A stretch of DNA of 64,000 bases, from positions 78,058,001 through 78,122,000 of the forward strand of contig OZ024740.1 of the NCBI GenBank assembly GCA_964016885.1, given 5' to 3'. Below the pieces are notes generated by a model. The model was given only the letters and a program-made list of their open reading frames with translations, was not told the origin of the DNA and made no database searches. The position numbers were made by a program, and so were the translations under genes. How positions within the stretch are numbered: the first letter of the stretch is position 1; the number at the start of each line of letters is the position of its first letter. Shown piece by piece: positions 1 through 64,000 of the stretch. The stretch comes from Eledone cirrhosa. Lineage: Eukaryota.

Positions 1-208
1 AATAATAATAACAATAATAATAACTAAAAAGAAACAACAGTAGAGTTCTGTGAATGTTAATGAGTAGGTAGTGGGATGTGTGTGTGTGGTGCTGGGAGTG
101 GGGTGGGGTTGATGTAGGATATAATGAGTTTCTTGTTCTCATCTCAGAAACTCGGTGGAAAGTGGGGTGTGTGTGTGTATATATATATATACATACATAC
201 ATACATAC

Positions 209-250
<42 letters not shown>

Positions 251-680
251 ATATATAATATATATACATATATACACTGAAGGGTGGCTGTTTTCTACAT
301 GCAACTCTTCACAAATGTATATACATGTGAGTGCAGTGGTCACATGTGTGTATATGCGTGTGGTCGCATATATGTGTGTGTGTGTACGTGTGTACATGTG
401 GTCGCTTGTGTGTATGTGTGTGAGTGTAGTAATGAAAAGATTTCTTCTACACTCCTTTTAATGTCCCTTGTTCTTCTCCAACTCCTCCTCCTCCTCTCAG
501 CAACAATGTGTGGTAGTGGCGGTGGTGATAATCTGCCTCCCCTCTACCACCTGATGCTTTAATTGACCAGGTGTGTTATCAAAATGAACATCAACTCCTA
601 CAACTAACAACAACAGCAACTTGTGTTGTTATTATTACTTACCTGTATGTAAGACATATTGGCAGTACTGTATTTCTGTC

Positions 681-1010
681 GTGGTGGTGGTGGTGGTGGT
701 GGTGGTGGTTGTGGTGGTAGTTGTGGGGTGGTGGATATGGCTCTAGTGGTAGTAGCGGTGGTACTAATGGAGTAGTTGTGGGGTGGTCGATATGGCTCTG
801 GTGGTAGTAGTGGTTGTGATGGTGGTACTAATGGAGTAGTTATGGGGTGGTAGATATGGCTTTGGTGGTAGTAGCGGTTGTGATGGTGGTGGTGGTACTA
901 ATGTAGTAGTTATGGGGTAGTGGTTGTGATGGTGGTGGTGGTGGTACTAATATAGTAGTTGTGGGGTAATGTATATGGCTCTGGTGGTAGTAGTGGTTGT
1001 GTTTGTGATG
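681..1010. repeat. (GGT)n microsatellite grading into a degenerate ~55-65 bp GT-rich minisatellite
   Basis: Recurrent unit gtggggtggtxgatatggctctggtggtagtagtggttgtgatggtggtactaatggagtagtt, about 5 imperfect copies. Confidence 0.75.
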
Positions 1011-1131
1011 TTATGGTTATTTGGTTCTGCTTTGTTGTGAGGTTTCTAGCGTATTAGTAATTGGTTACTGGTTGTATTATAGCTGCATGTGTGGGGTGGT
1101 GTCTGCAGTCGATCAAGTCCCGGTATTTACC

Positions 1132-1513
1132 TACTTTCGGGTCTCGAATAATCGCTCCTCTCCTCCCCGCTAATTAATTTTTCAGACCCCCCCCCCTTCT
1201 CTTTTTCCAAGCGTCCCCCTATCCCCATCCCACCCGCTTATTAAATTTTGCTAATCTATCTCCGGCGAAATTTTATTTTAAGTGGTAGCATTCCTTCGAC
1301 AATTAATTTTCTTTATAAAACATTACACATGACAAAAAAAAACATTAACAGAAATTCCATATGTTATAAAATAAATAGGATGGGTTGAGGTCTCAATATG
1401 TAAACTAAACATCTAATTCTGTTTTGTTTTTTTAAATTCAAAGGAGAAAAGTACCAATTTCCCTCCCACCCCACCTATCCCCATCCTCCATCTATTACTT
1501 GGGACCCGTGAGT
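1132..1513 (+). mobile_element. MITE (TA-flanked TIR element, Tc1/mariner/pogo-like), copy 1
   Basis: Ends tactttcgggtctcgaataat ... attacttgggacccgtgagt are imperfect inverted repeats; internal ctaatctatctccggcgaaattttattttaagtggtag is shared with copies at 2778 and 3239. Confidence 0.75.
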
Positions 1514-1699
1514 TCCGCGTTACGGGCAGCAATGCCTGAATGTGTGGCCGAAACAAGGGTGGAGGTGAAGAATGTGTCATTGTCCTCGGGGAGATTATCA
1601 CCACTTTCACACATTGTTGCTGAGAGGAGGAGTTAGAGAAAAACAAGTGATATTAAAAGATGTATAGAAGAAATCTCAGCATCACCATTATCATCGTAT

Positions 1700-1925
1700 A
1701 ACGTACATTTTCCACGCTAGCATGGGTCATACAAGCTATCCTGTTGTGAGACAAGCCAGGTCAGATGACCGTGTTTTGCTCACACAGAACTGATTTCGGC
1801 TTGGTTTCTACGGCTGGATGCTTTTCCTAACACCAACCACATTTACAGTGTCTGCTGGGTGCTTTTTGTCGTGGCACCTACACGACCACTTTACAGTGTG
1901 GACTGGATGCTTTTTGTCGTGACAT
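1700..1925 (-). mobile_element. RTE-related repeat fragment (SINE/LINE-derived)
   Basis: tttctacggctggatgcttttcctaacaccaaccac resembles the RTE-derived segment of common octopus repeats; short internal duplication at 1840-1925. Confidence 0.45.
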
Positions 1926-2000
1926 CATATATTTCACAGCGAAAATTATTCTTTTAAAAAATGTATTCATATTTGATATAACGCTCTGAAACGCTTGGAG

Positions 2001-2223
2001 ATTATTAGTTTCTAACTTAAACATAAGGCCAACACATTTAAGGGAAGGGCAAAATTCATTAAATAAATCCCATTATTCGACTGGTACTTTATTTTATCGC
2101 CCCCACATTGATGAAAATCAAAGTTGATATAGGTGGGATTTGAACTCTGAATGTAAAAGACCCAGAACAAATACCGCAATGGCATTTAATTCAACGCTCA
2201 ACCACTTCTGCCAATCCACCACC
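2001..2223 (-). mobile_element. tRNA-derived SINE family A
   Basis: Minus strand shows A-box-like tggcagaagtggttgag, B-box-like gagttcaaatcc, core ctttgattttcatc...ataaaataaagtaccag and tail ggccttatg...gaaactaataat. Confidence 0.7.
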
Positions 2224-2394
2224 ATATAACAACGCCTAAAGGTTATTGGCGACAAACTAAAGTACTGCGATACAGTTTGGAAACCTCTGAATTAGGTTGT
2301 GATTTGAGGGAGATTTGGCTGCTTTGATTTCTTCCAGAGAAGAGTAAAGAAAATGTGAGAAAGAGATATAGAGAGTAAATAGACCTCAGTACTA

Positions 2395-2538
2395 GACTGG
2401 TACGTTTTTTTATCGACCTTGAATGGATGAAAGGCAAAGTTGGCCCCGGTGAAATTTGAACTCAAGAGAGCAGAGAGCCGAAACGAGTACTACAAAGCAT
2501 TCTATTTGACGTTCTAACGGCTCTGCCAATTCGCCACT
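2395..2538 (-). mobile_element. tRNA-derived SINE family A
   Basis: ctggtac...tatcgacc...ggatgaaaggcaaagtt...atttgaactc...tctgccaattcgcc. Confidence 0.75.
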
Positions 2539-2777
2539 TAAGAGGAAGTTACTCTAATTTAATAGCTAAAGATCATTTGGTTTCGGGTTGTTTAAAGCAT
2601 GCTGTACTACTGAGAGGAAAGGTTTTGTGGAAAGTAAATACAGTTTAGTGCACACCTCATTCAAGTACAGAAACTTCTTAAACCACAAACAACAGACTTT
2701 TCATATGTGGTCGATGCCGTTGCAACAGTTGAAATATTACGTCACTTCCATAGTTTCCTCGCTATGAGGGAACAGAA

Positions 2778-3092
2778 TACTCTCAGGTCTCGAATAATCG
2801 TTCTCCCCCCCTACCTCGTTTATTACATTTTGCTAATCTATCTCCGGCGAAATTTTATTTTAAGTGGTAGCATTCCTGCGACAATTAATTTTCTTTATAC
2901 ATGACAAAAAAAAGTACATTACTAGAAATCCCATACGGTATGATATAAATAGGATAGGTAGGGATCTCAATATGTAAACTAAATGACTAATTCTGTTTTT
3001 TTTAAAAATCAACGAGGCAACCTAAAAAAATTACCAATTTTCGAAACCACCCGCTTATTCCACCCCTCTCTATTATTTGGGACCTGAGGGTA
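2778..3092 (+). mobile_element. MITE copy 2 (same family as 1132-1513)
   Basis: TIRs TActctcaggtctcgaataat / attatttgggacctgagggTA with TA at both ends. Confidence 0.8.
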
Positions 3093-3238
3093 GGTATAAC
3101 ATTGGCGATAGCGGTCACTTTTCACTGGTGGCCCGCGTGGCTACTTCACTTCAAAACACGCGTAGGATCGATCTGATGTACCTCCACGCAACAGTTTGTC
3201 ACAGGACATGGGTTGTCCCGAATCTATGGTGAAAGACA

Positions 3239-3598
3239 TATTCTCAGGTTCCAAATAATAGCTGGGGTTGGAATAAGCGAAGAGGTTGGAAAATCTGTAA
3301 TTTTTCTAGGTTGTCTCGTTGCCAGTTTTCTAGGATTTTTTTAAAAACCAGAATTAGTCGTTTAGTTTACATATTGAGACCCCCGACCGATCCTATGTAT
3401 TTTATAACGTATGTGATTTCTAGAAATGTACTTTTTATGTCGTTTATAGTGTTTTTTAATGTATAAAAAAAAATGAATTGTTGCAGGAATTCTACCACTT
3501 AAAATAAAATTTCGCCGGAGATAGATTAACAAAATCTAATAAGTGAAGGGGTTGGAAAAAAATCTGAAAAATTAATAAGGGGCGGGAACGATTATTTG
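3239..3598 (-). mobile_element. MITE copy 3, inverted
   Basis: ctaccacttaaaataaaatttcgccggagatagatta is the reverse complement of the family core; left TIR tattctcaggttccaaataat. Confidence 0.75.
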
Positions 3599-3606
3599 TG
3601 CTAGCT

Positions 3607-3682
3607 GTCCTCGATGCCACACTGTGTGATCGAACTCGGAACCTCTATGATTGTGAAGCGAAATTCTAAACCACACAGCCAT
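3607..3682 (-). mobile_element. tRNA-derived SINE family B, head only
   Basis: Reverse complement atggctgtgtggtttagaatttcgcttcacaatcatagaggttccgagttcgatcacacagtgtggca has A and B boxes; homologous to the head at 28883. Confidence 0.6.
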
Positions 3683-4344
3683 TACACTATATAGAAATTA
3701 AACGGAGCTCGTCCAGGATGAGTGCACGCGTGTGTGACTACAATATAATGTGGAGACCTTCATGATTGATTTTTAGTGAGACTTTGTTTTATAGCCGTTA
3801 CATAATCTGACCAATATATGATGACAGCTGGATAGTCTATCCTCCATCCTAACCCTGCGCCGTCTCATCGTGTGTGACCAGAACTGCATCTCCTGCTCAC
3901 CTGTTAACTATATAAACTAAACCCAGGCCTCCTCTGCCGTTAGCGGTTCTTGTTACCTGACTTTCCCTTTCATACCTGACTAATGACGTGCAGCTCATAA
4001 AATATTCAGTAACGTTGTTGACATTTGTCAAAAAGTGATGAGTGGACGAATACCTGGGGAATTGGTCTCCAGAGCGAGAAGAGGAAGCCGAGAGGGATAT
4101 AGTTAGATTGTTGGATGGGTAGGTAGGGGAATAGATAAATGTATTGGTAAATATGGAGATGATTATATATATATATATAATGTGTGTATATGTGCATATG
4201 TATATGGGCATATATATATGAGAGAGAGAGGTATATGTATATATAAATGCTTATTTACACCCCACTCCTACACTGCTTATTACATCTACGCTACCCTATA
4301 TTATCTGGGACCCAAGAGTAGGGTGACTTAACCGTCCCGCATGA

Positions 4345-5373
4345 TATCACCCAGTGTCTGTGTATTGCAGATTTGTGACCTCGTGTCGAACAGTACTAAC
4401 ACGTGAAGGACAGATCTGGCTATCAGCCGAGTCTATAGAGAAAATAAAAGCGCCAACTTTAAGTCTTCCTACGCCTGGTAGCTGTGGTGAAAGAAGCTGT
4501 TTGGTGGATATGTCTAAAAGGTTTCAGGACAGGAATGTTCCTCTCCAATTAGGTCCTCATTAACCTTTTCAAGTAGCTCTTGAAGAGGGAGACACTCCCT
4601 TCTTGTGTGTCTTGTGAAAGATTGGTGAGAGTGAAGAGATTGACGTGACTGAATGAACCTACTTCTAAACAGGAGGGAAGAAACGGCGAGAATGCATGTT
4701 CAATGCCTTTGATGTCCACCACATTAATGACAGGGTTAAGATAGTCACATATATATTTTTTAGAAGGAAAGAGGAAACGAAAGGGTCGTTAGTGAAAAAT
4801 TACACACACATGTACACCAGGTCCGAACACAATATCGGTTGCTTCCGACAGGTTTGCAGTCGAGCCCCTAGCAGTTGAAACATCTGGTGTCCTTGGCCCT
4901 AGGGCTACCTCCCTACTCACCACCATATGCGCTGAGCTGGAATGGCTTTTCCAGCGCATCTTCCTCACCATCCTCCGAGGAAGCGCCTTCTTTATTCAGT
5001 CCGCCGGGGCCGTGGGGCGGCCAGTGCATGGGACCCTATTCGCTCATAATAGTGAGTGATGGGGATGGCGAGAGAGGTGGGGGTGATGCCTTTGATGTTA
5101 CAAAGTAATCCGCGTTTTTGTGTTGGTTTTCCCTGGAATTACCCTAAAGTGCAGTCCTCTCCTACTGTGGAACATTTCTTAGTTGACATTTCTTTTTGTT
5201 CTATATTATCATTACTATTTATTACAATGTTATTCCCTACTGTTTTCCTTTTGTTGATATCCCCTTTCATTTACTCGATGTAAACCCCACTCTGTGTTTG
5301 CTTTACGTCCTTGTAATATTCCCAACGTCTTAGGTCCTTCTGATTAATAAAGGAAATTATTATTATTATTATT
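4345..5373 (+). mobile_element. Old degraded 3' fragment of a Tx1-like LINE
   Basis: ggacagatctggctatcagccgagtctatagagaaaat (IWLSAESIEKI) matches IRLSAESIVKI at 10745-10780; 3'UTR tgtaaaccccact, AATAAA and (ATT)n tail as in the young copy. Confidence 0.7.
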
Positions 5374-5565
5374 GTAGCGGTCGCTGTCAACTATTTTCTG
5401 TCTCTAAGGGTTCTTTATTCGATTTTCTAAGGTACTTATAGCAATCAACTGTACTTACAGTTATTTTACGGCGTCTGAGTTTCCCTACATTATAATATTT
5501 GGGCCTTTTGACCCAAATATTTGAACTTTTTTTGCATTTAAAAAAATTTACGGGCAAAAAAAAAC

Positions 5566-7447
5566 ATGGCTGAGAGCCCCCCCCTCCCCCCGCGATATGT
5601 CTGCTGTCGTGCGACAACGACGTAGAAGTTAAGAGGAGCGCTACAGCGAAATTAACACAAATTGATAACACAAACACCACTACAAACAAGGTAAACAAAG
5701 ACACCAATGATGCCAATGAGAACTCTAATTTTGAAAAAAATGACAGTAACAGCGACAACGAAAATACAGATATCAAAAAAAAAAAAATGACAAATGCAAC
5801 AACAATATCAACACCACTAACATAAAAACAAATAGCGACAACACCAGCAGCAACAATACCAACTGCACCGAGAACAACGGTGGCAACAAAGACAACAATG
5901 ATAACAGCGACAGTGATAACAACAACACCAACAAGAAGAACACTTTCGCTGCGGCAGCAGCAAAAAAGAGGCCATGCTTCAACATGGACCTCTCAAACAA
6001 AGATGAAAAGATGGCCCAGGCATGGAAGCTCATCAAGCAAGAGCAAACTTGGACCAACTTAACTGTCCCGGTAGAAGCTATTGAGGCAGTGGCGCGCAGA
6101 ACGGTGCATTATAGATGCATCTCAGCACAAACCAAAAGGGCAGCTTTAATCCCACAAGCAAATGTCGAAGTCGCGCTGAGGTGCATCACTGAATACACAG
6201 AGAGGGGCAGACAGTACGGCACCATTTCGGTGTTGTTCAAGTCAGAAGCCCTCGCTATGAAACACGCTACGACTCCTTGCAAAACCAGCAAGGTCATAAT
6301 GTACCCCTCCCACATGGGAAAAAGAACGGCCCGTCTCCGCATTCCCAGAATCCCACCAGGACTTGACATGTGGTGGCTTCTGGGATGTGTGATTGTGGAG
6401 GGGACGGATGCCGTCCCTATAGAAGTAACCAGAACGGCCAGAGAGGACTGGTCCGGGGTTGACCTGGAGATCCTTCTCCAGATCAGGCGCGAGAATGTGA
6501 AGACAATCCCAGGCCACATCCGCCTTCAGAATGGGACGGTCATTCACATTATGACTGAAGGCAAAAGGCCGCAGTATTTTGTTTGTGGGGAAAAAACCCA
6601 TTTGCGAGCCTTCCGCCCGCAACTGCTGAAAGAGGCAAGGGGTCGAAAGGCTCCACTGCTGCCGACGCCGGGGAGAGGACCACAACCAACACCAGCATCG
6701 GCAAAACCACCACCAACAACACCAATAGAAAGACCACCACTAACATTGACTACCCAGAGGGGAAACGAGGAAAGCTGTCAAATTCCCCCCCCCCCCCCAA
6801 AATACACACACCAATAAAACCATAAACATACATACAGACACAGACCCTTCAGCTACCAGTAGTGAAGATGAGGGAAAACCAAAATCCCCCAAAATACAAA
6901 AAAGGAAACACAAAAAGAAAAAAAAAATCAACAAAGCACAAAATCACCCACAATAAAAAACGCAAACATCTCTCCAATAACACCAACATCAACATCACCA
7001 GAATCCCCCAAACGCAAACAACCTAAACACACGCAAGAACAAATAAACACACAAACATCTGAAACCACAACAAACACAGATACAACCGAAACACCACCAC
7101 CAAAACCATCACCACCACAGCCACGCAAACAAATAAAATCACAGCAACAAAACTTCGTGCTCGTCAGGAGGGCCAGCAAGGAACTGATGGCCCTCGTAGC
7201 ACGAAGTGAAAATATACAAAAAGAGGGGGAAAGTTTTAAATCGATCACATTTCGCGTGCCGGAAGATTTGGTTCTGGTGCGAATGTTGATCGAATTATAC
7301 AAAGAAATACGAGACAGCTTTCCTCGGGACGTGGGAACCCTGAACGTAAAACCAACTTCAAGACTTTTAAAGGGGTTCCCAAAAGAAACCCCACCAACTA
7401 TGGAGGTCGAACAACCCGACCTTCACAAGAGCCCGGAAGGTAAGTAA
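5566..7447 (+). pseudogene. LINE ORF1 (nucleic-acid-binding, gag-like), frameshifted
   Basis: ATG at 5566, N/T/D-rich N-terminus, core ORF 5984-6817 with degenerate zinc knuckle YFVCGEKTHLRAFR (CX2CX4HX4C with first and last Cys lost), P/T/K-rich linker, last segment 7157-7447; frameshifts at C and A homopolymers. Confidence 0.75.
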
Positions 7448-7479
7448 ACCTTTCCTCTCTCTCTTTTTAACCTGCCAAC

Positions 7480-10400
7480 ATGGCCGTATTAAGAGTAGGA
7501 TGTTTAAATGTTCGAGGCCTGGGATCGTCCTGGAAGCAGGGTCACCTGCCCAACGACCTCAAGTCTCTAAAAATGGATGTAATTGCCGTCAGCGAGACCA
7601 GGATTTCCGACACGCGCGCACTAGCCCCCATTTTCGACGACTATCAGATCTTCGCATCTGTTAGCCGGCCGGGAATGGGAGGCGGGGTGGCAGTGCTGTT
7701 TAGGAAAGGCCTGGATCTCGAGGTAAGGTCGATATTCCGGGACCCGGACGGGAAGTTGGTGGTCCTGGATGTGAACATAAACGAAGGTGGTGCCTTTAGA
7801 CTGGTGGCCGTCTATGCTCCTACTGGGGCAGGACGGCCGGACTTCTTTAGACACCTGGAAGCCTTTCTGGGTACGTCTCGCCCTTTACTGTTAGCGGGGG
7901 ACTGGAACGGCATCTTAGACGCACGCTGGGACTGTGTGGGAGTATCAGATAGGAGCGGGGGGTGCAAAAGCCTCAAGAACCTAAACAGCCAGTTCCAACT
8001 GTCTGACAGGTACCGACTAGATTTCCCTAATGCGCCAGTGTGGACCTGGGCTAACCGCATAGAGTCATCTAAATCGTATATAGACAGGATATTCATTAGG
8101 AAAATAGACAGAAATAGTGTAAGCTGTCCACGTTTTCAAACGGTCGCCTATTCAGATCACAAGTTTGTGATCTGTATGGTCGACCTAGATAAGACGCGTA
8201 GGTTAGGACCTGGTTACTGGAAGCTAAACATGTCATTTTCGGCACGTAAGGCTTACAGGGACCAGGTCAACGATTTAGTTAATAAAAAGTTGACAGGGGG
8301 GAGTCGTCAACAATAGATGGGGGGGGGGGGGGCTCTCAAAAGAGAGATTAGAGTAATGTCGATAGAGTTTAACAAAGAAGTAGCTTAGAGAAAAATAGAA
8401 AGAAGGGGGGAGTTGGTAGATAAGTTAGACGAGGCTATTGGTAGTGGCATTGCAACTAACGTGCTCGCGGCGAGAATGGCATTAGACCATTTCTTCAATG
8501 CGAAACACGAAGGTTGCATTGTCAGAGCTAAGGCGCGTGCTCTGAGAAACGAGGGAACCAAAGCTGTTCGATGGGCCCGCGTGGCAGAAGCGCAGCGCGG
8601 TAATAAGAACACGATTCGGTCTTTGACGAACCTAGACGTACACGAGCTGAGCGATTCCAAGCGGATGTGTGAGGCCTTTCGCCAACATTTTGTCCGGTTG
8701 TTCGGGTGAAGTGGCGCGATGGGCCCGCGTGGCAGAAGCGCAGCACGGTAATAAGAACACGATTCGGTCTTTGATGAACCTAGACGTACACGAGCTGAGC
8801 GATTCCAAGATGTGTGAGGCCTTTCGCCAACATTTTGTCCGGTTGTTCGGGTGAAGTGGCGGGTCAGAGATGGTGGCGACTTCAGTCCCTACCTCGATGG
8901 CTTGCCGCAACTCTCGACGGCTGACGCTGGGCGCTGCGAAAGGCCAATTACTTCAGCCGAGATTCAGGATGCCCTTGTCGGCTGCATGAGGCGCAAGTCA
9001 CCCGGTTTGGATGGTCTGCCCTACGAGCTTTACGTAAATATGCCAGACTTGTTCTCCAATCTCCTCGAGGCCCTCTACTGCAACTGGCAGCAAAACGGGA
9101 GTATTCCCAGTTCTGTGAGCCGGGGCCTAGTGACGCTGATTAGGAAAGACGAGAACAAGAGGGACACATTAGACAATTTCAGGCCCATAACTTTTCCCAT
9201 AACACAGAGTTTAATATTTTGGCCAGGGTGTTAGCGAAGAGGTTGGCGCTTGTCGTCGGGGATTTGGTTGGGGAGGCGCAAACTTGCGCAATCCCAACCA
9301 GGTCCATACACGACAACCTCCACCTAATGCGATACATCATAAAGAGGGTAGGGTGTAAACCTGGCTTCGGTGGGGCTCTGATCAATTTAGATCAATCGAA
9401 AGCATTCGATAGGGTCGACCATCGGTACCTGGAGGCTGTCCTCAAGGCGGCTGGCTTCGGCTCCGTCTTCAGAAGCTGGATCGCTGCAATGCACAGCGGC
9501 ACCTACTCGATGGTCAAAATTAATGGCCACCTCTCGGAACCGTTTCAGGTCTCCCAATCGGTCCGTCAAGGGTGCCCTCTCTCCTCCCTTCTGTACGTAT
9601 TGACTCTCGAGCCTTTACTGCAGAAGCTGGAGCTGTTGCAGGGCATCCCGATCGAACCGGGACGCGGAAAGGCTGTGTCGACTTATGCGGACGACATCAC
9701 CGTGATGGTGTCGGACACCTCAGAAATCGAGGTGGTCGGCAACCTATTGGAGGAATATGAAAGGTTGACGGGAGCAAAACTTAACCCGGAAAAGTCGGTG
9801 GGCTTGCACTCGGCACCTGGAGAGGAACATGCCGTACAACAGCGTCGTTAGGCGCTGGACGGACGGACCGGTAAAGTTGCTCGGGGTTTGGTTCGGGCCA
9901 GACCTCCATGTGGATAAGAATTGGGACAGGTGACGGGCAGGGTAGCCAGTCTCACCCAGAAATGGGCTGGGATGAAGCTATCACTGAAAGGTCGGGCGGA
10001 GGTGGCGAACGCGTACATCTCGTCGGTCATCTACTACCGTCTGACCATCGTCCCTTGCTCCGTTTGCGCCTCGCCATCTTGGAGCGGATCCTCTTCAAAT
10101 TCTTGTGGAGGGGTCCGGTTCCGCTGGTGAGGCGGTCCATCTGCTGCCAGCACCCTCTACGTGGTGGGCTGGGCAAGCCGTGGCTAATGATGCGCAGGCA
10201 CACGCTGACGCTGCGGCATCTCCAGATATTCTGCCTAAACGCTGAACAGGTGGGTCGCCGTTTGTCAGACGGGCCTTTCCGCAGCTCATTTCTTTGACTG
10301 AGCTGCAGTCCTGGGTCAAGAAGAGACCGAGATTAGATGACTGGCATCTGGAATGTTGCCAGGCACTCACTGCCCTCTACCAGGTGGGCAATGCGGTCAG

Positions 10401-11054
10401 TGGAACTTCCACTCTCGAGTTCTATAGAGGATTAGTGATGGGCAAGTGCGACGACGCACTCGGAGAGGCTCTGGGAGTCAACGAAGTGGAACTAACCAGT
10501 CTGTACCGGAGGACTTTCGAGCCGGGGACGATGGATAATTTCCCAAAAACACTCGCTTGGCAGTGCTACTGGGGGGGGGGGGGGCACTGCCGGTTCGAGA
10601 TAAACTCTACAGGCACGGAAGTGCTGTCAGACGGACCTGCCCGAGATGCGCGCAGAGCGACGAAACCGTTCTGCACGCACTCGTCCAGTCTCCGTGCATT
10701 ACTGACTTGTGGAGTTATGTTGAACAGCTGTTGTCGCGTGTAGAACGGATCCGGCTATCGGCCGAGTCCATAGTGAAGATCGACCCGCCGCCTTCTTTTG
10801 GCCAGGAAGGGCAGGCAATTTTCCTCTGTCTGGTGGCAGTAGCGAAAGAGGTTGTATGGTGGACGAGGTTGAAAGGACTGAAGACAGACACTTTTCTCTT
10901 CGGCCAATCCCTCATCAACTTTTTCAAGTTTCACTTGGAAAGGAAGGTGAGGTTGGAGAGAGAAGTGCTGCCTCCCAGTACATTTGCTGAAAGGTGGGTG
11001 AATGTGGCGAGAATGGCCCGTGTGAGTGGGCCTACTCTGGTCATGCGGCTGTAG
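7480..11054 (+). pseudogene. LINE ORF2: apurinic endonuclease + reverse transcriptase + CCHC-type zinc finger, multiple frameshifts
   Basis: APE motifs LNVRGL, SET, GDWN, YIDR, SDH; RT motifs KSPGLDG, NFRPIT, LDQSKAFDRVDH, VRQGCPLS, YADD; C-terminal CPRC..ETVLHAL; GPGYWKLN is typical of Tx1/L1. Confidence 0.92.
8569..8861 (+). repeat. Tandem duplication (148 + 145 bp) inside ORF2
   Basis: cgatgggcccgcgtggcagaagcg...gggtgaagtggcg at 8569-8716 and 8717-8861; the second copy has a 3-nt deletion. Confidence 0.9.
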
Positions 11055-11315
11055 GTAGGTAAATTTGAGGAGGAGAGGGGTGCCCTTCCAGGGTGCTCTC
11101 GAAGCGTCGAGTCGTTCAGGACTGGTGGGGTACCTGAGCGAACCCTAGGTGGTCATCCCCCCTATTGGGGAATTTTTTCTTGTAATTTTCTTGTTACTTT
11201 ATTGTTACTTTGTTATTGTTATTCATATTGCTTACTCAATTTTTCTGTAAAACCCCACTGTCCCAGTCTTTTGTATTGTCCCCTATATGTCGGCCCTTGT
11301 GGCCAATAAATGAAA

Positions 11316-11350
<35 letters not shown>

Positions 11351-11504
11351 TCTCATTCGATTTCTAAAGAAACCTCCACTGTGTAGTGAATGGCCTTCTT
11401 CATTCGATGTCCCCGTGGCAAATAAATGAAACTATCAACACCAATATTATAAATATATGCGTCAAGATATTTGCTTCACCTCTTTGAGGTCAATGTTAAT
11501 TAAT

Positions 11505-11658
11505 GTTGTCTTTCATGCTTCCAGGGTTTATAACATAAAGTACCAGTAACGTACTAGGGTTAACTTTGCCTTTCATCCTTACAGGGTCGATAAAATAAAG
11601 TACCAGTAATGCGCTGGGGTAATAGCTGGCCTTGTGCCAAAAGTAGAAACAATTATTA
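11505..11658 (+). mobile_element. SINE family A, 5'-truncated, with internal duplication
   Basis: actttgcctttcatccttacagggtcgataaaataaagtaccagt ... ggccttgtgccaaaagtagaaacaattatt. Confidence 0.75.
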
Positions 11659-11994
11659 GTCTTCTTTCAGTCACCACTCAACCACACCTCAGGCCATATT
11701 CTTTGTATACATCATTCCTTCCAATGATTCCCCTCGGGAATTAATCGAACTATATACATTTACCTGGTTCTCGTATCTTTATTGATCTTCTGATATATTT
11801 ATTTATCAATTTAATTATTGTTCGTTTCTTCTCCTTTCTTCCACAACACACAACCTAGCTCAGCCTTACCATCCATTACACTTTACCCCCCCCCCCCCAC
11901 ACACACTGAAGCTCTACCAGTCCCCTCGTCCTCCTCTCTCTCATAACACAAACACACCTTGTCGGCTTCTCTCACTTTATTGTAACCCGATGTG

Positions 11995-12105
<111 letters not shown>

Positions 12106-12409
12106 TTATTTGTAATAAACAACCAATCAGCAAACAAATTAGGTGCCTAATCAGTTGATCGCCTATCGATTTTCTCGATCGTTTTACACCTTGTAACCTG
12201 ATCCAATCGTTGCTGTTGACGTGCACACTACTTGATAATTGTGTCCAGCATCAGGTGTCTTTATCGATAAGCTAATATTTCAGTCTGGGCTCCATTCCAC
12301 CCCAGGCGTCACCTCCTTACTTCCATCCAGCTGAAAAGCTATCACCACGTGCGATAAATGTATGTGTTGTTAAGGATTCTAGGGCAACCAACCAGCACAG
12401 CAAACAATC

Positions 12410-12830
12410 TACCAGTTAGCCAACCAGTCAGTCACCCAACCATTTTAGGAACCAACCAATTCAGCAATTAACCAACCTGCTAGTCACCCAACCAACTCAG
12501 CAATTAACCACCAGCTAGTTAACCAACACAACAACCATCCAACCAATTCAGCAATTAATCAACCAGCCAGTCACCCAAGCAACTCAGCAATAAACCTACT
12601 AACCAGTCACCCAACCAACTAACCAGTCACCCAACCAACTAACCAGTCACCCAACCAACTAACCAGTCACCCAACCTACTAACCAGTCACCCAACCTACT
12701 AACCAGTCACCCAGCCAACTAACCAGCCAACCAGCCAGTCACCTAATCAACTAGCCAGTCACCCAACCAACTCAGCAATTAACCACCAACCAGCAGTCAA
12801 CTAACGAGTCTACCAACCCAGCAACCAGCC
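12410..12830. repeat. 20-bp minisatellite (aaccagtcacccaaccaact)n
   Basis: About 6 near-perfect units at 12601-12720 with degenerate units on both sides. Confidence 0.9.
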
Positions 12831-13022
12831 ACACAACACACCAATACTCTAGCTAAGCAACCAAGAGTACGTCTTTCTATCATAGGTCTATATGTAGCTC
12901 CGTAAGGTATAAACATACGTTTAAGTGTCTGTACATTTCCAGATAGCAATTGGATGTGTATACATATACCTGTCTTCGTGAAACCTTTGGTAAATGGAAT
13001 AATTGTATTGTTGTTTATTACA

Positions 13023-13066
<44 letters not shown>

Positions 13067-13175
13067 ATAATCATCATCATCATACATATATATATCATCA
13101 TCATACATATATATATCATCATCATACATATATATATCATCATCATCATCATATATATATCATCATCATCATCAT

Positions 13176-13219
<44 letters not shown>

Positions 13220-13330
13220 TCATCATAGATATATATAATTATGTAATGAACAACACAATACAATTATTCCATTTACCAAAGGTTTCACGAAGACAGGCGA
13301 GCTCAACAGAGACGTCTGAAATCGTTCATC

Positions 13331-13400
13331 TCCTTTCTGATGAAGATTTCAGACATCTCTGTTGAGCTCGCCTGTCTTCGTGAAACCTTTGGTAAATGGA
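13331..13400 (+). ncRNA. Type I hammerhead ribozyme motif, family H1
   Basis: tccttt-CTGATGA-(stem II a[c]ga..agac/gtct..tcgt)-GAAAC-cttt-GGTA-aatgga; stem I pairs 5 of 6; in the right arm of the fold-back 13232-13434. Confidence 0.65.
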
Positions 13401-13681
13401 ATAATTGTATTGTTGTTTATTACATAATTATATAACTCTGTACCATACATAGAGCACTCTCCCTTCCTTTACCCTTTCTACGGAAATACTTTATATATAT
13501 ATATATATAAATATATATACACACACAAACACACACACACACACATATGTGTGTGGGTCTATATATGTGTATATGTCTGTGTGTTTACATACCCAATAAC
13601 ATATTTACTACTATTTACATAAGCTATTAGACAAGTGTGTATGTGTGTGTGTGTATATATATATATATACATACACTATAT

Positions 13682-13790
13682 AATTATTTCTACTTTTGGC
13701 AGAAGGCCAGCAATTATCACAGGGTATTACTGGTACTTTATTTTATCAACCCCATAAGGATGAAAGGCAAAGTTAACCTCGGCGGGATTT
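13682..13790 (-). mobile_element. SINE family A, 3' part
   Basis: ctggtactttattttatcaaccccataaggatgaaaggcaaagttaacctcggcgggattt plus tail. Confidence 0.75.
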
Positions 13791-14186
13791 GTGTGTATAA
13801 TATTGTTATGAGTCCATTGAAAGAAACACGTATACACATATCAATACATATGCAAACACGCTCGAATCAAACATGTTTTCTATTAATATCCTCACCTCAC
13901 CCCACACTTTTCCTCTCCTTCCCTTCTATCTCATTCTCTTTTACACACGCATGCGTATATTTGTGTGTGTATATATATATATGTGTGTGTGTGTATATAT
14001 ATATATGTGTGTGTGTATATATATATGTGTGTATATATATGTGTATGTACATATATATATATATGTGTATGTATATATATATATATGTACATACACACAC
14101 ATATATATGTGTGTGTATGTATATATATATATGTGTGTGTGTGTATATATATATATACATATATATATGTGTGTGTGTGTGTGTGA

Positions 14187-14219
<33 letters not shown>

Positions 14220-14711
14220 AATATATATATATATATGTGTGTGTGTGTGAATATATATATATATGTGTGTATGTATATATATATATATACACACACACCT
14301 GGTACCTTAGCCATTCTGATCCACCCTGTCACTACCGCGCCCCCATGTCATTGTAAGCCATCCATCATCTGGTGTGTGGGACACACCAATATTTAAGTTA
14401 TTAGCAGGCACCCCTGCTGTTGTTGTTGAACCGCCTCTCCCTCCCACTGGTGTGATGTGAAATATGTCGGGTTATGTTGGTATTGGTGGTGATGCAGGTA
14501 AATATTGGGTCTCTAGGGAACCATGAAACAACAACCTGTATTATTATTATTATCGATTCCTACTTAAATCAGAAGATTGTGTATGACAAAATGCCTTGCG
14601 ATATTTTTTTCGGCTGTTTCCGTTGTGTGTTCAATACCCACCGAGGTCAACTTTACCTTTCGTGAATCCGAGTTCTTTAAAATAAAGTAGTAGTCAAGTA
14701 CTGATAGTGAA

Positions 14712-14827
14712 GGCCCGTGGCTTAGAGGTTATAGAGTTGCATTCGCAATCGTTAGGTAACGAGTTCAATTCTCGGACCGGGTGAAGTGTTGTGTCCTTGA
14801 GCAAGACACTTTATTTCACATTGCTCC
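14712..14827 (+). mobile_element. tRNA-derived SINE family C fragment
   Basis: gtggcttagaggttatag (A box), gagttcaattc (B box), gtgtccttgagcaagacactttatttcac. Confidence 0.6.
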
Positions 14828-15305
14828 TTCTGCCAGGAGTTGCAACCGGTAGATAGTATCAGGAATGGAAAGACCAAAATATTCTTTCCTTGGTCCGATT
14901 TGACGAGGTCCGCCCCACTCGGCAGGAGAATTTGGTCTGGGATCTTGTAGATCGATCACAGCGAACTAGTCAAGTATTTGGATCAGTTTAATTGACTAAC
15001 CCTGCCTTGTATCGATATGAGAAACAAATATCAATCATTACAGGTTGAGAAACTTAAATCCGGCACAAACTGGTCTAGCAACTTCCATTGTCCGGCACCT
15101 TTTGAATCTGCTATGTTTTGAGTTTTAGACTTTAAATTACACGAAACAATAAAACCATTCTTAGAAGGATTTTTTCTTGTTTTAAGTTCTGTTTTAGTAT
15201 TGATAATATATATATATATATACGTTATTCCGGGTTGAATCGGAGGTAACCACAGTAAGTGAGGTACTCAATACATAGCAGAGTATAAAAGTTTTAATAT
15301 AGATG

Positions 15306-15356
15306 AGATTCTACAGGACTAGAACTGTTTCATTCTTTAGAAATCATCAGGAATCT
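15306..15356 (-). ncRNA. Type I hammerhead ribozyme motif, family H2
   Basis: Minus strand agattc-CTGATGA-tttctaaagaat-GAAACAG-ttctagtc-CTGTA-gaatct; stem I 6 bp perfect, stem III ACAG/CTGT, GUA triplet. Confidence 0.8.
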
Positions 15357-15878
15357 GGGTATCAAAATATAAATATGGTATTTATAGGTCTCTTCAGGTG
15401 GTAGGAGAGGGTAGGGAGTGGGATGGGTAGAGGTCATTGGTTGATAGAAAAGGGAATTCATTAAAAGCTAATTCTTTGAAGCTATCATTTATATTTAGAG
15501 TAACAAAGGCAGAAAGAATTCTATAAACAAATTCAGAATGGGGTGCCACTCCTTATTTTTAAGTTTCTCTTAAGATAACAATGCCTATATTTCAGGTGTC
15601 TATAAGATCATTGGGGTCAGTCATGGTTGATGGATTTAAAGAAAAGGGAAATTCTTTAAAAGCTAATTCTTTAAGGTTCTACTTAGTGACAAAGGCCTAG
15701 AGAATTCTAGAGACCAGTTCAAAATATTGAGTGCATATCATACCATTATCTTCAAATTTCTCTTAAACTATATTCCAAAAGTCAACAGACACATTCACAA
15801 ACACACACACACACACACTCGCACCCCCCCCATATATATATATATATATATAATACATATACACACACGCATATATAT

Positions 15879-15909
<31 letters not shown>

Positions 15910-16385
15910 GACACGTGCACACATATATACATATATATATATATATACACATATATATATATACACACGCACACATACACATACATATATATATATATAT
16001 TTATATACATACACACATATATATACACATACACATATATATACACATACACATATATATATATACACACACACACATATACATATATATATATATACAC
16101 ACACATATATACATATATATATATATATACACATATATATATATGTATGTATGTAAGTACACGTACATACATATATGTATACAGACGTACAGTAGTATGT
16201 ATATATATATACATGCACACATATATATATATATGCACGTATCGGTTTACGAACATTTATTATAATGCTCGGTTTGTTTGTTTGTAAACTGAACTCACTC
16301 GATATGCAAATTAGGCTGCTCAGCCGTTAATATGCATAAGGAAAGTATATACTTTCAGACGTTCAACCATCTGGCATGAAGGTAT

Positions 16386-16428
16386 ACGATGCTGACGATA
16401 GCTAATAAGCTTGAAACTAGTACAGCGT
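16386..16428 (+). ncRNA. Type I hammerhead ribozyme motif, family H3
   Basis: acgatg-CTGACGA-tagctaataagctt-GAAAC-ta-GTA-cagcgt. Confidence 0.7.
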
Positions 16429-16743
16429 TCCTGTGTCAGCGTTGAACAAAAGGTGACGTGGTTGCCTAAACACTGTACGGCGTAATTCAAACTGTTTGTT
16501 TGTTTACAAACAAACGTGCACATATATATGTGTGCATGTATATACTACTGTACGTCTGTATACATATATGTATGTATAATACATACATACTTAGATTTAA
16601 GTAAGTGCCGTACTAAGAGTGAGAAATGAAATTTCGTTTCATTCTATTCTCTCTCTCTCTCTCTCTCTCTCTCTACATACAAACACATATACACATACAC
16701 ACACACATATATACACACATACACGTGGCACATATACACACAC

Positions 16744-16780
<37 letters not shown>

Positions 16781-16847
16781 CATACACATACACAGACACA
16801 TACATACACACATACATACACACATACATACATACATACATACATAC

Positions 16848-17458
16848 ATGGTGGCTGCCAACTCGTTTTCGAGTACGGCCACTACTTTATATCCATGTAG
16901 GAGAACCCCTACCGATGCGCTGAACGAGTGTGACTTTTTAGTCTAGCCAGCGACTTGAAAACTCTGGTACAAACACTACACTTGTGACAATTATTGACAC
17001 ATAGTGCTGGGCCCATGGTACCATGTGACGACAAGTGCAGAGAGATCTCCAGATATAAAGTAATGCCTGTGCCGTGAAGCTTTTATAGTGAGCAAAGGCA
17101 CTGCACAAAGCCAGTCCCACTCTCTTAACCAAGATGATATTTACCAAAAAGAAGAACAAGTCAACATCATTGGATACCATCAGCGTTGCAGGTGTTATAT
17201 CAGAGTTTTCCTTCTCCTAGAATTCTGCCTTGACAAAGGCTAAGGGGTCATCTCTCCCGGTGATTGTGGATGGCCATTGACTCTTAAGAGCTCCTTTGCC
17301 CTTTGACAGGTTTTGTTTTTACTCCTGCAGGATGTCCAAAGTCACCCTCCTCACTAAGAAACCTTGGTGGGGTTGCCAGTTTAGTCGCCAACGACCCGAC
17401 CATGAGACAGGTTGTACTGGGATACATGTTACCAGTAGCACCAACTGGTGACCTGACA
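16848..17458 (-). mobile_element. ~610-bp non-autonomous RTE-derived unit, full length
   Basis: Reverse complement of 45558-46168; encodes a terminal C2H2-like peptide [23 protein letters not shown]; flanked by (CATA)n. Confidence 0.8.
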
Positions 17459-17775
17459 CATGCATACATACATACATACATACATACATACATACGCATA
17501 CACACATATATACGTGGAAAAGTAAGAAATCGGAGAACAGACCGCCAAAACATGTCCACCCAAAACAGCGCCCACGCACGTCTCGCCCAGCCGGGCCCCC
17601 CAAGGACACAAATAACCAAAAGTACCCCCCCACACTGCTCGGAAAGAGCCCCTGCGGCCAAACCCATGCCAAGGCTCACTGCTCGCATGTGTGTATGTGT
17701 ATGTATGTGTATATGTATATGTATGTGTGTGTGTATATGTATATGTGCATATGTGTATGTGTGTATATATATATA

Positions 17776-17810
<35 letters not shown>

Positions 17811-18583
17811 ATATGTATGTATATGTGTTTGTATGTGTGTATATATATATATATGTGTATATATATGTGTGTGTGTATATATATATATATGTGTAAGTGT
17901 ATATATATGTGTGTATGTGTGTATACATATGTGTGTATATATACATGTGTGTGTGTGTATATATATATATATGTGTGTATATATATATGTGTGTATATAT
18001 ATATATATGTGTGTATATATATATGTGTGTATATATATGTGTGTGTATATGTGTGTGTGTGTATGTATATATGTGTGTATATATATGTATATGTATATAT
18101 GTGTGTATATGTATATATATGTGTGTGAGTGTGTGTTTTGTGAATGTGTCTGTTGACTTTTGGAATATAGTTTAAGAGAAATTTGAAGATAATGGTATGA
18201 TATGCACTCAATATTTTGAACTGGTCTATAGAATTCTCTAGGCCTTTGTCACTAAGTAGAACTTTAAAGAATTAGCTTTTAAAGAATTTCCCTTTTCTTT
18301 AAATCCATCAACCATGACTGACCCCCCAACGATCTTATAGACACCTGAAATATAGGCATTGTTATCTTAAGAGAAACTTAAAAATAAGGAGTGGCACCCC
18401 ATTCTGAATTTGTTTATAGAATTCTTTCTGCCTTTGTTACTCTAAATATAAATTATAGCTTTAAAGAATTAGCTTTTAATGAATTCCCTTTTCTATCAAC
18501 CAATGACCTCTACCCATCCCACTCCCTACCCTCTCCTACCACCTGAAGAGACCTATAAATACCATATTTATATTTTGATACCC

Positions 18584-18627
18584 AGATTCCTGATGATTTC
18601 TAAAGAATGAAACAGTTCTAGTCCTGT

Positions 18628-18634
<7 letters not shown>
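18584..18634 (+). ncRNA. Hammerhead motif, family H2, second copy
   Basis: agattc-CTGATGA-tttctaaagaat-GAAACAG-ttctagtc-CTGTA-taatct (1 mismatch in stem I), then (CT)n. Confidence 0.7.
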
Positions 18635-18709
<75 letters not shown>

Positions 18710-19029
18710 CTTGTCTGATGAACCTGTGATAAACAAGCGAAACTCGAAAGGTTACTCAGCCTTAATAAAATTAATATATATATATATATATTCTGTGTGG
18801 TAAAACTATGGTTAAATAGTCTCCTGTTTTATCACCGCATTTTCCCATTGTTGGACTGTGACCTGGAACAAAGTTTGCTGGATTTAAGAGCTCCAACCTA
18901 TATCAGACTTAGCAGAGTAGAATTTAGCTAGAAATATTTGCACCCTGTTTTCAAATTCTGTGGAGGTCAACTTTGCTTTTAATCGGAGTTCAATCAATTA
19001 ATACCAATTAATACCTCCGCTGCTAATTA

Positions 19030-19810
19030 GGTCACTCAGATAGCAGAAGCTATCAACCACGTCTATGGATCCTTCCTGTGACTGGAAAAGGTTTATATCA
19101 TTAGCACTCTTATAGTGCCTTATTTTTAGCTAGGAACCTCTCTTGATGTTGCCTCACTAAGACGAGGGGATCTGTAGTACTTTTCCCAGGCATGAAACTA
19201 AACTGCATCTCATCTATTTTGATTCCTTCCCTAATTAACCGCACTATAACTCTTTGTCTCTTTCATAACTTGGTCCATTAGTTTTATTCCTCTATAGTTG
19301 TTCCTTTCGAGAGTATTACCTTTGACCTTGTAGCAATTTATGATTGCACTGCTGTGCCTATCATTGGTTATGACGCCGTCATATATTATTTGCTTTACTA
19401 TACGGGTTACAATTTTTATTCCTACCTGTTCTGATGCTTTCAGCAACTATTTCTGATGGTCCCACAGCTTTACCATTCTTCGTCTCCTGATTGCATTTTT
19501 GACCCTAAAACTATCAACTTCAATAGTTGGTCTTTCGTTTGGGTAATTTGGGGGAAGTTTCCCTTCCTCCCATTCATTCTCTACATTCATCAATTTCTCA
19601 TAGTAATATTTCCAGGCCTCTTTCTTTTGGACGTAAGTGGTGCTTAGTCCACCAGCATCATTTCTAACACATTTCTCCCCAACAGCATCACACTAACACA
19701 TTGCCTTGCAATACGGAACTCTTCACGTCTCAAGACATTGGCAAATTTACTTCATTCAGTTTCTCTCTGAGCTATGTATACCTGTCGACAAGCTGCTTTC
19801 TTAGCTACTT
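19030..19810 (-). pseudogene. RTE-clade reverse transcriptase fragment, degraded
   Basis: MLKA...IINCYKVKGNTLERNNYRGIKLM matches the RTE RT N-terminal motif K.KG....NYRGI.L. Confidence 0.75.
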
Positions 19811-19952
19811 ATATATATTTGAAACGGGGATAAAGTTCTATACAAAACAAAGGTTATAATTAAAGTGTGAAGGTGAAAATGCACAGATGTATATTTAAAG
19901 ATTATTTTCTCTTTAATCCAACAGAATGAATAATTATATAATTGTTGCATTA

Positions 19953-19995
19953 AATATGACCGGTTTCTATTGGTATAACAACTTCATCAAATATT
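19953..19995 (-). ncRNA. Hammerhead motif, family H5, with C3U core change
   Basis: aatat-TTGATGA-agttgttataccaata-GAAAC-cg-GTC-atatt; stem I perfect 5 bp, palindromic stem III ACCGGT; inside inverted repeat 19862-20184. Confidence 0.55.
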
Positions 19996-20181
19996 AGGTA
20001 TTAAATATTTTTTTAATGTGTGTTTCATATATTCTGTGAGCAGTGCGAATATATGTTAAGTTTCTGTCAAAATTCCTCCTTATGAATATGTATAAGAAAA
20101 TGTTTAATGTAACAATTATAAAATTATTCATTCTGTCGGATTACAGAAAAAATAATATACTTCTTTGCATTTTCACCTTCA

Positions 20182-20223
<42 letters not shown>

Positions 20224-22256
20224 GTGTGTGTACAGAGAGGGGAGAGAGAGATTTTGTGTGTATGCACGTGAATGTATGTGTGAAAAATGTGATTTTGTGT
20301 GTGTTCTCTTAACGTTTACCCTTCATGTCTGAGGTGTGTGCATATTATGATTGACATTTGTCAGTTGTTTTCTATCCCAGTACCCCACCAGCTCCCACCC
20401 CAAGCAACTTCGCCACCAGCTCCCACCCCAAAGCAACTTCCCTATCACTTCCACTACACCTTACCGTCAGGATCTAATTAATAAAGCAATTAAAATCTGC
20501 AGTTACCTGTAAAACCTACTTACTCCCTTCCACTGCTTCCATCACCACAGCAACCACGATGAAGACCACCACCAGCAACAACAACAACCCTTAGCAACAC
20601 CCTGCCAACAACTAAATGCCCAACATTAAACTACCATCACAGCACCCTGTTATTAAACCTCCCCCCACCACTAGCACCACAATAACCACTGTCAATACTA
20701 TACTACCAACCATCATAATTAACACCAACACCAACACAACCACCCCTAATACTACCACCACCACAATCACCACCACCTCTGCCACCATCGTCACAATCAC
20801 TAACAGCACCCTTACCACCACCACTCTGACATGAACCCTCTCCCCCTTATCCCCAACCATGGCTACCCTATTATAAGCCCCCCCCCTCCCCCCGTCAGTA
20901 CCCTGTACCACGAACAACCACCCCTTACAACATGTACTTTTGTCATCAAATCTACCCCCTCCCCTCAAACCACCATCACACCATCACACTCGAATCGCTC
21001 ATCTGGAAAATAAGTCTCAGCCTGCTTTATTTTTATTGCATCAGTAAATCTTCGCACATACACACATACAGACATACACACATACAAACAGGTAGACTTA
21101 CATACAAAAGTACGCATACAAATACACACGCGCATACAAATACACACGCGCATACATACAAACGTACACACACAAATAGACATACACACACATACATACA
21201 GACTTACATACAAACGTACGCGCACACACGCATATATACAAACGTACACACATACACACACACATACAGACATACATACAAACGTACGCATACAGACAGA
21301 CACACTCATATATACAAACGTACACGCACACATACAAACACGCACACAGACATACACGCATTCAAACACACATGCATACTTACAAACATACACACACCGA
21401 TCAAACATACACTCACAAATATAGACGTACACACACGCATACAAACATACAGAAACACTCCACATATACAGACACATACACTCATACACACACTGAATCA
21501 CTCGTCAATTTCTGTCTTCTTTTTCTTTCCTTTTCTTTTCTTCTTTCCTTTTTCCTTTCTTCTTTTCTCCTTCTTTTTTCCTTTTTTTCTTTTTCCTCTT
21601 TTTCTTGTGTTACCACTGCATTACCAAACACTGCTCTCTGCACCTTCGTATGTGCAGTGTTGTATCTATTGTATTGAAAGGTACTCTTTGTAATATCTGT
21701 GCAGTGCCTCCTATTAGTGCTATTTATACATGCTGTATATATTTGCAAGTTCTGGGGTTTTGGTTACGTATCTGTCTTTGTGTTGTTTTTTTTATCATTC
21801 CCAAAGCACCCATTAACATAGGCATTGTTTCTATTTACAACATCTACATTCTGGTTATATCTAACTCTAGAGCTTGATACATTCAATTAGAAGACATCTT
21901 TTTCTTCTTTGTTGTCTTTGACTATAATATCTGGTGGTCGGTTGGTTTCGATCTCCCTGTCTGTGAGTATTGGCGTACCCCAGAGTGTGGTTGCTTTGTC
22001 ATTCTCTGACACCTTTCTGATGTGAAATGGGCTCAACTAATGAATTATGAGTAACTATAGAATTACGAGATATGTTTCTTGAAGAAATACAAAAGAGAGA
22101 ATACATATCTGATATACTGTGTGTGTGTGTGTGTGTGTGTACGTATTCTCTTTTAGATCTGTAGATCCATGTATACACACATATGTGAATGGAATTTGAT
22201 AAATCGAAACTTCAGAAGACTGTCGCGCGCGTTTGTGTGTATGTGTATATATACAG

Positions 22257-22284
<28 letters not shown>

Positions 22285-22287
<3 letters not shown>

Positions 22288-22589
22288 TGTACCCCCGGCA
22301 ATCGCGGTCCCGATTATTCGCGGAATGGTAAATATCTGACACGAATTTTTAATGGTTTTTTCGTGGCAATATATATATTTTTTAACGCTAATTTATTAAT
22401 AACTATATACCGTATTTGCCGGCCTATTGGGAGCCCCTTCGCATGAGACGCTCTCTCTTTTTTTTTAATTATATTTTATTTTATGCTTTGACGTTTATTG
22501 GCATTTTATGGACCACGTCTAATATTCGCGGTTTTACATTCTTCGTGGGTAGTCTAGGAACGTAACCCCCGCGAATACCGGGAGACTAC

Positions 22590-22591
<2 letters not shown>
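22285..22591. mobile_element. pogo/Tigger-like MITE
   Basis: TIRs cagtgtacccccggcaatcgcgg / ccgcgaataccgggagactactg with subterminal ttcgcgg repeats. Confidence 0.7.
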
Positions 22592-22622
<31 letters not shown>

Positions 22623-22900
22623 GCGTGTGCGTGTACATCTATATGCATATTATTTATTTATATATATATATATATATGTTCGTATATGCATTTATAAATA
22701 TTGATATATATGGATACATGTGTGAAGAGAGAAGTCAACGTTTTTCTATCTCCCTCTCTTACCATCCCCAACCTCACATCGCCACTCTTCTATTTACATT
22801 ACAAACAAACTCTGCTCAACCAAATAATCTGCTATTTCTTTAACATTTCAACCGTCCCCTCGCCCATCTCTCTCTTTCCATATCTGCGATGTTGTATACC

Positions 22901-22960
<60 letters not shown>

Positions 22961-22964
<4 letters not shown>

Positions 22965-23180
22965 GTGTCCCCCAAAATGTATACACACTTTGATTACCTG
23001 TACAGGCAATATTATTAGAATGCTGTTGTAGTGCGTATACATTTTGGGGGGAGACCCAGTACAAACCCACACACCACACACACAGAGTGTCCCCAAAAAT
23101 GTATACACACTTTGATTACCTGTACAGGCAATATTTATTAGAATGCTGTTGTAGTGCGTATACATTTTGGGGGGAGACCC

Positions 23181-23184
<4 letters not shown>
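22961..23184. mobile_element. Two tandem ~100-bp Tc1/mariner-type MITEs within (CA)n
   Basis: TIR cagggtgtcccccaaaatgtatacacact / agtgcgtatacattttggggggagacccag-TA; copies at 22961-23061 and 23083-23184. Confidence 0.8.
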
Positions 23185-23253
<69 letters not shown>

Positions 23254-24021
23254 CAACAGTTTCCCTTTTTTGCAAAACGATCGTATTTACGTCCACGAAA
23301 CGGTTTGGTAATGAAAAATTAAGTCAAACTGTTAATATAAATATTCTGATTTTTCCTATTATGTGTTAACTGCCCCTTTTTCTCGCTTATACTCAAACTT
23401 GAGTGTGTATTTCTCAATGTCACCATTATCACTGTTATTAACACCACCACCACCATTATTTAACATCAGACTAATTATTTACTTGCATCATTTCCTCACT
23501 TCCTACCAACCCTCTCCTTAACTCCACCCCCACCTTTTCATTTGTGCTCTACCTTCTATTTGCAGATAACCTTCCTCCCATTGTTCTGTATTGTATGCGT
23601 GCGTGTTTATCTTCCAATAAAATAATATCCCAAATAGAGAGGGGCGTGGCTCTTACCTAGCCAATCAATGTTGTTAGTGAAAGTGAAAGTATTTAATATC
23701 AATCAGCACATCCTTTATTTGTAGTAGAAACACGACCAGCAAGCATCCACTGATAAAGGTGTCATCTATTATGATAACCCGGAGCCCTATATCTTGTCGT
23801 TCAGTTTGCTAGAAATAGAAAACAAATTTCCCAAATATTGTTTTTAAAAAAAAACAAGATAATTTAACAAAAAAAACAACAAGAATTTAAGTACATGTTC
23901 ATATTATATGCATATTATATATATATAATATGCATATACCTACCCCCCCCCCCACTCTCCTGAGCGTGAATTTAATAAACATCGTACTGCCTCTCTGTTC
24001 TGTCCCTGTTCAATTTTTCAT

Positions 24022-24058
<37 letters not shown>

Positions 24059-24083
24059 CTGTGTGTGTGTATATATATATATA

Positions 24084-24108
24084 TATGTATACAGACGTAC
24101 AGTAGTAT

Positions 24109-24152
<44 letters not shown>

Positions 24153-24571
24153 CATGCACACATATATATATGTACGTATGGATTCACCGAACATTTATTA
24201 TAATGCTCGGTGTGTTTGTAAACAAACATCCCGAATTAAGCCGTACAGTGTCTAGCAACCATCGTTGCTCATTTGTTCAACACTGACAAAGGAACGCTGT
24301 AGTAGTTTCAAGCTTATTAGCTATCGTCAGCAACGTATACCTTCTTGCCAGATGATTGAACGTCTGAAAGTATATACTTTCCTTATGTATATTAACGGCT
24401 GAGCAGCCTAATTTGCATATCGAGTGAGTTAATCGGCCGGGGTACCGAAAACGATAAACGGAAAAAATGAAACGAAATTTCATTTCTCACTCTTAGTACG
24501 GCTGTTACTTAAATATAAGTATGTATACAGACGTACAGTAGTATGTATGTATATATATATATATACATACA

Positions 24572-24640
<69 letters not shown>

Positions 24641-25265
24641 GTATGGATTCACCGAACATTTATTATAATGCTCGGTGTGTTTGTAAACAAACATCCCGAA
24701 TTAAGCCGTAGTGTCTAGCAACCATCGTTGCTCATTTGTTCAACACTGACACAGGAACGCTATACTAGTTTCAAGTTTATTAGCTATCGTCAGCAACGTA
24801 CGGCTTAATTCGGGATGTTTGTTTACAAACACACCGAGCATTTTAATAAATGTTCGGTGAATCCATACGTACATATATATATGTGTGCGTGTATATATAT
24901 ATATATACATACTACTGTACGTCTGTATACATATATGTATGTACGTATACATACTTATATTTAAGTAACAGCCGTACTAAGAGTGAGAGATGAAATTTCG
25001 TTTCATTTTTTCCGTTTATCGTTTTCGGTACCCCGGCCGATTAACTCAGTCGATATGCAAATTAGGCTGCTCAGCCGTTAATATGCATAAGGAAAGTATA
25101 TACTTTCAGACGTTCAATCATCTGGCAGGAAGGTATACGTTGCTGACGATAGCTAATAAGCTTGAAACTAGTACAACGTTCCTTTGTCAGTGTTGAACAA
25201 ATGAGCAACGATGGTTGCTAGACACTGTACGGCTTAATTCGGGATGTTTCATTTTTTCCGTTTAT
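24084..25265. mobile_element. Hammerhead-bearing tandem/fold-back element (H3), retrozyme-like concatemer
   Basis: About 1.6 monomers on minus (24084-24799) then about 1.05 monomers on plus (24798-25249); hammerheads at 24294-24336(-), 24757-24799(-), 25137-25179(+). Confidence 0.8.
25137..25179 (+). ncRNA. Type I minimal hammerhead ribozyme, family H3 (best copy)
   Basis: acgttg-CTGACGA-t-agct-aata-agct-t-GAAAC-ta-GTA-caacgt; stem I 6 bp perfect, stem II agct/agct, palindromic stem III ACTAGT. Confidence 0.85.
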
Positions 25266-25297
25266 ATATATATATATATATATACACGTTTATTAAC

Positions 25298-25433
25298 CCA
25301 AGTCATTAGAACGCGGCCATGTAGAGGGACCATCGTCGTCAAGAGATTCAGGTTGTCATATCAACCCCAGTACTTACATTTTTAAAGTGTCGCTATTATT
25401 CTATCAATCTCTCTCGTTCGAGCAGCTAAGTTT
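25298..25433 (-). mobile_element. SINE family B tail fragment
   Basis: gtcattagaacgcggccatg...atcaaccccagtactt...gctaagtt; tail related to the CR1 3' end at 59090-59130. Confidence 0.5.
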
Positions 25434-25443
25434 ATATATATGA

Positions 25444-25484
<41 letters not shown>

Positions 25485-25640
25485 GATCGACAATATCCCA
25501 GACCTCATTTGCTTAACGAGTGGGGTGGTGCTTGTCAAATCGGACCGAGGAAACAAATTGTTTCCATTGTCTTTCCAATTGCTAATAGCATCTGCCTGTC
25601 GCAAATCCAGACAGAAAATTATATATATATATATATATAA

Positions 25641-25673
<33 letters not shown>

Positions 25674-25955
25674 TGTGTGTGTGTGCACACCCACCCACAC
25701 ACACACACTTAATCACGTGTTGAGAAACTGATTAACGACGGGGTGAATGGTCAGTCAAGAGAGTAAAGAACTTTTAAAAAGCATGTATTGGATTCTTTTT
25801 GTTTTGTTTGGCGGTATTGACTATATATGTGTGGTAGTTCTATGAGTGTGTGAGTATATATATATATATATATATATGAAATGTTTATCTGTTGAAAGTA
25901 TTTTGTTTTTCTCTTCCTAATTATTTATCTGAAAAGGTTTTCATTATTTTACATT

Positions 25956-26378
25956 GATTGGCAGCATCGGTAGAGCGTAAGACAACATGCCTTATGGCAT
26001 AAAGTTTTGGCCTTTTACGTTCTGAGTTCTCATCCCCCCGACGTTAGCTTTGCCTTTCATCCTTACGGGAAAGATAAGAAATAGTACCGGTAATGCACTG
26101 GGGTCGGTTCAGTCGACTTCCCCTTCTCTTTAAATTGCTTACCTTGTGCCTAAATCAGAAACCATTATCTTACAACGGCTATGGATTGGATATGTCAGTA
26201 GAGCGGCGGACAACATGCTTAGCGGCATATAGTTACGTCCCTTTACGTTCTGAGTTCAAATCTAGCTGAGATCAACTTCGCCTAGCATAAAGCAACTGTA
26301 ACGTACTGGGTTCGATTTAATCGATTTTCCTCGTTCCTTTTAAATTGCTGGCCTTGTGCTAAAACTAGAAACAAATAT
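25956..26378 (+). mobile_element. Two tandem SINE family A copies
   Basis: Both have tttacgttctgagttc and tails ccttgtgcctaaatcagaaaccattat / ggccttgtgctaaaactagaaac. Confidence 0.75.
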
Positions 26379-26400
26379 TTTACAAATTTGAATCTGTGTA

Positions 26401-26478
26401 TTTTAATGTCTTTCTCTTTTCTCTATTTACAGGTAAGTGGCATTACATTAACTAACTTGGGCGCCTTTCCAGGTAAGG
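26401..26478 (+). promoter_or_regulatory. Candidate recursive splice site / 40-nt RS-exon (26433-26472)
   Basis: Polypyrimidine tract tctttctcttttctctattt-acAG|GTAAGT, then ACTAAC and tttccAG|GTAAGG. Confidence 0.5.
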
Positions 26479-26994
26479 GTCACTACATCACCTTTATGTT
26501 ATTGTAATGGATAAGATATCCGTTATCGTTGCATGTCTTGGGTGATTTAGGTTTTGGTTTATTTGGAGAAATTGTTTTTTTTTACAATTAAGCGATGTGA
26601 GCGAATCGGGAATTCCCGGGATTGATCACACAGCATAGCATTGACCATAGGTCATGAGGAAAATTTGGTAGACAAATGTTTTGGAAGCCTGTCGATTTGA
26701 TTTTCTCTGGAATTTATTATGTCAAGTTGATGCTGTCTGAGAATTACTTTGACGGTTCACATCTCTGTCTCAAGAGCTTGCACGTTAATTTGCGAATCGG
26801 ATGTTCACCATAGAAAGCGACGAATGATCAATCAAGCACATAGTGTGTTGACCTGGTGAGCTTCTTTGACAATACCATATTGATGCAGAGTTTAACGTGA
26901 ACACCCAATCGCCGAACAAGACCAACAAGCAGAGCTCTCATTCTGAAGCCGGGCAACCAACCAAACTGAATTACAGGAGCTCGTCACAACTCCC

Positions 26995-27302
26995 TGCTGA
27001 TACTTTATTTTATCGACTGGGAAGGATGAAACGGCAAAGTTGACCCCGACTGGATTTGAACTTAGAAAGCGAGAAGTCGGAGCAAATATTGCATAGCATT
27101 TTGTTCGGCGCTCTTCAGATTCTACCAGCGGTAACACATTTAGTACGGCGATCTATATCATGTTACTGGCTGGTACTTTATTTCATCGACCCTCAGAAGG
27201 ATGAAAGACAAAGTTGAGCCCCACAGAATTTGAACTCAGAACGTAAAGAGTCTGAGTAAATACTGCATGGTACTTTGCTCGACACTCTACCGACTCTGCA
27301 AT
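26995..27302 (-). mobile_element. Two SINE family A copies
   Basis: tactttattttatcgac...ggatgaa..gcaaagttga...atttgaact occurs twice (26995-27130, 27165-27302). Confidence 0.75.
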
Positions 27303-27744
27303 GGAAAGAAATGTACTAATTTCTACGATGATTTTGCAGGTGTTCTTCCTTTTTTTTTAAAGTCCCCATCTGCCACTACTACATGGAACATCTTGTATCA
27401 TACAGTTGTGTGGAGAAAAGGGGGATTCATGTATGGGCCGCCTATAATTTCCATCGTCGGCCTTGTGGGGTGGAAGTCTAAATGGGGGCGAGATAAAAAT
27501 TAGAAAAAAAAGTTTTTCAGTGTTCGACCAGTTTCATTAAAACCGTGCGACTGTCGTAAGACCACAAATACCACCTCCACCACCACTACAACAACAGCTT
27601 CTACTACTACTACTACTACTACTACTGTTGTCATTGCCATTACTGTTGCTTCATCACCAAGGGCATTAAGGTACTACCAGCATAGCCATCGCCACCAATA
27701 CCTCACCACCACCACCGTCATCATTGTATTCTCCAACGCGGGGG

Positions 27745-27970
27745 AGAGAGCCTTTACGTGGTTGCTCGACCAGCTAGAAATATCAACCAAATCTTTGAAA
27801 TTACATATTACCCTCTTAAAAAATAAGAATCGGAAGGTGTGTTCGTTAAGGCAGTCCTACATATACTGGCTGATAAAGATGAGTTACTCAAGGCTGGAAC
27901 GCCTTTGATCATAGATCTACTCAATGAGAGCCGACATATTGTGGGGGAGGGGGGCTAAACAACGATAACA
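27745..27970 (+). mobile_element. Dispersed SINE-like family D ending in GCTAAAC(AAC)n
   Basis: Head gagcctttacgtggttgctcgaccagctagaaat recurs at 28793, 23790 and, inverted, at 33700-33880; the tail gctaaacaac recurs at 29305 and 63240. Confidence 0.5.
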
Positions 27971-28332
27971 ACCTCGACCACAAACCCATTCCCCCACCAC
28001 CACCACCACTACCGCCTTATGTTCTTTAGAAGTGTTTCTCTCTCACTCTCTCTACTCAACTGTATCTTTTTCTCCCTCTACTCTATCTATCTACCTCACC
28101 TGTTAGGATTTACGGGCCCTTCTAGCCCCCCCCCCCCCTTCTCCACCTTTGTTTTGCCTTCTCCCAATTCCCCCCCCCCCCTCACCCGCTCTTTCTTCTC
28201 TCACCTTTTGCTCTCTTAAAACACCGCTTCCCTTCATTCAGATGGTATACACAGTCCTACACTACACGCATACTCACACACATGTACACTCACACGCAAG
28301 TACGCCCACACAACGTAAATCCACATATACAC

Positions 28333-28363
<31 letters not shown>

Positions 28364-28882
28364 CACTTTCAGAGCCTGTCTGAGACAGACAATTTCGCCC
28401 CTGGAGACTTGTAAGTGGTATAAAACACCTGTATCACTTAATCTCAAGTTGGCAGCTTCTTCACTTTGAAGATGTCGTTCGTCAGTGACAACAACAACAA
28501 CAACAACAACGGCACCTACTACAACTACAACAACAGCAACTACAACTGTAACAACAACAACAGTAACAGCAATAGCAACAACAACAACAGCAACTACAAC
28601 AATGACATCAATAATAGCAAAAATATCGACAAGAAAAAATAACAGCGGCAACAGTTAAAACATAAATGATAACGAAGACATCAATGATAACAATGTCAAC
28701 AACAACAATAACACCAATGTCAACAACAATAACACCAATGTCAACAACAACAATAACACCAATGACAATGATATCAACAAAAACGACCTAATGAGGAGAC
28801 CTCTACACGGTCGCTCGATTTGCTAGTAGTAATGACCAAATCTCCCACAAACCATACCAACCATATATTAGACAATGTAGTC

Positions 28883-29228
28883 GCAGGTATGGCTGCGAGG
28901 TTAAGGACTTCGCTTCGCAACCACGAGGTTCGAGTTGGGTTCCATTGTGTGGCACTTTGGGCAGGTGTCTTCTACCATAGCCCCAGGTTGATCAATCAAT
29001 GCATTTTCAGTGAAATTTCATTGACGGAAACTTTACAGAAGCTTGTCGTATGTCTGTATGTCTCTGTCTCGCTTTCTGTTTGTGCGTCCGTCCGTTTATG
29101 TCCCATAACCTAGCGATTCCGTAAATAAAGTGGATAAGGTGAATACCAGGTTTGAAAAAAATAAGTGGCCTAAAAATCCCATTAAAGTGGTCCCCCATCT
29201 TAAGACTGAACCTAGTGAAGTAGTAAAA
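28883..29228 (+). mobile_element. tRNA-derived SINE family B
   Basis: ggctgcgaggttaag...ggttcgagtt...gtggcactttgggcaggtgtcttctaccatagcc...gacggaaact. Confidence 0.7.
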
Positions 29229-30479
29229 ACAAGGTTCTAGAAATAAGGCATGAAATGGTTTGAAATGTCTTTGATCGAACATTTACCCAATTAGGATGAC
29301 CCAGGTGCTAAACAACATTAACTTGACAATAACATAAACCACAGAGAGACAATAACACAGGTGACTCTCATTTTAACTGGATTGTATTCATTTTTTCCCC
29401 TTTTCTTTCTTTTCGTTTTTCGTGTCATTTTGGGGTATTTTTTTTTTTTTTAATGACTTATTCAGAGAAGGAAGGGCAGTAGCCATGACCTTTTTCAGGG
29501 CCTCCTGGTAAGAAGTGGAGGAGGGAATTATCTCTTCAATCAGGACCATCAACCGAATATTTACAACAGAGTGTACTCTGCAGAAAGCACTCAAGGGCAA
29601 GTCAAAACCAACGTTGGTTGTGTGTATCTATGTATGTGTATGTATATCTACATACACGTTTGTGTTTATCTACATATACGTATGTGTTTATCTACATATA
29701 CGTATATGTGTATGTCTAATGTGGCTTATTTACCAGAGTCGTTAGAGCATTGGATATTTGTTCCAGGTCTCTGAGTTCAAACCCCGTCCATGTTCACTTT
29801 GCCTTTCATTTTTTCGAACTCAATAAAGAAAATACCAGCACAGTAGTGGCTTAGCCCTCTTTCCTTTATCTTATCCTAAATGTTCCGCTGGATCGAGGGA
29901 ATGAGGATCAAGATTGTTTCTATATCTGTTCGTGGCTGCATGGGAACCTAAAACCCTTAATAAAAGCATGGTACATACTACCAATTTATACTCGATTGCG
30001 AGTGACGGCTGTACTAGTAGTAGAGTAGAGTATTATGTATACCTGTGGGTGTCTATTCAGCGTTAAACTAATACCTTACTTTATATTGTTTTTACTGTCT
30101 CCGTTGCTCTTCAACAAGTGGAAGGGAAAATAGTATTTGGCATGATTTATCCATCACTGTAGCGATTCTGCTTCTCCACTAACTACCCTTGTTAAGATAG
30201 GCCACATTCGGTCATAACTAATTACGAGTTTGCACAAGGAATGTTCATCTTCAAAGCTCAAGTCTGGGTAAGATGTTTATGGAAAACCAGCAGTCACGCC
30301 CTGCGCTACTAATGTTAACCAAGAGAAAGGCAAAGGCCGACATTACTTGGTACCATTGTCGTGGCCACTCGTTCTCTCGTTCTCTCACTCTCGCCCCCCC
30401 CCCTCTCTCCCTCTCTCTCCCTCCCTCTCCCCCCTCTCTCTCTCCCCCCCCTCTCTCTCTCTCTCTTATATATATACAA

Positions 30480-31300
30480 AACTGTTTTGCTTAATGACAC
30501 AAAGCGCTGCACAGACAGGGTTTGAGCTGAGCTACTTGCAGAGCCAAAAATATAACTATTCAAGCTATGTTTATTAAGAATCAGTTAAGATGGACAGGTC
30601 ACATGATTCGTATGTCTTAACATATCCTACAAAAATCTTGGATCATGTGCAGCAGATAAAGTAGCTTGGTGGAATGGAGAGGGGAAACATGCAGAACTGA
30701 AAAGAAAAGTGCGGAAGAATGAGATCAACAGTAATAATTGTTTCTACTTTTGGCACAAGATCAGCAATTAACCAGTGCATTACTGGTACTTTATTTTAAC
30801 GACCCCGTCAGGATTAAAGGCAAAGTTAACCTCGGCGGGATTTGAACTCAGAATGGCAAGGGCCGTAACTCTATGCGTCAAAGCATAGCGTCCGACCCTC
30901 TACCGATACTGCCAAATAATGATGAATCTTATCTAGCATTGGTTTTCAAATGCCTTATGTGCCCTAAGCTGTGCTTTTCAAACGCTGGCCTGACGTCACG
31001 CCAACGAGAACATGATGGTAAAGTCCAAGTTGATTATTCAAGCTCCGTTGTAGAGAATCAGTTCCAGTGCCATGTTTGTCAAAAAATCTGCAAATCATGT
31101 GGAGGATTGAAGCGACAATTCAACATACACAATAAGTAAACCCAAAGTGGAAACAAAAAACGAGATGGGACATGATTGTACTTTTTGTGGACGGGTCTTT
31201 CACAAGCTTTCAGGATTCAAAAGCCAGTTGAGATCCCTTCCCAGGAAGGAACAGACATAAAGTGCAAGATGTGGTCAAGTTTTGTATGAAGCAGACGACC
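30480..31300 (+). pseudogene. RTE LINE 3' end with three C2H2-like zinc fingers, interrupted by a SINE
   Basis: QLRWTGHMIRM (RTE motif, 30582); CLMCPK..LTSRQREH, CHVCQK..LKRQFNIH, CTFCGR..FKSQLRSL; ends in (TA)n. Confidence 0.7.
30734..30915 (-). mobile_element. SINE family A inserted in the RTE fragment
   Basis: Head tggcagtatcggtagag, B box gagttcaaatcc, core and tail all present. Confidence 0.8.
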
Positions 31301-31309
31301 TTATATATA

Positions 31310-31370
<61 letters not shown>

Positions 31371-33699
31371 ATGTATGTGTTGTGTGTGTGTGTATAAATT
31401 TAGAAAACGACACATAACATATCAAAGGAATGATATATTTAGATAATTTATCGTTGAGCGAAAAGAGCACTCAATACCGAAGTAGAGTATATATATATTG
31501 AGTCTTGTTACTTTGGAGTTTCGCCTATATACTTACATAATATAATAAACTGGCGAAACTCCAGAATAACAGGACCCACTATTTAACCTTAATAAACGAA
31601 TATATGTGCGTGTGTATGTATGTATCTGTTTGCGTGTATATAGATATGTGTGCATGTATCTGTTTGTGTGTATGTATATATGTATATATATGTGGTTACC
31701 CCCGATTGAACCCGGGACTCATATATATATGATGAAAATAACTTGAGGATAACAGTTCTCTATACCACTTGGCGTAAACCATTGTAGTGCCTTAAATAAA
31801 ATAATTCACTCCTCTCCCCTTTCTTTCAAGCCCTCCCTTCCGCCTCTTTATCAAAGGATATTAATAGAGCAGCTAAAAGGTCCCTAATTCACCTCTATCT
31901 TCTTTAGGCATTGTAGTCCCTTATTCACAGATCATTGAATTGTCGTTATTAAAACCCCGCAAAAGGGGCCACAAATCTATTGTGTTGATGTGTAATTGTG
32001 TATGTACGTTTGTGTGTGTGTATATATGTAGGTACGTGTGTGTGCGTGTATGAGTACGTGTTTATTTATGTATGCATGTATGTAGGTACGCTATGCCTAT
32101 GTGTGTATATGTATGTAAGTACGTGTAGTACGTGTTTATTTATGTATGCATGTATGTAGGTACGCTATGCCTATGTGTGTATATGTATGTAAGTACGTGT
32201 GTCTGTGTGCATATATGTATGTAAGTACGTGTGTGTGTGTGTGTGTGTGTACTGTACTGGTGTGAAGATTTATGGTGTTGGTCTTTTGTTCTCAAACTGG
32301 ACATCTATATCTTATTTGACCAACTGTGAACCTTCACCCCTACTACCCTGCCTGCAAACTCATTATCGCCACCTGCACGTTCCCCTTTTAAATGTGTGGG
32401 TGTATCTATAGATGTGTGTGTGTATATATATGTGTGTCTCTTTCTCTCTCTATATATAGCCAAACTCGCCCTACCTACGGACTTGAGTTGCCCTATACCT
32501 TGGATATTTGCACATACCTATCACTAATATATATATATACAAATATATATATATATATATATATATACAAATATATACTCTACTTGGATTACCTTAAACG
32601 ATATCTCGTTAACTTTATATATATATACACATTTATATATGTTTATATATATATATATATATAATGTTTGTGTGTGTATACGTGTGTGTGTGTGTGTGTA
32701 AATTTAAAAGAGTCAGTGTTGCAACATATGTAAAAACTTTATTTGCATACTACAATTGTTTCGATATCGATCAGCTCAGAGTACAATCAAGCTGATCGAT
32801 ATCATAACAATTGTAATATGCAAATAAAGTTTGTACATATGTTGCAACATTGACTTCGAATCTTATAAATCTATTTACACTGTACATACTACAGCCGTAA
32901 TACTGGATTACAACCCAAATGAAAAAAAACTCGTAACAGCATTGAGTGTTTCAAACGGCGTGGCGCCTGTAACTGTTGTTACACTCCTAACACACATGCA
33001 CACAAACAACACATGCGCACACACACACACCACATGCACATACACTATAAATGGAGAAGAGAAAAGCACGGTTTGCCACATTAGTAGATAAACTTAGAAA
33101 GGAGAAGGCAAGAAACAAAGTAAAAGGAAAAACGACTTTTTTAAAGCGAAACCTTAAAAAATTATTTTTTTGAAAATAAATATACAAATGTAGGACACAG
33201 AATATATATATTTAATTCATTGAGATGAATTTGGGCAGTTTCGACACCTACCAATGGTACTGCTGGTTCATCCGGGGTCACAGCGTCTGTCCAAAGGAGC
33301 AAGAGACAAAAGACAAACAGTAATTCATAGTCGTTAAGCTATAAACATACACAATTTTGTGTGACGTTAGGGGAAATGTCTAGTGCCTCACATACCACGT
33401 GTTGTCCTTTATATATATATTAAAGCCCGGCGTTGCCTCGGGGTCAGTAAGTTACCAAAGTTAGGTTGCACCACCCATTTTATGGCAGCACTTTTTTGTC
33501 TGCCAGGCACTGGGTGAATGAATTGCAGACCTGGACTGCCGAAGCAGGAGCTGCGTCAGCAGTGACAATTGTAGTTTCGCCTATGGTTATTATCTCTGTG
33601 CAAAGAAGTGTTGAAATTTATTGTTTCACAGTACTTGCGCAACACGCGCGTAGATGCCAGCCGAACGATGGAGTTGTTCTGCATGGTTGTCTAATGTGT

Positions 33700-33881
33700 G
33701 TTTTCAAAATTTAAGACAGTTGGGAGGGGTGTGATATGGGGGAGAGTTAGTTGCTGTTTCTAGCAGGTTTAATGACCTCATAGAGGATATGTTTTCTAAA
33801 TTTAAGACAGTAGGGAATGGTGTGATATGGGGGAGAGTTAGCTGCTGTTTCTAGCAGGTTTAGTGACCTCATAGAGGATAT
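33700..33881 (-). repeat. Tandem ~90-bp duplication of the family D head
   Basis: aaatttaagacagt...gtgtgatatgggggagagttag...ctagcaggttta.tgacctcatagaggatat occurs twice. Confidence 0.8.
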
Positions 33882-34225
33882 TATCGTGTATAGTAAATGA
33901 ACTGATACTTCTTTCTTCCACGTCCGTTGATAGATGTTTTAAAAAAGATTTATCACTATTTTTGTTGTTGAATAAATTTATCTGTTGCTTTTTAATAATT
34001 GTTGTTTCGTATGAAATGTTATAAGTTCTCTTTGTCATTGAAGTAAATAAATGTTTGACCGTTCCACACTCAAAAACAAACGTTCTCTCTCTCTTAAAGT
34101 TTGTAAGTTTAATCCTAAGAGAAAGTTGCAGCATGTATGTAGTTTTATCGAATTTAAGGAGAGTAGAGAGAGGTATCTGATTGTATTAGAGGGGTAAAGC
34201 GTCATGTATTTAGTTTTATCGATTA

Positions 34226-34886
34226 CTAGCAGTAAAGCCCGGCGTTGCTCGGGGTCGCTCAGTAGCTGTGTTAAAGTTACAATGTTGAGTTTCTTTTTTG
34301 GCTTAAAGTCTGTCTGCACGACTGTCTGTCTGCACGCCTAACGAAATTTACAGATACATATATTTTAAATAAACTTATATAATTTTTGCTTTTTTTTACG
34401 AAATATTTGCTTGTTTTACGTAGTCTTTAAATAGACTTGTTTTCAAGTAAAAATATTGTTTTAAAAGGCTTTTAAATGGAAATGAAGCAAAACGGAAGCT
34501 TAGTGTTCGAACTGGTGAATTTTGCAGGTCAAAATTTTGCTGGCTCGACAACTGTTCGTGTATTGTGTTAATGTCATTTTAAACGCTGAGAAAGCCAGCG
34601 TAATTTTTTTAATTTTTGCACGCAGAAAATGTAAACAGAACGTAAGACGCTCAATGTAAATAGAACAAAGGGAAATAACTCGTCACTTACGCTCAAAAAA
34701 TCGATACATTAGATTCGATTTCGTCACATAGGGTGGGTCAATTTGAAATTTTTTTTTTCCCATGTCTTCGCTAGGGCTCAATGTACAAGTATAGCAATTT
34801 CGGTGCAATTCCGTCAGAGATTCTAAGAGGAGATGTGTGCCAAAAATCGATAGACAGACAGACAACCACAGCTTTATATATATAGA
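34226..34886 (-). mobile_element. Non-autonomous Helitron
   Basis: Minus strand A|TCtatatatataaag...(TGTC)n ... hairpin cccgagcaacgccggg, 8 nt, CTAG|T: canonical TC/CTAG termini in an AT target with no TSD. Confidence 0.8.
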
Positions 34887-35448
34887 TTTCCGTAATTGTG
34901 GGTGAGTTTGAATGAAATAAATAGTCGTTGACCACTTACAACATTCTTACAGACTTTGAGTCGAATCAGTTTCAAATTGTGCAAATGTATAAACATGGAA
35001 CATGCACACACACACACACACACACACACACGCGCACACGCACACGCACACCACACGCACACCACACGCACACGCACACGCACACACACCCACCCCCCAC
35101 ACACACACTAATAATAATAATAATAATAATAATCTGCCTTTTATAGATAATGATATATGTATATATATATATTATTATTAGAAATGTAAGCTATCGCCGT
35201 ATTTTGACTAAAGAAATTATTTAGAAATTATTTAGTATTGACGTACATGTACGTCAATACTCATCTTTTTCCATTTCTCCGAGGGTTCTTAACCCCACTA
35301 TCAGGCTAAATAATTTCTTTAATTTCTTTAGTCAAAATTCGGCGATAGCTTACATTTCTAATAAATTCAAACCCTCTCGCTGTTTCGAAAATATTCTTAC
35401 ATATATATATATGTATATATATATGTGTATATATATATATATATGTAG

Positions 35449-35489
<41 letters not shown>

Positions 35490-35979
35490 AGTAGCGTGTG
35501 TGTTTGTTTGTATGTATGAGTGTTGCTGTGTGCGCGCGTATGTATGCGTGCGTGTGTGTGCGCGCGTATGTATGCGCGTGTCAATGTCGTACGTATAAGT
35601 GTCAATAAGTGATTTTTTTTTGGGGGGGGGGGTTACGCGGGTACATAGAAATATATATGTATATATATATGTATACACATATATATATGTGTATATATAT
35701 GTATGTATATGTATGTATATATATGTATGTACATATATGTATGTATATGTATGTATATATATATATATGTATGTATATGTATGTATATATATATATATGT
35801 ATGTATATGTATGTATATATATATATATGTATGTATATGTATATGTATGTATATATATATATATGTATGTATATGTATGTATATATATATGTATGTATGT
35901 ATATATATATATATATGTATGTATATGTATATATATATATATGTATGTATATGTATATATATATATATGTATGTATATG

Positions 35980-36012
<33 letters not shown>

Positions 36013-36091
36013 GTATATATATGTATGTATATATATATGTATGTATATATATGTATATATATGTATGTATATGTATGTATATATATGTATG

Positions 36092-36134
<43 letters not shown>

Positions 36135-36390
36135 GTATGTATGTATATATGTATATATATGTATGTATGTATGTATATATATGTATGTATGTATGTATAT
36201 ATATGTATGTATGTATGTATATATATGTATGTATGTATATATGTATATATATGTATGTATATATATGTATATATATGTATGTATGTATATATGTATATGT
36301 ATGTATGTATGTATGTATATATATATATGTATGTATGTATATATATATGTATATATATGTATGTATATATATATATGTATATATATATAT

Positions 36391-55160: not shown

Positions 55161-55762
55161 ACATATATATATATATATAATGTATATGTATATATATATA
55201 TTAGGTATAGGATTATCCAAGATGTAGTAATGGTTAATTACTACACTGGATATGGTTGACGTACGGTAAGAGGTTTCTTTACGAGTTATGAAAGAATTGT
55301 TCAAGAAACTTAGTTCCTGATCCTTCAGTATTCCGGAGTATATATAAAGAATGAATAATAACAGGGAGACATCATAAAAAGGTAATTTATTCCGTGTGCT
55401 TACAAGTGTTTCCACGGTGGTACTGCAGCCTAGTTCCGCTACGTGCAAATTCACAAGTACTTGCAGAACCCCACTTAAGGGTATTTACATTGTACATTTA
55501 CCATTCTGCTCTGAGGAAACAGTGGTCACAGCATTGGATATTCGAGTTCTGCAAGTACTTGTGAATTTGCACGTAGCGGAACTAGTATGATTTTAAAACC
55601 CGGTTCGTCTGTTTGTTTACATACAGACTAGCTGGACACTCACTGTAAAGTGTCTAGTGAAAACTCGGTACATGTACATATGTATACATGTGTGTATTTA
55701 TATGCATACTAGTACTTCCGTATACATATGTAGATGTACACTTTAACTTAATTGTTCATATA

Positions 55763-55812
<50 letters not shown>

Positions 55813-55820
55813 TATATATG

Positions 55821-55875
<55 letters not shown>

Positions 55876-55917
55876 GTAATATAGGTATATATATCTATAT
55901 ATATATGTATATATGTC

Positions 55918-55990
<73 letters not shown>

Positions 55991-56876
55991 GTATGTATAT
56001 ATGTATATAATATATGTATGTATATATGTATATATATATATGTATGTATATATGTATATATATATATGTATGTATGTATTATATGTATGTATGTATGTAT
56101 ATATATATATGTATGTATGTATGTATGTATATGTATATATGATGTATATGTATATATCTATGTATATGTATGTATATGTATATATATGTATGTATATGTA
56201 ATATATATATATGTATGTATGTATATGTATATATATATATGTATGTATATGTATATATATATGTATGTATATGTATGTATATATATATGTATGTATATAT
56301 ATATGTATGTATATGTATGTATATATATATGTATGTATATATGTATGTATATGTATGTATATGTATATATATATGTATGTATATGTATATATATATGTAT
56401 GTATATGTATATATATATGTATGTATATGTATGTATATATTAAATGTATGTATATATGTATGTATATGTATGTATATGTATATATATATGTATGTATATG
56501 TATATATATATGGTGTGTATATATATATATATGTATGTATATGTATATATATATATGTATGTATATATATATATGTATGTATAAATATATGTATGTATGT
56601 ATGTATATATATATGTATGTATATATATATGTATATAATGTATGTATGTATATATATATATGTATATATATGTATGTATGTATATATATATGTATGTATA
56701 TATATATGTATATATATGTATGTATGTATATATATATGTATGTATATATATATGTATGTATATATATATGTATATATATGTATGTATGTATATATATATG
56801 TATATATATGTATGTATGTATGTATATATTATGTATATATATGTATGGTATGTATATATGTTTATAAATATATATG

Positions 56877-56907
<31 letters not shown>

Positions 56908-56927
56908 ATATGTTATAAATATATATG

Positions 56928-56958
<31 letters not shown>

Positions 56959-57347
56959 ATATATATATATAATATATATATGTATATATATATACATACA
57001 TACATATATATATATATATGTATGTGTATGTATGTATATATATATATATATGTATATATGTATATATATATATTTATGTGTATGTATGTATATATATATG
57101 TATATATGTATATATATATGTATTTGTATGTATATATGTTATATATATATATATGTATGTGTATGTATATATATATATATGTATATATATATATGTATGT
57201 GTATGTATATATATATATGTATATATGTATGTGTATGTATATATATATATATATGTATGTATATATATATTATATGTGTATGTTATATATATATATATGT
57301 ATGTATGTATCTATATATATATGTATATATATATATGTATGTGTATG

Positions 57348-57394
<47 letters not shown>

Positions 57395-57617
57395 GTATGT
57401 GTATGTATAATATATATATGTATATATGTATATATATATGTGTATGTATATGTATGTATATGTATATATATATATATGTATATATGTATAATATATATAT
57501 ATGTATATATATGTATAATATATATATGTATATATGTATATATGTATGTATATGTATATATATATGTATGTATATGTATATATATATGTATGTATATGTA
57601 TATATATATATGTATGT

Positions 57618-57658
<41 letters not shown>

Positions 57659-58257
57659 TATATGTATGTATATATATATATATATGTATATGTATATGTA
57701 TATATATATATGTATCTATATGTATATATATATATGTATCTATATGTATATATATATATGTATGTATATGTATATATATATGTATGTATATGTGTATATA
57801 TATATGTATGTATATGTGTATATATATATGTATGTATATGTATATATGTATGTATATGTATATATATATATGTATGTATATGTATATATATATATGTATG
57901 TATATGTATATATATATATGTATGTATATGTATGTATGTATATGTATATATATATATGTATGTATATGTATATATATATATATGTATGTATATGTATATA
58001 TATATGTATGTATATGTATATATATATGTATGTATATGTATATATATATATGTATGTATATGTATATATATATGTATGTATATGTAAATATATATATGTA
58101 TGTATATATATATATGTATGTATATGTATATATATATATGTATGTATATATATATATGTATGTATATATATATATGTATGTATGTATATGTATATATAAT
58201 ATGTATGTATATGTATATATATATATATGTATGTGTATGTATATGTATATATGTATG

Positions 58258-58290
<33 letters not shown>

Positions 58291-58559
58291 GTATGTATAT
58301 ATATATGTATGTATGTATATATATATGTATGTATATATATATATATATGTATGTATATATATATATATGTATGTGTATGTATATGTATATATGTATGTAT
58401 ATGTATATATATATATATGTATGTGTATGTATATGTATGTATGTATATGTATATATATGTATGTATATGCTATATATATATATATATAATATATGTATGT
58501 ATATGTATGTATATATATATGTATGTATATATATATGTATGTATATGTATATATATGTA

Positions 58560-58988
58560 CATCCAAAATCACCGGGAGAGATGACCCCCCTTAGCCGTTT
58601 GTGAAGGCAGAATTTTAGGAGAAGGGAAACTCTGATATAACACCTGCAACCCTGATGGTATCCCAATGATGTTGACTTGTTCTTTTTGGTAAATATCAGT
58701 CTTGGTTAAGAGAGTCGGGACTGCTTTGTGCAGTGCCTTTGCTCACTATAAAAGCTTCACGGCCACAGGCATTGCTTTATATCTGGATATCTCTCTGCAC
58801 TTTTCGTCACATGGTACCATGGGCCCAGCACTATGTGTCAATAATTGTCACAAGTGTAGTGTTTGTACCAGAGTTTTTTAAGTCGCTGGCTGGACTAAAA
58901 ACTCACACTCGTACAGCCCATCGGTAGGGGTTCTCCTACATGGATATAAAGTAGTGGCCGTACTCGAAAACGAGTTGGCAGCCACCAT
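58560..58988 (+). mobile_element. RTE-derived unit, 5'-truncated
   Basis: High identity to 45558-46168 with several single-base indels. Confidence 0.85.
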
Positions 58989-59061
58989 ATGTATGTATAT
59001 ATCTATATATATACTATATACTATATATATATATGTATATATGTATGTATATATGTATGTA

Positions 59062-59928
59062 TACTCTTTTACTCTTTTACTCTTTTACCTGTTTCAGCAT
59101 CCGGCTGAGGCCATGCTGGGGCACCGCCCTTGTTGCTACACATTTTATCTCCAGCCTGTATAGGTTGGCCACTGGTGTAGGAGGGAGCTTGTTGCTGCTG
59201 CCCTTAGGTTTCCCTCGTGTCTTGCTGTGGGCTCATCCGGGATCCTGCATAACAAGGTGTCGAGATGTTTCTTAAAGACATCCACCTCCACGTCATGCAA
59301 GTCTCGCAGATGCCTCGGCAGCCTGTTGAAGAGTTGAGGGCCCTTGAATCCCAGGCTATTGCAATACCTGCTCCTTATTCTAGATGTGGAAGACGGGACC
59401 TTTGTCACCACACAGTGACGTCCTGTTCGACGGTTGGTCCAGCTCCCAATGCCAAAGTTTGGTGCTAGTCCCTCCAGGATTTTCCACATGTAGATCACTG
59501 CGTATCTCTCCCGTCTTCGCTCCAAGGAGTAGAGGTTCAGTTCCTTCAGCCTCTCCCAGTAGCTTGTCTCCCTCATCTTGGCAATCCTCTTGGTGTAGCT
59601 TCGCTGGATTGCCTCAAGCTCCATGGTTAGTTTGACACTATGGGGTGACCACAGCTGGGAGCAGTAGTCCAGGCGGCTTAGGACAAAAGTCCTCCACAGT
59701 GTCAACATGGTGTCTCGATCTCTTGTAAGGAAAGTCCTCAAGATCCAGCCAGCGAATCGTCTACATGCTGTCGCCACCTTCATGATGTGTGAAGAAAAAG
59801 ATGCATCATCGCTCATGTCTATGCCCAGGTCTCGTATCGATTTTGACACGGGGATATCGGTCCCTCCTGGTCCTGTGTAGCTGTGTTCCGCTATATTTGT
59901 GTTTGTGTTTGCAGGTTTGTATTGTTTG
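59062..59928 (-). mobile_element. CR1-group LINE, 5'-truncated 3' fragment
   Basis: Open ORF with RDLGI, SRLDYCSQLWSP, LEAIQR, SYWERLKELNLYSLERRR (CR1 post-RT motifs); 3'UTR ggcggtgccccagcatggcc...tgaaacagg and (TAAAAGAG)n tail. Confidence 0.88.
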
Positions 59929-60449
59929 CAAGGTTTCTTGGTGAGGAGGGTGGCTTTGGACATCCTGCAGGACTAAAAAAAAACAAAACCTGTCAAAGGG
60001 CAAGGGAGCTCTTAAGAGTCAATAGCCATCCAAAATCACCGGGAGAGATGACCCCTTAGCCTTTGTCAAGGCAGAATTCTGAGAAGGAAAACTCTGATAT
60101 AACACCTGCAACTCTGATGGTATCCAATGATGTTGACGTGTTCTTCTTTTTGGTAAATATCATCTTGGTTAAGAGAGTGGGACTGGCTTTGTGCAGTGCC
60201 TTTGCTCACTATAAAAGCTTCACGGCACAGGCATTGCTTTATATCTGGAGATCTCCCTGCATTTGTCGTCACATGATACCATGGGCCCAGCACTAAGTGT
60301 CAATAATTGTCACAAGTGTAGTGTTTGTACCAGAGTTTTCAAGTCGCTGGCTGGACTAAAAAGTCACACTCGTTCAGCGCATCGGTAGGGGTTCTCCTAC
60401 ATGGATATAAAGTAGTGGCCCATACTCGAAAACGAGTGGCAGCCACCAT
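59929..60449 (+). mobile_element. RTE-derived unit, 5'-truncated, abutting the CR1 5' end
   Basis: Shares diagnostic variants with the 48237 copy. Confidence 0.85.
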
Positions 60450-60453
60450 ATAC

Positions 60454-60485
<32 letters not shown>

Positions 60486-60538
60486 GTGTGTATATATGTG
60501 TATATATATATATATATATATGTGTATGTGTATATATG

Positions 60539-60583
<45 letters not shown>

Positions 60584-60776
60584 ATATATATATAATATAT
60601 ACATATATATATATATGTATATATATATATATGTGTGTATATATGTATATATATATATGTATATATATGTATGTATATATATGTATATATATATATGTAT
60701 ATATATATATGTATATATAGTATATGTATATATATATATATGTATATATATGTATGTATATATATATATGTATATG

Positions 60777-60853
<77 letters not shown>

Positions 60854-60854
60854 G

Positions 60855-60901
<47 letters not shown>

Positions 60902-60946
60902 GTATATATATATATGTATATATATATATATGTATATATATATATG

Positions 60947-60985
<39 letters not shown>

Positions 60986-61524
60986 GTATCTGTATCTATA
61001 TATATGTATGTATATATATGTGTGTATATATATGTATGTATGTATGTATATGTATGTATGTATATATATATATATACATACATATATATACATATATATA
61101 CATACATATATATATATATACATATGTATATCTATGTATGTATGTATGTATATATATGTATGTATGTATATGTATGTATATGTATGTATGTATGTATATG
61201 TATGTATATGTATGTATGTATATATATATATACATACATATATATACATATATATACATACATATATATATATACATACATATGTATATCTATGTATGTA
61301 TGTATATATATGTATGTATGTATATGTATGTATGTATATGTATGTATGTATGTATATGTATGTATGTATATATATATATATATATATATTTATATTCAAT
61401 GAAGAAATCTGGTTGATTTATAATCTGCCGACTTTTTCGTAACAGATGTGAAGCACTCCACGGATTTTATTCATCCGGAGTTTTATTATAATAAACAAGA
61501 TGGTTTTATTCGTACAACATTTAA

Positions 61525-61584
61525 TTCGTTATACGTATTTCAAAGACGTATAACAAACTGCCCTGTGTTTTATCTTCAGACAAA
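61525..61584 (-). ncRNA. Hammerhead motif, family H6
   Basis: tttgt-CTGAAGA-(imperfect stem II)-GAAA-tacgta-TA-acgaa; palindromic stem III ATACGTAT, AUA triplet, stem I 5 bp. Confidence 0.5.
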
Positions 61585-61723
61585 AATTCAAACGAGATGT
61601 AATGTTCCATTGATATGTTTCCCGTCATATGTGTTATTCATTTCGGCCAGTAAGCATATATGCTCTCCCTTGTTTATTATATATATATATATAGTTATGT
61701 AATAAACAACATAAGGCAGTTAT

Positions 61724-61781
61724 TCCATTTACCAGTGGTTTCTTAAAAGCAAAAAATGTTGCTTTCAATCATCAGAATGAA
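61724..61781 (-). ncRNA. Type I hammerhead ribozyme, family H1 (intact); mirror copy 61878-61935(+) has C3U
   Basis: ttcatt-CTGATGA-ttgaaagcaa-catttt-ttgcttttaa-GAAAC-cact-GGTA-aatgga; 10-bp stem II, 6-bp stem I; in fold-back 61691-61968. Confidence 0.85.
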
Positions 61782-62579
61782 AAAATCCTGGTCTGTTTAT
61801 TGAATTTGGATTTTAAAAAAACGAAAAACAGTTTTTTGTTTTTTAAAATCAAAATTCAATAAACAGACCAGGATTTTTTCATTTTGATGATTGAAAGCAA
61901 AACCTTTTGCTTTTAAGAAACCACTGGTAAATGGAATAATTGCCTTATGTTGTTTATTACATAACTATTAAGCTCTGTTACCTACATAGAGCACTCTTTT
62001 TTCTTGGACTTTTCCGACTGAATTACTTCACATATATATATATGAGAGAGATTTTATGTGTATGCACGTGTGAATGTGTTTGTGCGTGCAAGTTTTTTTC
62101 CACTTGATCTTTTCAGTACTTTTTTTCAAGTCTGATGCTATCTTTTTTATTGATCTCTCTTTTTCGAACTGCTAAGTTATGGGATATAAACTAAGACAGG
62201 GAAACATACGCACCCGCGCATATATATATATACATACACACACAGACACACACACACGTACACCTACACACACACATAGAGTGACACATATATACACACA
62301 TTCTAGATTTCACTTTAACATTATTTATTTCACGCTAAGTTCCGAATCGCAATTTTTTCACTTCCGACGAACAAATCTACTCTCATAAAGTTCACGTTTA
62401 TTTGACACTAAATCCCCTTAATTAAGGTCTTTTAATTAAAGCCCACATCCTTTCACATTGGCTTTAATCTTAATGCCTATTATAATTAACTTTAGTAGTT
62501 CCCTCCGTCACCAACACCATCGACACCATCAATATATATGCTCATTCAGGGTTATATTAAACATACATACAACGGTAGA

Positions 62580-62966
62580 TCTCTCTCTCTCTCTCTTTCC
62601 ACTCTCTCCACTCTCTCCCTCTCTCCACTCTGTCCCTCTCTCCTTCTCTCCCCCTCTCTCCTTCTCTCCCCCTCTCTCCACTCTCTCCCTCTCCCTCTCT
62701 CCACTCTCTCCCTCTCTCCACTCTCTCCCTCTCCACTCTCTCCCTCTCCACTCTCTCCTCTCTCATCTCTCCCCTCTCTCTCTCTCCCATCTCCCTCTCT
62801 CCCCCTCTCTCTCCCTCCCATCTCCCTCTCTCCCTCTCCCTCCCTCCTCTCTCCCTCCCCATCTCTCTCTCTTCCTCCCCATCTCTCTCTCTCCCTCCAT
62901 CTCTCTCTCCCCCCCTCTCTCTCTCCCTCCCTCTCTCCCCTCCCTCTCTCTCCTCTCCCTCTCCTC
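62580..62966. repeat. CT-rich polypyrimidine low-complexity tract
   Basis: About 390 bp almost entirely C/T. Confidence 0.95.
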
Positions 62967-63155
62967 GCTAGACAGATTTTACGGGCAAAACCAACAGCAG
63001 GGGATCTAGGGGTAGACCCTGAACAAGTTGGTTGGATAACATCCACGAGCTTCGCTGGTCTCGCTTGGGGAGACGGTGGCTTCTGACATGGCCCGCTGGA
63101 AGGAGTGTTTCAGGACTCTACTCACATGACCCCAACAGTAAGTAGATGAAGGAAA
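62966..63155 (+). pseudogene. RTE LINE C-terminal fragment
   Basis: ARQILRAKPTAG / SRGRP*TSWLDNI resembles the RTE motif R.RGRP...W.D.I. Confidence 0.55.
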
Positions 63156-63791
63156 GTATGATATATTCGATAATCTAGTTTGTGAGGTACAAAAAGAGAG
63201 GGTAGTCGTGACTGGAGTGTCTTTCATTAAGGTTGACCTTGAGCTAAACAACGTCAGGAGAAATAAAGTGAAAATATGAAGATAATATACAGTGGTGTCT
63301 GGGTTTATAAGTGTGTAAAGGTGTGTGTCTGTGTGCGGGTTTGTTGGCCTGTACGTTTGTGTAACCGAAGGTGTATTATTTCTTTTGTGTTTGAGTGTGT
63401 GTATATTTATGTCAGTATCTGTGTAAGAATGCCACTGTCAATATTTACATGTGTGTGTGTGTGCTGTCTGTATTAGTCGGTCTGCATGTGTGGTTGTCTT
63501 TGTGTGTATTTGCTCCGTACGTGGTTGTGTGAGTGTATGTGTGCGTTAGTTGCTGACCCTAAACAAGTTATTGCGTGGGTGTTTCTTCAAAGCTGGACCT
63601 TTGTTTTTGTACCCACGACCTTCTAATACACACTCATACGCACTAACAGGTAACTCACCCACAAACCTATATACATACATACACATATTTATATATACAC
63701 ATGCACTGCTCTTTCTACCTCCCTCTCTATGCACCCCCCCCCCACACACACACACACGTGTGTGTATATATACATGCAATTATGTATATTA

Positions 63792-63887
63792 ATAATTGTT
63801 TTTACTTTTGGCACAAGGCCACCAATTAACCCGTGTATTACTGGTACTTTATTTTATCGACCCCGTAAGGATGAAAGGCAAAGTTAA
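63792..63887 (-). mobile_element. SINE family A, 3' part
   Basis: ctggtactttattttatcgaccccgtaaggatgaaaggcaaagtt plus tail ttttggcacaaggcc. Confidence 0.75.
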
Positions 63888-64000
63888 TAATAAAGTCACT
63901 CCTTGTCCATACTACTGTGTATGTATATATATATATATATATATATATACATACAGAGCCCTTAAACACTCCCTCCAGCGAGTCCTGTGAGAAGCAACTG

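Follow-up and report, generated by a model that had tools for sequence, protein, structure and literature searches.

How did two opposed arms of one hammerhead-bearing repeat come to stand head-to-head in a TA microsatellite? The window, the whole stretch of 64,000 nucleotides from Eledone cirrhosa that was analysed, holds these arms at 24084–24800 (minus strand) and 24798–25265 (plus strand). The original prediction read them as rolling-circle copies of a circular RNA, inverted by a template switch. A tandem or inverted hammerhead repeat alone is no evidence of circular RNA, and the answer depends on where the copies of this family start and end.

Anatomy of the locus and of the repeat family

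The features of the locus are as follows.
24022–24087, no strand: (TA)n/(TG)n microsatellite of the left flank, probable insertion target (TA-rich 3′ flanks occur across the family)
24084–24800, minus: left arm of about 1.6 units (L001 mapping: unit positions 227–429, 18–429 and 1–45)
24108–24172, minus: internal TA-rich tract of the first unit
24294–24335, minus: hammerhead with GUA changed to CUA and a broken helix III pair, predicted to be impaired
24547–24637, minus: expanded internal TA tract
24757–24800, minus: hammerhead core with stem I shortened by the inversion, helix changes too
24798–24800, no strand: head-to-head (5′–5′) junction with the 3-nt overlap GTA
24798–25226, plus: single full 429-nt unit with a strong sense-strand fold
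24871–24911, plus: internal TA-rich tract of the plus unit
24950–24960, plus: short (S) 3′ terminus site, last letters TAT, putative reverse transcriptase (RT) start site 1
24961–25019, plus: 59-nt 'tail' from S to L, ending at the long (L) terminus TAT, putative RT start site 2
25112–25198, plus: intact type I hammerhead (motif scan and folding; stem I covariation)
25227–25249, plus: start of the next unit
25246–25265, plus: 20-nt terminal piece that ends at the standard long (L) site
25264–25284, no strand: (TA)n of the right flank, probable insertion target

Much of the predicted layout is borne out. Units of about 430–460 nt stand head-to-tail, the minus-strand hammerhead regions start 463 bp apart at 24294 and 24757, and the plus arm contains one 429-bp monomer, which begins at 24798 and again at 25227. 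The spacing is 463 and not 429 bp because the TA tract is expanded, less a 16-nt deletion. The variable TA-rich tract claimed for the monomer is present in every unit. Two details of the joins read differently. The strand does flip, at 24798–24800, but the palindrome cgtacg to which the flip had been assigned is a product of the join and no feature of the unit. Likewise, the GTTT microhomology (25246–25249) marks a real jump, an internal deletion of about 180 nt, but the segment reached is no random landing place and ends at the standard long 3′ end of the family. The outward-facing 3′ end of the left arm lies at or just short of the S site, and the tail of the plus unit holds a hairpin at about 24985–25010. 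All junctions of this locus are known from assembled contigs alone.

One hammerhead per unit had also been predicted, which holds, but only the plus-strand copy is intact and both minus copies are damaged. By motif scan and folding, the plus copy combines the core segments CUGACGA (25143–25149) and GAAA (25164–25167) with a long stem I, a 4-bp helix II and a 2-bp, palindromic helix III, and its predicted cut lies at 25173/25174. The CUGANGA and GAAA core, the NUH cut triplet and helices I–III with helix I open place it in type I. In the copy at 24330(−), GUA is changed to CUA, and helix III is thereby broken. In the copy at 24793(−), the inversion has left little of the 5′ strand of stem I, and further changes are present. 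An Rfam scan of the whole window gave zero matches at the gathering score. Of 231 units, 224 keep a standard pair at stem I positions 231–267 (UG 145, UA 27, AU 35, GU 17), counted as copies and not as independent events, and this covariation suggests that selection may act on the ribozyme. Only the dimeric form of the hammerhead is predicted to cleave, which would free monomers from multimers and spare the monomer circle. Its 2-bp palindromic helix III matches the dimeric hammerhead type described in PMC4209133; in co-folding, the dimer helix did not emerge as the minimum-energy form. The sense fold of the 429-nt unit has a z value of −8.8 as a linear molecule and is 72% paired as a circle, to which the TA tracts contribute partly.

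The anatomy is that of a non-LTR retrozyme, with tandem units in the 150–450-bp range and one type I hammerhead in each, the class to which the original prediction had assigned it. An LTR retrozyme was rejected, since the topology is type I instead of type III and an LTR pair is absent. A 34-nt core has 9,357 exact matches in the 3.0-Gb assembly against 0 for the reversed control, and these matches are therefore not due to chance. The exact core is carried by 40 of 86 sampled units, which suggests some 20,000 ribozyme-bearing units in the genome, an estimate that comes from a sample skewed to young copies. The family is also present in public runs coded as other organisms. Arrays of 5–8 units occur at three loci (L012, L061 and L137), and 30 of the 212 arms analysed below carry two or more hammerhead sites. 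GC content is 0.34 in the 2-kb bin of the repeat. The unit is non-coding, 429 nt without a conserved frame. The 68-codon frame of the plus unit was rejected as coding, as it reaches at least 60 codons in only 26 of 126 units and a common 1-nt indel shifts it. An autonomous Penelope-like element (PLE) was rejected too, because the unit contains no ORF with RT and GIY-YIG endonuclease.

Related sequences lie within and outside the window. A second copy of the family, from another subfamily, forms a two-arm head-to-head insertion at 16080–16643 within TA-rich repeats. Another head-to-head hammerhead repeat at 36392–37240 (cores at 36516, minus, and 36987, plus) is apparently non-coding and TA-flanked, with a longer 3′ extension on one arm, and is likely a second retrozyme family. 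At 15220–15720 (minus), upstream of a hammerhead at 15350, lies sequence resembling the decayed end of a coding region; this may be a truncated PLE. At 61700–62020, TA flanks a fold-back element whose hammerhead-like core lies at 61775 (minus), and 37191–58559 is a 21-kb array of low complexity, (ATATGTATAT)n, in which GC skew is extreme. Elsewhere in the genome, a distant sister retrozyme (L077:2385–2935) shares the plan of hammerhead, TA-like tract, tail hairpin and paired short and long arms, with a tail of about 67 nt. More distant relatives are present at L121 and L210.

Insertion ends and inversion junctions

We mapped the insertion ends of 139 loci (L001–L146 minus seven overlapping duplicates) on the natural unit from L012, a sample of about 140 of thousands of copies. 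Thirty loci were chosen by a 300-bp match and 29 by 67 bp of sequence that follows the ribozyme; most others were picked for an intact core. They contain 151 insertions, of which eight at locus edges were dropped. The remaining 143 comprise 73 head-to-head, 66 single-arm and four complex insertions; with the complex ones left out, 212 arms were counted. The 3′ ends of these arms fall into 86 short (unit positions 38–62), 93 long (94–116) and 33 other ends, and thus 179 of the 212 arms terminate at two fixed sites 59 nt apart. The circular concentration is 0.77 for 3′ ends and 0.08 for 5′ ends, which are diffuse; 39 of the 5′ ends at positions 1–20 adjoin the TA tract and can be placed only poorly. 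The ends are thus not permuted round a circle. The original prediction named shared fixed linear ends as its counter-case, and fixed 3′ ends are what the mapped copies share.

The two sites are strictly paired. Among the 73 two-arm insertions, 50 join a short to a long arm, one joins two long arms, none joins two short arms and 22 have one non-standard end, so that the short–long combination accounts for 50 of the 51 with two standard ends. The insertion in the window was counted among the 22, as the mapping missed its last 20-nt piece; by sequence it is short plus long. For short ends, the flank is TA-rich in 55 of 86 cases and for long ends in 73 of 93; the corresponding figures are seven of 33 for other 3′ ends and 19 of 66 for free 5′ ends. 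Target-site duplications, which exceed 4 bp in non-LTR retrozymes that have them, are not discernible inside (TA)n. Three of the 86 short arms terminate directly behind the long site, at unit position 111, where 0.2 would be expected, a pattern spotted post hoc.

The joins between opposite arms also carry information. The 5′ starts of the two arms lie at most 15 nt apart in only four of 49 head-to-head junctions, and the joining of two independent cDNAs therefore fits better than a fold. Self-priming at palindromes was proposed by Arkhipova et al. (2013); fold-back self-priming was rejected here, as 45 of the 49 junctions are not fold-backs. An overlap of at least 3 nt is found in 20 of 49 junctions against about 6% expected by chance, a count inflated by BLAST over-extension, and filler bases are found in 19 of 49. 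The template switch of the original prediction fits these data less well than two cDNAs, one per target strand, each primed at a different fixed site. The 227/318 inversion junction of the window recurs once, at an unrelated locus and in another subfamily (L270:1334–1807); given thousands of insertions, we estimate that this is compatible with chance.

Such a pattern is known from PLEs. Their insertions are 5′-truncated partial tandems, often with an inverted 5′-truncated copy, and have a tail of 30–40 bp, usually on one end, and a microsatellite bias (Craig et al. 2021, 10.1101/2021.04.23.441226). A PLE protein, once purified, cuts both target strands and extends them, and its RT starts at two internal RNA sites that bound the tail, with ribozyme cleavage dispensable (Frangieh et al. 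2024, PMC11167929). The repeat has the features of a PLE-mobilised element, namely two fixed 3′ termini, a one-sided tail, diffuse 5′ ends and inverted arms in 73 of 143 insertions. By analogy, we regard the fixed two-site ends and the pairing of short and long arms as the PLE 'tail' signature.

Our preferred reading, with a probability of roughly 0.8, is that this high-copy non-coding hammerhead repeat, a non-LTR retrozyme, has likely been copied into (TA)n by the RT and endonuclease of a PLE, which would prime once per cut target strand, at two internal positions that are fixed and 59 nt apart. The ends and TA flanks are directly visible, as are the PLE chimeras and the arms across the cut site described below; from them we infer the steps of cutting, priming and joining. 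The PLE protein would cut (TA)n on both strands. With TAT microhomology in each case, cDNA synthesis would begin at the short site from one 3′-OH and at the long site from the second. The template of both cDNAs would be a circular RNA or an uncut multimer, along which they would run back through the unit, often lapping it more than once, and the two cDNA ends would be joined through microhomology or filler DNA. Occasional jumps during copying could leave changes such as the GTTT deletion. The TAT match and the strict short–long pairing are unlike the starts of the published PLE, which lack target homology and show no strand difference in start site (PMC11167929).

Candidate helper and template

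GIY-YIG sequences are abundant in this genome, with 10,597 candidates. One family, PLE-A, has 36,151 candidates; 150 were scored and, besides the query's own copy, are 92–96% identical. PLE-A is about 4 kb long and has frames of up to 679 codons, an RT region, a CxxC linker and a GIY-YIG-like end. Against Pfam RVT_1, its RT region gives an E value of 0.0025, below the cut-off, and by its CxxC linker alone it may be called 'Neptune-like'. PLE-A terminates in (TA)n at two TAT sites with a spacing of 60 nt, compared with 59 nt in the repeat. Its 31 two-arm insertions clear of locus edges comprise 22 short–long, one short–short and one long–long pair and seven with another end, that is, short–long pairing in 22 of 24 with two standard ends. 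Its age is similar to that of the repeat (median identity 95.8%). Tandem plus inversion, which had been taken for a signature of circular RNA, are general features of PLEs; the autonomous PLE-A shows the same pattern.

Four chimeras join the repeat to PLE-A coding sequence with an overlap of 0–5 nt and no TA spacer (L204, L235, L202 and L144). In L204, the short arm of the repeat stands head-to-head with the long arm of PLE-A, and in L235, a long arm of the repeat is joined to a PLE-A arm with an interrupted end. In L202 and L144, the two sequences are joined within the same arm. The L202 chimera copies almost exactly one lap. L144 pairs two short ends, and so may reflect a later deletion between neighbours. 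A fifth chimera, L057, involves a different PLE family. The chimera rate of three in about 68 PLE-A loci does not differ significantly from 0 in 50 other GIY-YIG loci, a control set in which 30 had short flanks. The repeat showed no detectable homology to the terminal repeat of PLE-A (score matched by 30 of 500 shuffles), and its derivation from the latter was likewise not detected. A profile search of about 270 fetched loci, in which other PLE families are only sampled, found no coding relative of the repeat. The tail of another family, PLE-B, differs from that of the repeat; tail length is not universal among local families, and the match of 59 to 60 nt could be due to chance. PLE-A, an abundant family of RT–CxxC–GIY-YIG organization, is the likeliest helper, at about even odds.

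Other contacts and families were observed alongside. At L270, coding sequence from a relative of PLE-A follows the long end of the repeat almost immediately, and similar contacts of a repeat end with a PLE start occur at L120, L217 and L263. Several further TA-targeting PLE families are present among L147–L176 and L249–L268, one of which has a variable TA tract in its terminal region at the short end. A GAAAYGAAAT motif is common to the tail hairpin of the repeat (24985–24998 in the window), the sister family and the tail end of PLE-A (L208), a possible protein-binding element.

The arms themselves constrain the template. The ribozyme cut site is crossed by 174 of 212 arms, at least twice by 30 of them, and by 34 of the 45 arms from loci chosen without regard to the ribozyme. 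A cut linear monomer therefore cannot be the main template, and the template is likely to have been a circle or an uncut multimer. Arms exceed one unit by more than 20 nt in 104 of 212 cases. No pile-up of 5′ ends was found at the ribozyme cut, with seven of 212 in a 21-nt window where about ten were expected, and one of 45 in the same ribozyme-independent sample. Two junctions at the cut site (L256:4447–4460 and L028) are possible captures of cleaved RNA ends, in a number within chance.

Opposite arms of an insertion share 291 of 389 minor alleles, compared with 46,329 of 195,228 (24%) between loci. This suggests that opposite arms were copied from a shared molecule, although a quarter of the minor alleles are unshared, so one molecule would not always have served for both. 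Private divergence is 3.8% between tandem units, 3.5% between opposite arms and 3.9% between loci of one subfamily; unit identity was rejected as a test of rolling-circle copying, since these near-equal values are uninformative. The long arrays at L012 and L061 combine near-identical units with units 4–5% different, a mixture that points to local duplication after insertion.

The strongest alternative concerns the template within PLE mobilisation and is a sub-case of our preferred reading. Here only linear RNA would be copied, by read-through of genomic tandems that are perhaps the terminal repeat of an undiscovered autonomous PLE, with no circle and no part for the ribozyme in integration. 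We give it somewhat less than an even chance. The autonomous PLE-A of about 4 kb has the same inverted, short–long paired architecture, which is therefore not special to small RNAs, and in vitro, unprocessed RNA is the main substrate and ribozyme mutants are still inserted (PMC11167929). The lack of a pile-up of 5′ ends at the cut site and the seemingly locally duplicated arrays also agree with it. However, stem I covariation suggests that the ribozyme is under selection, related animal retrozymes make abundant circles (PMC7229834) and the L202 chimera is almost exactly one lap. Moreover, no shared 5′ transduced flank of a source locus stood out by eye among the matches listed for the 143 insertions.

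PLE mobilisation may also take a more specific form, which we consider rather unlikely. A circular hammerhead RNA with no detectable kinship to its helper would hijack a PLE RT dimer by mimicking only the spacing of the TAT sites (59 versus 60 nt), and both subunits would use the same circle, each with a site of its own for priming one strand. If this were true, the chemistry of retrozyme integration would be recorded in some 20,000 units, as would the origin of tail and inversion in PLEs, and every unit would leave a new expandable TA tract.

The spread of TA repeats had been proposed in the original prediction as well. The tract is indeed carried inside the unit, with a length of 31–49 nt in 125 of 132 units and a maximum of 107 nt, and some seeding of microsatellites by the repeat is plausible but modest. 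It would not be unique to the repeat; the terminal region of PLE-B also contains a TA tract. The flanking (TA)n, by contrast, is better read as the target, one shared with several unrelated PLE families.

Rolling-circle copying by a single RT, begun at an arbitrary point of a circular RNA, with inversion by template switch and spread of the carried TA repeats, is very improbable. It would explain the arms that cross the cut site or exceed one unit, and the TA tract inside the unit is sometimes expanded. However, the 3′ ends are fixed at two sites and the outer ends are both 3′, the short–long pairing needs two priming events, and a coding PLE shows the same architecture. This version is largely refuted by the end census. 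A DNA-level origin, by unequal crossing-over of a minisatellite with fold-back or by misassembly at TA tracts, deserves hardly any credence: some long arrays look locally duplicated and the junctions of this locus come from assembled contigs alone, yet thousands of dispersed copies have polar fixed ends, nearly all junctions are not fold-backs, chimeras include RT-coding sequence, and the family is found in other public runs.

Comparison with known systems

We compared the repeat, read as a PLE-mobilised retrozyme, with the systems that it resembles. Animal non-LTR retrozymes, as described by Cervera and de la Pena (2020; PMC7229834), share its non-coding tandem units of a few hundred nucleotides with one type I hammerhead each, its low GC content, its thousands of copies and the co-existing PLEs. 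The unit here is about 410–460 nt compared with 170–400 nt, and differs in its internal TA tract, its TA target and its mostly dispersed insertions of 1–2 units, half of which are head-to-head; the word 'inverted' is absent from the main text of that paper. The same paper already proposed that retrozymes depend on PLEs. With EN+ PLEs of the Neptune/Nematis type (Craig et al. 2021; Frangieh et al. 2024), the repeat shares 5′ truncation, partial tandems, an inverted 5′-truncated copy, a one-end tail, two internal start sites, a microsatellite target and a hammerhead upstream of the tail. Unlike them, it lacks an RT or endonuclease gene, and its tail is 59 nt compared with the published 30–40.

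The tail of the repeat is non-coding, whereas that of PLE-A lies within the first codons of the ORF. In the twin priming of L1 elements, head-to-head arms are primed from both target strands and joined by microhomology; the position of the second start varies, and overlap between the arms is not known. Unlike in L1, both starts of the repeat are fixed and its arms overlap extensively.

Vertebrate retrozymes have been described as non-autonomous PLE derivatives that PLEs mobilise (bioRxiv 10.64898/2026.07.22.740005). That work argues by phylogeny and from co-occurrence and terminal-repeat homology in Xenopus, whereas our argument comes from insertion ends and chimeras, with no helper homology detected. 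We found no description of this repeat family or of retrozyme end-mapping in the literature; Repbase or Dfam entries, subscription papers and supplements may hold one. Retrozyme integration and inverted one-tailed PLE insertions are both called open in the texts cited here. The family supplies a template of 430 nt and, in the same genome, there is a candidate enzyme whose open frames are long. Its ends follow a sharp rule, one short plus one long arm, and such clean evidence from ends and chimeras makes the integration mechanism of animal retrozymes testable. In summary, the repeat is of a known kind, a non-LTR retrozyme, and its mapped ends and chimeras are new, direct footprints of the probable PLE mobilisation.

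Follow-up and report, generated by a model that had tools for sequence, protein, structure and literature searches.

In the parts of the literature on which we draw, Penelope-like elements (PLEs) can carry an adjacent inverted copy that is 5'-truncated, a tail on one side only, and a hammerhead ribozyme (HHR) in the pseudo-LTR, or pLTR (Craig et al., 2021, PMC8557442). Pairs of HHRs on opposite strands lie 100-700 bp apart in PLEs, and helix II is extremely variable among PLE hammerheads (Cervera and de la Pena, 2014, PMC4209133). Elements of the Hydra clade insert into (TA)n and have canonical HHRs whose helix III is mostly a 9-nt palindrome (PMC8557442). In vitro, the protein of an anole PLE cuts AT-rich DNA on both strands and extends both; it starts reverse transcription at two internal RNA sites that bound the tail, with uncleaved RNA as template, and the hammerhead of this element cleaves only in the presence of the protein and is dispensable for insertion (Frangieh et al., 2024, PMC11167929). 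Octopus vulgaris is reported to have 190 PLE families making up 6.83% of its genome (PMC13282606), and its repeat library may already include the repeat studied here, which we call H1. Published work already describes PLE ends with hammerheads, the turnover of these hammerheads and their occurrence as opposite-strand pairs, and H1 is not a new kind of ribozyme. A search of the literature on PLE hammerheads, octopus hammerhead ribozymes, the Hydra clade and tail stem-loops returned this general pattern; we found there neither the H1 family itself nor a conserved Hydra tail structure, and the part of it on the clade and on tail stem-loops returned no biochemical study of the Hydra clade.

We study H1 in a single 64,000-nt stretch of DNA (the window), which is microsatellite-rich animal DNA with an N gap and in which H1 forms two long inverted-repeat hairpins, near 13 kb and near 61.8 kb. 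With a probability of about 0.8, H1 is the 3' end (a pLTR with a hammerhead motif, plus a tail) of a high-copy PLE that likely belongs to the Hydra clade, and each hairpin consists of two 5'-truncated copies that sit head to head in (TA)n and would have arisen in one insertion. The features at the two loci are as follows.

12969 to 13030, plus strand: heavily 5'-truncated direct copy of the second subfamily, with the short end (15-mer search)
13031 to 13231, no strand: (TA)n/(CAT)n microsatellite separating two short ends (sequence)
13232 to 13330, minus strand: second-subfamily inverted arm that is truncated within the core, with the pairing form of a 39-nt stem II
13331 to 13492, plus strand: direct arm of the second subfamily, with CUGAUGA at 13337-13343, GAAA at 13382 and the tail at 13435-13492
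61670 to 61690, plus strand: left flank, 10 nt (61670-61679) equal to the short-end sequence 61950-61959, then (TA)n (sequence)
61691 to 61829, minus strand: inverted arm, a 5'-truncated copy of the element's 3' end, with the short end and no tail (arm alignment)
61701 to 61801, minus strand: predicted 9-bp outer closing stem of helix I, in which 61801-61793 (with an AAUAAA hexamer) pairs with 61709-61701
61724 to 61781, minus strand: complete type I hammerhead, with stem I of 6-7 bp, core 61775-61769, stem II of 10 bp with a 6-nt loop, GAAA at 61742-61739, palindromic helix III and predicted cleavage 3' of 61730 (arm alignment, descriptor, fold)
61831 to 62031, plus strand: direct arm, a 5'-truncated copy that passes the short end (61968) and stops at the long end (~62031) (arm alignment, contigs)
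61878 to 61935, plus strand: type I hammerhead with C3U at 61884 (alignment; C makes up 99% of summed contig depth at 61884)
61969 to 62031, plus strand: tail of 63 nt, on one arm only, with a predicted 7-bp stem-loop at 61972-61992
62032 to 62043, plus strand: right flank, (AT)n, the target microsatellite (sequence; 26 contigs continue into (AT)n)

The anatomy can be read directly from these arms. A preliminary description had reported hairpins at 13232-13434 (~99-bp arms, 8-nt loop) and 61691-61968 (~138-bp arms), and local alignment bears this out: 13232-13330 aligns with 13339-13434 over 100 columns with 4 difference events around an 8-nt loop, and 61691-61829 aligns with 61831-61968 over 139 columns with 8 differences. 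The two arms of each hairpin diverge from a head-to-head centre; one ends 39 nt past the predicted cleavage site and passes into (TA)n, and the other continues for roughly 60 nt more before (TA)n begins. The sequence common to the two hairpins, also seen earlier, reaches beyond the 13-nt motif then quoted, to ~62031 and 13492. From GAAA onward, the long arms at 61.9 kb and 13 kb have 100 of 129 columns the same, about 12 of the columns being flanking (TA)n. A shared H1 15-mer occurs five times in the window at up to two mismatches (0.59 expected), its fifth site being the direct truncated copy at 12969-13030, which the preliminary description does not mention. Upstream of the hairpins, direct copies are short fragments only, with no full-length copy or direct pLTR seen in the window, and all H1 copies in the window are truncated at most 50 nt upstream of the hammerhead. 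The ten-base match at 61670-61679 may be a tiny third copy or may be chance; the fragment at 12969-13030 is similarly placed at 13 kb.

Contigs from 4 of 10 listed sequencing runs align to 61560-62110 (551 nt) at 80% likeness, with 2,907 placed from one run (X1) and 46, 11 and 7 from the others, and three other organism labels appear among the matching contigs. We do not take contig depth as copy number, and opposite-strand joints are left uncounted because the reference is itself an inverted repeat. Among the contigs of run X1, 29 enter (AT)n at the short end, 61968, and 26 do so at the long end. The ends are discrete, at 61968 and ~62031 in one hairpin and at 13434 and 13492 in the other. 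Contigs from three runs extend upstream of the hairpin centre, with loose ends at 61833 and 61819. Because contigs run upstream of the centre and enter (AT)n at two sites, we find that the hairpin centre is a truncation junction and that H1 forms the 3' end of an element that is longer, abundant and 5'-truncated and that has two fixed ends. In separate scans for the H1 pattern there were no matches in a genome contig collection and none in a viral contig collection; seven metagenome loci, on gene-dense, prokaryote-like contigs and with the hammerhead core in 0 of 7, are taken as chance.

An inverted repeat in an assembly also raises the question of whether single copies were folded back on themselves during assembly or long-read sequencing to give spurious hairpins. 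The window contains an N gap and numerous apparent homopolymer indels, and the junction at 61829/61831 is spanned by none of the contigs listed. We consider an artefact highly improbable all the same, since one pair of arms has 8 differences in 139 columns and the other 4 in 100, three of the eight falling in the 6-nt loop II (p = 0.002) and two of those three difference letters being variants that are common among contigs; in addition, the same asymmetric layout is found at both loci and in other families, and one independent contig joins 61802 to 61907, which is an inverted junction at other truncation points. We give equally little credence to the idea that the hairpins are miniature inverted-repeat (fold-back) DNA transposons in which the hammerhead motif is incidental. 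Such an origin would account for long, near-perfect inverted arms adjoining TA, and the window does hold further palindromic repeats, but it fits poorly with arms that are asymmetric (the tail is one-sided) and whose length and centre differ between loci, with the single-arm copy at 12969-13030, with other copies that continue upstream of the hairpin centre, and with variation that spares the ribozyme core.

Turning to the hammerhead itself, the CUGANGA...GAAA...UH core together with three helices, open at helix I, is found in only one of the four arms, at 61724-61781(-). The earlier observation that one 61.8-kb arm has an intact CUGAUGA and the other a C3U change is correct (61775-61769(-), with its plus-arm counterpart UUGAUGA at 61884-61890(+)). 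A strict type I descriptor with exact core has one match in the window and matched in 1 of 200 block shuffles, and stem II at this locus has a closing run of 10-11 bp (shuffle p <= 0.0001). For 61691-61812(-) the unconstrained minimum free energy fold is the same as the constrained hammerhead fold, at -20.0 kcal/mol; in isolation, the 70-nt hammerhead has only a modest folding advantage over shuffles (z -1.4). Helix III is self-complementary at eight of its nine positions. A U10.1-A11.1 pair stands in place of the usual G-C pair, and a common variant at 61768 (11% of depth there) disrupts it. The ATG in the core is followed by a stop within 10 codons. No hammerhead family came up in an Rfam search of the window, whether at gathering score or with a limit of E <= 10, and E-value scans gave a generic miRNA-like hairpin and weak matches only, all below gathering; this result argues only against filing H1 under an Rfam family.

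The variation among contigs of run X1 is observed to be unevenly spread. Positions that vary at 5% or more of summed depth include 5 of 10 free positions (N7 and four in loop II) and 0 of 16 in the core and helix III (Fisher p = 0.004), a count that excludes position 61884, where the window is the outlier, and that rests on unphased contigs, an 80% likeness filter and perhaps few source copies, so that it is not a covariation test. Three of the 32 positions of stems I and II vary at the same threshold: two turn G-U into Watson-Crick pairs (G-C and U-A) and the third breaks 10.1-11.1. U3 is a 1% variant in the family. Constancy of the core may come partly from shared ancestry. Both loop II types found in the 61.8-kb hairpin are common among contigs, and their presence in one hairpin suggests two template RNAs. 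The plus arm at 61.9 kb may be a mosaic, because its N7 is U, whereas the contigs assigned to it have G there in 99% of depth.

The 13-kb locus carries a second subfamily. The stem II of its minus arm pairs as 4 bp, a 4-nt bulge and 5 bp (p = 0.003), and the arm is truncated such that only GAUGA is left of the core element, with no C3-U4 and no 5' strand of stem I. The plus arm does have the stem I 5' strand, with one mismatch (U-U), and this strand is the 8-nt hairpin loop; its stem II lacks one base and has a closing run of 1 (p = 0.39). Neither arm is complete, so the 13-kb ribozyme has to be pieced together from both. Alignment of the stems II of the two loci is no better than that of shuffles, 66% of 2,000 scoring as high, and the difference, to judge from the sequence, is a module replacement that marks the second subfamily. 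Helix III has a 3-nt UUU loop in this subfamily, as in Penelope-2/5_HM in the available text of PMC8557442.

These results change how the case for a ribozyme should be made. Stem II had been described as unrelated between the hairpins while pairing in both; it is unrelated, and it pairs at 61.7/61.9 kb, but at 13 kb it does so in the minus arm and not in the plus arm. Structure kept despite sequence turnover had been put forward as the best internal evidence, an argument that does not hold, as two unalignable stems amount to one replacement event and yield no covariation statistic. The variation pattern is better evidence for the H1 hammerhead than two unrelated stems II. What survives of the proposal that these are real ribozymes is a lineage-conserved hammerhead motif, for which the variation pattern and the matches to Hydra-clade PLEs speak; the long hairpin is not a ribozyme structure but an insertion scar.

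Now we consider the tail. The tails at 13435-13492 and at 61.9 kb have 42 of 63 columns the same, and none of 2,000 shuffles is as good. Each has one predicted stem-loop, and they have in common a 13-nt motif, at 61985-61997. In a PLE supplement of 584,131 characters this motif, one of three DNA motifs tried there, has two matches, both in Hydra consensus sequences (0.007 expected per 500 kb): one at the 5' end of Hydra-1_Ajap and one in the tail of Hydra-2_Ajap. For two longer H1 motifs there was no match in this supplement or in that of PMC13282606, so H1 itself is absent from these files. On visual comparison, the tails of Hydra-2_Amil and Hydra-1_Crog have a stem-loop of this sort whose inner stems differ. 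We regard the conserved tail motif as a candidate recognition element of the Hydra clade. We also tried a descriptor of a bulged tail hairpin and set it aside: its three sites in the window (shuffle mean 0.71, maximum 4) are not significant alone, it missed the 13.4-kb tail, and the bulged hairpin is less stable than the plain form (-4.1 vs -8.0).

How does H1 compare with the described systems? H1 shares with the Hydra clade insertion into (TA)n and a canonical HHR with palindromic helix III. Its helix III is the same as that of Hydra-1_Obim (Hydra-1_oBim in File S2 of PMC8557442) at 8 of 9 nt, with the middle base alone differing. Hydra-clade elements, Hydra-1_Obim and Hydra-1/2_Ajap among them, resemble H1, as far as the available parts of PMC8557442 describe them, in the (TA)n target, in a type I HHR near the 3' end, in a variable N7, in a non-G-C pair at the base of helix II in many members, in the 13-nt tail motif and in a short end ~40 nt past the cleavage site, and an inverted 5'-truncated copy is noted for Penelope-13_HM. 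By eye, H1 and Hydra-1_Obim differ in stem I, in stem II and in the upstream sequence, which makes H1 a separate family, and the stem II of H1 (10 bp, or the 39-nt insert) is longer than those of the Hydra-clade PLEs described there. The likeness of helix III, the 13-nt motif and the (TA)n targeting together make the Hydra clade likely, and it is from these that we infer the clade.

At the protein level, the Hydra clade is recognised by RWK, DKT, a CxCX5C linker, the lack of CCHH and RT phylogeny, and an EN+ PLE by a single ORF with telomerase-like RT and GIY-YIG. Among 80 non-repetitive ORFs of the window, Pfam gave L1/Tx1-type domains and one sub-threshold RWD match, with no RT or GIY-YIG ORF linked to H1, and a six-frame motif scan of the window found no Hydra ORF remnant. 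With no ORF linked to H1, the assignment to the clade depends on features outside any coding region, and an autonomous family and a non-autonomous derivative would look the same. The L1/Tx1-type domains include the endonuclease, RT and zf-RVT domains of a broken L1/Tx1-type LINE at 5750-11330, which has a 148-bp internal duplication (8569-8861) and an (ATT)n end; three relatives of its RT are named among the 120 matches listed, from Octopus sinensis (59%), Acanthosepion (53%) and Caretta (39%). Two of the three are cephalopods, which fits, but does not prove, a cephalopod host, likely an octopus-like one; the window also seems to hold an octopus SINE.

Two further PLE groups share parts of this anatomy, in what the available text of each source describes. 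The minimal and variant type I hammerheads of PLEs (PMC4209133) are like H1 in their long helix II, their short palindromic helix III, their mostly solitary, truncated copies, their opposite-strand pairs and a strong turnover between families; unlike them, H1 has no extra base between 9 and 10.1 and no G10.1-C11.1, and its helix I is predicted to be longer. PAc, the Poseidon element of Anolis carolinensis (PMC11167929), is like H1 in two discrete 3' ends that bound the tail, in an AT-rich target and in copies that read through the cleavage site, but it belongs to another clade, its ORF begins at stem II and its tail is shorter. The H1 tail, at ~60 nt, also exceeds the 30-40 bp usually quoted for PLE tails.

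The animal non-LTR retrozymes (PMC7229834) also carry a type I hammerhead in a non-coding, AT-rich repeat. If H1 were one, it would be a short non-coding unit spread as head-to-tail tandems through circular RNA from double hammerhead cleavage, and the type I hammerhead with short helix III, low GC, high copy number and lack of a visible ORF all fit, as does the proposal that retrozymes derive from PLE pLTRs (bioRxiv 10.64898/2026.07.22.740005, in its available part). We think it very unlikely, since there is no head-to-tail H1 repeat or array at either locus or elsewhere in the window, and the copies show inversion, 5' truncation at varied points and two fixed end sites in (TA)n. Unlike the retrozymes described in the available text of PMC7229834, H1 has no fixed monomer, and its 10-bp helix II departs from the canonical helix of 4 bp.

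Three more hammerhead families occur in inverted pairs within the window. One pairs 15200-15813(-) with 18130-18634(+) around 2.3 kb of other repeats; its left arm extends into (TA)n through a ~80-nt tail whose stem-loop is like that of the H1 tail, and its right arm ends at the ribozyme, followed by (TC)n. A compact family with a 4-bp stem II and a palindromic minimal helix III has direct and inverted copies within (TA)n at 16292-16515, 24172-24492, 24637-24872 and 24981-25249, with descriptor matches at 16386(+) and 25137(+). The last pairs 36440-36630(-) with 36873-37065(+) and has a stem II insert of 50-52 nt and a palindromic helix III. There are also hammerhead-like cores at 61524-61585(-), a weak descriptor match 110 nt left of the hairpin that lies under other repeat contigs, and at 18709-18770(+), which fails the descriptor.

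The rest of the window is rich in other repeats. A non-coding repeat of ~600 bp has six 5'-truncated copies (16850-17455, 39168-39529, 45561-46166, 48237-48793, 58560-58986 and 59929-60447), of which 6/6 share the same end point in a TA-type microsatellite; we found no hammerhead in it. A 21-kb TA-rich microsatellite array at 37191-58559 includes the N gap (44595-44794) and a strand-reversed block near 46.2-48.2 kb. The palindromic repeats at 2820-3542, 32711-32855 and 55430-55585 contain no descriptor-passing hammerhead and are possibly MITE-like.

Drawing our intuition from the anole PLE protein, the PLE reading of H1 can be put as a sequence of steps in which the enzyme, the order of priming and any cleavage are conditional. 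The GIY-YIG nuclease of the element (its own or that of an autonomous partner) would cut both strands of (TA)n, and each 3' end would prime reverse transcription inside uncleaved element RNA, at a short start and a long start that lie 39 nt and ~102 nt, respectively, past the hammerhead cleavage site. Both cDNAs would run through the uncleaved hammerhead, stop early (at 13 kb, one of them inside the core) and join head to head. The hammerhead would act in the RNA of the source element, probably weakly, as a dimer through its palindromic helix III or with protein help. Read-through transcripts of the hairpins are predicted to form duplexes of -200 and -189 kcal/mol, and whichever strand is transcribed, the sense hammerhead is made after its complement; because it would be locked in this duplex, the genomic H1 copies at both loci are likely inert scars.

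The same duplex can be turned into an argument for function, namely that the host keeps these copies as working ribozymes or hairpin RNAs, either as an on-off pair (C3/U3) or as a source of double-stranded RNA. One arm is indeed intact, and transcription through the hairpin would give a duplex of 138 bp. This seems to us very unlikely, given disabling or weakening changes in three of the four arms, the rarity of U3 in the family, a sense hammerhead that is sequestered in both directions and the lack of a recognised host gene nearby. Nor does the C3U arm serve as the natural negative control proposed for a cleavage assay: it is not a clean or proven null, natural U3 hammerhead cores being known (PMC4209133, available part). 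The same source reports that single metazoan PLE hammerheads may show no monomer cleavage; such hammerheads may need a dimer or protein, so a silent monomer would not refute the ribozyme.

One further proposal, which we hold only tentatively and regard as doubtful, is that the H1 tail stem-loop is a clade-wide RNA signal for Hydra-type PLE proteins that sets the two starts of reverse transcription and is kept, with compensatory inner stems, in elements ranging from those of sea cucumber and coral to those of cephalopods, and that the two arms of one hairpin are copied from two RNA molecules. More broadly, H1 is of use as material, being a family of very high copy number that has two fixed ends, numerous inverted insertions and separable source lineages. 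It could test how PLE inverted repeats are built (from one template or two) and whether there is selection on the hammerhead, both of which are open in the available parts of PMC8557442 and PMC11167929. If the two-molecule proposal were true, the hairpins would be genomic evidence for dimeric, two-template insertion, and thousands of such hairpins per genome would make the mechanism countable.
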